A stretch of DNA of 64,000 bases, taken from an uncultured Gemmatimonadales bacterium. GTDB lineage: Bacteria; Gemmatimonadota; Gemmatimonadetes; Longimicrobiales; Longimicrobiaceae. The position numbers were made by a program, and so were the translations under genes. This document shows, piece after piece, positions 1 to 64,000 of the stretch (the stretch's first letter is position 1; each line of letters starts with the position of its first letter). The stretch lies in NCBI GenBank assembly GCA_963716255.1, contig OY970303.1, positions 224,001 through 288,000 of the forward strand, in the 5' to 3' direction. Under the pieces are notes generated by a model. That model was not told the origin of the DNA. It did no database searches and saw only the letters and a list, made by a program, of their open reading frames with translations.

Positions 1-137
1 GAAGATGTCGCGGAGGGAGACCGCCGGCAGTTTGGCGGTCTCCCGCAGCCGGAGCGGAGACGGCGGGGCAGTTACCGCTGGCTCCGCGACCCGCGCAGGA
101 GACGGACAGTAGTATCGTCCGGCTCCGGAGCGGCCCC
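1..137 (-). repeat. Repeat family B copy 1 (three tandem GAGCC-stem-loop-stem-GTCTC hairpins), cut by window start
   Basis: Reverse complement matches 6637-6791 and is related to 26731-26885 and 29740-29895. Confidence 0.85.
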
Positions 138-161
138 AAGCCCGCCGAAGCAGCGAAAACG

Positions 162-1130
162 TCAGTGCGAGTGCCCGCCGCCCGTCATGTCGTGCTCGAC
201 CATGGCCGCCATGCGCGCCCGCTGCTCCGGGGTGAGCGCCGCGTCCCGCGCCCGCACGAACCCCCGCCACGCATCCGCCGCCGCCGCGTTCAGCCGCTCC
301 CGACCCGCCCCCGCCGCCCGCTCCCGCCCCACCGCCGCCGCCGCCGCGTCGCATGCCCGCCGCACCTCGCGCTCCACCGCGCGCCCCGGCCGCGCCAGCA
401 GCTTCACCCGCCCCGTCTCCTGCCCGCACGTGGCCGGGTCCAGCAGCGCCACCCCCCGCGCCGCGTCCGCATCGCCGGGTTCCGCGAACGACGCCGGAAG
501 CCCCGCGCGCAGGTAGGGGAGCGCCGTGTGCTCCTGCGCGAACAGCCCCTGCGGGTTGTCCAGCCACACCCAGGCGTGCACCATGGTCAGCCGCGTCCGC
601 CCGTCCCCCGCCCCCGCCTTTCCCTCGCGGATCCGCCGCTCCGACACCCAGCGCAGCACGGGCCGGTCCTCCGTGAGCATGCGGGCGATGCGGACCACGT
701 CGTGCGCGTGCCACCGGTCCGCGTCCCCCGCGAACCCCGCCGGGAGCGGCTCGCCGGGCCGCTGGTACACCGTGTAGGCCACCCCCACCAGCACCCGCTC
801 CCCGCCGACCGTGGCGTACTGGAGCGTGGAGGGGCGCGCCAGGTCGAGCGGGCGCCGCACCCGGTCGGGGTGGTACCAGTGCTCGCCCATCAGGGCGCCT
901 TCCCTGCCGAAGCGCCGGAAGCCGTCCCGCTCCGCGGCGCGGGGGTCGCGGTAGCGGGCGGTGGCGGCGCGCACCGCCTCCACCTCGCCGGCCAGCGCGG
1001 AGCCGGGCGCCGGCCGCGCGTCCGCACCCGGCGCCGGGGCGGCGTGGCCGTGCCCGGGGTGCTGGGCGGCGAGCGGGGCGGCGGGGGCGGACGCCAGCAG
1101 CACGGCGGCCGCGAGGGCGAGGCGCTTCAT
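162..1130 (-). CDS. Secreted His-rich hypothetical protein
   Basis: Signal peptide MKRLALAAAVLL..LAAQ; His motifs HPGHGH, MGEHWYH, WHAH, MVHAW and C-terminal GHSH. Confidence 0.75.
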   Translation of the reverse strand: MKRLALAAAVLLASAPAAPLAAQHPGHGHAAPAPGADARPAPGSALAGEVEAVRAATARYRDPRAAERDGFRRFGREGALMGEHWYHPDRVRRPLDLARPSTLQYATVGGERVLVGVAYTVYQRPGEPLPAGFAGDADRWHAHDVVRIARMLTEDRPVLRWVSERRIREGKAGAGDGRTRLTMVHAWVWLDNPQGLFAQEHTALPYLRAGLPASFAEPGDADAARGVALLDPATCGQETGRVKLLARPGRAVEREVRRACDAAAAAVGRERAAGAGRERLNAAAADAWRGFVRARDAALTPEQRARMAAMVEHDMTGGGHSH

Positions 1131-1223
1131 GGGACGTGTCCTTGCTCCCGGGGTGGGCGGGCGGGGCGCGCGGCGCGTCCGGGCGCCCCGCTCTCGTACA
1201 CCCGGCGCGGCCGGATCGTTTGG

Positions 1224-1634
1224 CTACTTCGCCTCGGGGTTCTCGATCAGGTGGAGCATCGCCACGCGTTCCCGGTGCGCGCCGATGACCAGCTCGAACT
1301 GGTACGTCCCCTCCGAGGGGAAAACCACGTCGTCCAGCCCCATCACCAGGCGGGTCTGCTGGGGCGGCTCCATGGGGCGGGGGGCGCCCACCTCGGTGTG
1401 TCCGTTGATGGTGCCCACCGGCGCCGCGGCGGGGTCCAGCAGGTCGATCTTGAAGTCCACGCGCCCCGCCTCGTCCGCGTTCCACTCCATCGCCACCACC
1501 AGCGTCATGCGGTCCTGCCGCGCGGGGAAGCCGGGGGCGAAGAGGTGGTGGAAGACGCCGTGCAGGTCCACCCGGCCGTCCGGGCGCATGGAGGCATCCT
1601 CGCAGAGCAGCGCGTACATGACCTTCACGATCAC
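1224..1634 (-). CDS. Hypothetical beta-sandwich protein (DUF6941-like)
   Basis: YALLCEDA..DGRVDLHGVF..FPSEGTYQFEL pattern; GTG start inferred. Confidence 0.65.
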   Translation of the reverse strand: MIVKVMYALLCEDASMRPDGRVDLHGVFHHLFAPGFPARQDRMTLVVAMEWNADEAGRVDFKIDLLDPAAAPVGTINGHTEVGAPRPMEPPQQTRLVMGLDDVVFPSEGTYQFELVIGAHRERVAMLHLIENPEAK

Positions 1635-1857
1635 TCCCTGGTCTTTTTGTCCGTGTGTGGCGGCCGGAGCCATCGGCCGGAAAGCGCGGAATGATAGCCG
1701 CGCGCGGGGTGGCGGGCAACGCGCGGGCCGCGCTCGCGCCCGGGGCGGTCGCGCTGTACCTTCGTCGCGCTCCGGAGCCCCCGGCCCACCCCGGCCGGCA
1801 TCCCGCCCACGGCGGCGGCGACGGCTCCCGGACCCGACACGACCCACGCGCACGAGC

Positions 1858-2928
1858 ATGACGCACCCCATCGCGGTCCGCCGCGCCGAAGAGCTCCGGC
1901 CCCGCCCCTCCGAGGACTCGCTGGGCTTCGGGCGCCACTTCACCGACCACATGTTCCGCATGGACTACGCGCCCGGGCGGGGGTGGCACGACGCGCGGGT
2001 GGAGCCGTACGCCCCGCTCGCCCTGGACCCGGCCGCCGGCGTCCTGCACTACGGGCAGACGGTGTTCGAGGGGCTCAAGGTGTTCCGCGGCGGCGACGGC
2101 GTCGTGCGCGCCTTCCGCATCGACGACCACTGCCGCCGCCTCGCCGCGAGCGCGGCGCGCGTCTGCATCCCCCCGGCGGACCCCGCCGCGGTGCGCGCGG
2201 GGATCGCGGCCGTGGTGCGCGAAGACCTGGAGTGGGTGCCGGCCGCGGCGGGGACCTCGCTGTACGTGCGCCCCACCATCATCGCCACCGAGGGGTTCCT
2301 GGGGGTGCGCCCCGCGGCCGAGTACGCGTGCTTCGTCATCCTCACCCCGGTGGGCGGGTACTTCGCCGCCGGGGTGGCGCCGGTGCGCATCTGGGTGGAG
2401 GAGCACCACATCCGCGCGGCCCCCGGCGGGCTGGGCGCCGCCAAGACGGGGGCCAACTACGCGGCCAGCCTCGCCGCCGCCGTCGAGGCGCGGGAGCGCG
2501 GCTACGCGCAGGTGCTCTGGCTGGACGCGTGCGAGCGGCGCTGGCTGGAGGAGGTGGGGACCATGAACCTGTTCGTGCGCATCGGCGACGAGGTGGTCAC
2601 CCCGCCGCTGGGCGACACGCTGCTGGCCGGCATCACCCGCGACAGCGTGCTGGTCCTGCTCCGCGACTGGGGCGTCCCGGTGAGCGAGCGGCCGCTCTCC
2701 GTCGACGAGATCCGCGACGCGCACCGCCGCGGCGAGCTGCGCGAGGCGTTCGGCACCGGCACCGCCGCGGTGATCTCGCCCGTGGGCACGTTCGGCTTCG
2801 CGGACGGCGAGCTCCAGGTGGGCGACGGCGGGGTGGGCGGGCTGTCGCAGCGCCTGTACGACGCCATCACCGGCATCCAGTTCGGCAGCGTGCCGGACCG
2901 CTTCGGGTGGATGACGCCCATCGCCTGA
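1858..2928 (+). CDS. ilvE: Branched-chain amino acid aminotransferase
   Basis: LGFGRHFTDHMF, LHYGQTVFEGLK, AKTGANYA, EVGTMNLF, LAGITRDS, GTAAVISPV. Confidence 0.95.
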   Translation: MTHPIAVRRAEELRPRPSEDSLGFGRHFTDHMFRMDYAPGRGWHDARVEPYAPLALDPAAGVLHYGQTVFEGLKVFRGGDGVVRAFRIDDHCRRLAASAARVCIPPADPAAVRAGIAAVVREDLEWVPAAAGTSLYVRPTIIATEGFLGVRPAAEYACFVILTPVGGYFAAGVAPVRIWVEEHHIRAAPGGLGAAKTGANYAASLAAAVEARERGYAQVLWLDACERRWLEEVGTMNLFVRIGDEVVTPPLGDTLLAGITRDSVLVLLRDWGVPVSERPLSVDEIRDAHRRGELREAFGTGTAAVISPVGTFGFADGELQVGDGGVGGLSQRLYDAITGIQFGSVPDRFGWMTPIA

Positions 2929-2953
2929 CCTTTACGGCGTGAACGGCTTGGTT

Positions 2954-3081
2954 GGGCGTGCCCCCGGCTGGCGCCGGGGTCGGGCTTCGGCTCCGTAAAG
3001 CACGATACAACTGTGCTTAACGGAGTCGAGCCCCGGCAAACTGCGCCGGGTCTCGCCCCTTCGGGCCGAAATCCCTCACGC
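2954..3081 (+). repeat. Repeat family A copy 1 (~128-nt multi-hairpin element)
   Basis: gggcgtgcccccggc...ctccgta[stem-loop]aacggagtcgagcc...gtctcgccccttcgggccgaaatccctcacgc, near-identical at 9 loci. Confidence 0.95.
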
Positions 3082-3105
3082 GGGGCTCGCGCTGGCGTCC
3101 GCTGG

Positions 3106-3240
3106 GCCCCCACCCGGCTCGCTTGAGGCTCGCACGGCTTGCCCCTATGTCCCCCGTTCCGAGGGAGGGCTTCCTGTCCCTCAGCTTCGCCGTGTCGTGC
3201 TCCCCCTCTCCCCTTGCGGGGAGGGGCCGGGGGAGGGGGT
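3106..3240. repeat. Repeat family C palindromes (ccctctcccc-ttgc-ggggagggg type)
   Basis: Similar C/G-rich hairpins at 8941, 9027, 18280, 29910, 38395, 39520, 44415 and 57156. Confidence 0.7.
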
Positions 3241-3273
3241 CGCCGTCGCGGTTCAATGGCAGGAGGGCCGCCC

Positions 3274-4560
3274 CTACAGGCGGACGCGCACCGCCTCCGC
3301 GTGCCCGTGCAGCCCCTCCGACTCCGCCAGCCGCACCACGTCCGCCGCGTCGCGCCGCAGCCGCTCCGCCGAGTAGCCGATCAGGCTGGTGCGCTTCAGG
3401 AAGTCGTACACCCCCAGCGGCGAGGCGAAGCGCGCCGTGCCGCCCGTGGGGAGCACGTGGTTGGGGCCCGCGAAGTAGTCGCCCACCGGCTCCGGCGACC
3501 AGCTTCCCAGGAAGATCGCCCCCGCGTTGCGGATGCGCCCGGCCAGAACCAGCGGCTCCATCACCAGCAGCTCCAGGTGCTCCGGGGCGCGCAGGTCCGC
3601 CAGCTCCGCGGCCGCGGCGAGGTCGGGCACCTGCACGATGGCGCCGTTGGCCTCCAGCGCCGCCCGCGCCACCTCGCGGCGGGGGTTGGCCTCCAGCAGC
3701 CGCTCGATCTCGCGCGGCACCTCCGTGAGGTGCGCGGCGCAGGTGGTCACCAGCCAGGCGATCGCGTCCGGGTCGTGCTCCGCCTGCCCGATCAGGTCCG
3801 CGGCGACGTGGCGCGCGTCCGCCAGCTCGTCCGCGATCACCAGGATCTCCGAGGGGCCCGCCACCATGTCGATGTCCACCCGCCCGAAAACCTGCCGCTT
3901 GGCCTCCGCCACCCACTTGTTCCCCGGCCCCACGATCTTGTCCACCCGCCCCACGCTCGCCGTCCCGAAGGCCAGCGCCCCCACCGCCTGCGCCCCGCCC
4001 GCGCGGATCACCTCCGTCACCCCGGCCACGTGCGCCGCCGCCAGCACCACCGGCGCCACCTCGCCGTCCGGCGCGGGCGACACCATGACGATCTCCTCCA
4101 CCCCCGCCACCACCGCGGGGATCGCGTTCATCAGCACCGTGGAGGGGTACGCCGCCCGCCCGCCGGGAACGTAGATCCCCACCCGCCGCAGCGCCGTCAC
4201 CCGCTGCCCCAGCAGCGAGCCGTCCGGGAGCAGGTCCACGAAGCCGTGCTCCCGCTGCCGCTCGTGGAAGCGGCGGACGTTGTCCGCCGCGCGGCGCAGC
4301 GAGGCCAGCAGCGCCGGGTCCAGGGAGGCCGCGGCGCGCTCCAGCTCCTCCCGGGGCACGCGCAGCTCGTCCACGCTCGCCGCGTCCAGGCGGTCCAGGC
4401 GGCGGGTGTGCTCCAGGAGCGCCGCGTCGCCCCGCTCCGCCACGTCGCGGAGGATCCCCGCCACGGCCTCGCGCAGCTCCGGGTCGTCGGTGGAGGCCGC
4501 GGAGGCCAGCCCGCGCAGCTCCGCGAAGGGCGGGCGGCTGTAAAAGGTGCGGATGTTCAC
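3274..4560 (-). CDS. hisD: Histidinol dehydrogenase
   Basis: GIYVPGG..YPSTVLM, DKIVGPGN, IDMVAGPSE, QAEHD, APEHLE, GDYFAGPNHVLPT; GTG start overlaps hisG stop. Confidence 0.96.
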   Translation of the reverse strand: MNIRTFYSRPPFAELRGLASAASTDDPELREAVAGILRDVAERGDAALLEHTRRLDRLDAASVDELRVPREELERAAASLDPALLASLRRAADNVRRFHERQREHGFVDLLPDGSLLGQRVTALRRVGIYVPGGRAAYPSTVLMNAIPAVVAGVEEIVMVSPAPDGEVAPVVLAAAHVAGVTEVIRAGGAQAVGALAFGTASVGRVDKIVGPGNKWVAEAKRQVFGRVDIDMVAGPSEILVIADELADARHVAADLIGQAEHDPDAIAWLVTTCAAHLTEVPREIERLLEANPRREVARAALEANGAIVQVPDLAAAAELADLRAPEHLELLVMEPLVLAGRIRNAGAIFLGSWSPEPVGDYFAGPNHVLPTGGTARFASPLGVYDFLKRTSLIGYSAERLRRDAADVVRLAESEGLHGHAEAVRVRL

Positions 4561-5231
4561 GGCTGCGAAGCGTTCGGGGCCGGCCGGGCGCCGCCGTCCA
4601 GCGCGCGCTCCAGGTCGGCGATGAGGCGCTGGTGCTCCTCCAGGCGGAGCTTGTGGCTGGCGCGGTTCACGATGAGCCGCGCCGTGGAGCGCGACACCTC
4701 GTCCACCACCACCAGCCCGTTCTCCTCCAGCGTGCGCCCGGTCTGCACCAGGTCCACGATCCAGTGCGAGAGGCCCAGCAGCGGCGCCACCTCCACCGAG
4801 CCGGAGATGTGGATCAGGTCCGCCTGCAGTCCGCGTGAGGCGAAGAAGCGCCGCGCCGACTCCACATACTTGGTCGCCACCCGCGGCGTCACCCCGCCCG
4901 CCAGGTGCGGGTACGGCGTCCCCACCGGCGCCGCCACCGCCAGGCGGCAGCCGCCGAAGCGCAGGTCCAGCGGGTGCAGCACATCCGGCTCCCGCTCCCC
5001 CAGCACGTCCAGCCCCACCACCCCCGCGTCCGCCACCCCCGCCTCCACGTAGGTGGGCACGTCGATGTTCTTGACCGGCAGGAACTCGAACCGGCCGTCG
5101 CGCGAGGGAAGGATCAGCCGGCGCGACTCCAGCACCGCCGCCTCCACCCCCGAGCCCAGCCGCTCGAAGAGCCCCAGCGCGTCCTCCATGATGCGGCCCT
5201 TGGGAAGGGCCACGCGCAGCGGGCGGCTCAC
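4557..5231 (-). CDS. hisG: ATP phosphoribosyltransferase, short form
   Basis: [50 protein letters not shown]. Confidence 0.95.
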
Positions 5232-6211
5232 CGGTCCTCCGCGGGGAGGAGCTCCGCCAGCGTGTCCGTTTCCAGCGCGAAGCCCACCGCCGGCCGGTCC
5301 GCGCCGTAGAGCCCCAGCAGGTGGTCGTAGCGCCCCCCGAAGCCCACCGCCCGCCCCGCACCCGCCACGAACACCTCCCACTGCACCCCCGTGTAGTAGC
5401 CCAGCCCGCGGATCTCCCCCAGGTCGTACACCACGTGCGCCCGCTCCTCCGGGGTGAGCAGCGCGTCCACCGCACGCAGCCGCTCGATCGCCGCCTCCGC
5501 CTCAGGGCCGGAGGCCAGCGAGCGCGCCCGCGCCAGCACCTCCCCCCGCCCGATCAGCTCCGGCAGCTCCACCAGCGCCCGCGCCACCGCCGCCTGCGCC
5601 CCCAGCTCGCGCGCGCCCTGCGCCAGCGCCGCGCGGTCCTTGCGGTCGATCGCCACGCGAAGCCGCTCCGCCGCCTCCGGCTCCAGCCCGGCCAGCAGCG
5701 GGCGGATGAAGCGGATGTCGCCCAGGTTCACCTGGAAGTCGCGGATGCGGAGCGTCCGCAGGAACCCCAGCGCCATGCGCAGCGTTTCCACGTCCGCCTC
5801 CGCCCCCCCGTCGCCGATCAGCTCCGCGCCCAGCTGGAACGACTCGCGCCGCCGCCCGCCCCCCTCCGGCTCCTGACGGTACACCTTGCCCGCGTACGAC
5901 AGGCGCAGCGGGAGCGGCGCCGCCGCCAGCTTGCTCCCCGCCATGCGCGCGATGGACGAAGTGAAGTCCGCGCGCAGCGCCACCATGCGCCCGTCGCGGT
6001 CCACGAAGCGGATCAGCCGCGCCGCCAGCTCCGGGCCGCCGCTCCGGGTGAACACCTCCTCGTACTCGAAGGTGGGGGGGATCACCTCGTCGTAGCCGTG
6101 CGCCTCGGCGAGCGCGAACCACGCCGCCTGCACCCGGCGGCGGCGGCGGACATCGTCCGAAAGGAGGTCCTGCGACCCCGGGGGAACCTGTGCGAGCGTG
6201 GTGGTCGGCAT
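5228..6211 (-). CDS. hisZ: ATP phosphoribosyltransferase regulatory subunit
   Basis: HisRS-like motifs ([25 protein letters not shown]); directly upstream of short hisG. Confidence 0.93.
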
Positions 6212-6359
6212 GGGCGCAAGTATACCGGGAGCCCCGCCGGGCTGGCAACCGCGCGCGGCCGGGGAGGAACAGTTCCGCGGATCGCGGCACGCTGCTTGCT
6301 AATTCACGCCGAACGAGAGAGTTGGAATCGGCATAGCCACTTCGACCAGCGAGGGATCC

Positions 6360-6518
6360 GTGGACATCATCCTCATCATCGGTATCATTCTTCTGGTACT
6401 CGGGATCCTTGGCTTCACGGGGATCTTCGCGGCCCTGAAGAGCATCGCCATCTTCTTGGTGATCATCGCCGTCATCGTGATCGCCTGGCGCGTCATCACC
6501 GGCCGCCGCCCCGTCTGA
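6360..6518 (+). CDS. Small membrane protein, 52 aa (DUF1328/YtjA-like); not in ORF track
   Basis: GTG start after [58 protein letters not shown]; followed by hairpin. Confidence 0.8.
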
Positions 6519-6552
6519 CGGACGCGGCAGACAGCTCGGGCAGTACGGATCG

Positions 6553-6597
6553 GCGGAGCGGGGAGCCTTTTTCGGGCTTCCCGCTCCGCGCTTCGTT
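6553..6597 (+). terminator. Probable intrinsic terminator
   Basis: gcggagcggg...cccgctccgc stem followed by T-rich tail. Confidence 0.55.
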
Positions 6598-6636
6598 TGG
6601 GCACGCCGGTTTCGGACGGGGGAAGACCTGGGGGTG

Positions 6637-6791
6637 GGGCCGCTCCGGAGCCCGGCGATACGGCCGCCGGTCTCCTGCGCGGGTCGCGGAGCCAGCCGAA
6701 ACTGCCCGGCTGTCTCCGCTCCGGCTGCGGGAGCCTCGCCAAACCGCCGGCGAGTCTCCCTCCGCAAACGATTTGGGGGGTACTGCGGAAC
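6637..6791 (+). repeat. Repeat family B copy 2
   Basis: Core hairpins at 6648-6674, 6689-6716 and 6731-6758 (41-42 nt period). Confidence 0.9.
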
Positions 6792-6832
6792 TGCGGAACT
6801 GCGACGGCACGGCGGACGGCACCATCGCTTCC

Positions 6833-7219
6833 CTACGGCGCCAGCGCCTCGAACCGCGCCGCCACCTCGTCGGGGGAGCGCAGCCACGCCCGCGCCGCCG
6901 CGTGCACCCGACGAAGGCCCGGTCCCTCCATCTCCATCCCGTGGTTCCCCGCGTAGGCGATCCCCGGGATCCCGGCGCGCTCCCGGACGTCCGCCATCCC
7001 CCACCCGCTCACGACCGCCGCCCACACCCCGGGCGCGCCCAGCAGCCGGTCCAGCGCCGCGCGGGTCCGCTCCGGGATCGCCGCCAGCTCCGGCCGGGCC
7101 GCGATGGGCGCCAGCGTCCCGTCGAAGTCCAGCAGCAGCACCAGGCCCCCGCTCCGCCGCCAGGCCCCGCCCCACTCCGCCGCGCGCTCCAGCGCGTGCG
7201 GGAGCGCGCTTCCGCTCAC
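6833..7219 (-). pseudogene. otsB: Trehalose-6-phosphate phosphatase with large internal in-frame deletion
   Basis: [12 protein letters not shown](W) and YAGNHGME motifs, then an immediate jump to C-terminal-like WLRSPDEV; only 128 aa. Confidence 0.7.
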
Positions 7220-7303
7220 CGCCGCGCCCCGGTTGACCCGTGCGAGCGCGCCCCGCTAGCTTCCCGCCCCGGAGCCACCCCCCACCGCGGAAGCGCAGTC
7301 GCC

Positions 7304-7987
7304 ATGTCGTCCTGGATCGATCGGTTGAAGTTCGACGAGCGCGGCCTCGTCGCCGTCGTCGCGCAGGAAGCCGCCACGGGCGAGGTGCTCATGCTGGCCT
7401 GGGCCGACCGCGAAGCGCTGGAGCGCACCCAGGCGACCGGCCGCGCGCACTACTGGAGCCGTTCCCGCGGCGCGCTCTGGCAGAAGGGCGAGACCAGCGG
7501 CCACGTGCAGGACGTCCGCGAGGTGCGGGTAGACTGCGACGGCGACGCCGTGCTGTACCGGGTCGCGCAGAGCGGCCCCGCCTGCCACACCGGCCAGGGG
7601 AGCTGCTTCCACCGGCGCGTCGAGGACGAGGGCCTGGCGCCCGCCGGCGGCGCGGGCGACGTCCTGTCGCGCATCGAGGAGATCGTCCGCGCCCGCGAGG
7701 CCGGGCGCCCGGAGGGCTCGTACACCACCTACCTGTTCGACCAGGGGGTGGACAAGATCCTCAAGAAGCTCGGCGAGGAAAGCGCCGAAACCATCGTCGC
7801 AGCAAAGAACCCCGGGACGGACGAGCTGCGCTCCGAGAGCGCCGACCTGCTCTTCCACCTGCTCGTCCTGCTCCGCGCCCGCGGCCTCTCCCTGGCCCAG
7901 GTGTACGCCGAGCTGGAGGGACGCTTCGGCGCCCCTCCTCGCGACCTCGACCGGCTGGCGTCGAAGCGGCCGCCCGATCACTCCTGA
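7304..7987 (+). CDS. hisIE: Bifunctional phosphoribosyl-AMP cyclohydrolase / phosphoribosyl-ATP pyrophosphatase
   Basis: [39 protein letters not shown]. Confidence 0.96.
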
Positions 7988-8649
7988 GCCGCGGCCCGCC
8001 CCGGCGCCCCCATCGTCCCGGAAGCGCCCGGGCGCCCGTCGGCCGCCATCCCCAGCGGCATCGCCACCGGGGCCTGCGCCCCGCCGCGCGCATCCTCCCG
8101 CGCGTCCGTCCCCCCGCCGGCCCGCCGTCTCCCCCGCGCCTGCGCCGGCCTCGCCAACGGCCGGGCCCCCTCCACGAGGAGGGCCGCGTCCAGGATCATC
8201 TCCTCCTCGCCCGGGTCGCGCCACCCGCCCTCCAGAGGCTCGTCCCAGCGCAGCTTCCCCTCGACCGACCGGTACGGCTGCATCCAGAACAGCCGCGTCC
8301 CCGCCGCGTCGCGGGCCTCCGCCACCAGAACCGGGCCGGGCCCCGAGCCCGCGTCCAGCACCAGGTCCAGCGCCAGCAGGAGCGCCGCGGGCGGCTTCGC
8401 CTCCGCGAAGCGCGCGATCGCCCCCGACAGGATCTCGGGCGACGAGCCCACCAGCCCCACCGGCACGGGGATGGCCAGCGTCCGGTACTCCGGGGTGGCG
8501 TGCCCCGGCCGCTCGTGTACGCTCCTCAGGCGGGGGGGCACCGCGCCGCCGTCCGCCGCCGCGCGCTCGAGCTCCTCGCGCATCTCCTCAAGGAACCGGG
8601 TCGCCGCACCCAGTGTCCGCTCCAGACGGGCGATCTTGCTGCACGTCAA
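7978..8649 (-). CDS. Hypothetical protein
   Basis: Globular-looking core (CSKIARLE...LFWMQPY...[14 protein letters not shown]); TTG start inferred. Confidence 0.6.
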
Positions 8650-8780
8650 TGTACCCCCATCGCCGGGCGTTACCGCTTCCCGTCGCGCCCTCCGGGTGGC
8701 GCGTGCCGGCATCCTGGCCGACGGGTTTCAGGGTATGCAAACCTTCTGCCACGGGAGAAGAGGGAGTGAAGAGCGGGTTC

Positions 8781-8909
8781 GGGCGTGCCCCCGGCTGGCG
8801 CCGGGGTCGGGCTTCGGCTCCGTAAGCCCGCAAACAACGCGGGCTAACGGAGTCGAGCCCCGGCAAACAGCCGCCGGGTCTCGCCCCTTCGGGCCGAAAT
8901 CCCTCACGC
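8781..8909 (+). repeat. Repeat family A copy 2
   Basis: Inner stem agcccgc/gcgggct, loop aaacaac. Confidence 0.95.
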
Positions 8910-8940
8910 TGGGTTCGCGCTGGCGTCCGCGAGTGCAGAC

Positions 8941-9180
8941 CCCCTCACCCCCCCGGCCCCCTCTCCCCCGCAAGCGGGGGTAAGGGGGAGCACGACAAAG
9001 ACACGTGACAAGGCGAGGGTCAGGAAGCCCTCCCCCAGAATTGGGGGAGGGTGGCGAGCCTAAAGCGAGCCGGGTGGGGGCGCCCCCGCGGACGCAGCCC
9101 GATGTAAGCTCCGAGCACGAAAAATCCCCTCTCCCAGAATTGGGAGAGGGTGGCGAGCCTCAAGCGAGCCGGGTGAGGGC
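8941..9180. repeat. Repeat family C cluster (two ccctcccccagaattgggggagggtggcgagcc..gcgagccgggtg-type units plus a gcaa hairpin)
   Basis: Tandem similar units at ~9027 and ~9127; reverse copies at ~29975 and ~38470. Confidence 0.8.
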
Positions 9181-9199
9181 CGTGGTTGCAGGCTGCTCC

Positions 9200-9511
9200 C
9201 TATTCCCTGTTCCCTGGCTTTCCCGCCGCCTCCTCCACGGCGCGCCGGTGCCGCGGCCACACCGCGGTGGCGTAGCGCAGGAAGTTGGCGCGCTCCTCGG
9301 GGAGGTCGGCGAGGAACGACCAGGCGGCGCGGGAGGCCTTGCGCGTGTTGCAGGCCGCGCAGGCGGTCACCAGGTTCCCGGGCGTGTTGTCGCCGCCGCG
9401 CATGCGGGGCTGCACGTGGTCCAGGGTGAGCTGCTCCGCGGGAAAGACCCGGGCGCAGTAGACGCAGCGGAAGCCGTCGCGCGCGAAGACCCCCTCGCGG
9501 CCGGCCGCCAT
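9200..9511 (-). CDS. Small HNH endonuclease
   Basis: VFARDGFRCVYC, LTLDHVQP..RGG, NLVTACAACNTRK. Confidence 0.9.
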   Translation of the reverse strand: MAAGREGVFARDGFRCVYCARVFPAEQLTLDHVQPRMRGGDNTPGNLVTACAACNTRKASRAAWSFLADLPEERANFLRYATAVWPRHRRAVEEAAGKPGNRE

Positions 9512-9512
9512 C

Positions 9513-10721
9513 TCACTCGCGCCCCACCGCGTACCCCTCGCGGGCCAGCACCCGCACCAGCTCCGCCACGTGGTCGCGGCCCCGCGTTTCCAGCGCCAGG
9601 TCGATCTCCGCCTCCGTCAGCCACAGCCCCTGCACCCCGCGCCGGTGCTCCAGCGTCAGCACGTTGGCGCCCTGCGCGGCCAGCAGGGCCGTGAGCGTCG
9701 CCAGGGCGCCGGGGCGGTCGTCCACCCGCACCCGCAGGTGGGCCAGGCGGCCGTCGCGGATCAGCCCCCGCTCGATGATGCGCGACAGCAGGTTGACGTC
9801 GATGTTGCCCCCGCTGATCACCATCACCACGTTCTTCCCCTCCAGCCCCGCCACGTGCCCCCCCACCACCGCGGCCACCCCGCTCGCGCACGCGGCCTCC
9901 GCCACCGTCTTTTCCCGCTCCAGCAGCAGCAGCACCGCGCTGGCGATCTCCTCCTCGTCCACCGTCACCAGCTCGTCCACGTAGCGCTCGATCAGCCCGA
10001 AGGTGTTGTCGCCGATGCGGCGCACCGCGATCCCCTCCGCGATGGTCTGCGCCGGGGGGATGGTCACCGGCTCCCCGGCCTCGCGCGCCCGCAGCGCCGC
10101 CGGGAGGACCGACGCTTCCACCCCCACCACCCGTACCTCCGGCCGCAGCTCCTTGACCGCCATCGCGATCCCGGAGATCAGCCCGCCGCCGCCCACGGGG
10201 ACCACCACCACGTCCATCTCCGGCACCTGCTCCAGCAGCTCCAGCCCCACCGTGCCCTGCCCCGCGATCACCAGCGGGTCGTCGAAGGGGTGGATCAGCG
10301 TCTGCCCCTCCGTCGCCATCATCCGCCGGGCCTCCTGCATCGCCTCGTCGTACACCGAGCCGTGCAGCACCACCCGGGCGCCGTAGCGCTCCGTGTTGGC
10401 CACCTTCACCAGCGGCGTCCGCTCCGGCATCACGATCGTCGCCGGGATCCCCAGCGCGCGGGCGTGGAAGGCCACCCCCTGCGCGTGGTTGCCCGCGCTG
10501 GCCGCGATCACCCCGCGGCCGCGATCCTCGGCGGGAATGGCGAGCATGCGGTTCAGCGCCCCGCGCTCCTTGAACGAACCGGTGCGCTGCAGGTTCTCGA
10601 ACTTGAACCAGGCGCTCCCGCCGAACATCTCCCCGAACGCCTCCGACGGGGTGCAGGGGGTGTGGACCACGTGTCCCGCCACGCGCTCGCGGGCGTCGCG
10701 GATGTCCTGGAGAGTGAGCAT
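9513..10721 (-). CDS. ilvA: Threonine ammonia-lyase with C-terminal ACT domain
   Basis: KFENLQRTGSFKERGA, ASAGNHAQG, PVGGGGL, SGGNID, DRPGAL. Confidence 0.93.
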   Translation of the reverse strand: MLTLQDIRDARERVAGHVVHTPCTPSEAFGEMFGGSAWFKFENLQRTGSFKERGALNRMLAIPAEDRGRGVIAASAGNHAQGVAFHARALGIPATIVMPERTPLVKVANTERYGARVVLHGSVYDEAMQEARRMMATEGQTLIHPFDDPLVIAGQGTVGLELLEQVPEMDVVVVPVGGGGLISGIAMAVKELRPEVRVVGVEASVLPAALRAREAGEPVTIPPAQTIAEGIAVRRIGDNTFGLIERYVDELVTVDEEEIASAVLLLLEREKTVAEAACASGVAAVVGGHVAGLEGKNVVMVISGGNIDVNLLSRIIERGLIRDGRLAHLRVRVDDRPGALATLTALLAAQGANVLTLEHRRGVQGLWLTEAEIDLALETRGRDHVAELVRVLAREGYAVGRE

Positions 10722-10846
10722 GGCTGCCGCCCGAGAGTGCCGCTGGTGGATTGCCGTCGCGAGCCGAATGTGATAACCTCCCGTCTCCCGGCGGGCAAGA
10801 GACCGGCCCGTCCGGGCCGCCCCGTTCCCAGACCGCCACGGCCCGA

Positions 10847-11464
10847 GTGCACGACCCCCGGCTGCAGCTCATCCGCGACGCGCTCGCCCGCCGCCCGGGG
10901 CACCGCGCCGGGGACGCCCCGGGGACGCCGCGCGCCTCGGTGGCACTCGTGTTGCGGCCCGCACACGCGGGGCTGGAGCTGCTGCTCATCAAGCGCGCCG
11001 AGCGGGAGGGCGACCCCTGGTCCGGTCACATGGCCCTCCCCGGCGGGCGGAGCGACCCGGGAGACCCGGACGAGGAGGCGACCGCCGTGCGGGAAACGCT
11101 CGAGGAGGTGGGAATCGACCTCGCCGGGCGGGGAGTCGCGCTGGGGTCGCTGGACGACCTGGTCCCCCGCGGGGGAGCCCCGCGGATCGTGGTCTCGCCC
11201 TTCGTGTTCGGCGCCCCCACGGGGACCGTCGCCACCCCCAACCTCGAGGTCGATGCCGCCGTGTGGATCCCGCTGCGCGAGCTCGCGCACCCGGACGCCG
11301 CCACCGAGTTCCTGCTGGAGGCGGTGACCGGCGAGGGCTCGCCGCCGCGCCGCTTCCCCGCCATCGGGACGCGCGGCTACGTGATCTGGGGGATGACGCA
11401 CCGCATCCTGGACGACTTCCTCGCCCTGGCGCTGCCGCTGGTGGAGCCCGGGGGCGCGGAATGA
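10847..11464 (+). CDS. Nudix hydrolase, CoA pyrophosphatase family
   Basis: WSGHMALPGG..TAVRETLEEVG Nudix box; IWGMTHRIL. Confidence 0.9.
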   Translation: MHDPRLQLIRDALARRPGHRAGDAPGTPRASVALVLRPAHAGLELLLIKRAEREGDPWSGHMALPGGRSDPGDPDEEATAVRETLEEVGIDLAGRGVALGSLDDLVPRGGAPRIVVSPFVFGAPTGTVATPNLEVDAAVWIPLRELAHPDAATEFLLEAVTGEGSPPRRFPAIGTRGYVIWGMTHRILDDFLALALPLVEPGGAE

Positions 11465-12360
11465 GCGCCCCGCGCGCGCTGGTGCTGGGGTGCGGGTACG
11501 TGGGCCGGCGCCTGGCCCGCGCCCTGGCCGCTCGCGGCATGGAAGTGGTGGGAACCACCCGCAGCCCCGCGCGGGCCGCCGAGGTCGCCGCCGCCGGCGC
11601 GCGCCCCGTCCTCGCCGACGTGATGCGCCCGGAGACGCTGGCCCCGCTCGTGGAGTGGCGGCCTGCGGTGGTGTTCGACCTGGTGCGCCCCCAGGTCGCC
11701 GGCGAGGACGCCTACAGCGTGGAGGGGACGAGCAGCGTGGCGCGGGCCTTCGCCGGCGCCCCGCCCGGCGCGCTGGTGTACGTGAGCAGCACCTCCGTGT
11801 ACGGCCGGCGCGGGGGAGAGTGGACCGACGAAGCCACCCCCGTGAACCCTTCGTCGGCGGTGGGCGGCGCGCGCGTGGAGGCCGAGCAGGTGTACCTGGA
11901 CGCCTGGCGCGGGCGGGGGCTCCCGGTCCGCATCTGCCGCGTGCCGGGGATCTACGGACCCGGGCGGACGCTGCGCGAGCGGCTGGAGCGCGGCGCGTAC
12001 CGCCGGCTGGGCGACGAGGACCACTGGGTGTCGCGCATCCACGTGGACGACCTGGTGGAGGGGCTGATCGCCGCCTGGGAGCGGGGCCGCCCCGGCGAGA
12101 CCTATCTGCTGTGCGACGACGAGCCGGTCACCGGCGCCGAGTACGCCGAGCTGACCGCCGAGCTGCTCGCGCTCCCGCTGCCTCCCGCGGTGTCGCGCGC
12201 CGACATCCGCGAGGAGCTGTCCGGGAGCGCCTTCGAGCGCCGCATCGGGTCGCGGCGGTGCTCCAACCGGCGGATGCGCGACGAGCTGGGGGTGGTTCCC
12301 CGCTACCCCTCCGTCCGCGAGGGCGTCCCCGCCGCCCTGCGCGAGGAAGGAGCCCTGTAG
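11461..12360 (+). CDS. NAD-dependent epimerase/dehydratase (atypical SDR)
   Basis: LVLGCGYVG, YVSSTSVYG, GIYGPGR, SRIHVDD. Confidence 0.9.
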   Translation: MSAPRALVLGCGYVGRRLARALAARGMEVVGTTRSPARAAEVAAAGARPVLADVMRPETLAPLVEWRPAVVFDLVRPQVAGEDAYSVEGTSSVARAFAGAPPGALVYVSSTSVYGRRGGEWTDEATPVNPSSAVGGARVEAEQVYLDAWRGRGLPVRICRVPGIYGPGRTLRERLERGAYRRLGDEDHWVSRIHVDDLVEGLIAAWERGRPGETYLLCDDEPVTGAEYAELTAELLALPLPPAVSRADIREELSGSAFERRIGSRRCSNRRMRDELGVVPRYPSVREGVPAALREEGAL

Positions 12361-12364
12361 ACCC

Positions 12365-12577
12365 ATGGCGAGCGAGCGGTTCACGCTGTCCCTGACCCCG
12401 CGCCAGGCGGAGGCGCTGCGCGCCCTCGCGGCGCTGGAAGAGCTTCCGCCGGAGGTGTACGCCGCGGAAGTGCTGGTGAAGCACCTGTACCACGCCTACA
12501 CCCCGGAGGTCGCCCGCCGCGCGGCGCAGGCGTCCGCAGCCTCCACGACTCCCGAGGACGGCGCGGGGGCACGCTAG
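12365..12577 (+). CDS. Small hypothetical protein, possibly ribbon-helix-helix
   Basis: Operon position; beta strand FTLSLT followed by two helices. Confidence 0.55.
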   Translation: MASERFTLSLTPRQAEALRALAALEELPPEVYAAEVLVKHLYHAYTPEVARRAAQASAASTTPEDGAGAR

Positions 12578-12626
12578 CCCCCGCCGGCCGGTTCGGCCCG
12601 GGACCCCGATACCCGATCCACACCGC

Positions 12627-13700
12627 ATGGAAGACAGCTCATTCGAGTTCCTCAAGCGCCTCCTGGACGCCCCGGGCCCCTCCGGCTTCGAGGTGGTGCC
12701 CGCGCGCATCTGGCGCGAAGAGGCGGAGCGGATCACCGGCCGCGTGGAGGCCGACGTCGCCGGCAACTCCGCGGCGACGCTGAACCCCGGGGGCACCCCC
12801 CACGTGATGCTGGCCGGCCACATCGACGAGATCGGGCTGATGGTCACGCACGTGGACGACGACGGCTTCCTGTACTTCGACGGGATCGGCGGGTGGGACC
12901 CGCAGGTCCTGGTGGCGCAGCGCATCCGCGTGCTCACGCGCCGCGGCGAGGTGATCGGGGTCGTCGGCAAGAAGCCCATCCACCTCCTCAAGGGCGAGGA
13001 GAAGGAGAAGGCGGCGAAGATCTCCGACCTGTGGATCGACGTGGGCGCCCGCAGCCTGGCCGAGGCGACCGAGCGGGGAATCCGCGTGGGCGACCCCGCG
13101 GTGGTGGACGCGCGCCTGGTGGAGCTGGGCAACGGGCTGATCGCCTCGCGCTCCGTCGACAACCGCATCGGAGCCTTCATCGTGCTGGAAGCGCTCCGCC
13201 TCCTCCAGGGCGGACCCGCCTTCGCGGCGCAGGTGACCGCCGCGGCCACCACCCAGGAGGAGATCGGCTTCAGCGGCGGCGGGGCGCGCGTCTCGGCGTA
13301 CACGCTGGACCCTCAGGTGGCGCTGGTGGTGGACGTGTCCTTCGCCACCGACTGCCCGGGGATGGAAAAGAAGGAGATCGGCTCGCACCGGCTGGGGGGC
13401 GGTCCCATCCTGGCGCGCGGCTCCGCCATCCACCCGCTGGTGTTCGAGCGCCTTGCCGAGACGGCCGAGGCGGAGGGGATCCCCTACACCATGCAGGCGA
13501 ACCCCAGGCACACCGCCACCGACGCCGACGGCATCTTCCTGTCGCGCGCGGGCGTCGCCACGGGGGTGGTCTCCATCCCCAACCGGTACATGCACTCTCC
13601 GAATGAGATCGTGGCGCTGGACGACCTGACCGCCGCCGCCCGCCTGATCGCCGCGTTCTGCCGCGGCCTGCGGGGCGGGGACGAGTTCGTCCCGCGCTGA
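12627..13700 (+). CDS. M42 family metallopeptidase
   Basis: PGPSGFE, GHIDEIG, DNR, TQEEIG, VDV, RYMHSPNE. Confidence 0.93.
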   Translation: MEDSSFEFLKRLLDAPGPSGFEVVPARIWREEAERITGRVEADVAGNSAATLNPGGTPHVMLAGHIDEIGLMVTHVDDDGFLYFDGIGGWDPQVLVAQRIRVLTRRGEVIGVVGKKPIHLLKGEEKEKAAKISDLWIDVGARSLAEATERGIRVGDPAVVDARLVELGNGLIASRSVDNRIGAFIVLEALRLLQGGPAFAAQVTAAATTQEEIGFSGGGARVSAYTLDPQVALVVDVSFATDCPGMEKKEIGSHRLGGGPILARGSAIHPLVFERLAETAEAEGIPYTMQANPRHTATDADGIFLSRAGVATGVVSIPNRYMHSPNEIVALDDLTAAARLIAAFCRGLRGGDEFVPR

Positions 13701-13719
13701 CGCGTCCGGGGAAAGCCGC

Positions 13720-14205
13720 GTGTACACCGTGGACGAGATCACCATGCGTGCCCCCGTGGAAGCGTGCTTCCGCGCCGGGGCCGACGTGGAGCGCTGGCCC
13801 GAGTGGCTCCCGCACTACCGCTGGGTGCGCTTCCAGCGCAGGGACGGGTTCGCCACCGGGCGCGTGGAGATGGCCGCCCGCCGCGACTTCGGGCCGCTCC
13901 CCTACCCCGTCTGGTGGGTGTCGGAGATGCACGTGGACGAGGCCCGTCCCGCGGTGATCTACCGCCACGTGGACGGCGTCACCACCGGGATGGACGTGGA
14001 GTGGACCTTCGAGGACCGCGGCGACGGCACCACGCACGTCCGCATCGTCCACGCCTGGGACACCGGCCCGCGCTGGCCCCTCCCCGGCCCGATGCGCCGC
14101 GCGATCGGCAGCGCCGTGATCGGCCCCGTGTTCATCCACCACGTGGCCAGCCGGACGCTGGCGGGGATCCGGAGGGCGGCCGAAGGCGGAGTGATCCCTG
14201 TGTAG
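13720..14205 (+). CDS. SRPBCC / polyketide cyclase-dehydrase family protein
   Basis: APVE.CF...ADVERWPEWLPH N-terminus; GMDVEWTFE; C-terminal helix. Confidence 0.8.
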   Translation: MYTVDEITMRAPVEACFRAGADVERWPEWLPHYRWVRFQRRDGFATGRVEMAARRDFGPLPYPVWWVSEMHVDEARPAVIYRHVDGVTTGMDVEWTFEDRGDGTTHVRIVHAWDTGPRWPLPGPMRRAIGSAVIGPVFIHHVASRTLAGIRRAAEGGVIPV

Positions 14206-14315
14206 GGATCTGCAGCCCCCGTTCTTGCGGGAACGTAGTCGAGACTCGTCGGTACCGATGCCGGCGAGTCTTCCGTTTTTTCCGGACACACGGCGAGCAA
14301 GGACGCAGGGAGCGC

Positions 14316-15590
14316 ATGAGGGGCACCACCCGGGATCCTTTGGACGAGAACACCCCCCGCCGCGTGGTGGTGACGGGGATCGGCTGCATCACCCCCATCG
14401 GGACGGGCGTGGAGGGGCTGTGGGACGGGCTGCAGCGGCGCGAGTCCGCGGTGCGCCGCATCTCGCGCTTCGACCCCTCGCCCTTCCGCTCGCACATCGC
14501 CGCGCAGGTGGACGACTTCGAGCCCACCGACTACATGGACCGCAGCCGGGCGCGGCGCATGGAGCGCTACGCCCAGTTCTCCGTGGCCTCCGCGCGGATG
14601 GCGTTGGCGGACGCGGCGCTCGATCCCGCCTCGGTGGACCCGGACCGCGTGGGCGTGCAGATGGGGAGCGCGCTGGGCGGGGTGGCGTACGGCGAGGGGC
14701 AGTTCAACTCGTACCTCACCCACGGCGTGCGCGGCGTGGACCCCATGCTCGCCCTGGCCGTGTTCAACGGCTCGGCCTCGTGCAACGTGGCCATCGAGTT
14801 CGGCTTCACGGGTCCCAACTCCACCAACGGGATGAGCTGCGCCTCCGGCGCCATCGCCATCGGCGACGGGTGGCGGCTGATCCGCGAGGGCGAGGCGGAC
14901 GTGGTGGTCTCCGGCGGCGTGGAGGCCCCCCTGGCGCCGCTGTGCTACGGCGCCTTCGCCATCATCCGCGCCATGTCCACCCGCAACGACGACCCGGAGC
15001 ACGCCTCGCGCCCCTTCGACGCCGGCCGCGACGGGTTCGTGATGGGCGAGGGCGCCGCCACGCTGGTGCTGGAGGAGCTGGAGCACGCGCGCCGCCGCGG
15101 GGCCCGCATCTACGGCGAGGTGCTGGGCTACGGCACCTCCAACGACGCCCACCACATGACCGCCCCGCGCCCCGACGGGAGCCAGGCGGCACGCGCCATG
15201 CGGTCGGCGATGCGGACCGGCGGGATCCGGCCGGAAGAGGTGGACTACGTCAACGCGCATGCCTCGTCCACGCCGCTGAACGACTCCACCGAGAGCCGGG
15301 TCATCCGCGAGGTGATGGGGGAGCACGCCGACCGGGTGGTGGTGAGCGGGACCAAGGGGTACCACGCCCACTGCCTGGGGGCCACCGGCGCGATCGAGGC
15401 GGCCATCTCCATGCTGACCCTCCAGCGGGGGTGGATCCCGCCCACGCTCAACCTGGAGAGCCCGGGCGAAGGGTGCGACCTGAGCTACGTGACCGGCGAG
15501 GGCGCCTGCGTCCCGGTGCGGCGCGCGGTGTCCAACTCCTTCGGGTTCGGGGGGATCAACGCGGCGCTCGCGTTCGGGAGCCTGTCGTAG
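14316..15590 (+). CDS. fabF: Beta-ketoacyl-ACP synthase II family protein
   Basis: RRVVVTGIG, SCASG (catalytic Cys), SRPFD..RDGFVMGEG, NAHASST, AHCLGA, SNSFGFGG. Confidence 0.85.
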   Translation: MRGTTRDPLDENTPRRVVVTGIGCITPIGTGVEGLWDGLQRRESAVRRISRFDPSPFRSHIAAQVDDFEPTDYMDRSRARRMERYAQFSVASARMALADAALDPASVDPDRVGVQMGSALGGVAYGEGQFNSYLTHGVRGVDPMLALAVFNGSASCNVAIEFGFTGPNSTNGMSCASGAIAIGDGWRLIREGEADVVVSGGVEAPLAPLCYGAFAIIRAMSTRNDDPEHASRPFDAGRDGFVMGEGAATLVLEELEHARRRGARIYGEVLGYGTSNDAHHMTAPRPDGSQAARAMRSAMRTGGIRPEEVDYVNAHASSTPLNDSTESRVIREVMGEHADRVVVSGTKGYHAHCLGATGAIEAAISMLTLQRGWIPPTLNLESPGEGCDLSYVTGEGACVPVRRAVSNSFGFGGINAALAFGSLS

Positions 15591-15682
15591 CACGCCGGGG
15601 CGTTCCCGATCGGGAACATAGGCGTTACATTGGGGTGACAGAGGGACCGTCCACGACCGGCGACGAACCGGGCACAAAAAGT

Positions 15683-15711
15683 TTGACTTTCAAGGGGGAG
15701 CGGCTTACATT
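15683..15711 (+). promoter_or_regulatory. Sigma-70-type promoter upstream of the sigma factor gene
   Basis: TTGACT-N17-TACATT in an AT-rich patch. Confidence 0.6.
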
Positions 15712-15834
15712 GCTCGGTTATGAATTTGTCTTTTCTAGGACAAGACGCCGGCACCGGTTGATCTGAGAGCAGAGGGCCTCGCACGCCAACGAGGCTCCTG
15801 CTCTCATCTTTTTTTCCCTGGATGAGCCGAACCC

Positions 15835-16695
15835 ATGTTCCTGAGCTCCCGAGCGCTTGACTCCTTCGACCAGTACCTGCACGACGTCGAGAAGTACCCG
15901 CTGATCGACGATCCCGCCGAGGAGCGGGCGCTCGCCCGCAAGGCCAGGGCGGGCGACAAGGAGTCGGCGGAGCGCCTGGTGACCGCCAACCTGCGCTTCG
16001 TGATCTCCTACGTGAAGAAGTACCAGGGCCGCGGCCTGGGGCTGGCGGAGCTGGTCTGCATCGGCAACGAGGGCCTCCTCAAGGCGGTCAAGAAGTTCGA
16101 TCCCGACAAGGGGGTGAAGTTCATCTCCTACGCCGTGTGGTGGATCCGCCAGACGGTGCTCCAGGCGCTCGCCGAGCAGACGCGCTCGGTGCGCATCCCG
16201 CTGAACCAGAACTCCAACCTGGTTCGCCTGTCCCGGGTGGACACGGCGCTGACGCAGTCGCTCGGCCGCTCGCCCACGGACGAGGAGATCGCCAACGAGA
16301 TGGGCGAGCCGGTGGACACCATCCGCGCCCTGCGCCGGGTGGCCGCCAGCGAGCTCTCGCTGGACGCCCCGCTGGACCGCGGCGACCGCGACTCGGCTTC
16401 CTTCGGGGAGCGCTTCGCCGGCGCCGAGGCGGACGAGATCGAGGAGGAGGTGGAGTCGCAGGCGCGCCGCGAGTTCCTGGAGCGCATGTTCGAGAAGTAC
16501 CTCACCGAGCGCGAGCGGAAGATCCTCTACCTCTACTACGGCCTGGACGAGGGCGAGGAGCGGACGCTGGAGGAGATCGGGTCGCTGCTCGGCGTCACCC
16601 GCGAGCGGATCCGCCAGATCCGCAACCGGGCCTTCGAGAAGCTCCGCGAGAGCCCGGACGGGTCGGCGCTCGAAGGGTTCTGGGCCGTGTCCTGA
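15835..16695 (+). CDS. RNA polymerase sigma-70 family factor (RpoD/SigA-like, lacking region 1.1)
   Basis: ANLRFVIS, GNEGLLKAVKKFDPDKGVKFISYAVWWIRQ, TLEEIG..GVTRERIRQI. Confidence 0.93.
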   Translation: MFLSSRALDSFDQYLHDVEKYPLIDDPAEERALARKARAGDKESAERLVTANLRFVISYVKKYQGRGLGLAELVCIGNEGLLKAVKKFDPDKGVKFISYAVWWIRQTVLQALAEQTRSVRIPLNQNSNLVRLSRVDTALTQSLGRSPTDEEIANEMGEPVDTIRALRRVAASELSLDAPLDRGDRDSASFGERFAGAEADEIEEEVESQARREFLERMFEKYLTERERKILYLYYGLDEGEERTLEEIGSLLGVTRERIRQIRNRAFEKLRESPDGSALEGFWAVS

Positions 16696-16728
16696 GCCGT
16701 CGTCGTCGAAGCCGCTCGGAAATGCCGA

Positions 16729-16764
16729 AGAGGGAGGGACCCGCCGCGGGTCCCTCCCTCTTTC
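16729..16764 (+). terminator. Intrinsic terminator
   Basis: agagggagggacccg/cgggtccctccctct stem followed by ttc. Confidence 0.7.
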
Positions 16765-16859
16765 GTCGCCCCCGGTACGGAGGGTGGCGGCCTCCCCCGC
16801 CGCCGCGGTAAGATGTGGCTCCCCTTTCCCCGGTCACCCGCCGCACGGTCGCACAGCGC

Positions 16860-18110
16860 ATGTCACAGTCGTTCGCGGAATCCGTCCGCTCCCACTTCCC
16901 GGTATTCGAGCGCCGCTTCGACGGCCGGCCGCTGGCCTTCTTCGACGGTCCCGGCGGGAGCCAGGTGCCCAGGCAGGTGGCGGACGCCGTGGCCGGGACG
17001 CTGCTCCTTCACAACGCCAACGTGCACGGGTCCTTTCCCACCAGCCGGGAGGTGGACGGGATCCTCGCGGCCGCGCGTGAGGCCGCCGTGGACTTCCTGG
17101 GCGCGGGCGGGGCGCGGGAGATCGCCTTCGGCGCCAACATGACCACGCTCGCCTTCGCCTTCGCCCGGTCGCTGAGCCGCGGCTGGGAGCCGGGCGACGA
17201 GGTGGTGGTCACCGACCTGGACCACCAGGCCAACGTCGCGCCCTGGCGCCGCGCCGCGGAGGACCGCGGCGTCGTGGTGCGCAGCGTCCCCTTCGACCCC
17301 GCGACCATGCAGCTCGACCTTGGCGCGCTGGAGGCGATGCTCGGGCCCCGCACTCGGCTGGTGGCGGTGGGCGCGGCCTCCAACGCCGTGGGCACCGTGA
17401 GCGACGTGGCGCGGGTGGCGGAGATGGCGCACCGGGTGGGCGCGCTGGTATTCGTGGACGCGGTCCACTACGCGCCGCACCGCCTGGTGGACGTGCGGGC
17501 GCTGGGGTGCGACTTCCTGGCCTGCTCCGCCTACAAGTTCTTCGGGCCGCACGTGGGGCTGCTCTGGGGAAAGCCGGAGCACATGGAGGCGCTGGTCCCG
17601 TACAAGGTGCCGCCCTGCGCCGACACCCTCCCCGACCGCTGGGAGACGGGGACGATGAACCACGAGGGGATGGCCGGGGTGGCGGCGGCGATCGACTGGA
17701 TCGCCTCGCTGGCGCCCGGGCCCGCGGCCTCCCGCCGCGAGGCGCTGCGCGCCGCCATGGAGCGCATCGAGGAGCACGAGACGCGCATCTTCGGCCTGCT
17801 CCTGGACGGGCTGGAGGCGATCCCCGGCGTGCGCGTCTTCGGACCGCCGCGGGGAGCGCCCCGCACCCCCACGGCCGGCTTCACCGTGCGCGGCGTGCAC
17901 GCGGACGAGGTGGCGCGCCGCCTGGGCGGCGAGGGCGTCTGCGCGTGGAGCGGGAACTTCTACGCGACCGGCGTCACGGAGGGGCTGGGGATCGTGCAGG
18001 GGGGCGGGCTGGTGCGCGCCGGGGTGGCGCCGTACTGCACGGAGGACGACGTGCGGCGGCTGCTGGAGGGGGTTTCTCGGATTGCAGACGACGGCGGGCG
18101 GGAGGGCTGA
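16860..18110 (+). CDS. Cysteine desulfurase-like class V aminotransferase
   Basis: FFDGPGGSQVP, DHQANVAPW, VDAVHYAPH, CSAYKFFGPH, WETGT. Confidence 0.9.
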   Translation: MSQSFAESVRSHFPVFERRFDGRPLAFFDGPGGSQVPRQVADAVAGTLLLHNANVHGSFPTSREVDGILAAAREAAVDFLGAGGAREIAFGANMTTLAFAFARSLSRGWEPGDEVVVTDLDHQANVAPWRRAAEDRGVVVRSVPFDPATMQLDLGALEAMLGPRTRLVAVGAASNAVGTVSDVARVAEMAHRVGALVFVDAVHYAPHRLVDVRALGCDFLACSAYKFFGPHVGLLWGKPEHMEALVPYKVPPCADTLPDRWETGTMNHEGMAGVAAAIDWIASLAPGPAASRREALRAAMERIEEHETRIFGLLLDGLEAIPGVRVFGPPRGAPRTPTAGFTVRGVHADEVARRLGGEGVCAWSGNFYATGVTEGLGIVQGGGLVRAGVAPYCTEDDVRRLLEGVSRIADDGGREG

Positions 18111-18122
18111 ACGGCTGGATCT

Positions 18123-18253
18123 GGGCGTGCCCCCGGCTGGCGCCGGGGTCGGGCTTCGGCTCCGTAACGCACGATAAAACTGTGCGTAACGGAGTCGAGC
18201 CCCTGCGAAACTGCCCGCGGGGTCTCGCCCCTTCGGGCCGAAATCCCTCACGC
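18123..18253 (+). repeat. Repeat family A copy 3 (family C hairpin follows at 18280-18335)
   Basis: Inner stem acgcacg/tgtgcgt. Confidence 0.95.
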
Positions 18254-18342
18254 GGGGCTCGCGCTGGCGTCCGCGGCTGCCCCCTCCCCCCGGCCCCCTC
18301 CCCCCTTGCGGGAGAGGGGGCCGGGGGGAGGGGGGTCGGCCG

Positions 18343-19272
18343 TTACCGGGACGGTGGGGTGCCGTACAGCAGCTTGCGGATCACACCGGCGACCAGCGGG
18401 GCCACGGTGGCGACGCGGACGGGGGACGCTTCCGAGGAAGGCGGCAGCGGCACGGTGTCCGTGACCAGGACCTCGGCCACGCCCTCGGCGGCGAGGCGGC
18501 CCAGCGCGTCCCTGAGGAGGAGGCCGTGGGTGGCCGCCACCCGGAACTCCGTGGCGCCGGCCTCGCGTAGCGCGCGGACGCTCTGCACCAGCGTCCCCCC
18601 CGTGGAGATGATGTCGTCCACCAGCAGGCAGGGGCGCCCCTCCACCTCGCCCACCAGCTGCGTCACCTCCGTCTCCGACCCGCTCTGCCGGCGCTTGTGC
18701 AGCACGGCGAGCGGGGCGTCCAGCTCCAGCGCGTACTCCGTGGCGAGCTTCACCCGCCCCGCATCCGGCGACACTACCACCGTCGCCGGGTCCAGCCGGC
18801 CGCGCAGGTCGTCCACGAGCGCGCCCACCGCCGAGAGCGTGTCCACGGGAATGGAAAAGAACCCCTCGATCTGGGGGGTGTGCAGGTCCACGGTGACCAC
18901 GTGGGCGATCCCCGCCGCCTGCATCAGCGCCGCCACCAGGCTGGCGGTGATGGGCTCGCGCCGCTGGTTGCGCCGGTCCGCCCGCGCATAGCCGAAGTAC
19001 GGCACCACCGCGGTGATGCGCCCCGCCGCCGAGCGCCGCGCCGCGTCGGCGAAGGCCAGCAGCTCCATCAGGTGGTCGTTCACCGGCGGGCAGGTGGACT
19101 GTACGATGAACACCTCCTTGCCCCGCACCGATTCCTCCAGCCGCACCGTCAGCTCTCCGTCCGGGAAGCGCTCCACCTCCGCCGCCCCGGTGGCGCCTCC
19201 CATCTCGCGCGTGACGGCGTCCGCCAGCCGCGGGTTCGCGGTGCCGCCGAAGACGACGAAGCCTGTGTTCAC
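18343..19272 (-). CDS. prs: Ribose-phosphate pyrophosphokinase
   Basis: RFPDGE, PYFGYARADRR, VDLH, VVSPDAG, LVDDIISTGGT. Confidence 0.95.
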   Translation of the reverse strand: MNTGFVVFGGTANPRLADAVTREMGGATGAAEVERFPDGELTVRLEESVRGKEVFIVQSTCPPVNDHLMELLAFADAARRSAAGRITAVVPYFGYARADRRNQRREPITASLVAALMQAAGIAHVVTVDLHTPQIEGFFSIPVDTLSAVGALVDDLRGRLDPATVVVSPDAGRVKLATEYALELDAPLAVLHKRRQSGSETEVTQLVGEVEGRPCLLVDDIISTGGTLVQSVRALREAGATEFRVAATHGLLLRDALGRLAAEGVAEVLVTDTVPLPPSSEASPVRVATVAPLVAGVIRKLLYGTPPSR

Positions 19273-19321
19273 GAGTGTGCCGGGAGGGAGGTGATGAACG
19301 ACGGACTGAACGGGCGCGTTC

Positions 19322-19449
19322 GGGCGTGCCCCCGGCTGCGCCGGGGTCGGGCTTCGGCTCCGTAGCAGACGAAACAACCGTCTGCAACGGAGTCGAGCCC
19401 CGGCAAACTGCCGCCGGGTCTCGCCCCTTCGGGCCGAAATCCCTCACGC
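19322..19449 (+). repeat. Repeat family A copy 4
   Basis: Inner stem gcagacg/cgtctgc. Confidence 0.95.
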
Positions 19450-19616
19450 AGCATCGAGCCGCGTCCGCAGGGAGCAGGGACCGTGCCCGTCACCACGGCT
19501 CCCGGCCGGCCCGCACCCACGCCGGCGCCTGCCCTGAACGGCGAACGGCGCCCCGTGAAGGCGCCGTCCCGTACTGCGGTTCTACTTTCGCGCTCCCGCG
19601 CTCCCGCACTCCGCCG

Positions 19617-20258
19617 TCAGGCCGCCGCCACCTTGAGCCCGTCGGGGATGGGGCCGCCCTCGCGGCACCAGCGCACGAAGATCCGCTGGCACTCCAGCAG
19701 GTCGGGCGAGACCAGGTCCCAGCGCGAGGGCTCCAGGGGAATGCCGTGGAGCACCATCCCCGCCTCCTCCGGCGTGCGTCCGCCCTTGCGGTTGTTGCAC
19801 TGCAGGCAGGCCAGGGCCAGGTTCTCGTAGCGGTGCGACTCGCGCGGATGCCGGAACTTCCACCGGGGGACGATGTGGTCCATGGTGAAGAAGTTCCAGG
19901 GCTCCAGCTCGTCGGCCGTGCGCAGGCAGTACAGGCAGCGCCCGTTGTCGCGCTTGATGAGCGCCGGCAGGCTGGGCGTGCCCGTGGGAATGTTGTGCAG
20001 GTCGAATAGCGGGCTGTGCATCTTGCGCAGCGCCACCACCAGGGGCACGGCGAACTCCTCCCGGACGCTCCGCCACACCTTCATGTGGTCCGGGATCTCG
20101 CCGGTTCCCACCTCCAGCGCGCTCAGGACGACGTCCACCTTGCCCGCGCCGCCGCCCACGTCGTCGTCCTCGAAGAACAGCGAGAAGGCGCGCTCCACGG
20201 GGATCACCGCGCGCGGCTGGAAGTTGGCGTTGAGGAGGAGGGTGCGGATCTTTCTCAT
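19617..20258 (-). CDS. HNH endonuclease (McrA-like)
   Basis: TLLLNANFQP, RDNGRCLYC, TMDHIVP, ENLALACLQCNNRKGGRTPEEAGM. Confidence 0.9.
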   Translation of the reverse strand: MRKIRTLLLNANFQPRAVIPVERAFSLFFEDDDVGGGAGKVDVVLSALEVGTGEIPDHMKVWRSVREEFAVPLVVALRKMHSPLFDLHNIPTGTPSLPALIKRDNGRCLYCLRTADELEPWNFFTMDHIVPRWKFRHPRESHRYENLALACLQCNNRKGGRTPEEAGMVLHGIPLEPSRWDLVSPDLLECQRIFVRWCREGGPIPDGLKVAAA

Positions 20259-20499
20259 CCCGCCCTCCCCCGGCCCCGCGGTTCACCGCCCCCCCCGTCC
20301 TCCACCCCACCCCGGCAGACCGGACCGAACGCCGGCATGCAGACAGACGGATCCGTCATACGCGAACGCCCTTTCGGTGGTTGTGAGCAGCTGCGCCTTC
20401 CGCACCGGCCGGATGCGGATGCCGCCCGTTCAAATGCCGTGCGAACCGGTGCGGGCCGCGCGAGCAGCCCGGCACGGTCCGGTCACGAGCCGGAACCAC

Positions 20500-20740
20500 G
20501 GAAAACACGAAGCCCACGCGCTCAGATGGCGCGTGGGCTTCCGTTGTCGTCGCGTGGATGCGGGGCGCTACCCCTGGTGTCGCCGCTGGAGGCGACACCC
20601 GCCCCGGACCCCCTCTCGGGAGAGAGGGGCCCGCGGCCGGACCGTCGGCTGGTACTGTGGTAGGGGCTCGCCGGGACCATGTCCGCATCCTCGCGCGGTG
20701 AACCGGGCGTACGGCACCGGACATTTCTCCGGTGCTCCTT
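20500..20740 (-). ncRNA. Candidate ~240-nt structured small RNA or attenuator in the HNH leader
   Basis: Promoter at 20746-20774; hairpin at 20714-20735; closed multi-stem domain at 20551-20695; terminator at 20502-20542. Confidence 0.45.
20502..20542 (-). terminator. Intrinsic terminator
   Basis: gaagcccacgcgc/gcgcgtgggcttc stem followed by gtgtttt on the minus strand. Confidence 0.7.
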
Positions 20741-20745
20741 CTCTG

Positions 20746-20774
20746 AAGATATTGCGCGCCGCGAGATTGGTCAA
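20746..20774 (-). promoter_or_regulatory. Sigma-70-type promoter
   Basis: TTGACC-N17-TATCTT. Confidence 0.6.
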
Positions 20775-20813
20775 ACCTCGGATGGAGGCCCTGCGCCGGA
20801 TGCGATCTCCAGA

Positions 20814-21128
20814 TCAGCTGCCGCCTGTCATATCGAACAGGTCCGACCGTAACTCGCGTTTTCCGTGGAGAACTCGCGCGACCTCGACCGTTTCCCCGGC
20901 AAATCGGAAATAGACGACGTGCGGCGGAACTGGAAAGCTGCGAAGTCCCGGTTCGATCTCGTTCCGACGCTGACCTATGGTACCGGGCGTTTCCGCGATC
21001 AGCCGGAGCTTGTGAAGGATCCGGGAGATCGTGCGGCGCGCCGCGGCTTTCCCGGCGTTCACACGATAATACGTGGCGATCTCCGCCAGGTCTTGTCGCG
21101 CCGCGACGGCGAGCACATACCGCCTCAG
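20814..21128 (-). CDS. parE: RelE/ParE family toxin
   Basis: ARQDLAEIATY, G..RNEIEPGLRSFPV..HVVYFR..VEVARVLHG.R; start is CTG at 21128 or GTG at 21116. Confidence 0.88.
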   Translation of the reverse strand: MRRYVLAVAARQDLAEIATYYRVNAGKAAARRTISRILHKLRLIAETPGTIGQRRNEIEPGLRSFPVPPHVVYFRFAGETVEVARVLHGKRELRSDLFDMTGGS

Positions 21129-21385
21129 AGATCTTCGTCCCGCTCCAGAGACCTGAGGATCTCCGCGAATGCCTCTTCACCATCGACAGACTCCCCGCGA
21201 TCCAGCTGAGCGAGACCCAACCCGACCTCATACCGGAGTGCCGCCAGGCGGGCAGCCCGGTCCTCCTCCACGCGCTGCAGGAGCCGGACGCTCTCGCGGA
21301 CGACCTCGCTGGCCGAACGGTAGCTGCCGGCCTCGACCTTTTCGTTGATATAGCGCTCGAGCTCCGGCGTCAGCGAAACGTTCAT
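21125..21385 (-). CDS. parD: ParD family antitoxin
   Basis: MNVSLTPELERYI..KV..GSYRSASEVVRE. Confidence 0.92.
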   Translation of the reverse strand: MNVSLTPELERYINEKVEAGSYRSASEVVRESVRLLQRVEEDRAARLAALRYEVGLGLAQLDRGESVDGEEAFAEILRSLERDEDL

Positions 21386-21406
21386 CGCTTCTCTCCTGTG
21401 CGTGAC

Positions 21407-21448
21407 GGATTACCTTCCTACACTAATCCGGATAACAGGATTTGTCAA
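21407..21448 (-). promoter_or_regulatory. parDE promoter with putative operator
   Basis: TTGACA-N17-TAGTGT; inverted repeat GGATTA..TAATCC across the -10/+1 region. Confidence 0.6.
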
Positions 21449-21471
21449 AGCCTGACATCTGGATACGCCAG

Positions 21472-23952
21472 CTACAGCAGCGACACCGGGTCGCGGTCCA
21501 CGGCGACGCGCAGGTCCAGCTTTCCCCTGGGCACGTCGAAGCGCTCGTAGAAGAAGCGCGACACCTCGCCCAGCATCTTCGCGCTCTCGGAGCGGAGGAG
21601 CAGGTGCCAGCGCCAGCGGCCCCGGATGCGGTCGATGGGGCACGGCGCGGGGCCCACGATGGCCACGGAGTCCAGCCGGCGCGAGCGGAGCAGCCCGTCC
21701 AGCCACCCGGCCGCGCGTACCGCCGCCTCCTGCGTCCCGGCCTCATCCAGGCCGCTGACCACGATGTTCACCAGGCGGCAGTGCGGCGGGTACTGCGGCT
21801 CGCGGCGCGCGTCCAGCTCGCGGGCGGCGAAGCCGACGAAGTCGTGGTCGGTGGCGGCGGTGATGGCGTAGTGGTCGGGGAGCGCCGTCTGCACGAACAC
21901 CTCGCCGCCCCGGGGACCGCGCCCGGCGCGCCCCGCCACCTGGGTGATGAGCTGGAAGGTGCGCTCGGTGGCGCGGAAGTCGGGGAGGTTGATCCCCACG
22001 TCCGCGCTGATCACCCCCACCAGCGTCACGTTGGGAAAGTCCAGCCCCTTGGCGATCATCTGCGTGCCCAGCAGGATGTCCACCTCGCCGCGCTCCACCC
22101 TGCCCAGGATCTCGTGGTGCGCCCACTTTCCGGAGGTGGTGTCCACGTCCATGCGGGCCACGCGCGCGCTGGGGAACGCCTCGCCCACGGCGCGCTCCAC
22201 CTGCTCGGTGCCCACGCCGCGGAAGCTGAGGTCCTCCGAGCCGCATGCGGAGCAGCGCGAGGGCGCCGCCTCCTCGTGCAGGCAGTAGTGGCAGGTGAGC
22301 CGCGCCCGCCGCCGGTGGTAGGTGAGCGACACGTTGCACTCCGGGCAGTGCCACACCTGGCCGCACTCGCGGCACTGCACGAAGGTGGCGTAGCCGCGGC
22401 GGTTGAGGAGCAGGATGGTCTGCTCGCCCACCCTGAGGCGCTCGCCCACGGCGGCGGCGAGCGCGTCGGCGATGATGACCGGGGCCTTTTCCTGGAGCGG
22501 GCCGCGGGAGGCGGCCTGCTTCTTCCGCTCCACGCGCAGGTCCACCACGCGGATGGGGGGCATGGGCCGTCCGCCCACCCGGTCCGGCAGCTCCAGCAGG
22601 CGGAACTTGCCGGACTTCGCCGCGGCCCAGCTTTCCAGCGACGGCGTCGCGGAACCCAGCACGCACACGGCGCCCTCCGTCTGCGCGCGGACCACGGCCA
22701 CCTCGCGGGCATGGTAGCGCGGCGCCTCGCCCTGCTTGTACGACCCCTCGTGCTCCTCGTCCACCACGATCGCGCCCAGGTCGTCCAGCGGCGCGAACAC
22801 GGCGGAGCGCGCCCCCACCACGATGCGCTTTTCCCCGGCGCGCAGCGAGCGCCACTCGTCGTAGCGCTCGCCGTCGGAAAGGGCGGAGTGCAGCACGGCC
22901 ACCCGGTCGCCGAACACCGCCTTGAAGCGCCCCACCGTCTGCGGGGTCAGCGCGATCTCGGGGACCAGGACGATCGCGGTGCGCCCCTGCCGCTCCACCA
23001 CCTCGCGGAGGAGCTCGATGTACACCAGCGTCTTGCCGGAGCCGGTGACGCCGCGGAGCAGAAAGGTGCCGGGGCTCGCGGTGCGCGACGCCGCCGTCAG
23101 CGCCTCGATGGCCGCGGCCTGCTGGTCGGTCGGCCGGAACGACGTCGCCTCCGGGGACACGATGCTCGCGTACGGGTCGCGGGAGAACTCCTCCTCCTCC
23201 ACCACGGCCAATTCCTTCTCCACCAGCGCGTTGACGACCGGGTACGAGAAGCCCAGCGGCCCGGCGAGCTGCGCGGTCTCGGCCTTGCCGCCCATGCTCT
23301 CCACCAGCTCGAAGCACTCGCGCTGCCGCTTCGCCCGCCCGAAGACCCGCTCGCGCTCGGTGATGCTGGGGATCTCGGCGACCAGGCGGAGCACGCGCCG
23401 GGTGCGCACCGCCGGCTCGGCGCGCGGCGCCTCGGTGACCACGCGCACCGCCCCCGCCTCCTCCAGCCGCCGGATGGTGGGCCACCACACCCGGTCGCCG
23501 CACTCGCGCCGCAGCCGCGACACCGCCTGCGGTCCCTCCCTGCCCCGCAGCCAGGCGAGCACCCTGGCGTCCAGCTCCCCCGTCGGCTCGTACGGCCGCT
23601 CTTCCGGCGACTCGACGAGCTCCACGTAGTCGGTGGACGAGTCGCAGAGCGCGGCCGGGAGCGCGGTGCGCAGCACCTGCCCCAGCGGCGCCACGTAGTA
23701 GTCGCCGATCCAGCGCCCCAGCTTCAGCAGGCTGGGCGGTACCGACGGGACGGCGTCGAGAACCCCGTTGATGGGGAGGATGCGCCCCGCGGGCGGGGTC
23801 CCGGCCACCCGGTCGATCCACCCGATGCGCTCCTTGCGCCCGAAGGGCACGAGCACGCGCGCCCCCGGCACCGCCGCCCCGCGCATCCCCTCGGGGACGG
23901 CGTAGGTGAAGGTGTGGAGGACGGGGAGCGGGAGGGCGACTTCTACGAACAC
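21472..23952 (-). CDS. priA: Primosomal protein N'
   Basis: GVTGSGKT, LVPEIALTPQ, DEEH, GSATPS, NRRGY, CxxC zinc module, GTQMIAKGLDF. Confidence 0.97.
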   Translation of the reverse strand: MFVEVALPLPVLHTFTYAVPEGMRGAAVPGARVLVPFGRKERIGWIDRVAGTPPAGRILPINGVLDAVPSVPPSLLKLGRWIGDYYVAPLGQVLRTALPAALCDSSTDYVELVESPEERPYEPTGELDARVLAWLRGREGPQAVSRLRRECGDRVWWPTIRRLEEAGAVRVVTEAPRAEPAVRTRRVLRLVAEIPSITERERVFGRAKRQRECFELVESMGGKAETAQLAGPLGFSYPVVNALVEKELAVVEEEEFSRDPYASIVSPEATSFRPTDQQAAAIEALTAASRTASPGTFLLRGVTGSGKTLVYIELLREVVERQGRTAIVLVPEIALTPQTVGRFKAVFGDRVAVLHSALSDGERYDEWRSLRAGEKRIVVGARSAVFAPLDDLGAIVVDEEHEGSYKQGEAPRYHAREVAVVRAQTEGAVCVLGSATPSLESWAAAKSGKFRLLELPDRVGGRPMPPIRVVDLRVERKKQAASRGPLQEKAPVIIADALAAAVGERLRVGEQTILLLNRRGYATFVQCRECGQVWHCPECNVSLTYHRRRARLTCHYCLHEEAAPSRCSACGSEDLSFRGVGTEQVERAVGEAFPSARVARMDVDTTSGKWAHHEILGRVERGEVDILLGTQMIAKGLDFPNVTLVGVISADVGINLPDFRATERTFQLITQVAGRAGRGPRGGEVFVQTALPDHYAITAATDHDFVGFAARELDARREPQYPPHCRLVNIVVSGLDEAGTQEAAVRAAGWLDGLLRSRRLDSVAIVGPAPCPIDRIRGRWRWHLLLRSESAKMLGEVSRFFYERFDVPRGKLDLRVAVDRDPVSLL

Positions 23953-23978
23953 GTTTTAGAAGATGAACTTCGGGGTTC

Positions 23979-24106
23979 GGGCGTGCCCCCGGCTGCGCCG
24001 GGGTCGGGCTTCGGCTCCGTAAGGCAGCAAACAACGCTGCCTTACGGAGTCGAGCCCGCGCAAAAAGCCGCGCGGTCTCGACCCTTCGGGCCGTAATCCC
24101 TCACGC
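23979..24106 (+). repeat. Repeat family A copy 5
   Basis: Inner stem aggcagc/gctgcct. Confidence 0.95.
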
Positions 24107-24124
24107 GTGGGTGCGTCGGGTGGC

Positions 24125-25168
24125 TCAGGCTCCCTCGCGCCGGGTCACGCCCAGGCCGGGCGCGGCGTTGAAGCGGAGGCGGCCGTCGGGCTCCAGGCCG
24201 GGGCCGGAGAAGGGGTCGGCGGCGAGGAGGGCGGCGCCGTCCAGGTCCACGTAGTCCACAAGCGGGGCGAGCTGCACGGCGGCGGCGATGCCCAGGGTGG
24301 ATTCCACCATGCAGCCCAGCATGACGCGCATGTCGTGGGCGCGGGCGGCGTGCACGATGCGGACGGCCTCGCGCAGGCTGCCGCACTTGGCGAGCTTGAT
24401 GTTCACGCCGTCCACCACGCCCACCAGCCTGGCGACGTCGGCGGCGGTCTCGCACGACTCGTCGGCGATGACGGGGAGCGGGGAGCGCCGGCGCACCTCG
24501 CGCAGCCCCGCCAGGTCGTGCTTGGGGAGCGGCTGCTCCACGAACTCCACCCCGAACTCCGCCAGCATGGGCATGGCGGCGAGCGCCTGCCGGGCGGTCC
24601 AGCCGGTGTTGGCGTCCACGCGCAGCGTCTTATGGGGCGCCTCGTCGCGGATCATGCGCAGGATCTCCTCGTCGCGCGGCGAGCCCACCTTGATCTTGAG
24701 GATGGGGTACGACGCGGCCTCGCGGACCTTGTCCCGCATCACGTCCAACTCGTCGATGCCGATGGTGAAGGACGACAGCGGCGCGGCGGCGGGATCCAGC
24801 CCCCACAGCTTCCACACCGGCACCCCCAGCCGCTTCCCCACCAGGTCGTGCAGCGCGGCGGAGACCGCCGCCTTGGCGGCGGGGTTCCGCCCGATGGCGG
24901 CGGCGAGCGCCGCGTCGATGCGCTCCAGCGCGAACGGGTCGCCGTCGGCGGCGCACTCCAGCGCCGCGCCCAGGAGCGGGAGCACGGCCGTCACCGTGTC
25001 CGCGGTCTCGCCGTAGAACGGGGTCGCGGGGGCCTCGCCCCACCCCTCGAAGCCGTCGCCGTCGCGCAGGCGCACCCACACGTCGCGCCTTTCCGGCGGC
25101 GCCGCCTGCCGCGCGATGTGAAAGGCGTGGCGGGTGCGGAGGACGAGGACTTCGGCTTCCAGGCGCAT
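24125..25168 (-). CDS. Dipeptide epimerase (enolase superfamily)
   Basis: GWGEA, KIKVG, RVDANTGW, VEQP, ADES, NIKLAKCG, GCMVES, DLDG. Confidence 0.92.
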   Translation of the reverse strand: MRLEAEVLVLRTRHAFHIARQAAPPERRDVWVRLRDGDGFEGWGEAPATPFYGETADTVTAVLPLLGAALECAADGDPFALERIDAALAAAIGRNPAAKAAVSAALHDLVGKRLGVPVWKLWGLDPAAAPLSSFTIGIDELDVMRDKVREAASYPILKIKVGSPRDEEILRMIRDEAPHKTLRVDANTGWTARQALAAMPMLAEFGVEFVEQPLPKHDLAGLREVRRRSPLPVIADESCETAADVARLVGVVDGVNIKLAKCGSLREAVRIVHAARAHDMRVMLGCMVESTLGIAAAVQLAPLVDYVDLDGAALLAADPFSGPGLEPDGRLRFNAAPGLGVTRREGA

Positions 25169-25248
25169 GGGCGGTCAGCTCGCGGTGGACGGGACGATCC
25201 GGGCGCCCAAAGATGGCGGGGGTGTCAAGGGGAGGGCGGCGCCCGGGG

Positions 25249-26697
25249 CTACCGGGCGCGCGACCTCCGCGGCGAGCAGCCGACCGAGGCGGGGGGTGCC
25301 TCGCCGCGGCCGCCGTGCCAGCTGCGGCACTCGGGGAGGCTGTCCGCGGGGAGCAGGTCGACGTTCAGGTAGTCGGGGACGCGGTACGCCACCCGCTGCC
25401 CGGGCCGGTACCGCTTCCACGTGGCGGAGTCCACCCGGATCTGGACCCGCTCGCCAGCCCCGTTCACCACCGTGACCAAGATCCATTCCTTGCGGTCGTA
25501 GAGCCGGTAGCGGGTGCTGTCCCGGGGCGGGAGCGCGGGCCAGGCGGGCACCGCCGTCCGGCTGGTGGACACGACCGAGTCGGAGATGTGCCACCGCGGC
25601 ACCCGGTAGACGTACCAGTCGGCGTACACCGGCCGGTCCTCGTACACCGGCACCCGGTCGGTGACGGTCTCGTAGGAGGTCACCTCGCGCTCGCGCGCCC
25701 GGCGCTCGGTGCGGGTGGCGGTGCGGCTCTCGTACACGGGCCGGCTGCAGGTGACGTCCTCGAAGTACCCGTTCCCCAGGTCCCGCTGTCCGCAGGTGTA
25801 CGAGGCGCTCCCCGTCTGCACCCTCTCGGTGACCGGCGCCTCCACCTCGTCGTACCCGTCCTGCACCGTCGTCGTGGTGGGCACGCTGCGGGTGGACTCG
25901 CGGTAGCCGGTCTGCACCCGCTCCGTGTGGTGCACCTGCTTTTCCTTGCGCACCACCACGGCGCTCTCGGGAAGCGTCCAGTACGCCTCCTCCACGGTGT
26001 CGTGGCGCTCCATCCAGAGCGACCGTCTCCACTCCTTGTCCACGACCACCGCCGGGTGGATGCGGATGGCCTCCCGGTACCGCGCCACCTGCACGATGCC
26101 GACCCACACCGCGAGCAGGATGAGCGGTAGCGTGACCGCGTAGTCGCGCTTCCGCGCGCGCGCCAGCCCCAGCGGCCACGTGGGGGGACGCGGCGGCGCG
26201 GCGCCCCGGTCGGGCGGGACCTCGGCGACCGGGAGCGCCGCGATGGCCGCCTCGAGCCCGATCGGAGCGGACACGGTATCCGCGGCATCCGCGGCGTCGG
26301 GCGGAGTGGACGCGGCTTCCGCGGCGGCCGCCGGGAGGTCGGCGGCATCGGCCGGGAAAGGGGGCGTGGCGGCCACGGGGGCGCGGGGCTCCCCGGACGG
26401 GCCGGGCGGTGCGGGCTCCGGGGGCGCGGGGGTGGCGCCCGCGCGCGGGGCGCCGCAGCCGCCGCACTCCGTGAGGGAGGCGCGGCTGGTGCCGCCGCAC
26501 CGGGCGCACGCCCAGTCCGCCCCGGCGCGCGCTTCCGCCAGGCGCTCGGGATCGGCCATCACGGGCGCGTCGTCGCCCAGGTAGAAGCGGGTGCCCTCGG
26601 GACGCGGCCTGCCGCAGCCGGGGCAGTCCACGTGCCGGCCGGGAACGCCGGTGGAGCCGCAGCTGGTGCAGTCCCAGCGGCCTTCGCGAATGGCCAT
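25249..26697 (-). CDS. Membrane protein with N-terminal zinc ribbons
   Basis: WDCTSC..CPGCG and WACARC..CGGCG; one TM segment; beta-rich extracellular region. Confidence 0.75.
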   Translation of the reverse strand: MAIREGRWDCTSCGSTGVPGRHVDCPGCGRPRPEGTRFYLGDDAPVMADPERLAEARAGADWACARCGGTSRASLTECGGCGAPRAGATPAPPEPAPPGPSGEPRAPVAATPPFPADAADLPAAAAEAASTPPDAADAADTVSAPIGLEAAIAALPVAEVPPDRGAAPPRPPTWPLGLARARKRDYAVTLPLILLAVWVGIVQVARYREAIRIHPAVVVDKEWRRSLWMERHDTVEEAYWTLPESAVVVRKEKQVHHTERVQTGYRESTRSVPTTTTVQDGYDEVEAPVTERVQTGSASYTCGQRDLGNGYFEDVTCSRPVYESRTATRTERRAREREVTSYETVTDRVPVYEDRPVYADWYVYRVPRWHISDSVVSTSRTAVPAWPALPPRDSTRYRLYDRKEWILVTVVNGAGERVQIRVDSATWKRYRPGQRVAYRVPDYLNVDLLPADSLPECRSWHGGRGEAPPASVGCSPRRSRAR

Positions 26698-26730
26698 GGG
26701 CGGAGAGAAGGTGAAGGGTGGGAGGTGCAG

Positions 26731-26885
26731 TTTCCGCAGTATCCCCCAGAATCCGGTCGGGGGGAGACAGCCGGGCGGTTTCGGCTGGCTCACCCCGGCG
26801 GAGGGAAACCCGGGGGCGGTTTCCCGGGGTTCCCGGAGCCCGCGCAGGAGACGGACGGCTGTATCGTCCGGCTCCGGAGCGGTCC
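26731..26885 (-). repeat. Repeat family B copy 3 (units 2 and 3 swapped)
   Basis: Reverse complement aligns with 29740-29895. Confidence 0.9.
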
Positions 26886-26901
26886 GTACCCGCAGGAGAC
26901 C

Positions 26902-27564
26902 CTAATCCTCGAACCGAACGTGCACGAAGTCGTAGGCGGGCCAGGGACCGGTGGCGTCCAGCGACAGGTCCGGGCTGGCGCGGTCCAGCTCCTCCACCTT
27001 TTCCAGGAAGGCCCGCGTCCCCACCCGGTCCACCAGGAACGCGGCGCTGAACGACCCCGGCTCGCCGCGCGGAAAGGGGAGCGCGGCGTGCGAGGCCCTG
27101 CGCAGCTCGGCGTACGCGTGCGTCGCCAGGTCCAGCGCCAGCGCCTCGGGAAAGTCCCTGGCGTCGGGGACCATGTGCAGCCGGAACTCCCACCGCCCCT
27201 CCACGAACCCCAGCGCGTCCACCAGCGCGTCGTGCTGCTCGCGGAGGAAGCGCACCACGTCGCGCTCCTCCTCGAAGCCGATGCCGAAGGGCGCGGGGAC
27301 CACCGTTTCGCGCTGGAGCATGGCGTCCAGGCGGCGGTGGTGCGCCAGCACGTCGTCGTGGGCCACGGCGTCCACCCGCAGCAGCGCGGGGTACACCAGC
27401 GCGGCCAGGTCGCGGTAGCGGACCACCTCGGCCTCGTAGCGCGCCGCGGTGGTCCCCTCCCAGAGCCCGCCGCGCCGCCGGTCGCCGTGGGCGACCCCCA
27501 GCAGCCGGAGCCCCCGGGCCTCCGGGTCGACCGGCGCGCGCGGGGCCGACCTCCGGTCCGCCAT
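26902..27564 (-). CDS. GvpL/GvpF-family protein
   Basis: AHHRRL...TVVPAPFG..F, VEGRWEF, TGPWPAYDFV signature. Confidence 0.8.
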   Translation of the reverse strand: MADRRSAPRAPVDPEARGLRLLGVAHGDRRRGGLWEGTTAARYEAEVVRYRDLAALVYPALLRVDAVAHDDVLAHHRRLDAMLQRETVVPAPFGIGFEEERDVVRFLREQHDALVDALGFVEGRWEFRLHMVPDARDFPEALALDLATHAYAELRRASHAALPFPRGEPGSFSAAFLVDRVGTRAFLEKVEELDRASPDLSLDATGPWPAYDFVHVRFED

Positions 27565-28787
27565 CAGGCCGCCGGCTGCCCCGCGAGAAGGGCGTACACC
27601 TCCCGCTGCGGGCGCGGGGTGGTCACCTCCGGCCCGTCGGGCCCCATGAACACGTCCACCTCGGTGCGGAAGCCCACGTCGCCGGGAAAGTACAGCCCGG
27701 GCTCCACCGAGAAGCCGACGCCGGGGATGAGGAGGCGGGTGTCGCGGGTCTCCAGGTTGTCGATGTTGGGGCCGGAGCCGTGCAGCTCCCGGTCGATGGA
27801 GTGGCCGGTGCGATGGATGCACTGCTCGGCGTACCCGCCCGCGGCGATGACGTCGTGCGCCGCCTGGTCCACCTCCCAGCCGAACACCTCGTCCCCGGCC
27901 TCCCAGCGCTCGCGCAGGAGCGCCACGGCGGCCTCGCGGGCGTCGCGCGCCACGGCGAAGATGGCCGCCAGCCGCTCGGGCACCTCCTCGCCCACGTAGC
28001 CCATCCAGGTCTGGTCGGCGTAGACGGCGTCGGCCGCGGCCTCCTTGCCCCACAGGTCGATGAGCACCAGGTCGCCGCGGCGGATCTCGGCGTGGTCGTC
28101 GGCGCTGGGTCCGTAGTGCGGGTTGGCGGCGTTGCCGTTCACCGCCACGATGCTGTCCGCGCCCACGACGAGCCCGCGGCGCGCCAGCTCGCCCTGGATC
28201 CACTCGCGCACCTGCCACTCGGTGACGCGCTCGTCCGCCCCGATCGCGGCGGCGATGCGGCGGAAGGCGGCGTGCGCCGTCTCCTGCACCGCCACGGCGC
28301 CGCGGCGGTGGGCGGCCTCGCCCCCGGGGCTCCAGCGCGCGTAGAAGGTGCTCACCAGGTCGGCGGAGGTGACGGGCTCGACGCCGGTGGCGCGGATCAT
28401 CTCCAGCACCCCGGCGGGGACGCGGTCCACGTAGGGCACGGCGTCGCCCGGGCTGTATTCCAGCGCCACCCGGCCCACCCCGCGAAGCAGCTCGCCCAGG
28501 CCGGCCTCCAGCTCGCGCCAGGTGCTGTACGGACGGTTCTCGCCGATCCACCCGCGCCAGGGCTGCTGCTCGATGCGGTGCGTCATGGCGATGGGCCTGC
28601 CCTCCGCCGGCACCAGCACGAAGTAGCGCCGGGTCATGGCGGGGAGCCCCAGCATGTCGGAGGCGACGGGGTTGTTCCCGCGGAAGTTGTACAGCAGCCA
28701 GCCGTCCAGCCCGCGCTCCCGCAGCTCCTGCTGCACGTGAGCCACGGTGTCGGCGGTGAGCGATACGGTCTCTTCTACGACGGCCAT
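27564..28787 (-). CDS. M24 family (Xaa-Pro) aminopeptidase
   Basis: AANPHY, LIDLWGK, YADQTW, HRTGHS, FSVEPGLY, RTEVD. Confidence 0.92.
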   Translation of the reverse strand: MAVVEETVSLTADTVAHVQQELRERGLDGWLLYNFRGNNPVASDMLGLPAMTRRYFVLVPAEGRPIAMTHRIEQQPWRGWIGENRPYSTWRELEAGLGELLRGVGRVALEYSPGDAVPYVDRVPAGVLEMIRATGVEPVTSADLVSTFYARWSPGGEAAHRRGAVAVQETAHAAFRRIAAAIGADERVTEWQVREWIQGELARRGLVVGADSIVAVNGNAANPHYGPSADDHAEIRRGDLVLIDLWGKEAAADAVYADQTWMGYVGEEVPERLAAIFAVARDAREAAVALLRERWEAGDEVFGWEVDQAAHDVIAAGGYAEQCIHRTGHSIDRELHGSGPNIDNLETRDTRLLIPGVGFSVEPGLYFPGDVGFRTEVDVFMGPDGPEVTTPRPQREVYALLAGQPAA

Positions 28788-28825
28788 CGGGCGGTTCCGG
28801 TTGTGGGTCGTGTGGGGGCGGGCGG

Positions 28826-29665
28826 CTACCCCTGGGGGGCGGCGGGCCCGGCGTCGGGAATCCAGCGGGTGCCCTTGATGAGCGACAGCCCCAGGGCGCG
28901 CTCGCGCGTGAGCAGGTTGTGGACCTCGCGCTCGCGGACCAGGGCGCCACGCACCCCGCTCCACCCCCAGCGCCCCAGCGCGCGCCGCAGGATGCGCACC
29001 TTCTCGCGCAGGGTGAACATCTCCGCGAAGTCGTGGAAGGGCGCGGCCGGACGAAAGGGCGAGGGCGCGTCGGACCAGTCCTCCACCACAAGGTCCACCA
29101 CGCCCGCGTCGCGCAGCAGCTGCTTCCACTCCACCAGGATCATGGGCCGGGCGCCCACGTGCCGCACCAGGATGTCGCGGCGCCGGGGGTCCACGTTTCC
29201 CGTCCAGATCAGCTGCACCAGCACCACGGAGCCCAGCGGCCGGGTCACCCGCACCAGCTCGCGCACGGCGGCGCCGGGGTCCACGGAGGCGGCCAGCCCG
29301 ATCTCGCCGATGGTGACGTCGAAGATGGCGTCGCGGTACGGCAGGTCGTCCAGCGAGCCCGCCTGGAAGTTGACTCGCCCCTCCGTGCCCTGCCCGCGCG
29401 AGCGCTCGTCCGCCTCGCGGATCAGGCTCTCGTCCGGGTCCACGCCGGTGGCGTCCACGCCGTAGGTGGAGCTGAGGAAGAGCGTGGAAACGCCCCGTCC
29501 GCACGCCACGTCCAGCACCTCCTTGCCCGGCTCCAGCTCCACCAGGCGGGCGATCTGGCGGTACAGGTCCTCCCCTCCGGGCGGAAACACCGGCGCGGGG
29601 CTCAGACGCACCAGGTCGAGCATGGAGGGGCCGCCCGGCGTGTCGGTGGCGCGGAAGAGGGGCAT
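28826..29665 (-). CDS. Class I SAM-dependent methyltransferase
   Basis: VLDVACGRG, GVD, LPYRDAIFD, ELVRVTRPLG. Confidence 0.9.
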   Translation of the reverse strand: MPLFRATDTPGGPSMLDLVRLSPAPVFPPGGEDLYRQIARLVELEPGKEVLDVACGRGVSTLFLSSTYGVDATGVDPDESLIREADERSRGQGTEGRVNFQAGSLDDLPYRDAIFDVTIGEIGLAASVDPGAAVRELVRVTRPLGSVVLVQLIWTGNVDPRRRDILVRHVGARPMILVEWKQLLRDAGVVDLVVEDWSDAPSPFRPAAPFHDFAEMFTLREKVRILRRALGRWGWSGVRGALVREREVHNLLTRERALGLSLIKGTRWIPDAGPAAPQG

Positions 29666-29739
29666 GCGGGAAAGTATACCGGGAGCGATTTGGGCTCGCC
29701 AGTCGTTGTGCTCGGGGCGGGGCTGGAGGGTGGCTCGAC

Positions 29740-29895
29740 GGGCCGCTCCGGAGCCGGACGATACTGCCGTCCGTCTCCTGCGCGGGCTACGGGAACCCCG
29801 CCAAACGGCCGGCGGGTTTCCCTCCGCCGGGGTGAGCCAGCCGAAACCGCCCGGCTGTCTCCCCCCGAACAGACTGTGGGGGGTACTGCGGGAAC
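29740..29895 (+). repeat. Repeat family B copy 4 (family C follows at 29910-30030)
   Basis: Three core hairpins, one with compensatory gaacc/gtttc. Confidence 0.9.
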
Positions 29896-30297
29896 CGCAA
29901 CGGCGGGCGCCCTCCCCCGCAAGCGGGAGAGGGGGAGAACGACGTCGCGGACGGTGGGCTGGCATCCGCGGGAGGCCCCCACCCGGCTCGCTCAGGCTCG
30001 CCACCCTCCCCCAATTCTGGGGGAGGGCTTCCTGTCGGTGCGGGGTCCTTGCCGTTCTGCGATCTGCGCCGGGAGGTCGGGGGAGGGTCCGCAGGCGGTG
30101 CGTTTGTTCGAAGCCAGCGTGATCTCGCCCTCGCTCCAGCGGTCGGCGAGTGCTCTGCGAGTCCCTTCGGGTGTCGCTCCGCCGGAGGAGCCTCCCCCGG
30201 CCGACCCCAAACACGGAGCCAACCGGAGCACACGTAGTTCAGCCCGCCTCAGACTCGAGAGCGAGTCGCGAGCCTCCGGCGAGCCGGGTGGGAGCCG

Positions 30298-31248
30298 TCA
30301 CGCCGCGGGCAGCCCCGCGAGGGCGCGCAGGTGCTGCACGACGGCAAGTCCCGTCGCGGCGGGGTCGTAGCCGCCCTCCAGGACGGAGACCAGGCGGCCG
30401 CCGCAGAGGCGGTCGGCGGCTTCGCGGAGAAGGAGGGTGAGGCCGTGCACGTCGCGGGGGGCCACGGCGAGACCGCCGAGCGGGTCGCCGGCCAGGACGT
30501 CGAAGCCGGCGGACAGGAGGATCCACTCCGGGGCCCAGGCGGCGGCCTCGTCCAGGGCGGCGCGCAGGGCGGCGGCGAACTCCTCGCCGCCGGCGCCGGC
30601 CGGGACCGAAAAGGAGCGGAGCGAGGGCGGGGCGGCGGGGGCATCGCCGGCCAGCGCGGGCGCGGGGTGCTGGTGGATGGCGAGGACCCGGGTACCGGCG
30701 TCGGCGGCGAGGACCGCGCCGGTGCCCAGGGGGGCGCGGGCGCCCCAGTCCATCACCAGCACGCGGCCGGCGCCGCGGCGCTCGCGCAGGTGCCGCGCGG
30801 CGATGGCGACGCTGTTGAACAGCGAGTGCCCGCCCGCGCGGCCGGCGGCGGCGTCGCGCCCCGGCGGCCGCGCCGAGCAGAAGGCGTTGCGCGCCTCCCC
30901 CGCGAGCACCGTCTCCACGCCGGTGAGCGCCGCCCCGGCCGAAGCCACGGCGGCGTCCCAGGACGCGTCGGAGACCACCACGTCGGCCTGGAAGGGGACC
31001 GGGCGCCCCTCCGCCGCGGCGCGCGCGACGGCCTCCCGCACGGCCCGGACGTACGCCGGGGTGTGCGCCAGGAGGAGGTCGTCGTCCGTGGCGGGGACGG
31101 CCTCCACCTGCACCAGGTGGCCGTGCAGCGCCGGCATGTCGCGGTACACGGCGCGCACCAGCGCGGGGATGCGCCCCTGGTGGTCCGGGTGGCTCCACCC
31201 GGTGTCGTGCCGGGGGCTGTCGTGGTGGCTGACGAACGCGGTGCTCAT
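30298..31248 (-). CDS. Histone deacetylase family protein with degenerate active site
   Basis: HDTG..HP, RPPG, LFN, SAGFD..GDPLG and LEGGY retained; catalytic HH and DxH missing. Confidence 0.85.
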   Translation of the reverse strand: MSTAFVSHHDSPRHDTGWSHPDHQGRIPALVRAVYRDMPALHGHLVQVEAVPATDDDLLLAHTPAYVRAVREAVARAAAEGRPVPFQADVVVSDASWDAAVASAGAALTGVETVLAGEARNAFCSARPPGRDAAAGRAGGHSLFNSVAIAARHLRERRGAGRVLVMDWGARAPLGTGAVLAADAGTRVLAIHQHPAPALAGDAPAAPPSLRSFSVPAGAGGEEFAAALRAALDEAAAWAPEWILLSAGFDVLAGDPLGGLAVAPRDVHGLTLLLREAADRLCGGRLVSVLEGGYDPAATGLAVVQHLRALAGLPAA

Positions 31249-31361
31249 TCGGAATCCGTGTGAATCGGGCGCCCTGCATCGTCAGCGAGGCGCTGAAGGC
31301 AAGGATGCCGTGCGGTTCTCCCCCTATTCCCCCGCTTGCGGGGGTGAGGGGGCCCACCCCA

Positions 31362-31410
31362 GCGGACGCCAGCGCGAAGCCCGACCCCGGCGCCAGCCGG
31401 GGGCACGCCC
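31362..31410 (-). repeat. Family A deletion derivative
   Basis: 5' hairpin fused directly to the downstream cgctggcgtccgc tail. Confidence 0.85.
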
Positions 31411-31479
31411 GAACCGGTCGTACCAAGCCGGACGGAGCGGAATCTACGGCGGAGCGCCCCGCGTGGGGAGCGGCCACGA

Positions 31480-31515
31480 AAAAAGCGGAGCCGGGAAAGA
31501 GTCCCCGGCTCCGCC
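31480..31515 (-). terminator. Intrinsic terminator
   Basis: gcggagccggg/ccccggctccgc stem followed by a T run on the minus strand. Confidence 0.75.
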
Positions 31516-31538
31516 TTCACCGATGAACGCCGCCGCGG

Positions 31539-34283
31539 CTACCGCAGCGGACAGTTGCGGTCGTTGAACTTCTTGAGGATGTACGTGGCCAGGTCGTACT
31601 TCCGGTAGCGGACCGCCGCCTGCACGATCTTCACGACCTGCTCCGGCGAGGGGCCGTAGGACACCTTGGGGTTCGCCGCGTTGAGCAGCGCCGCCACCGC
31701 CTCGCGCGCCAGGGCGTCATCCGCGTCGCCGCCCGGCTTCAGCGCGTCGAGCAGCGTGACGTTGGCGCCCACCAGGTTCACCCCGAACACCTGGTTGAAC
31801 TTCTGGCCGGTCTGGTAGCCCGTCCAGCTCCCCGTCTTCGACTTCCAGTAGCTGGCCGAGCAGCCGTTGACGCAGGGCCGCGAGTAGCCGTCCACCACGA
31901 TCTTGTCCCCGGCGAGGACGTGGTCGTGGTTGTCGGCCCACACCTTGACCACGTTGATGTAGATCCCCTTGCTCATCACGTCGGTGGGGCTGACCACCTG
32001 CACCGTCCGGGTGGCGCCCGCCGGGAGGTCGCCGAACGAGCAGGACAGCGTCTGGATGATCCCCGTGCTCAGGGTGCACCCGGCCACCGGCTCGTCCAGC
32101 TCCCACTCGATCCCGAAGCCCGGCTGCAGGATGTCGAGGAGCCTGACGTCCTGCGCGACCCCCGGGCCCGCGTTGGTCACCTTGATGGTGAAGCCGATGG
32201 GCGTGCCGACCTCGACTTTGTCGTCGTCGGCGGTCTTGACCACCTTCAGGTTGGGCTTCAGGGGCGCGGTGCACTTGACCTCGGTGACCGCCTCGTTGGA
32301 GTTGGCGGCGCCGTGGTTGGAGGCGGTGAACTTGCCCGTGTTCCGGTACACGCCGCAGCTGGGCGTGGGCGCCGGGGTCGAGCCGCCGCCGTAGGTGGAA
32401 GTGGAGACCGTGCCGCTCGCCGCCCGCGTCGCGCTGACCACGGTGACGCTCACCGAGGCCGAGGGCGCCAGCGAGGCGAAGCTGCAGGTGAGCGCCTGGG
32501 GGCTCCCGGAGATGGTGCACCCGGCCACGGCCGGCGAAACGGACCAGCTCAGCCCCGGCCCGACGGGCAGCGCGTCCGTGAGCGTCACCCCGGTGGCGGC
32601 GGCGGTCCCGCTGTTGGTCAGCCGCAGCGTGAAGCTGATGGGGCTGCCCGCCTCGACCGACGCGGCGCCGGCCGACTTGACCAGCGTCAGCTTGGGCGTA
32701 CTGCACTTCACCTCGGTGACCGCCTCGTTGGAGCTGACGGCGCCGTGGTTGGAGGCGGTGACCCGGCCCGTGTTCCGGTACACGCCGCAGCTGGGCGTGG
32801 GCGCCGGGGTGTGGCCGCCGTAGGTGGAGGTGGAGACCGTGCCGCTCGCCGACTGGGTCGCGCTGACCACGGTGACGCTCACCGAGGCCGAGGGCGCCAG
32901 CGAGGCGAAGCTGCAGGTGAGCGCCTGCGGGCTCCCGGAGATGGTGCACCCGGCCACCGCCGGCGACACGGTCCAGCTCAGCCCCGGTCCCGCGGGCAGC
33001 GCGTCCGTGAGCGTCACCCCGGTGGCGGGAGCGTCCCCGCTGTTGGTCAGCGTCAGCGTGAAGCTGATGGGGCTGCCCGCCTCGACCGACGCGGCGCCGG
33101 CCGACTTGACCAGCGCCAGCCTGGGCTCGCTCGGCTGGCACGCTCCCCACAGCGTCGCGCGCGCCAGTGCGGCCGCGAAGGTGGTCACGCCCCCGATGAC
33201 GCCGCAGTCGTTGATCGTCAGCGAGATCGAGCCGCACCCGCCCGACAGCTTCTCCAGCCGGGTGGGCTCCCCTCCGGTCCGCGCGTTCCAGCTGAAGCCC
33301 AGCTCGCTCCCCGTCGCGTCCCTGCTGCTCCCCACCACGACGCCGCTGGCGTTGATGGCGAACGCCGTGTTCCGGGAGCCGCCCAGCGTGGGAATCAGCA
33401 CGTACGAAGCGGGCGCCGTGTACCGGACGTAGAACGCCCGCGGCTCGCCGCCGGCATTCGACACCTGCCCCACCACCTCGCCCAGGTTGTTGACCGCGTA
33501 GGCGATCCCGCCGCCGTACCCGGCGGGGTTGGCGATCGGCTGGATCGCGCCGCCGAACGGCTTCACGAACGCCACCCCGGTGGGCGCTCCCTCGTCGATC
33601 GCGCCGGCCACGTCGCCGCTCGCGTTGATGCCGTAGCCGCTGGTGGGCAGCCCGGCGAAGGTGCCGAGCGGCGTGAGCGTCCCCCCCGAGTAGAGGAAGG
33701 CCTGCTGCACCGGGGTGGCGAAGGTGGTCCCGGCGATCTGGCCCGCGTCGTTGATGGCCCGGGCGATGGCTCCCTCACCCAGCACCGTCGCCGCGCCCGC
33801 CGCGGTCCAGCGGACGGCGCGGGGTCCGGCCGGCGGGGACACGAAGCCCACGATCTGGTTCAGGTTGTTGATGTCGTACGCGTAGCCGGGGTCCGTGCTC
33901 AGCACGCGCCAGGCCTGCCCCGGCTCCTTGACCGCCGGCACCGGCATTCCCTCGCGGTACACCGCTCCCACCACCCACCCCGCCTCGTTGATCCCGTAGA
34001 TCTCGCTCCCTTCCTCGCCGCCGTTGGCATCGGTGGGCGTCACGCTGCCGGAGGACGCCAGGCTGAAGCTGGTGCCGCCGGGGGCGCGCAGGTCCGCCGC
34101 GGCGCTGGGGGCACCCTTCCCGGAGCAGAACTTCGGCCCGAGGTTGATGCCGGTCTGCGACAGGCTGACGGTGCGCGGCGCCTGCTGCGGCATCGTCACG
34201 TTGGGCGCCACGTCGCTGCACGCCCCGAGGAGCGCGGTCAGGAGCGCCAGAGGTAGATAGCGTCTCACGGGTTTTCCTGTCAT
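31539..34283 (-). CDS. Large lipoprotein with HAF-type extracellular repeats and three DUF11-like domains
   Basis: Lipobox LGAC; repeated A.[AG]IN..G.VVG; L.LVKS..V.AG.PISFTL.LTN.G...ATGVTLTD.LP units. Confidence 0.85.
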   Translation of the reverse strand: MTGKPVRRYLPLALLTALLGACSDVAPNVTMPQQAPRTVSLSQTGINLGPKFCSGKGAPSAAADLRAPGGTSFSLASSGSVTPTDANGGEEGSEIYGINEAGWVVGAVYREGMPVPAVKEPGQAWRVLSTDPGYAYDINNLNQIVGFVSPPAGPRAVRWTAAGAATVLGEGAIARAINDAGQIAGTTFATPVQQAFLYSGGTLTPLGTFAGLPTSGYGINASGDVAGAIDEGAPTGVAFVKPFGGAIQPIANPAGYGGGIAYAVNNLGEVVGQVSNAGGEPRAFYVRYTAPASYVLIPTLGGSRNTAFAINASGVVVGSSRDATGSELGFSWNARTGGEPTRLEKLSGGCGSISLTINDCGVIGGVTTFAAALARATLWGACQPSEPRLALVKSAGAASVEAGSPISFTLTLTNSGDAPATGVTLTDALPAGPGLSWTVSPAVAGCTISGSPQALTCSFASLAPSASVSVTVVSATQSASGTVSTSTYGGHTPAPTPSCGVYRNTGRVTASNHGAVSSNEAVTEVKCSTPKLTLVKSAGAASVEAGSPISFTLRLTNSGTAAATGVTLTDALPVGPGLSWSVSPAVAGCTISGSPQALTCSFASLAPSASVSVTVVSATRAASGTVSTSTYGGGSTPAPTPSCGVYRNTGKFTASNHGAANSNEAVTEVKCTAPLKPNLKVVKTADDDKVEVGTPIGFTIKVTNAGPGVAQDVRLLDILQPGFGIEWELDEPVAGCTLSTGIIQTLSCSFGDLPAGATRTVQVVSPTDVMSKGIYINVVKVWADNHDHVLAGDKIVVDGYSRPCVNGCSASYWKSKTGSWTGYQTGQKFNQVFGVNLVGANVTLLDALKPGGDADDALAREAVAALLNAANPKVSYGPSPEQVVKIVQAAVRYRKYDLATYILKKFNDRNCPLR
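32277..33115. repeat. Intragenic ~430-nt near-identical tandem duplication
   Basis: 32277-32690 versus 32709-33115. Confidence 0.9.
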
Positions 34284-34450
34284 TGAGGGGATGATTTTTG
34301 GCAAGGATAGGCCGGTTGGTCCCGAAATTCCGATTGACAGGCGCAGTCGGCCCGCACGTGCGTGTGATCGGTCCAGCTCCGGATGCTGTCAGTCCCCGGC
34401 GGAGGCACGGCCCGGAAGCCCGGGGCCGTGCCTCTGCCGGACGAACGGCG

Positions 34451-35026
34451 TCAGCCGTCCGGCTGCTGCCTGCGGCGCCGCCGGGCGGCTCCCACCAGGC
34501 CGGCGAGCCCCGTGCCGAGCAGCGCCATCGAAGCCGGCTCCGGGGTCACCGTTCCCGCCAGCTGCGTGTGGGTGGTATAGCTGCCCGAGTAGGCGAGGTA
34601 CAGGTCGTCGACGTCGCCGCCGGTGCTCCCCGTCATGTTGGCCGTCCAGGCGAGCGAGTTCTGGAAGTAGACGGGCGACATGTTGCTGAGCGTGAGCTTG
34701 AAGGTCGATCCCGAGTTGAGGACGGACCCGGTGAACGCCGGGAAGTAGGTCGCGCCATCCTTCTTCCCGGACATCGCCACGAAGCCGGTGAACTGCCACG
34801 GCGAGTTAGGCAGCACGTCGACGAACAGCTCCTTGAGCCCGGCGAAGGTGGAGCCGGTCAGCGACGGGGTGAGGAACAGCTGAAACAACACCTGCGAGCA
34901 GGCGGCGTTGGCGCACGACGCCTGCATCTCCGAGGGGAATGCCGTCGCCTGGGCAGGCGGAGCGCCGACGACGGCGAGCGAGCCGACGGCGAAGACCCCG
35001 ACGAGCAGCTTTTTCAATCTGAACAT
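34451..35026 (-). CDS. PEP-CTERM sorting domain protein
   Basis: Signal peptide; C-terminal VTPEPASMALLGTGLAGLVGAARRRRR. Confidence 0.92.
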   Translation of the reverse strand: MFRLKKLLVGVFAVGSLAVVGAPPAQATAFPSEMQASCANAACSQVLFQLFLTPSLTGSTFAGLKELFVDVLPNSPWQFTGFVAMSGKKDGATYFPAFTGSVLNSGSTFKLTLSNMSPVYFQNSLAWTANMTGSTGGDVDDLYLAYSGSYTTHTQLAGTVTPEPASMALLGTGLAGLVGAARRRRRQQPDG

Positions 35027-35166
35027 TCATCCTCCCTGGTACGGTGGGAAAAGGACTCGGTGGGGATGTCCGGCCGAGTCGAGGTCCGGACCCGGCGTCC
35101 GGGTTTCCCTGCGCGGTGGGATGCTGGCCGCGGGGCAGCCAGCGTGGTGCGCCGCATCACGAGAAG

Positions 35167-35276
35167 GCAAGCCACGCACCATGACCGGCCATGCCCCGGA
35201 GACCCTCGACAATCCTTGTATATCAATTCACATCAAGGATTTAAAGCGTATATTCCGGGTGTAAAAAAACGTTACA
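35167..35276 (-). promoter_or_regulatory. Sigma-54 promoter with IHF-like site and activator palindrome
   Basis: TGGTGCGTGGCTTGC (GG-N10-GC) at 35167-35181; ATCAA-N4-TTA at ~35232; TGTAA-N7-TTACA at 35260-35276. Confidence 0.65.
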
Positions 35277-35449
35277 GGCGGGAAAAGCGTGGCTTCGATG
35301 CGACGCATCCTGTGGCTCGCATCCCGCAGGTCGCACGCGTCCGGCCGCCTCGCTCTCCGGCCGGCGAACGGCGGCGAAACGACGCGGCCCGGATGTCGCC
35401 GGGACGGCGCGCCCGGCCCCGCCGCCGCGGCCGTGCCCTGCCCATGAAA

Positions 35450-35485
35450 CGAAGCAGCGCGGCCCTCGCGGACCGCGCTGCTTTC
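35450..35485 (-). terminator. Probable terminator between the PEP-CTERM genes
   Basis: aagcagcgcgg/ccgcgctgctt stem. Confidence 0.6.
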
Positions 35486-35507
35486 CAGACAGGGCCGTCG
35501 AAGGAGA

Positions 35508-36293
35508 CTACTCCTTCTCGACCTCGGCCTTGCGGCGGCGGCGGAAGGCGCCGATGCCGGCCAGCCCGGTGCCCAGGAGCGCCATGCTGATGGGCTCGGG
35601 GACGGTGTCGGTGGGGATGTCCGCGCAGTTGGCGTTGGCGTTGCTGCCGTTGCTCGTGATGCACTCGGTGGACAGCCCCTGCGGGCCGTTCTGCGCCTTG
35701 ACGTACAGGATCGTGCCCGGATCGTTCGGATCGAACGTCTGGTTGATGTTGAAGGTAAACAGCGTCCAGCCGCCGTTGAGCCCGGCGTTGGTGACGCTGT
35801 ATCCGCCGGTGCAGCCGGCGTTGGACGTCATCCACAGCTCGTTGGAGCCGCCCGGGAGGCTCCCGGCCGCCGCGCAGCTGCTGGCGATGCCGTCGCCGAT
35901 GCCGTTGCCATTGTCGCCGCCCAGGTCGACGTTGATGCCGCCGCCGTTGGTCTGGTTGTTGAAGATCTGCCACCCGGCCGGGGTGTCGCTCCCGCGGGTG
36001 GAGCCCGACGTGCTGACGGCGGACGTGGCGTTCACGGCGGCGGTGATGTTGTCCAGCCCGACGGTGGTGAACACCCAGCTCGCCGCGCCGGCGCTGGAGT
36101 AGAGCCCGGAAAGGTTCCGGATCTTCATGGCGACGGTGGTGCCGGTGACGGCCACGTTCACCGACGCGCAGGTGGCGAACGGCTGGTTTCCGCCGCACAC
36201 GTCCCACTGGCGGATGCCGTCGGCATGCGCCGGGGTCGCGGCGCAGACGGCGAGCACGCCGAGCAGGGCACACGACTCCTTCATTCGTTTCAT
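35508..36293 (-). CDS. PEP-CTERM sorting domain protein
   Basis: Signal peptide ending AHA; C-terminal TVPEPISMALLGTGLAGIGAFRRRRK. Confidence 0.92.
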   Translation of the reverse strand: MKRMKESCALLGVLAVCAATPAHADGIRQWDVCGGNQPFATCASVNVAVTGTTVAMKIRNLSGLYSSAGAASWVFTTVGLDNITAAVNATSAVSTSGSTRGSDTPAGWQIFNNQTNGGGINVDLGGDNGNGIGDGIASSCAAAGSLPGGSNELWMTSNAGCTGGYSVTNAGLNGGWTLFTFNINQTFDPNDPGTILYVKAQNGPQGLSTECITSNGSNANANCADIPTDTVPEPISMALLGTGLAGIGAFRRRRKAEVEKE

Positions 36294-36526
36294 CGCATTC
36301 CCTCGGTTGGAGAGTTGTCGCCGGCGCAGCCGATGCCGCCGGCACTTGGTGTCGGGTGCGGGTGGAGCCCGCCAGCCCGCGTGTTCCCTTCCCCGCCCGC
36401 CCCTCTCCGACACCCATCTTCCGTGATCCCGGAACGCCCCGCGGGACGGCCCATGGGCACCACTGCGACGGACGGTTCGGTGGGGGGTGAGTACACGCCG
36501 GACGGGAGCCTGCGCAGGCGACCCAA

Positions 36527-36733
36527 AGCAAACGACAAGCCGCGTACGGAGGGGAAGACGGGACGGGGACGGGACATCCCAAGTACCTGCGAATGACCAG
36601 CTTGGGATGGAGGGTAGCGCGGCCGCGCCGGGGGGTGTCGCGCGAATGCGTCGCTCCGGCGCCACAGACCTGTGGCGCGCCCTCCGCAAAGTCAGGTGGA
36701 ATGCATGTTTACGACCTGTAATGTTTTATTACA
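36527..36733 (-). promoter_or_regulatory. Sigma-54-like promoter and activator palindrome
   Basis: CGGCTTGTCGTTTGC at 36528-36542; TGTAA-N7-TTACA at 36717-36733. Confidence 0.55.
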
Positions 36734-38378
36734 GCCGGCCTCCGAGACGGCGCACGGCCCACTCCAGGACGGCGAGCGCGGCCGCCGCCGCGAGGAGGCC
36801 CGGGCGCCACGGCGGGGCCTGCCGGCCGGGGCGCGGGAGCGCGGCTTCGCGGCGCGCGAGCTCGGCGGCGAAGGCGGACCCGGGCAGCGCGGCGCCGCCG
36901 GAGCGGGCGGCGAGCAGGGCCAGGCGGGCCCAGGCGTCCGGCGCGGCGACGCCGGTGTCGGCGCGGAAGCCGGCGACGGGCGGCGCCCCCCCGACCGCGA
37001 GGGAGTACACGCCGGGCCGGTCGGGGACGAAGCGCGCCCGCAGCGTGCCCGGGCGGCGCGGATCGGGGGCGAGCGGGAGGGATTCGCCGCGGCCGCCGGG
37101 GCGCGCCAGGACCAGCCGCGGGAGCGGGCCCGTGCGCCCCGCGGGCGCGAAGACGCGCACCTCCGCCGCCGCGCCGGTCGTCCCGACGGGCTCGGGCACC
37201 TCGACCACCAGGGAGTCGCGCGGGGCGGAGGCGAGCCAGTCCACGAGCGAGCGCCAGAACTCGCGGTGCTCGGCGACGCGCCCGGCCTCCATGCGCCAGC
37301 GCCAGGTCTCGGTGAGCCCCAGCGCGGCGGTCCTGCCCCGTCCCGCCGGGCGCAGCGCCAGCAGCATCCCTCCGGGCGCGGAGGCGGCGGTGGACGCGCC
37401 GGGGACAGGCCGGCCCACGGGCACGGACGCGGAGCGGACGCGCGCTGCCGGGAGCGCCGCAAGCTCGGCGGGGAGCGTCCAGCGCACGCGGTCGCCGGCG
37501 ACCTCGGCGGCGGCGCCGCTCCCGTCGGCGGCGCGCAGCGGACCCGCGCCCCCGCCGCCCACCCGCAGCACGCCGCCGCCGAGCCGCGAGGCGTAGTCGG
37601 CCAGCGCGGCGGCCTGGGCGGCGCCCGGGTCGGCGCCCTCCAGCACCAGCACGGCATCGAAGCGGGCGAGCGCGGCGGCGTCCGCGGGCACACCGCCGCC
37701 GCCCTGCCGCACGGCGAGCCCGCGCCCGAGCGGCTGCGACAGCTCCACGGCGGCGCCGGACTCCTCCAGCGCGCGGACGACGAAGCGCGATTCCCACGAC
37801 GGCGCGCCCGCGGCGACCAGCACGCGCGGCGCGGCGCCCGGCGCGACCCACGCGCCGGTGCGCCCGCTCCGCCCGGCGGCCTCCACCGTCCACTCGCGCC
37901 ATCCGGGCCGCGGCGGGCGCACGCGGAAGGCGCCCGCCGCCGTGCCGTCCGGCCCCGGCGCTACGATCACGGAGTCCTGAACGCCGCCCGCGTCGCCCAG
38001 CCGCACCACGACGCTGTCCCGCCCCGGTACGCGGATCGAAAAGGGGATGGCCGCCGCGCGCCCGGCCATGGGCCGCTGCGGGGGATCCACGTCCACCCAC
38101 GCGGCCGCTCCGGGGAGGCGGACGAGGAGCGGCGCGCGCCCGGCGGCGGCGGCGAGCGCGTCCAGCTCGGCGGCGCCGGGCGCGCGCTCGGAATCTCGGA
38201 CCAGCAGCGCGGGGGGCAAGCCGGCCAGCAGCGAGTCGGGGAGCGAAGCCGGACCCGCGGGGAGGCGGGAGACGCGGCCCGCCCCGGTCGCGGCGGGGCG
38301 CGGCTCGGGCGCGAGCAGCGCCCCCGCCAGCGCCAGGAGGACGCCCGCGCGGAGGACGGCGGGGAGGGTCGGGGTCAC
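36729..38378 (-). CDS. Membrane-anchored protein of the MoxR/BatA operon (GATase-like domain)
   Basis: RVLV..G.PSWESRF, G.GR....GLTETWRWRM, FWRSLVDWL, C-terminal LEWAVRRLGG. Confidence 0.75.
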   Translation of the reverse strand: MTPTLPAVLRAGVLLALAGALLAPEPRPAATGAGRVSRLPAGPASLPDSLLAGLPPALLVRDSERAPGAAELDALAAAAGRAPLLVRLPGAAAWVDVDPPQRPMAGRAAAIPFSIRVPGRDSVVVRLGDAGGVQDSVIVAPGPDGTAAGAFRVRPPRPGWREWTVEAAGRSGRTGAWVAPGAAPRVLVAAGAPSWESRFVVRALEESGAAVELSQPLGRGLAVRQGGGGVPADAAALARFDAVLVLEGADPGAAQAAALADYASRLGGGVLRVGGGGAGPLRAADGSGAAAEVAGDRVRWTLPAELAALPAARVRSASVPVGRPVPGASTAASAPGGMLLALRPAGRGRTAALGLTETWRWRMEAGRVAEHREFWRSLVDWLASAPRDSLVVEVPEPVGTTGAAAEVRVFAPAGRTGPLPRLVLARPGGRGESLPLAPDPRRPGTLRARFVPDRPGVYSLAVGGAPPVAGFRADTGVAAPDAWARLALLAARSGGAALPGSAFAAELARREAALPRPGRQAPPWRPGLLAAAAALAVLEWAVRRLGGRL

Positions 38379-38394
38379 GGGCGGCACCGGCGGA

Positions 38395-38610
38395 CCCCCC
38401 TCCCCCCGGCCCCCTCCCCCGCAAGGGGGGAGGGGGAGCACGACGGCGTGGAGGCTGGCGTCCGCGGGCCCCCACCCGGCGGCCTTGGAGCCGCCACCCT
38501 CCCCCAATTCTGGGGGAGGGCTTCCTGTTCCTCGCCTCGCGGTGTGTCGCTGCAGTGCTCCCCCTTTCCCCCGCTTGCGGGGGAGAGGGGGCCGGGGGGT
38601 GAGGGGGACC
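38395..38610. repeat. Repeat family C cluster
   Basis: gcaa/ttgc-loop C/G hairpins and ccctcccccaattctgggggaggg. Confidence 0.8.
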
Positions 38611-38637
38611 ACACGCGCGGACGCCAGTGCGATGCCC

Positions 38638-38765
38638 GCGTGAGGGATTCCGGCCCGAAGGGGCGAGACCGCGCGGCGGTTTGCGCGGGCTCGACTCCGT
38701 TACGCACGGTTGTTTCGTGCGTTACGGAGCCGAAGCCCGACCCCGGCGCAGCCGGGGGCACGCCC
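38638..38765 (-). repeat. Repeat family A copy 6 (only full copy on the minus strand)
   Basis: Inner stem acgcacg/cgtgcgt. Confidence 0.95.
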
Positions 38766-38793
38766 AGACCCAGGTCGTTCAAAGCAGTTGAGA

Positions 38794-39483
38794 TCAACGT
38801 GTGAGCGCGTACACGACGACGTTGACGCCGAAGCGGGTGTTGTCGACGGACTGGAAGCGCTTGTTCTGCGGGTGGTAGTTCCACTCCGAGGAGTAGTCCT
38901 TGTTGGAGTACAGGAGCCCGATGCGCCCGTCCACCTCCACGCCGAGGAGGTGCTCGTGGACCAGGTTGTCGCCCCAGCCGTTCAGCTCGTGGCTGGTGGT
39001 GGGCGGCCCGTCGGGGAAGCGGAAGAAGGCGCGGTACAGCTCGTGGTCGCGGGGGAGCGGACGCAGCGCGCGTGCCCCGAAGATGCGCCCCACCTCGGCG
39101 GTGGCGGTCTTGTGGAAGGCGCCGTCCACGTCGTGGTTGTGGTCGTCGATGAACACGAAGCCGCCGCGCTGCACGTACGCGCGCAGGTTGGCGCTCTCTC
39201 GCGCGTCGAAGCGCACGGGGAGGTGCCCGGTGAGGAAGACGAACGGGTAGCGGAACAGCTCGGGGCTGGCGAGGTCCACCACCACGCCCCGCGCGGCCAC
39301 GGGGATGGCGGTGTACTGCGCGATGGAGTGCACCAGGTTGGCGGGCACGAGCGGTGCCGAGTCCCAGTCGCCCGAGCCGTAGCGCGCGGTGGCCCACGTG
39401 AACGGCTCGGCGCGCCGGAACGCCGCGCTCCCGGACGCGGCGAGCCCGCCCGCCAGGCTGAGCAGGGCGAGCAGCAGCCGCAT
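38794..39483 (-). CDS. DUF4159-like protein
   Basis: RY.SGDWD, LFRYPFVFLTGH, LRAYVQRGGFVFIDD, FGVNVVVYALT; may start at GTG 39561. Confidence 0.85.
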   Translation of the reverse strand: MRLLLALLSLAGGLAASGSAAFRRAEPFTWATARYGSGDWDSAPLVPANLVHSIAQYTAIPVAARGVVVDLASPELFRYPFVFLTGHLPVRFDARESANLRAYVQRGGFVFIDDHNHDVDGAFHKTATAEVGRIFGARALRPLPRDHELYRAFFRFPDGPPTTSHELNGWGDNLVHEHLLGVEVDGRIGLLYSNKDYSSEWNYHPQNKRFQSVDNTRFGVNVVVYALTR

Positions 39484-39557
39484 GCCCCGGCCGACGCGCC
39501 CTCCGACGTTGCCGTTCTCCCCTCTCCCCTCGTGGGAGAGGGGCCGGGGGTGAGGGG

Positions 39558-41876
39558 TCACGGCCGCCCTCCCGCGCCCAGCCGCCGGAAGTACTCGGCT
39601 GCGGCCGGGTCGGCGGTGGACGGCAGCGGGGCCGCCGCGGCGCCCGGGCCCGTGCCGGACCCCAGGAGCGCGCTTGCCTGCGCGAGGATCCGGCGCGCTT
39701 CGCCGGCCCTCCCCCGCCCCGCCGCCTCGGCCGCCCGCGCCAGCAGCGCGGCGGCGCGGGGGTCGGCGCCCGGCGCGGCGAGCGCCCGCTCGGCCAGCGC
39801 GGACAGCGCCAGCGCGGCGTCCCGCGGGGAAAGGGTGCGCAGGCGCTCCGCGGCCAGGTCGGCGTCGGCGAGGAGCGGCGCCGCGGAGGGCGCGGCGGGC
39901 CCGGGCGTGCGATTCTGCGGCGCGGCCTCGTCCAGCTTGCCGGTGCCGCGGGCGGCGGCCACGTCCACGGGGTCCACCCGCACGGTGCCGCGCACGTAGC
40001 GCCGCTCGCCCTCCTGCGCCTGCTTGATGAGCCGCAGCGCCTCGTACTGGTGCGGGAGCGCCGCGGCGGGCGCGCCCTGGTTCAGCTCGCGCTCGGCGGC
40101 CCACATGGCGTTGTAGATGGTGAGCAGCCGCTGGTCCACGCGGATCACGGGCGCTTCGTCGTGGCGGTGCGAGACCTCGTCCAGCGTTCCCCGCCCGGTG
40201 GCCTCGGAGGCTTCCTCCAGGACCTGCTCCGGGGTGCGCGCCTCCGCCTCCTCGCCGGCGTGCTCCTCGCCCTCGTGCGCGTGGGGGGTGCCGCCGGCGT
40301 CCTGGAAGCCCACCTGGGCGCCGGGGAGCTGCATGCCGCCGGTGCTGCGCTCGAAGATCTGCTCGCCCACGCGGTCGCGGAGGCGCCCCTGCTGGGCGCC
40401 GATGTCCTGCCCATCCCGCAGCACGGCCTCGCGGCCCAGGCGCGGGGCGCGGTCGCGCAGCCGCTCGGTCAGGAGGATCAGCATGCGCTGGCTGAGGACG
40501 GGGTCCTTTTCCACCTCGGGCGGGATGCCGACGATGGTGTTCACCTGGTCCAGCTCCTCGGGGCGGGCGATGCGGATCACGCGCGTCTGCGACACGCTCT
40601 CCCCCGGGCCGCCCACGTCGTTGCGGTCGCGGGCGACGGCGCGCAGGTGGATCATGTCGCCCGGCCGCAGCCCCATGGCGCCCAGGTCCAGCGCGTACTC
40701 GCCGGCGGCCGTCGCCCCATCGCGGGCGACGCGCGCCCAGGGCCACTCGCCCTCCTCGAACGTGTACGACTCGCCGCTCCCGCGCGAGCGGATCCACGTC
40801 AGCCGGAAGTCGCCCACGCCGAAGTCGTCGCTCGCGGTGGCGCGCAGCCGGACCACGCCGCTCGCGGAGGCGAGCACCAGGTCGCCGGCGGGCTCGCGCA
40901 GGGCGACGTCGGGCGGCTGGTCGGCGCGCGGGGTGATGGGGACGACGCGGCGGTCCACGACCTCGCCCGCGGCGACCGCTTCCAGCGCCAGCCCGCGGGC
41001 GCCCGCCTGGGTCCACGTCACGCTCCACTCGCCCCCGCCGCGCCGCACCGGGAGCGGCCCGCCGCCCACCAGCGACGCCCGCACGCCGGACCAGCGCCCC
41101 GGGAAGCGGCTGCGCAGCGAGACGCGCGTTCCCGGGAGGAGCGCCAGCCCCTCGGCGCCGCGGAGCTCGCGCTCGGGGAGCCCGGTGTAGGCGGGCGGTC
41201 GGACGCGCCAGCGGAGCTCGTCGAAGCCGGGGACGGGCGGCGGCGGCACCGCCGGCACCACCTGGGCGCGCGCCTCCTCCCACGCGGTCGGGTAGGCGTC
41301 GGCCGGGCTGCGCCAGCGCGCCCACGCCTCGCGCGCGGGGCCGGGAAAGGCCCCCGCGAGGAGGAGCGCGGCCAGCGCGGCGCCGCCCAGGAGCGCGCCG
41401 GGGCGGCGCAGGCGCGGCGGCACGACCTCGCGCGCGTCCACCTGGCGGACGCGCGCCGCGGCGTCCGCGTGGAAGGCGCGCAGCACGACGCCGTCCGGTC
41501 CCGCGCCGCCGTCCGCCGCGCCGAGGTCGAGCAGGGTCGCCAGCCGGTTGCCGAGCGCGGGGACGCGCTCCTCCGCCAGCAGCGCGAGCCGCCGGTCGCC
41601 CGGGGGATGCGACGCGCGCCACGCCGCCCGCCCGAGCACGCCCGCCGCGAGCAGCAACGGCGCCCAGCGGAGGATCTCGCGCGCCCCGGCCGGCAGCGGC
41701 CACAGCAGGTCGAGCGCGACGAGCGCGAGCGCCGCGAGCCCCCCCAGCGCGGGCGCGAGCAGCAGCGCGCGCGCCAGAACGGCGCCGCGCCAGCGCGCGC
41801 GCACCCGCCGGAGCAGCGTGCGTGCGGCGGAATCCGCGCCCGCGCCGACGGTCCGCGGCTCGATCACCGTGCTCAC
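39558..41876 (-). CDS. DUF4175-like membrane protein
   Basis: TM segments, LGNRLAT, V.PPAYTG, DQPPDV, ASDDFGV, ARDRND; translationally coupled. Confidence 0.75.
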   Translation of the reverse strand: MSTVIEPRTVGAGADSAARTLLRRVRARWRGAVLARALLLAPALGGLAALALVALDLLWPLPAGAREILRWAPLLLAAGVLGRAAWRASHPPGDRRLALLAEERVPALGNRLATLLDLGAADGGAGPDGVVLRAFHADAAARVRQVDAREVVPPRLRRPGALLGGAALAALLLAGAFPGPAREAWARWRSPADAYPTAWEEARAQVVPAVPPPPVPGFDELRWRVRPPAYTGLPERELRGAEGLALLPGTRVSLRSRFPGRWSGVRASLVGGGPLPVRRGGGEWSVTWTQAGARGLALEAVAAGEVVDRRVVPITPRADQPPDVALREPAGDLVLASASGVVRLRATASDDFGVGDFRLTWIRSRGSGESYTFEEGEWPWARVARDGATAAGEYALDLGAMGLRPGDMIHLRAVARDRNDVGGPGESVSQTRVIRIARPEELDQVNTIVGIPPEVEKDPVLSQRMLILLTERLRDRAPRLGREAVLRDGQDIGAQQGRLRDRVGEQIFERSTGGMQLPGAQVGFQDAGGTPHAHEGEEHAGEEAEARTPEQVLEEASEATGRGTLDEVSHRHDEAPVIRVDQRLLTIYNAMWAAERELNQGAPAAALPHQYEALRLIKQAQEGERRYVRGTVRVDPVDVAAARGTGKLDEAAPQNRTPGPAAPSAAPLLADADLAAERLRTLSPRDAALALSALAERALAAPGADPRAAALLARAAEAAGRGRAGEARRILAQASALLGSGTGPGAAAAPLPSTADPAAAEYFRRLGAGGRP

Positions 41877-43288
41877 GCCGCCCTCCTCCGTCCTTGGGCC
41901 AGGACCGTTTCCACCAGGGCGACGAGGAGCGCCGCCCCCAGCACCCACCGGGCGAGCGGGATCCCGCCGCCCGCCGCCCCCGGCGCCGCCACGGCCACCC
42001 TGTCGCCGGCGCCCGCGCCGCGCAGCATCGCGCGCGCGCCCTCGTCCAGCGGAGCGGACCCGCCCCCGCCGGTCCGCGCTTCCTCGCAGCCGCGCGCGAG
42101 CCGGTCCACCGCGCGTGGAAAGGCCGCCGAGAGCGGCAGCGACCCAGCCTCCAGCTCCGCCGCGACGTACACGACGCACCCCCGGCCGGCGCGGAACGCG
42201 GCCGCCGCCGCCCGCCCGTCCGCCCACGCCGCGAGCAGCCGGGCGCCGCGCGCCGGCCCGCCCGGGAAGCGGCGCGCCGCGCCGTCCAGCCGCGTCCCGT
42301 CGTCCAGCACCAGGCTGCCTCCTCCGCTCGGATTCTCCCCGTCCGCGTCGGCCGACACCCAGGGCAGCACGTCCGCCCCCCCGACCGACGCCGCCCCGGA
42401 GACGACCACGGTCGCGCCGGCGCCCGCGGCCGCGCGCACCCGCGATGCCGCCGTGCCGTCGACCGGACCGAGCAGGAAGTAGACGGAGGCGGAGTCCGCC
42501 GCGCCCCCCACGATCCACCCCGTCGCCCCGAGCGCCGCGGCGACGTACCCGCCGTGCCCGGGCGCCGCCAGCACCGATGCCTTCCGGCCGCCCACGTCCG
42601 CGGCCAGCGCCGGCGAGGCGGAAGGCGGCGCGGCGGACGGCAGCCCGGGGAGGCGGATCGCGCCCGGCCAGGCGGCGCGGCGCACGGCGGCCAGCCCCGG
42701 CCGCCACCCGTCCCAGCGGAGCGAGGCAAGCAGCGTCACCCGCACCGAGTCCGCGCCGCCCAGTCCCCGCGCGGCGGACGGCACGGCGCGCAGCGCAGCC
42801 ACGTAGTCCGGCGGGGACCGGCCGGGCCCCGCCGCCGCGAGCGAGTCGAAGAGCGCAGCCGTCACTTCGCCCCGCGCCATCGGCACCGCCGCCGAGTCGA
42901 AGAGCACCAGCGCGCCCCGCGCCGCGCCGTCGGGACCCAGGAGCGCCCGCCGCGCCTCCGCCACGGCGGCCTCCCACGCCCGCCCGTCCATCGCCGCGCT
43001 GCGGTCCAGCAGCACCAGCTCCGCCGTCCCCCGCTGCCGCGGGAGCCACGCCGGCCCCGCCGCGGCCGCGCCCACCAGCGCCAGCAGCAGCATGCGCAGC
43101 GCCAGCAGGAGCAGGTCCGTGGGCCGGCGCCGCAGGCGGAGGGCGGTCCGCGCGTCCGGCGCGAGGAAGCGCGCCGTGGGGAGCGCGCTCCGCTCCGGCG
43201 GCCTGCGCGCGATCAGGTGGAGCAACAGCGGCACCAGCGCCGCCAGGAGACCGGCCGCGAGCAGCGCCGGGCGCGCGAGCTGGAGCAC
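41873..43288 (-). CDS. BatA domain-containing protein
   Basis: LAALVPLLLHLI, LLLALRML, LLDRSAAM. Confidence 0.85.
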   Translation of the reverse strand: MLQLARPALLAAGLLAALVPLLLHLIARRPPERSALPTARFLAPDARTALRLRRRPTDLLLLALRMLLLALVGAAAAGPAWLPRQRGTAELVLLDRSAAMDGRAWEAAVAEARRALLGPDGAARGALVLFDSAAVPMARGEVTAALFDSLAAAGPGRSPPDYVAALRAVPSAARGLGGADSVRVTLLASLRWDGWRPGLAAVRRAAWPGAIRLPGLPSAAPPSASPALAADVGGRKASVLAAPGHGGYVAAALGATGWIVGGAADSASVYFLLGPVDGTAASRVRAAAGAGATVVVSGAASVGGADVLPWVSADADGENPSGGGSLVLDDGTRLDGAARRFPGGPARGARLLAAWADGRAAAAAFRAGRGCVVYVAAELEAGSLPLSAAFPRAVDRLARGCEEARTGGGGSAPLDEGARAMLRGAGAGDRVAVAAPGAAGGGIPLARWVLGAALLVALVETVLAQGRRRAA

Positions 43289-43291
43289 CGG

Positions 43292-44197
43292 CTACCTCCT
43301 CCGCGAGCGCGCCCAGCGGATCAGCCCGCGCTCCACCGGCTCCGCCGTGGAAAGCGCCACGTACTCCGCCCCGCGCCCGCGCAGCCGCTCCGCCAGCGCG
43401 TCGTACCAGGCGCGCACCCGCTCCGCGTAGCCCGGGTCCGCGGCGGGCGCCGCGGCGATCCCCGGCCCCGGCCGCTCCGGGTCGTAGAAGCGCCCCGGCC
43501 CCGGCGCGCGCGTCCCCTCCTCCGCCGGCGTGAGCACCCGGAAGACGATCACCTCGTCCCCCCGCGCCCGCAGCCGCCCCGCGGCGGCCACCGTCGCCTC
43601 CGCGTCGCCCTCCTCCAGCAGGTCCGAGACGAGCACCACCCGCCCCGGCCGCCGCAGCCGCTCCCCGGCCCGGTCCAGCGCCGCCGCCGCCGTGGCGCCG
43701 CCCTCCGCGCGCAGCCTCTCCAGCCGCAGCAGCAGGTCGTGCAGCTGCCCCCGGCGCGAGCGGGGCGGCAGCGCCAGCTCCGCCCCCGTCCCGAAGGTGG
43801 CCAGCCCCACCGCGTCCCCCGCGCCCAGCATCAGGTGCGCCATTGCCGCGGCCACGTACGCCGCGTAGCGCAGCTTGGGGACGCCGCCCGGCTCCGCGTA
43901 GCCCATGGAGGCCGTCGCGTCCACCACCAGCACCGCGCTCAGGTTGGAGCGTTCGCGGAACTCCCGCACGTACAGACGGTCCGTGCGCCCGTACACCTTC
44001 CAGTCCAGCCAGCGCACGTCGTCGCCCTGCTGGTACTCGCGGTGCCGCGCGAACTCCTCCCCCGCCCCGTGGTTGGGCGAGCGGTGGATCCCCGCCACGA
44101 AGCCCTGCGCCACGGTGCGCGCGACCACGTCCAGGCCGCCCAGCCGCTCCAGCAGGCCGGGAGGAAGAAAGTGGGTCTGCGGCGTGGTGTCGGGCAT
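43292..44197 (-). CDS. DUF58 (VWA-like) protein
   Basis: GIHRS, EFARHREYQQGDDVRWLDWK, DATASM, LVSDL. Confidence 0.92.
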   Translation of the reverse strand: MPDTTPQTHFLPPGLLERLGGLDVVARTVAQGFVAGIHRSPNHGAGEEFARHREYQQGDDVRWLDWKVYGRTDRLYVREFRERSNLSAVLVVDATASMGYAEPGGVPKLRYAAYVAAAMAHLMLGAGDAVGLATFGTGAELALPPRSRRGQLHDLLLRLERLRAEGGATAAAALDRAGERLRRPGRVVLVSDLLEEGDAEATVAAAGRLRARGDEVIVFRVLTPAEEGTRAPGPGRFYDPERPGPGIAAAPAADPGYAERVRAWYDALAERLRGRGAEYVALSTAEPVERGLIRWARSRRR

Positions 44198-44229
44198 CTG
44201 GTATGAAAGGATGAAAAGAGCTCGGGTTC

Positions 44230-44360
44230 GGGCGTGCCCCCGGCTTGCGCCGGGGTCGGGCTTCGGCTCCGTAGAGCAGCAAACAACGCTGCTCAACGGA
44301 GTCGAGCCCCCGCGAAACTGCCCGCGGGGTCTCGCCCCTTCGGGCCGAAATCCCTCACGC
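44230..44360 (+). repeat. Repeat family A copy 7
   Basis: Inner stem gagcagc/gctgctc. Confidence 0.95.
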
Positions 44361-44458
44361 GGGGCATCGCGCTGGCGTCCGCGGGTTACCCCCGCCGTTG
44401 CCGTGCCGTTCTCCCCTCCCCCTTGCGGGGAGGGGCCGGGGGAGGGGGTCGCCGTCGC

Positions 44459-45460
44459 CTACAGTCCGCTCCGCGGCGGAGCCACCGCTTCCAGCAGCCT
44501 CGCCACCAGCGCGTCCGGCGTCACGCCCTCCGCCTCGGCGCTGAAGTTCACCAGGACGCGGTGGCGCAGCACGGGGGCGGCGACGCGGCGCACGTCGTCG
44601 GGGGTCACGTGGAAGCGGCCGGCGAGCAGCGCGCGGGCCTTGGCGCACAGCACCAGCGCCTGCCCCGCGCGCGGGCCGGCGCCCCAGCGCACCCAGCGGG
44701 CGACCTCGTCCGGAGCGCCGGGCGTCCCCGGGCGCGTGGCGCGCACCAGGCGGGCCGCGTACTCCAGGACGTTGCCCGCCACCGGCACCTCGCGCACCCG
44801 GCGCTGAAGCAGGAGCACCCGCTCCGCGTCCAGCACCCGCTCCACCGGCGGCTCCGCCGTGCCCGTGGTGGAGCGCAGGATCTCCACCTCCTCCGCCTCG
44901 CTGGGGTAGTCCAGGCGCACGTCCAGCATGAAGCGGTCGAGCTGCGCCTCCGGGAGCGGGTACGTCCCCTCCTGCTCCAGCGGGTTCTGCGTGGCCAGCA
45001 CGAAGAACGGGCGGGGGAGGAGCAGGTCCTCTCCCGCCACCGTCACCCGCCCCTCCTGCATCGCCTCCAGCAGCGCCGCCTGCGTCTTGGGCGGGGTGCG
45101 GTTGATCTCGTCCGCCAGCAGCACCTGCGTGAACACCGGGCCGCGCAGGAAGCGCGCGGCCCGGCGGCCGGTGGAGCGGTCCTCCTCGATCACCTCCGTC
45201 CCCGTGATGTCCGAGGGCATCAGGTCCGGCGTGAACTGCACCCGCCGGAACTCCAGCTCCAGCGCCTCCGCCAGCGTGCGCACCAGGAGCGTCTTGGCGA
45301 GCCCCGGCACCCCCACCAGCAGCGCGTGCCCCCCCGCCAGCAGGCACAGCAGCACCTCCTCCAGAGCCGCCTCCTGCCCCACGATGCGGCGGCGCACCTG
45401 CTCCCGGAGCGCCGCGGCGTGCGCGACCAGCGATTCGATCTCCCCTTCGGCGGTGGCCAG
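44459..45460 (-). CDS. moxR: MoxR family AAA+ ATPase
   Basis: [40 protein letters not shown]; start uncertain (CTG 45460 or ATG 45532). Confidence 0.93.
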
Positions 45461-45682
45461 GACTCCCCCCTCGTGGCTGCGGGCGTGGCGCGCTCCGGCG
45501 CGGAAAAAAACGCGAATGGATTGGGTAATCATACCCTTGCCCGCGCCCCCCGCGAAAGGCGTGTTTACCCCCGGGTCGCGCGCCGGTCCACGCCCCATGG
45601 ATTCGCCGCGCGCCCGGCATTATACTCCCCGTACTCACCCGAGCACCGGTGGGACCGTCCGTCTCCCGCACGCCCTCGCCCC

Positions 45683-47080
45683 ATGTCCCGCTCCGGAAGC
45701 GCCCTGCGGCTCCTCGGCCTCGCGGCGGCCCTCGTCCTCCTCGCGACCGCCCCCGGGTGCGCCGGCTCCGCGCTGCGCCCCGCGTCCGCCCCGGGCGGAG
45801 GCCCGGAAACGGCCGCCGACCGCGAGCGCGCCTTCTGGAACGCCGTGAGCGAGCTGGAGCTGGTGCGCGCCACCCGCATCGCCCCGGACGCCGAGCACGC
45901 CGAGTTCGCGCGCGGGATGCGGCTGGTGCTGGACGGGCGGATGGAGCAGGCAGAAGCGCGCTTCGAGCCGCTCGCAGGCGCCGCCACCAACTCGCTGGTG
46001 CGCGTGGCCTCGCGCATCGCCCTGTCCAGCGTCTTCGGCTACGGCGGGCGCTGGCAGGCGCTCCACGACCTGTCGGCCGGCCTGCCGCTGCGCGCCTCCT
46101 CCGCCGCGCGCGGGCGCGCCGGCATCGACGCCTGGTCCGCCGCCATGCGCATGGCCCCCGAGGCGCAGTACCGCATCTCCGCCGTCCCCGGCGCGCTCCC
46201 CTTCGACGTCACCGGCACCGGCACGCCGCTGGTCCCCGTGCACGTCAACGGCCGCGTCCGCTACTTCTGGCTGGACACCGGCACCAGCGTCACCCTGATC
46301 GCCTCCGACGTCGCCGCCGAGGCCGGGATGCGGCCGCTCACCGGCGACACCCTGGAGATCGTCACCACCGTGGGGCGCATCACCGCGCTCCCCGCCGTGG
46401 TCCAGGAGCTCCGGCTGGGTCCCCTGTTCGCCACCGGGCACGCCGCCGCCATCGTCCCCGCGCGCGAGCTGACCATCGTGGAGCGGATGGAGGGCGGGCT
46501 CCAGGAGCGGGTCAAGATCGACGGCGTCATCGGCATGGACCTGCTGCGGCAGCTCAACGTCATCATCGACTTCCCCACCGGCGTCGCCATCCTGGGGCGC
46601 CCCCGCGCCGACCCCGAGGGCCGGACGCGCCGCAACCTCTTCTGGCTGGGCTACCCCGTCGTCCGCGCCGAGGGGCCGCGCGGCACCACGCTGTACTTCG
46701 GGCTGGACACCGGGGCCGATTCCACCTTCGTCACCCGCAATCTGCTCCGCAAGCTCCCCAGCCGGCTCCTCGCGAAGCGCACCCGCTACCTGTCCGGCTT
46801 CGGCGGCGACACCACCGTCCGCACGCCCATCCTGTCCGGGCTCACGCTGCGCGCCGCGGGCAAGAGCTTCAACCTGCGCGACGTCACCGTGCACGACAAC
46901 CGGCGCCTCATGCTGTTCGAGCTGGACGGCATCCTGGCAGCCGACCTGGGCGCCGGGCACCGGGTGCGCATCGACATGACCAACGGCATCTTCGAGATCG
47001 GCACTCCCGTGAGCGATCCGCGCGCCCGGGAGCGCCGCGCCGCCGATCCCGTTTCGGGCGGGGTTTCCGATCCTTCCTAG
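45683..47080 (+). CDS. Lipoprotein with two retropepsin-like aspartyl protease domains
   Basis: FWLDTGT..DGVIGMD and FGLDTGA..DGIL; signal peptide ending APGC. Confidence 0.85.
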   Translation: MSRSGSALRLLGLAAALVLLATAPGCAGSALRPASAPGGGPETAADRERAFWNAVSELELVRATRIAPDAEHAEFARGMRLVLDGRMEQAEARFEPLAGAATNSLVRVASRIALSSVFGYGGRWQALHDLSAGLPLRASSAARGRAGIDAWSAAMRMAPEAQYRISAVPGALPFDVTGTGTPLVPVHVNGRVRYFWLDTGTSVTLIASDVAAEAGMRPLTGDTLEIVTTVGRITALPAVVQELRLGPLFATGHAAAIVPARELTIVERMEGGLQERVKIDGVIGMDLLRQLNVIIDFPTGVAILGRPRADPEGRTRRNLFWLGYPVVRAEGPRGTTLYFGLDTGADSTFVTRNLLRKLPSRLLAKRTRYLSGFGGDTTVRTPILSGLTLRAAGKSFNLRDVTVHDNRRLMLFELDGILAADLGAGHRVRIDMTNGIFEIGTPVSDPRARERRAADPVSGGVSDPS

Positions 47081-47117
47081 TTTTCTTACGGATTACGGCA
47101 CGGATTGCGGCGGGTTC

Positions 47118-47246
47118 GGGCGTGCCCCCGGCTGGCGCCGGGGTCGGGCTTCGGCTCCGTAACGCACGAAACAACCGTGCGTAACGGAGTCGAGCCCGCG
47201 CAAACAGCCCCGCGGTCTCGCCCCTTCGGGCCGAAATCCCTCACGC
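47118..47246 (+). repeat. Repeat family A copy 8
   Basis: Inner stem acgcacg/cgtgcgt. Confidence 0.95.
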
Positions 47247-47291
47247 GGGATCGCGCTGGAGTCCGCGGGCCTCGAGCTCGTCGCCTCTGCG

Positions 47292-47483
47292 TCAGCGGCC
47301 GATCTCGGGGAGCCCCAGGCCACGGCAGATCTTTCTCGCGAGCAGGTCCGGAACCTCCGAGTGGCGGGGGACAGCCTCGACCGCGCCTGTCGCCGGGTTG
47401 CACCAGGGCGAGTGCGCATCGCCCTCCCGCTTCAGGTAACCGCCGCTGATCCGCAGGTAGCGAAGGAGAGCGCCGCGCTTCAT
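47292..47483 (-). CDS. hicA: HicA family toxin
   Basis: MKR..LLRYL..G..LKREG.AHS.W.NP...VPRH.E..LARKICR.L. Confidence 0.85.
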   Translation of the reverse strand: MKRGALLRYLRISGGYLKREGDAHSPWCNPATGAVEAVPRHSEVPDLLARKICRGLGLPEIGR

Positions 47484-47695
47484 CCGATCTTGACCACCGA
47501 CCGGATCGCGTCCGCAGGGACGCCGCGGAGTGCGTCCTCGCGCCGGTCCTCCAGGACCAGTTCGATCGCGGAAGCCAGGCTGTCCAGGGATTCCTCGCGG
47601 GTCCGCCCCTGCCCGTTCGCCCCTGGAATCTCCGGGCACCAGGCCACGAACCAGTCGTCGTCACGCTCGATCACCGCGGTGAACTCGTTGTGCAT
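47480..47695 (-). CDS. hicB: HicB family antitoxin (short form)
   Basis: FTAVIERDDDWFVAWCPEIPGANGQGRTREE; GGAGG RBS. Confidence 0.9.
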   Translation of the reverse strand: MHNEFTAVIERDDDWFVAWCPEIPGANGQGRTREESLDSLASAIELVLEDRREDALRGVPADAIRSVVKIG

Positions 47696-47789
47696 CTCCC
47701 CTCCCGCGTAGGTTATCCGCTCCGCCTGGTTCCAATCAGGGATGCAAGGCGAGTTCCCGTCACCTGCCAGCCGCTCTTCCGCCAGAGCG

Positions 47790-47952
47790 TCCGCCGCAGA
47801 CGCACGGCGCGAACACCACGGTCGCAAGGTCGTGGACCCGGTCCGGCTCCACGGCTTCAGCGCCGAACGCCGCCGCCAGCCACCATGCCCGCTCCCCGGA
47901 GGAGCCGCGCCAGGTTCCACCCCACATTACCGCACCCCTGCACCGCCACCCT
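47790..47952 (-). pseudogene. Relic of a Leu/Phe/Val dehydrogenase NAD-binding domain
   Basis: RVAVQGCGNVGWNLARLLRGAG, then a frameshift into AAAFGAEAVEPDRVHDLATVVFAPC. Confidence 0.65.
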
Positions 47953-48142
47953 GAGCTCCGATCACTCGGCGCGGCCCGGGGGCCTGCGAAAACAATCTAC
48001 TTGCATCGTGCATGCAGGACACCCGCAGGCCGGCACGGACAGAGTTGTCCCTATTGACTCTCGCTATACCTGACCGCTAACATGCGGGTCCGCCTCCGCG
48101 ACCGTGGGGCGGGACTGGCAAACCTTCTCTCCGGGGGACACC

Positions 48143-48358
48143 ATGAGCCTTTCGTTCACCACGCTGCGCCGGGTCCTGCTCGGCACCTCCTGCGCGATCG
48201 TGTTCGGGTTCGGCGGCGCCGAGCTGCTCGCCAAGCCCGCGCCCGCCGCGGCCCCCCCGGTCTGCCAGTCCGGCTACCGGCTGTGCAAGAACTGCTTTAA
48301 CCAGTGGTACTGCGCCGTGGACACCGGCTCCTGCCCCATCTGCGAGCTGAACAAGTAG
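48143..48358 (+). CDS. Secreted Cys-rich mini-protein, 71 aa
   Basis: GGGGGA RBS; hydrophobic leader; mature region CQSGYRLCKNCFNQWYCAVDTGSCPIC; own terminator. Confidence 0.75.
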   Translation: MSLSFTTLRRVLLGTSCAIVFGFGGAELLAKPAPAAAPPVCQSGYRLCKNCFNQWYCAVDTGSCPICELNK

Positions 48359-48389
48359 GCGCGACGGAGCCAAGCGACCGGCCCGCACG

Positions 48390-48432
48390 CACGAAGCGGC
48401 TCCCCGATCCGGGGAGCCGCTTCGTGTTTTTT
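48390..48432 (+). terminator. Intrinsic terminator
   Basis: cacgaagcggctcccc/ggggagccgcttcgtg stem followed by a T run. Confidence 0.8.
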
Positions 48433-48450
48433 CCCGAGCTGACGGCGCGC

Positions 48451-48486
48451 CGGAGCCCGACCCGAGCGCCAGCGAGGGGCACGCCC
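48451..48486 (-). repeat. Diverged 5' fragment of family A
   Basis: gggcgtgcccctcgctggcgctcgggtcgggctccg. Confidence 0.65.
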
Positions 48487-48504
48487 AACCCCGCAGTGTG
48501 CAGT

Positions 48505-51762
<3,258 letters not shown>

Positions 51763-52169
51763 CTATCGGTACCGTCGGGGCGCGGGTGTCTCGGGCGCGT
51801 GCGCGTGCGCCGGTCCCTCCCGTTTGGGGGAGGGGCCGGCGCGGATCGGTCGGTCAGTTGTCGTCGGGGCGGGAATATAGGCGACGGGCGGGCGGGGGGA
51901 AAGGCTGGGGACGGCGCTCCGGCATACGGTGCATTCCGGTCGCACCCGTCGCCCCACGGTACGCCATCCCGGCGAGGCGCCGCACGCATGCGGAGGCGGC
52001 ACCGCGCCTCGGCGGACGCGGGGAACCTTGACTTTGCGTCCGTCGGAGCCCTACCTGCAGCATAGCCCCGCTCGCGGGCACGGGGCGGGCGAGGAACCGC
52101 ACCCGAGCGTATGAGCTGCGCGGCCGCCGACGGGTCCGCGCCCTTCCATCCAGAGCCAGGAGGTGTGCC

Positions 52170-52709
52170 GTGACGGACGCAGAAGGAGCGGGAGCGGGCG
52201 AGGCCGTGGACGTGGATGCCTACGAGCGCGAGATGATGGGCCGGTTCGATGCCGAGATGTCGGCGATGACGGAGCAGGGACGCCGCTTCCAGCAGCAGTT
52301 CGACGCCATGATGGCGGCGTGGCAGCCCGTCCCGCCGCAGATGTTCTCGCAGTACGCGGATGGGCTGGAGCGCTGGATCGCGCACCACCGAAACGGGGCA
52401 GGCCCCGCGGCCGAGTGGCTGGAGCGCGCGGGACGCCCCGCGCTGGGCCAGCGCCTGGCGGCCGTGGTCGACGACCTGGGCAAGGCGGTCGCGGGGTACC
52501 GTCAGATGGCCGGACAGCAGGTGGCGCACATGAACGGCCTCGGCCAGATCCAGACCAACATGTACAGCCAGCAGCTGGCGGGCCAGCAGGAGATCGGCCA
52601 GATCCGGGCCGGCACGAACCGGGAGATCAACGAGATGTGGGCGGCGGGCCAGGCCGAGAGGACGGCGTCGTTCGAGCGGCAGAACGCCCTGTTCCGCCGC
52701 ACGCTCTGA
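52170..52709 (+). CDS. Hypothetical Gln/Met-rich helical protein
   Basis: GGAGG RBS before GTG; host-like codon usage. Confidence 0.65.
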   Translation: MTDAEGAGAGEAVDVDAYEREMMGRFDAEMSAMTEQGRRFQQQFDAMMAAWQPVPPQMFSQYADGLERWIAHHRNGAGPAAEWLERAGRPALGQRLAAVVDDLGKAVAGYRQMAGQQVAHMNGLGQIQTNMYSQQLAGQQEIGQIRAGTNREINEMWAAGQAERTASFERQNALFRRTL

Positions 52710-52891
52710 CGGCAGTCGGCGGCGGCTCGGGGCTGCGCAGGAAGAGCGGGCAACGGCACGGTCTCCACGACGGACAGCACCCGTGCAGCACCTGCGGCCG
52801 CCGGTGGTGAAAACGGGCTGCCGGCGGCGCCTGCGCGGGAGCTGCCGGCAGCGACGACGAGCGGGGCGTCTCCAGTACGGGGGCGCCCCGC

Positions 52892-53041
52892 TTCGTCAAA
52901 GCCTACGAGGAGGCGTTCCGGGCCGTGGGATTCCGCTCGTGGAGGACCGAGCCCTACCTGATCCCCCAGCGGTACGGCGAGGGCTTCTGGGACGAGTACG
53001 CCGCCGTGCCGTCGGTGGTCCACATCGTCTGCGAGAAATAG
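52892..53041 (+). pseudogene. C-terminal gene fragment, possibly of a SAM methyltransferase
   Basis: FVKAYEEAFRAVGFRSW...YGEGFWDEY..PSVVHIVCEK* with no intact 5' part. Confidence 0.35.
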
Positions 53042-53262
53042 GAGCCCCGCGTCGGAAGCTCTCGCATGAGGCGAGGCAGAGTGCGCTCCACACAAGCGCG
53101 CGGAGCCCAGACTGCTGGGCGAGGACCGCGCAATGAGCCCTGAAGAATCAGCGCCCTGGTCGTGCCAGGTGCGTTGAGACAACAGCTTACGTCCTCCCAC
53201 CCAATCGGTCGCTCGGCACCGTCCACTCCGGCTACGAACGCTCCGCGGAGCCCACCTGCGCA

Positions 53263-54279
53263 ATGCTCTGGCGCGCCGCGATGTGGGCCGAGGGATGGGG
53301 CGCCTGCATCACAGCGCTGACCTTCGAACAGCTCGCGCAGTCCGCTTTCCCCGCCAACGGATACTTCGCCTACGACGTCGGACGGCTCGCTCGGGTGCTC
53401 GCGGACTTCACGGCTGCCGAGAGCTGGCTCAAGTGGTCCGCGCGGCTTTCAAGACGGCAGAAAGCCTGGAAGGTGTACTTCCTTTCCCTGGCGGGCCTGG
53501 GAAACCTCTGCCGGCGAACCGGCAACTACCCGCTCGCGGTGCGCTTCCATCGCCTCTCGCTGCGGGTGGCGCGCATGCACGGGCTACGCACGCTCGAAGG
53601 TGACGCGCTCTACGACCTTGCGATCATGCACTTTGAGATGGAGCACGCCATTCTCGGAAGCGACTACGCCCGGCAGGCGTTGCAAGCGTACGGCGCAGGT
53701 CACGCACGGGTGATGCGATTAGCCCACGACGTGGCCCTTTTCTGGTTGGAAAGCGTGGGAGACTTCAAGAACGCCAAAGACACGTTTCAGGAACTGCTCC
53801 AGCACGTCTGGGAGCCGGCGGACCGCGTGGTCATCCTGGCGAACCTGGCTCGCGCCGCGGCAGGAATGGGAGACGAGTCGGTGTTCGAGGCCACCTGGAA
53901 CGAGACCTGGGCACTTCTACGGAGGCAGGAAGCGCGAGAAGGGCATGCTGCGGCGCTTATCCAGATTGCGCACGGTGCAGCGAGCTTCGGGTACTGGTCT
54001 CGGGTCGAGATCGCAGCCTTCGAAGCACTTGGAGTTGCTCGCGAACGCAGAGAGAGCATGCACATCATCATGGCCGAACAGATGCTCGATACCGCGCGGG
54101 CTGGAATCATGTCCGACGATGATGTGCAGCGGGTATTCCCCGATTACCGCTGGACTGATAGAGCAGACGTGGACGAGAACGCCGCGGAATTGGTCGCGAG
54201 CTTCGTGAACGCGATGAGGGTGCGCCGCGACGGAGCACCGGAGGGCCCCTCGCGCACCCTCATCACGGGTCGTAGCTAG
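53263..54279 (+). CDS. TPR-like helical repeat protein (paralog 1), possibly 5'-truncated
   Basis: LAGLGNL..TGNYPLA..F..SL.VA TPR pattern; aligns with the protein at 63406-64000. Confidence 0.85.
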   Translation: MLWRAAMWAEGWGACITALTFEQLAQSAFPANGYFAYDVGRLARVLADFTAAESWLKWSARLSRRQKAWKVYFLSLAGLGNLCRRTGNYPLAVRFHRLSLRVARMHGLRTLEGDALYDLAIMHFEMEHAILGSDYARQALQAYGAGHARVMRLAHDVALFWLESVGDFKNAKDTFQELLQHVWEPADRVVILANLARAAAGMGDESVFEATWNETWALLRRQEAREGHAAALIQIAHGAASFGYWSRVEIAAFEALGVARERRESMHIIMAEQMLDTARAGIMSDDDVQRVFPDYRWTDRADVDENAAELVASFVNAMRVRRDGAPEGPSRTLITGRS

Positions 54280-54484
54280 TTGCCCGTACCGAGGTAACCG
54301 GTTCCGCGCTGGGTAACCGTCAGGGTGTCACCTCCCGTGCTGCCGTCCTTGTTGCCGGTCCCGAAGTAGCCGGTCCCGTCCCGCAGGACGGTGGCGCTGC
54401 CCGGATCTACCGGGGAGCTGCGTTGTCCGAGCAGGCGGCGAGGGTCGCGGCGGCGAGGGTGAGGAGGATACGGGTCGTACGCAT
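54276..54484 (-). CDS. Secreted peptide precursor with two GTGY[FL]GTGN cores; 1-nt frameshift at ~54412
   Basis: MRTTRILLTLAAATLAACSDNAAP / PVDPGSATVLRDGTGYFGTGNKDGSTGGDTLTVTQRGTGYLGTGN*; GGAG RBS; stop overlaps the TPR stop in CTAG. Confidence 0.75.
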
Positions 54485-54747
54485 GGCATGCTCTCCATCG
54501 TGGAGTGAGACGAGCGAGCCGGAGACCACCTCCGGCCCGGGCTCAAACCTAGCGCGCCCACGGCCCCGCTCCCATGTCCACGTGGATCGTTCGTATACCG
54601 GCCATCGAACATCGCTCGACGGGTGCACGCCGCCCCGATCCTCCAGATTGCTTGTACATCCCCCGCGTCCCGGATAGCTTGCGAGTGAGCCAGATGTGTC
54701 CGCGGCACGACTCCCGGAGACCGCGGCCCACCCGCACCCCACCGCCC

Positions 54748-55167
54748 ATGCGCCCGCTCTCCCTCGTGCTCGTCCCCGCCCTGGCGCTCGCCGCCGCCTG
54801 CGCCCCGGCCACCAGCGCCGACCCGTCCGCCGGCGCCGGGACCGAGAACCGCAGGTCGGACTTCAACGCCCTGTCCCGGCAGGAGATCGCGGAGTCGGAC
54901 GCCGGCACCGCGTACGACCTGGTCCGTGCCCGCCGCCCCCGCTGGCTGAGCTCGGGCCTCGCCACCGCGTCCCGGAATTCCAGCCGGGACCCCGTGGTCG
55001 TGTACGTGAACCGGACACGGATGGGCGGCCCCGACGCGCTCCGCACCATCTCGGCGTCGGGCGTGGGCTCCATGCGCTTCTATGAGCCCACCTCCGCCAA
55101 CCTGGAGTTCGGGAACGGCCACCTCGGCGGCGTCATCCAGGTGACCCCCATCAGCAGCGGGCAGTAG
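54748..55167 (+). CDS. Small lipoprotein resembling a stand-alone TonB-receptor plug domain
   Basis: Lipobox AAAC; LSRQEI..AYDLV..RPRWL; VVYVN; FG.GH.GGVIQVT. Confidence 0.75.
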   Translation: MRPLSLVLVPALALAAACAPATSADPSAGAGTENRRSDFNALSRQEIAESDAGTAYDLVRARRPRWLSSGLATASRNSSRDPVVVYVNRTRMGGPDALRTISASGVGSMRFYEPTSANLEFGNGHLGGVIQVTPISSGQ

Positions 55168-55211
55168 AATCCTCGCCCGCAGCCCGTCCGGGAAGGCAGG
55201 CGCACGCGCAC

Positions 55212-55240
55212 GAGGGGGAGGCCACGCGGCCTCCCCCTCG
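55212..55240 (+). terminator. GC hairpin, possible terminator
   Basis: gagggggaggcc/ggcctccccctc; a similar hairpin lies at 57371-57397. Confidence 0.5.
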
Positions 55241-55338
55241 CTGCGTCGCCTCCCCGCCCGCCGGAAATCTGGCGCGGGACGCCGCCCGCCCGCATGTTTG
55301 TGGCCCATCCTCTGCCATCCGCCCCCGGAAACCATCCC

Positions 55339-56997
55339 ATGAGCGACCAATCCCTCGTCGCGGCCGCCGGGCCGCCGCTCCCCGACGCGACCCCGCCCGC
55401 CGGCCTCCCCGAGCCCGCCGCGCGGTCCCGCGCCTCCCACGGCCCGCTCGGCGGCATCGGCCTGGCGCTCTCGGGCGGCGGCTACCGCGCCGCAGGCTTC
55501 CACCTGGGCGTGCTGCGGCTGCTGGACGGCGTGGGGCTGCTGGGCGACGTGGTGGCGCTCTCCACCGTTTCCGGCGGCACCCTGTTCGGCGCCGCGTGGG
55601 TGCGGAGCCTGCTGGACGGGCGGAGCTTCGCCGAGTTCGACGCCGGCTTCTCCGCCTTCCTGAAGCGCACGAACGTCGTCCGGCTGGCGCTCGACGGCCT
55701 GGAGTCCCACCGCCCGCACGGTCGGCCCTCCTCCCCCAGCCTGATCCGCTCCGCCGCCGCCGTGTACGCCGCGCCGGAGTTCCTGGGCGACCGCCTCCTG
55801 GGCGAGGTGCTGGACAGCCCCACCCTTCCGCTGGAAGAGGTGATCTTCAACAGCACCGAGTTCCACACCGGCGTGGACTTCCGCTTCCGCCGCAGCGCCA
55901 ACCCCGCGGCGCTGATCGGCAACGGCAACTTCCCCCTCCCGCGCGAGGTCGCCGCCCGCGTCCGCCTGGCCGACGTGGCCGCCGCGTCGTCGTGCTTCCC
56001 CAGCGCCTTCGAGCCGTTCGTCTTCCCGCAGCAGTTCCGCTGGCCGGACGACTTCCCCCTGCCGCGGGTGGAGGCCGCGCTCGCGCAGTCGGCCACCCGG
56101 CCCGGGATGTGGGACGGCGGGCTGCCGCTGATGGACGGCGGCATCTACGACAACCAGGGGATCGGCAGCCTGCTCCTCTCGTACCGCGAGGCGGCGGCCC
56201 CGCCCCTGCTCCTGGTGTGCGACACCAGCCCGCCCGAGCCCGACCTGTACACCGAGCCCGCCGCCGGCCACCGCGGGCGGCTCACGCTGCGCGGCGCCCG
56301 CCTGCTGGCGTGGCTGGTGTTCGCGGCGGCGGTGGCGTCGCTGGTGGCCGTGGGCACGTCCGCGGCGCGCGACCCGGACCGCCTGAGCCTGCGCGGGGCG
56401 CTGGTGTACGGCATTCCCATGCTGTTCGCGGGGGTCGTCGCCGGGGGGATGGTCTGGATGCGCGGGCTGGTGCTCCAGGTGGGGCACCTCCTCAAGACCA
56501 AGGTGCAGGTGCGGGACGCGTGGAAGGACCTCCAGCGGCTCACCGTGCGGGAGGCGGTGCGGATGCTGGAGCTGCGCGTGACCTCGCTGGTGGCGCTGAC
56601 CTCCAGCATCTTCATGAAGCGCGTCCGCGGCCTGGTGTACGGCGCCGCCTACGCCGACGAGACCTTCAAGGACCGCCTGGCGCCCGCGCTCGTGTATTCG
56701 CTGGAGCGCGAGTCGAGCCTCTTCGCCACCCACCCGTGGCTGCGGCCGGGGCCGGCGCTGCGCACGCTGGCCGGGCGGGCGTGCCAGGTCCCCACCGCGC
56801 TCTGGCTCACCGACGACCACGGCGACTCCGGCGAGGCCGAGCTGAAGACGCTGGCCGACACCGGCCACGCCACCGCCTGCTTCGCGCTGCTCAAGTACGT
56901 GCTGCGCGACGCCGACGGGCGGTTGGCGGCCGGAGATCCCGGGCGGACCGAGCTGCTGGAGCGCCTGCGTCGCGTGTGGGACGGAATCAACCGCTGA
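55339..56997 (+). CDS. Patatin-like phospholipase with TM segments
   Basis: LALSGGGYRA, STVSGG nucleophile motif, ASSCFP, DGGIYDN. Confidence 0.9.
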   Translation: MSDQSLVAAAGPPLPDATPPAGLPEPAARSRASHGPLGGIGLALSGGGYRAAGFHLGVLRLLDGVGLLGDVVALSTVSGGTLFGAAWVRSLLDGRSFAEFDAGFSAFLKRTNVVRLALDGLESHRPHGRPSSPSLIRSAAAVYAAPEFLGDRLLGEVLDSPTLPLEEVIFNSTEFHTGVDFRFRRSANPAALIGNGNFPLPREVAARVRLADVAAASSCFPSAFEPFVFPQQFRWPDDFPLPRVEAALAQSATRPGMWDGGLPLMDGGIYDNQGIGSLLLSYREAAAPPLLLVCDTSPPEPDLYTEPAAGHRGRLTLRGARLLAWLVFAAAVASLVAVGTSAARDPDRLSLRGALVYGIPMLFAGVVAGGMVWMRGLVLQVGHLLKTKVQVRDAWKDLQRLTVREAVRMLELRVTSLVALTSSIFMKRVRGLVYGAAYADETFKDRLAPALVYSLERESSLFATHPWLRPGPALRTLAGRACQVPTALWLTDDHGDSGEAELKTLADTGHATACFALLKYVLRDADGRLAAGDPGRTELLERLRRVWDGINR

Positions 56998-57020
56998 TTC
57001 TGGATGGAACAGAACGCTTC

Positions 57021-57149
57021 GGGCGTGCCCCCGGCTGGCGCCGGGGTCGGGCTTCGGCTCCGTAGGGCTGCAAACAACGCAGCCCAACGGAGTCGAGCCC
57101 CGCGAAACTGCCCGCGGGTCTCGCCCCTTCGGGCCGGAATCCCTCACGC
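57021..57149 (+). repeat. Repeat family A copy 9 (family C hairpin follows at 57156-57200)
   Basis: Inner stem gggctgc/gcagccc. Confidence 0.95.
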
Positions 57150-57417
57150 GAGAGGCCCCCTCCCCCCGGCCCCCTCCCCCGCAAGCGGGAGAGGGGGAGG
57201 ACGGCAGGAGGGCCGCAGCGAGGGGGTGGGGGTGGTCGGAGGAAAGAGTTGGGGGGGTGGCCGGGTGGGGTGGCATTAACTCTTTCCGGAGAGCGCCCCC
57301 GCGCCCGACCACTCGCTGGGAACTCCAGCATTTCATCCCCTCTGGGTGGGGCCCGTACAACGGCAGACGAAGGGGGAGGCCCGGTCGGCCTCCCCCTTCG
57401 CCGCAGTCAGCCGCCCG

Positions 57418-59502
57418 TCACATCCGCACCACCCCCACCCGCTGCGCGCCCTCCAGGTACTGCATCACCGCCTCCGGCGTCACGGTCCCGTAGTAGTGGC
57501 TCCCGGCCTCGCGGGCCTCGGCGGCGACCTCGCGGTACACCTCCAGCCCGGTGCGCCGGCCGTCCACGAAGCTCAGCACCTCGTGCGACATCAGGCCGTG
57601 CAGGGCGGGGACGCTGGGGATCTGGCCCCGCTTCTCCAGGAACTCCCTGGGGCCGGCGGCGAGCGCGGGACGCACCGCAGCGAGGCGGCGCTCCACGTCG
57701 GAGAGCGGCGCGGCGGAGGGGGCGCCGCGCCCGGCCACCAGGCGGTACCTGAGGGCGAGCTCGCGCAGCGCCTGCGCCTCCTGCCGGTCCAGCTCCGCCA
57801 GCAGCGGGCCCGACATGCGGCGCCCCTCCGGGGAGATCCCCGCCAGCGAGCCCAGCGCCCGCCGCTCGCGCCGCGCCGCGTAGCGCACCTGCTCGACCGC
57901 GCGGCCGTACGCCGCGGCGCGGTCCTCCGTCCCGGCCACGGCGATCCACGACATTCCCAGCCCCAGGTTGCGCGCCAGCCGCTGGGCGCCCCGCCCCGCC
58001 GTTTCGGCGGCGAGCACCGGCGCCGAACGGTCGTCCGCCGAGGCCATGGCGTAGGCGATCATCGCCACGGCGGCGGCGTTCCGGCCCAGCTGGGTGCGGT
58101 CGATGTTCCACAGGTCGTCGTCCGACGTGTGGATGAAGTGGTCCGGCATGTTGGTGAAGGTGACCGCCGGGACGCCGATGGGCGCCTCGTTGAACGGCAT
58201 GTGGTCGGTGTTGTTGTGGAACCAGATGGAGCGGGCGTTGTAGCGGTGGCGCGTTCCCAGCCGGGCGAAGTGCGGGTTGGGGTAGAGCGGGATCCCGTTC
58301 TGCTGCTGGGCCAGGTCGAAGTTGTTGGCCGCTACCATGTAGTCCACCACCGCCTCGGTGACGTCGTTGAGGAAGTGGAAGCGCGCCGCGGGAACGCGCG
58401 TCACGTTCTGCGTCCGCATCACGTCCTGCGCCTGGTTCGCCCCCACCATGTCCTGGTTGACGTTCACCCACATGCGCCGGTGGGCCTCCGGGTCGTCGGC
58501 GAAGAACTGGCGCTGGCTGCTGATCTCCGTCAGCCACCAGAAGCGGATGTCGCGGCGAGGCCGGGGGAGCGTGCCGTCCGCGATCAGCTTGTTCAGCGCC
58601 CGCGCGATCTCGGTGATGCTGGCGATGCCGCTCCCGTCGTCGTTCGCCGAGGGCTTGCTCTCCTGCAGGTGCGCGGTGAGCATCACGTCCTGCGCGATTC
58701 CCGGCTCGCTCCCGCGGATGAAGCCCTCCACCATCACCTGCCAGGGCTCCTCGCCCTCGCGCGAGGTGAACTCGGCGTCCACCTGCGCGCGCACCCGCAC
58801 GGGCTCCCGCGCCGCCGCGAGGCGCTGCCGCAGCGCCTGTCCCTGCCGCAGCGTGAGGATGAACGCGAACGTCGACGGCGTTCCGCTCGCCGTCTGCAGC
58901 GGGAGCGTGGACCAGTTCACCTGGTCCGGGTACGACAGGTTGCGGTCCACGGCCGGGTTGGGCGACCACACCACGCCCGCGGCGCCGCGCTTGGCCACCG
59001 CTTCGTTCATCACCGCCCCCAGCCCCCCGTGCGCCAGAACCACCTTGCCGGCCACGTCGCGCCCGGCGTAGTCGGCTTCGCGCGTGCCGTCGCCCACGTC
59101 CACCAGCTCGGCCGTGACGTCGGCGCGGCGCGAGTTGTCCGCCAGGTGCAGCGGGGTCTGGAGGATGCTGGCCAGCCGCTCCGGCGCGCTCCCGGCGATC
59201 CACAGCTCCGCCGACTTCGCGTTCCACGGCACCGTCGTGGACGGCTGCTTGATGATCCGCACGTCGGCCAGTCCGGCGGCGCGCGCCTGCTGCTCGAAGT
59301 AGCGCGCCACCTCCCACAGCCCGTCGGAGCCGCCGCGCGGCTTGTGGTACGCGGTGTGGAAGCGGATGTGCTCGTAGGCGGCGTCGCCGGACACCTCCTG
59401 CGAGATGGCCCGCACGTGCTCGGGGCGGAGGACGGGGAGGTCCTGGGCGGCGAGCCCCTGCGCGCCGAGGACGAGGAAGAGCGCGGCGAGTCTCCGTTTC
59501 AT
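57418..59502 (-). CDS. Secreted M28 family peptidase with PA domain
   Basis: Signal peptide; ELVDVGDG..DY..DVAGKVVL; AHL, ANDDGSG, EIS, NQDMVG, DH, HTSDD. Confidence 0.88.
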   Translation of the reverse strand: MKRRLAALFLVLGAQGLAAQDLPVLRPEHVRAISQEVSGDAAYEHIRFHTAYHKPRGGSDGLWEVARYFEQQARAAGLADVRIIKQPSTTVPWNAKSAELWIAGSAPERLASILQTPLHLADNSRRADVTAELVDVGDGTREADYAGRDVAGKVVLAHGGLGAVMNEAVAKRGAAGVVWSPNPAVDRNLSYPDQVNWSTLPLQTASGTPSTFAFILTLRQGQALRQRLAAAREPVRVRAQVDAEFTSREGEEPWQVMVEGFIRGSEPGIAQDVMLTAHLQESKPSANDDGSGIASITEIARALNKLIADGTLPRPRRDIRFWWLTEISSQRQFFADDPEAHRRMWVNVNQDMVGANQAQDVMRTQNVTRVPAARFHFLNDVTEAVVDYMVAANNFDLAQQQNGIPLYPNPHFARLGTRHRYNARSIWFHNNTDHMPFNEAPIGVPAVTFTNMPDHFIHTSDDDLWNIDRTQLGRNAAAVAMIAYAMASADDRSAPVLAAETAGRGAQRLARNLGLGMSWIAVAGTEDRAAAYGRAVEQVRYAARRERRALGSLAGISPEGRRMSGPLLAELDRQEAQALRELALRYRLVAGRGAPSAAPLSDVERRLAAVRPALAAGPREFLEKRGQIPSVPALHGLMSHEVLSFVDGRRTGLEVYREVAAEAREAGSHYYGTVTPEAVMQYLEGAQRVGVVRM

Positions 59503-59605
59503 CTGGGGATTTCCGTGGGTGGGGGTGCCAGGGATGGGCCGGCCTGCGGACGTCAATATACCGCGGGGCCGCGGTGCGGACAGGAGCGGCGGCGGGCGGC
59601 GCGGA

Positions 59606-62005
59606 TCAGCGCGCGGGGGCGAGCCCCACGCGCCGGACCAGGTCCTGGAAGAGGGGATCGGCGCGGAGCGGGTCGAGCATGGGCTCCACGTTGAGGTAGA
59701 CCATTGCGCCGGAGCGGTTGCGGTACGCCTCCTCCAGCGCGCGCAGCGCCGCCTCGTTCTCGCCCAGCCCCAGGTGCACCAGCGCCCGGTACTCGGCGGG
59801 GACGTAGCGCGTGCGGGCCGCCTCGTCGAGCGCGTGGAGAGCCTGCCGCGCCCCTTCGCGGTCGCCCGCGGCGCCCCGGGCGTGCCCCAGCAGGGCCACC
59901 ACCACGGGCTGCGGGCCGCCCAGCACGAGGAGGGCGCGCCGATACTCCGCGGCGGCGGCCGCGTGCTCGCCGGTCTGCTCCAGGGCGGCACCCAGGCCGA
60001 GGAGCGCCGTGACGAAGCCGGAGTCGGTGGCGAGGACGCGGCGGTACTCGGCGATCGAGCGCGCGTAGTGGCGGGTGTAGTAGAGGTGGCGAGCCATGGC
60101 GGTGCCCATCACCGTGGAGAGCGGGTCCAGCTCCCGGGCCCGGCTGATGGCGGCCAGCGACTCCCCGGGCCGCCCCGTCGCCACCAGGAACAGCGAGTAC
60201 CAGTGGTGCGCGGTCGCGTAGCCGGGGCTCAGCTCCAGCGCGCGCCGGAACTCCCGCTCCGCGGCATCCCAGCTCCACTCGTAGTTGAGGAGGACGTTGG
60301 CGAGCGCGGTGTGGGCCTCGCCGAGGGTGGGGTCCAGCTCCAGCGCGCGTCCGGCCGCGGCGCGGGCGCGCGGGTAGGCGCTGTCCGGGGGGAGGAGTCC
60401 GTAGTCGAAGGCGCCCAGCACGTTGTACACGTCGGCGATCCCCACGTGCACCAGCGGGTAGCGGGGGTCGCGCTCCGCCGCCGCGGTGAAGCTGGCGAGC
60501 GCCCGCCCCAGTCCCTGGGGCGAGCGCTGGAACCAGGCGAAGCGCCCCTGCAGGTACAGGTCGTACGCCACCGGGTCCACCGCCGGGCGGGCGCCCCGCG
60601 GCGCCCGCCCGCCGTGGACCAGCTCGTCGCGGAGCTCGCGGGCCACGGCGCGCGAGATCTCGTCCTGCACCGCCAGCACGTCGCCCATCCGCCGGTCGAA
60701 GCGCTCGGACCAGACCGGGGTGCCGTCGCGCGCGCGGACCAGCCGCACGCTCACCCGCAGCCGGTCCCCGGCCTCGCGAACGCTCCCCTCCAGCACGTAG
60801 GCCACGCCCAGCTGCTCCCCCACCTCGCGGGTCCCCACCGCCCGCCCCTTGAAGGCGAACGCCGAGGTGCGCGCCACCACACTCAGCCCGTCCACGCGGG
60901 TCAGCGCGCCGATGATCTCGTCGGCGAGCCCGTCCGTGAAGTACTCGTTGACCCGCCCCCGGCTGTCGTCGGCGAAGGGGAGGACCGCGACGCTCGCCGC
61001 GGCCGGGGCCGTGGGCGGCGGCGCGGCGGGGCCCCGCACCGACCACCAGGCGCCGAGCGCGAGCGCCGCGGCGGCCGCCGCGGCGAGCGCCGGGAACGTG
61101 GCGAGGGCCAGCCTGCGGTGCCGCAGCAGGCGCCGGGGCGCGCGCTGCGCGGCGGGCGGGAGCGGGGGCGCCGGCACCGGCACCGGGCCGGGGGGAGCGG
61201 CCTCCGCGTCCGCACGAACCACGGGGCGCGGGGGCGCGGCGGCCGCTTGGTCGGGAGGGCCGGCCGGGCCGGGGACCGCGGCAGCTGCCGAAGGGGGCTC
61301 GCGCAGCTCCCGCTCCAGGGCCGCCACCCCGGCGTCGGGCTCCACCCCCAGCTCCTCGCGCAGGAGCGCGGCGTACGTCCGGGCGTGCTGGAGGGCGCCC
61401 GCGCGGTCACCGGCCGCGGCCAGCACACGCATCAGGCGCGCAGTCACCCGCGAGGAGTACGGGTCGTGCGCCGCCAGCCGCTTCCACCACCCCGCAGCCT
61501 CCCGCCCATCCCCCCGCTCCTCCGCCTCCCCCGCCAGCGCCTCCAGCGCGCCCGCATACGCCGTCGCGAGCCGCTCCCTCTCCGCCTCGGACCAGCGCTC
61601 GAACTCCGCCGCGCCGGGCAGCGAGAAGCCGTCCAGGAACGGCCCGGCGTACAGCTCGGCCGCCCGGGCCGGGTCTCCCCGCGCCAGCGCGTCCTCGAAC
61701 TCGCCCACGTCCGAGCCGACGAGGGACGCGGTCAGCCGCAGCTCGTCGCCGGAGGTGACCAGCGCCTCGCTGCCCAGCACCTGGCGCAGGGAGTGGACGG
61801 CCACGTTCAGGGTGTGGCGGCCGCGGTCCGCCCCGCTCTCCGGCCACAGCAGCGCGAGCAGCCTTTCGCGGGGGACGGAGCCGGTGCGGGAGGCGGCGAG
61901 CAGGGCGAGAAGGGCGAGGCGGTGGCGCTGCGAGGCCGGCCCCGCGAGCGGGAGGTCGCCGCGAAGGAGGGACGCGCCGCCGAAGAGCCTCACGTGGAAT
62001 GACAT
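59606..62005 (-). CDS. SARP-type regulator (wHTH + BTAD) with TM, TolB-like and TPR domains
   Basis: LALLALLA..RERLLALLWPE; LYAGPFLDGF..EFERW..ERERL; SVAVLPF..YFTDGLADEII; AHHWYS TPRs. Confidence 0.9.
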   Translation of the reverse strand: MSFHVRLFGGASLLRGDLPLAGPASQRHRLALLALLAASRTGSVPRERLLALLWPESGADRGRHTLNVAVHSLRQVLGSEALVTSGDELRLTASLVGSDVGEFEDALARGDPARAAELYAGPFLDGFSLPGAAEFERWSEAERERLATAYAGALEALAGEAEERGDGREAAGWWKRLAAHDPYSSRVTARLMRVLAAAGDRAGALQHARTYAALLREELGVEPDAGVAALERELREPPSAAAAVPGPAGPPDQAAAAPPRPVVRADAEAAPPGPVPVPAPPLPPAAQRAPRRLLRHRRLALATFPALAAAAAAALALGAWWSVRGPAAPPPTAPAAASVAVLPFADDSRGRVNEYFTDGLADEIIGALTRVDGLSVVARTSAFAFKGRAVGTREVGEQLGVAYVLEGSVREAGDRLRVSVRLVRARDGTPVWSERFDRRMGDVLAVQDEISRAVARELRDELVHGGRAPRGARPAVDPVAYDLYLQGRFAWFQRSPQGLGRALASFTAAAERDPRYPLVHVGIADVYNVLGAFDYGLLPPDSAYPRARAAAGRALELDPTLGEAHTALANVLLNYEWSWDAAEREFRRALELSPGYATAHHWYSLFLVATGRPGESLAAISRARELDPLSTVMGTAMARHLYYTRHYARSIAEYRRVLATDSGFVTALLGLGAALEQTGEHAAAAAEYRRALLVLGGPQPVVVALLGHARGAAGDREGARQALHALDEAARTRYVPAEYRALVHLGLGENEAALRALEEAYRNRSGAMVYLNVEPMLDPLRADPLFQDLVRRVGLAPAR

Positions 62006-62012
62006 ACCGCCA

Positions 62013-62053
62013 TTGACCGAAAATTGACCCGGGCGGAACCGAAAATTGACCCG
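62013..62053. promoter_or_regulatory. Phased direct repeats, putative SARP binding site
   Basis: TTGACC at 62013, 62024 and 62046; perfect 16-mer accgaaaattgacccg at 62016 and 62038. Confidence 0.7.
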
Positions 62054-62162
62054 TCGGGCGCAAGTTACCCGCACGTCCGGGCAGGAACAAGGCGAATGCT
62101 CACGCCCGGAACGGCGCCCGTATTCCGCGGGTGCGGCTCACCGGAGACAGGAGGGTAGCGAG

Positions 62163-62591
62163 ATGATCAACCTGCACGAAGGGTCGGAGCCGTGGCGCTT
62201 CGGGTCCAAGCACGTCGTACAGTCCCGCACGGCGGACAACGAATACCTCTACACCATCACGGGCGTCGTCATCATGGACATGAAGGGGATGGGGCCGGCA
62301 TGGCGGAGGGACCGCGTCCATCTCTCGATCCTGTTCCCCGGCGCCATCCCGGCCGGGCGGAGGCTGCGTCTCGTGCAGTGGGCGACCCTGATCACGCCCA
62401 GCGCGATCGCGAACGACCACGCGGCCGAGAACGCCGGCTGGGCGGTCGACAGCTTCGGGGGGCCCGACGGTTCGCTCTACATCTCCCCGGGCGGGTACTT
62501 CACCCTGTGGGCCGACGTCGCCGTCCGCGACATCGACGGCTGGCTCTACAGGCTCGCCTACAGCGTGACGCTGAAGTTCGTGCTGGGTTAG
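62163..62591 (+). CDS. Hypothetical beta-rich protein
   Basis: GGAGG RBS; host-like codon usage; divergent from the SARP gene. Confidence 0.75.
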   Translation: MINLHEGSEPWRFGSKHVVQSRTADNEYLYTITGVVIMDMKGMGPAWRRDRVHLSILFPGAIPAGRRLRLVQWATLITPSAIANDHAAENAGWAVDSFGGPDGSLYISPGGYFTLWADVAVRDIDGWLYRLAYSVTLKFVLG

Positions 62592-62661
62592 CCTCCTCGT
62601 CCGCGGGCGAGCCCGGCAAAGGCCGGCCACCCGCTCCACACCTCTCCTGAAGGAGACAGCC

Positions 62662-63009
62662 ATGTCCTACATCTGCATCCCCCCGTCCGGCACGGGGCGG
62701 GATTGCTTCTTCGTTCCGGTCCACATCCGGAGGTGGAAAGACCTGTTCCCGCCGGAGCCTCCTTTCCTGCGGCTCCTCCAGCCCGTCCGCATCGCACTGA
62801 TCGAGATCCTCGTGGGCCCGCGTCCGCACCCGTGGCGCGAAGCCGGCGTACGGATCGCGCCCGAGGTGGAGCGTGACCTCGCCACGCTCTCGTCGATGCA
62901 CTCGCTCTCCGAAGACCTCAGCCTCGATCTCCGGGAGGCCGTGCGGGAAACCCTCCGGAGCGCGTTCCGGAGCATCCCCCTACCGGAGGGAGTGTCGGTA
63001 CAGCCCTGA
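62662..63009 (+). CDS. Hypothetical protein
   Basis: AAGGAG RBS; CIPP..DCF, GPRPHPW. Confidence 0.65.
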   Translation: MSYICIPPSGTGRDCFFVPVHIRRWKDLFPPEPPFLRLLQPVRIALIEILVGPRPHPWREAGVRIAPEVERDLATLSSMHSLSEDLSLDLREAVRETLRSAFRSIPLPEGVSVQP

Positions 63010-63233
63010 AGGCTGGGCCACTCGTCTCGCGGCTTTCGCGGCTCTTCAACACACGAGCGGCCGTTCCCGGCGACTGGAACGGCCGCTCAACCGTTGGGAC
63101 GCGGAAGACGGCCTCGCGTCGGGAACGATGTGGCCGATGGAACCACCGTCCACATGGCGGCAAAACCTCCCACGATTATCTTGCTACCGGCACGGAGCAA
63201 GCCGTGCACCATTCCCCCAACGGAGGTGGCAAG

Positions 63234-63362
63234 ATGAAAGCTCGTATCCTGCTCGTACTTCTCTCCGCTTGTCTCGTTGGCGCGTGTTCCACCAGCGCCA
63301 CCCCGACCTCACCTCCGGATCCATCCAAGGAGAGCAGTCCGGTGATTGGATCCGGGCACTGA
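63234..63362 (+). CDS. Secreted peptide precursor, 42 aa; not in ORF track
   Basis: GGAGG RBS at 63222; MKARILLVLLSACLVGACSTSATPTSPPDPSKESSPVIGSGH*. Confidence 0.8.
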   Translation: MKARILLVLLSACLVGACSTSATPTSPPDPSKESSPVIGSGH

Positions 63363-63405
63363 CGGTACCCTCGCCAGAGCGAACGGGACCGCGAGCGGTC
63401 GCGAA

Positions 63406-64000
63406 CTAGCCGACCTGAGCGATCGCCCGCGGTCCCCGAAGTACCTCGACGAACCGGGTAGCGAGACGGACGGAAGCCGTGGAGGCGACTCCACGGGGTC
63501 CCGCGATCTGTCCATCGCCCTGGAGTGCCGAGACCAGTGATCCGGCCTGCTCGGCCACCTTTTGCTGCTTCCGCTCGACTGCGAACTCCAATGCTTTTCG
63601 AGCGGCCCGCTCCGCGCGCTTGAGCTCGCCCATGTACGCCGCGCCATACGCAAGGTCGAGAAGCACGCCCGGCGCATTGGATTCCACGCTCTTTCCCCAG
63701 AGAAGTGTCCACGCCTCGGACCAGGCCTGCTCGAACACATAGGGAGCATCCGCTCCTCCGGCTGCACGAGCGACGTCCGCCAGCACGAGAAGGCGGAGAG
63801 GCAGAGAGGCGACCAGGGGCAGCACGGCACTGGCAACCGCGAGCGCTTCCCCGAAGCGCCCGGAGAGAGTCCAGTTGTACGCCACGTCCAGAGCCAGGTT
63901 GAGGAGCGCGGGGCTTGTCGCGGGATATGCGGAAAGTGCCGCCTCCGCGTACTCCTCCGCTTTGGAACCGTTGCCACACTCGATTTCGATCCCGAACAGG
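63406..64000 (-). CDS. TPR-like helical repeat protein (paralog 2), 5' part beyond the window
   Basis: Frame open to the window edge: [54 protein letters not shown]. Confidence 0.85.
   Translation of the reverse strand, partial: LFGIEIECGNGSKAEEYAEAALSAYPATSPALLNLALDVAYNWTLSGRFGEALAVASAVLPLVASLPLRLLVLADVARAAGGADAPYVFEQAWSEAWTLLWGKSVESNAPGVLLDLAYGAAYMGELKRAERAARKALEFAVERKQQKVAEQAGSLVSALQGDGQIAGPRGVASTASVRLATRFVEVLRGPRAIAQVG

Follow-up and report, generated by a model that had tools for sequence, protein, structure and literature searches.

Intracellular peptide signalling has been described for Bacillota, and the available part of PMC10075063 sets it apart from the other well-studied phyla, which use enzyme-made small molecules. 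The same text gives the RRNPP(A) signature as a propeptide of 10-100 aa and a TPR receptor of 250-500 aa encoded by adjacent genes, with SPI-type secretion at the strict level and SPII at the relaxed level only; the tables of RRNPP_detector, by its own text, cover Firmicutes. In the available parts of two further papers, Rap receptors have an N-terminal helical bundle and no HTH, whereas NprR, PlcR, Rgg/ComR and AimR carry their own HTH (PMC9765709), and Rap-Phr propeptides contain tandemly repeated cores (PMC11343458).

Our study concerns a window of 64,000 nucleotides from an uncultured Gemmatimonadales bacterium (Longimicrobiaceae; contig OY970303.1, positions 224,001 to 288,000), in which a first-pass annotation had proposed a receptor-pheromone family. 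We suggest that the two loci of the window are copies, one intact and one broken, of a TPR-lipopeptide-AraC cassette that likely, with somewhat better than even confidence, serves Rap-Phr-like peptide signalling: an exported lipopeptide would be cut, re-imported and bound by the TPR protein, which would switch an AraC-type partner. The sequences contribute the layout, its phylum-wide conservation, the lipobox leaders, the conservation of the cores at the protein level and a 21-bp repeat outside Longimicrobiaceae; structural models contribute a receptor fold without HTH and, in the partner, a receiver fold whose phosphorylation pocket is incomplete. The original proposal is partly supported, by the enriched pairing, the protein-level cores and the Rap-like fold, but it was incomplete, having missed the AraC-type third gene.

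An intact and a broken copy

The features of the window are these.

53263..54279, plus strand: TPR1, 338 aa, of the TPR receptor family, truncated at the N-terminus
53271..53280: junction of a deletion with respect to the G213 ortholog; a short sequence is repeated there
54276..54484, minus strand: lipopeptide precursor gene 1, frameshifted in the assembly (70 aa in orthologs)
54351..54380, minus strand: core copy 1, ending GTGYFGTGN, with R-D before and K after
54276..54308, minus strand: core copy 2, R-GTGYLGTGN then stop, C-terminus of precursor 1
54546..54574, minus strand: putative promoter of precursor 1 (hexamer, 17 bases, TAnnnT-type -10)
63155..63182, plus strand: putative promoter of precursor 2 (TGGCGG, 16 bases, TATCTT)
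63234..63362, plus strand: lipopeptide precursor gene 2, intact, 42 aa
63330..63359, plus strand: C-terminal core ESSPVIGSGH, end of precursor 2
63406..64000, minus strand: 3' part of TPR2, whose gene extends beyond the window to window-equivalent 64677

Read from the assembly, locus 2 is intact. Its precursor has an RBS (63222-63226), a lipobox cysteine (Cys18), a Ser/Pro/Thr linker and a single C-terminal core, and the complete TPR2 is a protein of 423 aa with its start at G000 288677, outside the window. Relative to the G213 ortholog, the last nine codons of the precursor show four synonymous and no non-synonymous changes, and the linker shows six amino acid changes in 15. The -10 of the putative promoter is retained in 4/4 orthologs. 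We rejected TGGCGG as an AdpA-like box, because the orthologs retain only a -35-like hexamer there. One TPR2 ortholog (L093), which is 84% identical, lacks the peptide gene. The neighbours in the window, encoding a patatin, an M28 peptidase and a BTAD-TPR protein, do not recur at other TPR loci, and no AraC gene adjoins either locus.

In the assembly, locus 1 is a broken copy; the contigs of one DNA run span neither of its two lesions. Against the syntenic copy of G213, to which it is 85% identical, the TPR1 locus lacks about 768 bp, including the upstream region and some 100 N-terminal codons, so the present start codon would be chimeric; intact family members have about 410-480 aa. The peptide gene lacks one base near 54412-54421 relative to its closest ortholog (G213). 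Its leader frame starts at 54484 and stops at 54407-54409, and the cores sit in a different frame that ends at 54276, where the stop overlaps that of TPR1. Three orthologs have the 70-aa precursor intact. YFGTGN and YLGTGN are two copies inside this single precursor, differing by four synonymous and one non-synonymous codon among nine.

TPR1 and TPR2 are indeed paralogs, as first claimed (38.6% identity over 259 aa, E 5e-34, with the four quoted motif pairs present). The small convergent ORFs also have the RBS, the basic-hydrophobic leader, the lipoboxes (LAAC, VGAC) and the cores ascribed to them, except that at locus 1 leader and cores are not in one ORF. The single architecture claimed for the two loci is upheld by the pairing described below, but it has decayed at locus 1.

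A pairing found across the phylum

The TPR-lipopeptide pairing is real and extends far beyond the two loci first noticed. The genome encodes 34 TPR paralogs, of which 26 face a small convergent lipoprotein ORF whose core reads G-[STG]-G-x, while 0/600 control genes do so; the earlier annotation had named this enrichment as its own genomic check. The TPR gene is present in 71/71 Longimicrobiaceae genomes, and distant relatives occur in 140 of 301 genomes of the phylum (Gemmatimonadota). Among 74 distant loci, 73 have the lipopeptide (39/40 for those newly fetched; 69/70 in another count), with cores that differ, and 69 have all three genes. Most other Gemmatimonadota have one or two matches each, with at most five candidates scored per genome, and Longimicrobiaceae seem to have multiplied the TPR-peptide pair mostly without its AraC (34 TPR vs 12 AraC genes here). 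One conserved clade has TPR and AraC genes and no peptide.

The TPR homologs are labelled Longimicrobiaceae, Gemmatimonadales or Gemmatimonadota, and none comes from Bacillota or their mobile elements, the view beyond the phylum being that of language-model neighbours. Viral contigs scanned with a single TPR paralog returned no relative, and a metagenome scan returned at least one locus. At E <= 1e-30 there are 1,684 receptor clusters, a count of the receptor alone that leaves gene neighbours aside.

Receptor, cores and regulator

The TPR2 model (pLDDT 90.8) has an N-terminal bundle of long helices (37-54, 67-77, 82-95) followed by a TPR superhelix, and no HTH. The protein matches TPR_12 at 31.8 bits (cut-off 30.1), as do 30 of the 32 family members; among these 32, family models list no HTH and no Rap-, NprR-, PlcR-, Rgg- or AimR-named model. 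The best bacterial structural match is RapI (Z 19.2, rmsd 5.7, 290 aligned), with RapH at Z 18.7 and RapF-ComA at Z 18.7 (rmsd 7.8, 317 aligned, from residue 38). The best match overall is LGN, a eukaryotic TPR protein (Z 23.6, rmsd 4.7, 309 aligned), and since it outscores Rap the fold is best taken as a generic peptide-binding superhelix. Nine longer or multi-hit homologs were scanned as candidate TPR-AraC fusions and rejected, since none has an HTH and they are TPR extensions; one of them carries DUF932 and one matches no family.

Two groove positions are conserved in two sets, R152 (78/82 and 74/74) and D264 (82/82 and 62/74). Covariation between receptor and peptide, another proposed check, is modest. 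Core similarity tracks groove positions above random columns (partial r 0.139, with 1/40 controls as high, and 0.267, with 0/40), but the pairs are non-independent and the controls imperfect: among distant Longimicrobiaceae pairs, groove positions are tracked more closely by the signal peptide (0.123) than by the core (0.055), and the post-Cys linker of other families also tracks them (0.208).

The family precursors (n=86) have 40-140 aa (median 70), with lipobox leaders called by our own rule, from which their lipoprotein (SPII-type) nature is predicted. Repeated cores are maintained at the protein level: of 152 codon pairs compared within the 19 repeat-bearing precursors, 75 differ synonymously and 7 in amino acid. 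In 145/195 Longimicrobiaceae pairs conservation is higher in the core than in the linker; outside this family, the tail is the more conserved in only 35/122 pairs. An Arg or Lys precedes the end by 9-11 residues in 34/53 terminal cores and follows 25/55 internal ones (background 5% in both cases). The G[ST]G[NH] ending, by which the precursor was first described, occurs mainly in Longimicrobiaceae; in other families many cores are different, Cys-x7-Cys loops among them.

The recurring neighbour of TPR-peptide genes is a transcription factor. At the 69 complete distant loci this is a regulator of AraC type, whose receiver domain is atypical and whose gene diverges from that of the peptide. HTH_18, a double HTH, scores above cut-off in the eight partner proteins tested (8/8), and the model (pLDDT 95.2) is a receiver followed by an AraC domain. 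The DNA-binding domain best matches AdpA (3w6v, E 3e-22), and the N-terminus matches 4dad/4dn6 and NtrC receivers. At what we take to be the canonical pocket positions (beta-1 acids, phospho-Asp, beta-5 Lys), the beta-3 Asp is present in 89/108, His/Ala replace the beta-1 acid pair, and no Lys follows beta-5. The modelled partner is thus probably not a canonical phosphorylated response regulator, part of the pocket being absent, and no kinase gene recurs near the cassette. The 69 spacers between peptide and AraC genes contain a 21-bp direct repeat (lag-21 score 9.45 vs 6.41 shuffled), the usual AraC-type operator spacing. No such repeat or periodic operator was found in Longimicrobiaceae spacers; single half-sites exceed the 95% shuffle level in 11/42 AraC-less and 3/26 AraC-linked promoters; the promoter of locus 2 has a borderline score.

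Proposed circuit, alternatives and known systems

In the circuit that we propose, the precursor would be exported by Sec and lipidated, and proteolysis, often at Arg/Lys, would free between one and six cores, each 7-10 residues long and either linear or closed by a disulfide. These would enter through an Opp/Dpp-type transporter and bind in the concave TPR groove; contact between TPR and AraC proteins would replace kinase input, and AraC would activate the peptide gene, leading to autoinduction. The genome encodes three LspA and three Opp/Dpp-type binding proteins. Release and uptake of the peptide are made harder by a lipid anchor and two membranes. Since Longimicrobiaceae pairs mostly lack an AraC of their own, many channels, among them those of the window, would feed in trans into a smaller set of regulators. 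A more ambitious picture, to which we give just under even odds, is that Gemmatimonadota independently built a peptide language, with lipoprotein-derived pheromones (linear or disulfide-looped), cytoplasmic TPR receptors, kinase-free AraC regulators and an autoinducing loop, and that Longimicrobiaceae have enlarged it to over 30 channels in a genome, with a turnover by gain, swap and loss of which locus 1 is an instance.

The alternative that survives best, though we consider it unlikely, is a cell-autonomous circuit. The peptide would stay with its producer, by periplasmic release and re-uptake or as a precursor retained upon failed export or lipidation, and the cassette would be a timer or envelope monitor instead of a cell-to-cell signal. 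The lipid anchor and outer membrane would indeed hold the peptide local, and the unit is self-contained and, outside Longimicrobiaceae, mostly matched once or twice per genome. However, cores have become diverse among copies and among species, whereas the repeats inside one precursor stay alike, and tandem arrays of as many as six copies, together with 34 channels, seem better suited to amplification or specificity than to a housekeeping monitor.

It is distinctly improbable that the peptide acts on the receiver-like domain of AraC, or on a membrane sensor, with the TPR protein as chaperone, sink or processing aid. Peptide and AraC genes have a common promoter region, and ligand binding is common among the N-terminal domains of AraC proteins. 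Yet the peptide gene accompanies the TPR gene even where AraC is absent (41/67 Longimicrobiaceae peptide loci), and no examined locus has peptide and AraC without TPR, in a one-sided collection made by TPR. Orphan peptide genes without a nearby TPR gene also exist, and at 4/5 of them no TPR remnant was found in the ranges searched.

A little less probable still is a toxin-immunity or RiPP-type pair, in which an antagonistic or lytic lipopeptide is countered or matured by the TPR protein. Repeated cores resemble RiPP precursors, colicin lysis protein is the second language-model hit of the 42-aa precursor (0.89, a lead only), and some members weakly match the PADLOC TPR model (8/32) or the RiPP TPR HaaT (1/32). 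Yet neighbours read by eye within 3 kb of the 34 loci include no recurring modifying enzyme or dedicated exporter, the transcription factor recurring instead, and receptor N-termini have no signal peptide by eye, which would therefore separate the receptor from an exported toxin. Finally, a reading of the small ORFs as opposite-strand frames that are open by chance, which the broken ORF of locus 1 might suggest, is effectively refuted by the 0/600 controls, intact orthologs, synonymous divergence and RBSs.

If Rap-Phr-like signalling is the correct reading, a version across a diderm phylum would break the split between Bacillota peptides and small molecules elsewhere, bring in a new kind of output, namely an AraC regulator under TPR control whose receiver is degenerate, as well as a new way of export via lipoprotein processing, and turn the receptor clusters into a rich natural collection of peptides matched to their receptors. 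The sequence reveals all the components (cores, receptors, regulator, operator), and the system could be rebuilt in a laboratory host. Our literature search, which covered few subscription papers and no supplements, found no description of the cassette, nor Gemmatimonads and RRNPP together.

Set against the RRNPP(A) signature, locus 2 has a 42-aa precursor and a 423-aa receptor with TPR_12, encoded by adjacent genes; the predicted SPII-type leaders, by our lipobox rule, would fit only the relaxed secretion level, and the hosts are Gemmatimonadota instead of Bacillota or their mobile elements. NprR-NprX, PlcR-PapR, Rgg/ComR-SHP and AimR-AimP likewise place an intracellular TPR-fold sensor beside a small peptide gene, but the N-terminal HTH of NprR, PlcR, PrgX, Rgg and AimR is absent from the 32 receptors, and DNA binding falls to a separate AraC protein. 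The autoinduction of ComR-ComS and PlcR-PapR resembles that predicted for the peptide gene. The partner shares its DNA-binding domain and repeat spacing with AraC/XylS regulators and AdpA, and its N-terminus is like CpaE/TadZ-type atypical receivers; unlike canonical receivers, it lacks the acid pair and Lys, and has no recurring kinase gene nearby. The operator half-site is only loosely like the AdpA consensus in the available part of PMC3372375. LGN/Pins binds extended peptides in its groove, but it is a eukaryotic scaffold, and the likeness shows fold, not kinship or function.

The closest system is Rap-Phr of Bacillus (RapF/RapH-ComA, RapH-Spo0F, RapLS20, phage Rap3T/Rap105). Identity is only 10-15% and no Rap-specific model matched, but both have an HTH-less TPR receptor with an N-terminal helical bundle (here as modelled, Z 17-19), a separate regulator as likely target, an adjacent propeptide (here with predicted export), repeated cores and many paralogs per genome. 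The cassette differs by its diderm phylum, its predicted lipoprotein (SPII-type) precursor, its convergent layout and an AraC-type partner, linked and dedicated to it, whose receiver is atypical.

A three-gene module

Our results show that a TPR receptor gene, a convergent lipopeptide precursor gene and a divergent AraC-type regulator gene form a real, phylum-wide module of the Gemmatimonadota. In the source genome (8.42 Mb, 73% GC; the window lies at 224001-288000 of contig C1), an HMM search gave 34 ORFs of the TPR family above 300 bits, the next scores being 231 and 117. The first-pass annotation had proposed scanning the neighbors of such homologs for small ORFs with a lipobox and a core, and these are strongly enriched: a lipobox ORF lies opposite 28 of the 34 genes (12 of 600 sampled control genes), and the convergent ORF carries a core motif at 26 (none of the 600). 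The motif was tuned on these same data, but family membership was not. Conversely, among small lipoprotein ORFs, 25 of the 47 with the motif adjoin a TPR-family gene, against 6 of the 203 without it.

Homologs bear the label Longimicrobiaceae, and the receptor occurs in all 71 genomes searched in that family; many of them reach match counts of 10 to at least 24, the scoring cap. A profile built from 20 distant relatives, homologous to the family TPR by profile comparison (E 6e-34), has matches in 140 of 301 Gemmatimonadota genomes. These tallies include up to four genomes marked as unpublished, and the locus counts take in one locus each from two such genomes (G097 and G182); no conclusion rests on them. 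The convergent lipopeptide is present at 21/21 distant loci of a first set, at 69/70 later ones (39/40 newly fetched; one C-terminally incomplete match omitted), and at 28/37 further Longimicrobiaceae loci, leaving out three at contig edges.

The third gene, absent from the two-part scheme of the first-pass annotation, is an ORF of ~280 aa repeatedly found past the peptide gene in divergent orientation. All three genes occur at 69 of 74 de-duplicated loci outside Longimicrobiaceae. Within the family, 104 loci, a set over-representing one peptide-less TPR-AraC clade, have the peptide at 67, AraC at 52, both at 26 and neither at 11. The source genome holds 12 full-length copies of the AraC-type gene: seven in triads, two directly behind peptide-less TPRs and three apart. 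The partner scores above cut-off for HTH_18, its best matches are AdpA and atypical receivers, and its predicted model combines a receiver and an AraC domain; the receiver has the beta-3 Asp in 89/108 sequences and lacks the acid pair and the Lys. The peptide/AraC spacer contains a 12-base direct repeat with a period of 21 bases. In most cases it lies 70-90 bases before the peptide start, and it often reaches the AraC start; this periodicity was looked for in Longimicrobiaceae spacers and is absent there. On established AraC logic, such a repeat suggests that the partner activates the peptide gene and regulates itself.

The window loci and their surroundings

The features discussed here are the following.

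48505-51762 (-): carB-like gene
52170-52709 (+): Gln/Met-rich ORF of 179 aa, no Pfam match, directly after the carB-like gene
53263-54279 (+): TPR1
54276-54484 (-): precursor gene 1
54574-55167 (+): small lipoprotein-like ORF, divergent from precursor gene 1, no Pfam match
59606-62074 (-): BTAD/SARP-like regulator carrying a TPR region at its C-terminus; does not recur beside the other loci
62046-62591 and 62662-63009 (+): two ORFs, no Pfam match, upstream of and co-oriented with precursor gene 2
63234-63362 (+): precursor gene 2
63406->64000 (-): TPR2

Both TPR genes, their small convergent ORFs and the motifs first quoted are all present, and the proposed paralogy holds (38.6% identity over 259 aa). 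The architecture is intact at locus 2, where the 423-aa TPR2, extending beyond the window end, faces a 42-aa lipobox ORF. Locus 1, as assembled, carries two lesions relative to the syntenic copy in genome G213. It lacks ~768 bp at 53271-53280, a loss at a short repeat that looks biological, and precursor gene 1 lacks one base, which splits leader and cores between two frames. In three orthologs, precursor 1 is intact, with 70 aa and two cores. A convergent precursor occurs at 4/4 TPR2 orthologs found in the genus; compared with its closest ortholog, precursor 2 has four synonymous and no amino-acid changes in its last nine residues, and six changes in 15 in its linker. No AraC gene adjoins either window locus.

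At L093, a locus with an 84% identical TPR2, this gene directly adjoins an M28 peptidase gene, and the 3.8 kb at 59584-63389 (peptide gene, two unknown ORFs and BTAD-TPR gene) are absent. DNA related to the ORF at 54574-55167 occurs elsewhere in the genome. An intergenic sequence of ~120 bases (57020-57140), with similar frames and translations near 44200-44300 and 47050-47200, is probably a REP-like repeat.

Peptide, receptor and proposed mechanism

The core type changes from one lineage to another, with G-rich cores of the G[ST]G[NH] kind, tandem 7-8-mers with up to six repeats, and Cys-x7-Cys loops. In 19 precursors with internal repeats (at least 6/8 identical residues between copies), 152 codon pairs include 75 with a synonymous difference and seven with an amino-acid difference, so these are old repeats whose protein sequence has been maintained. 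Basic residues beside cores are well above background frequency. The core is conserved above the linker in 145/195 pairs within Longimicrobiaceae, but in only 35/122 outside, where tails diverge fast and the core definition is crude. The richest locus seen (L022, genome positions 5657035-5661310) sets two tandem TPR genes opposite three precursor genes with ~12 core copies in total; at L016 (genome positions 4505947-4508950), 1.2 kb with transposase-looking ORFs, perhaps an IS, separate precursor and TPR genes.

Modeled from 71 sequences (pLDDT 90.8), TPR2 is predicted to be all-helical and to lack an HTH. Its family matches are generic TPR families only; structurally, generic TPRs and LGN come at the top, and Rap proteins and NprR are the best bacterial matches. 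P0023, P0031, P0044-P0047 and P0050 are receptors of 700-880 aa; in several of them the profile aligns twice, which hints at a duplication of TPR units. Arg, His and Asp at predicted groove positions, placed by the TPR register rather than coordinates, are conserved phylum-wide. Similarity between cores follows groove positions more closely than random or convex columns, within the family and outside, but signal peptide and linker controls partly follow them as well and the compared pairs are related, which gives the receptor/peptide covariation proposed in the first-pass annotation weak support.

We favor, as the likelier account, Rap-Phr-like signaling with AraC output. The precursor would be processed as a lipoprotein and the peptide taken up again; LspA and Opp/Dpp-type binding proteins are encoded in the genome, which is compatible with this route. 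The same circuit working cell-autonomously is a less likely version. That the peptide targets another partner seems improbable. Slightly more improbable still is a toxin-immunity or RiPP pair, and an artefact, beside the enrichment over control genes, is scarcely credible.

Evidence against strict one-to-one pairing comes from the L093 ortholog and one conserved TPR-AraC clade, both peptide-less, and from some precursor genes with no receptor gene nearby. Both situations are known in Rap-Phr. In that clade (L064-L092 and L007, at genome positions 2613730-2616079), a candidate hub, the TPR is followed directly by AraC and groove residues are kept.

Comparison with known systems

Our literature search, which reached few subscription papers, found no published description of the module, and it appears undescribed in print. 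No homology of the pair to any described RRNPP subfamily could be demonstrated. The RRNPP signature comprises propeptide and receptor size, TPR, adjacency, and secretion with a relaxed level (PMC10075063); the TPR-lipopeptide pair fits the first three, and would fit secretion at the relaxed level only. It departs from RRNPP in its host and in the HTH feature. We liken the pair to Rap-Phr in its probable working mode, rather than class it as a member.
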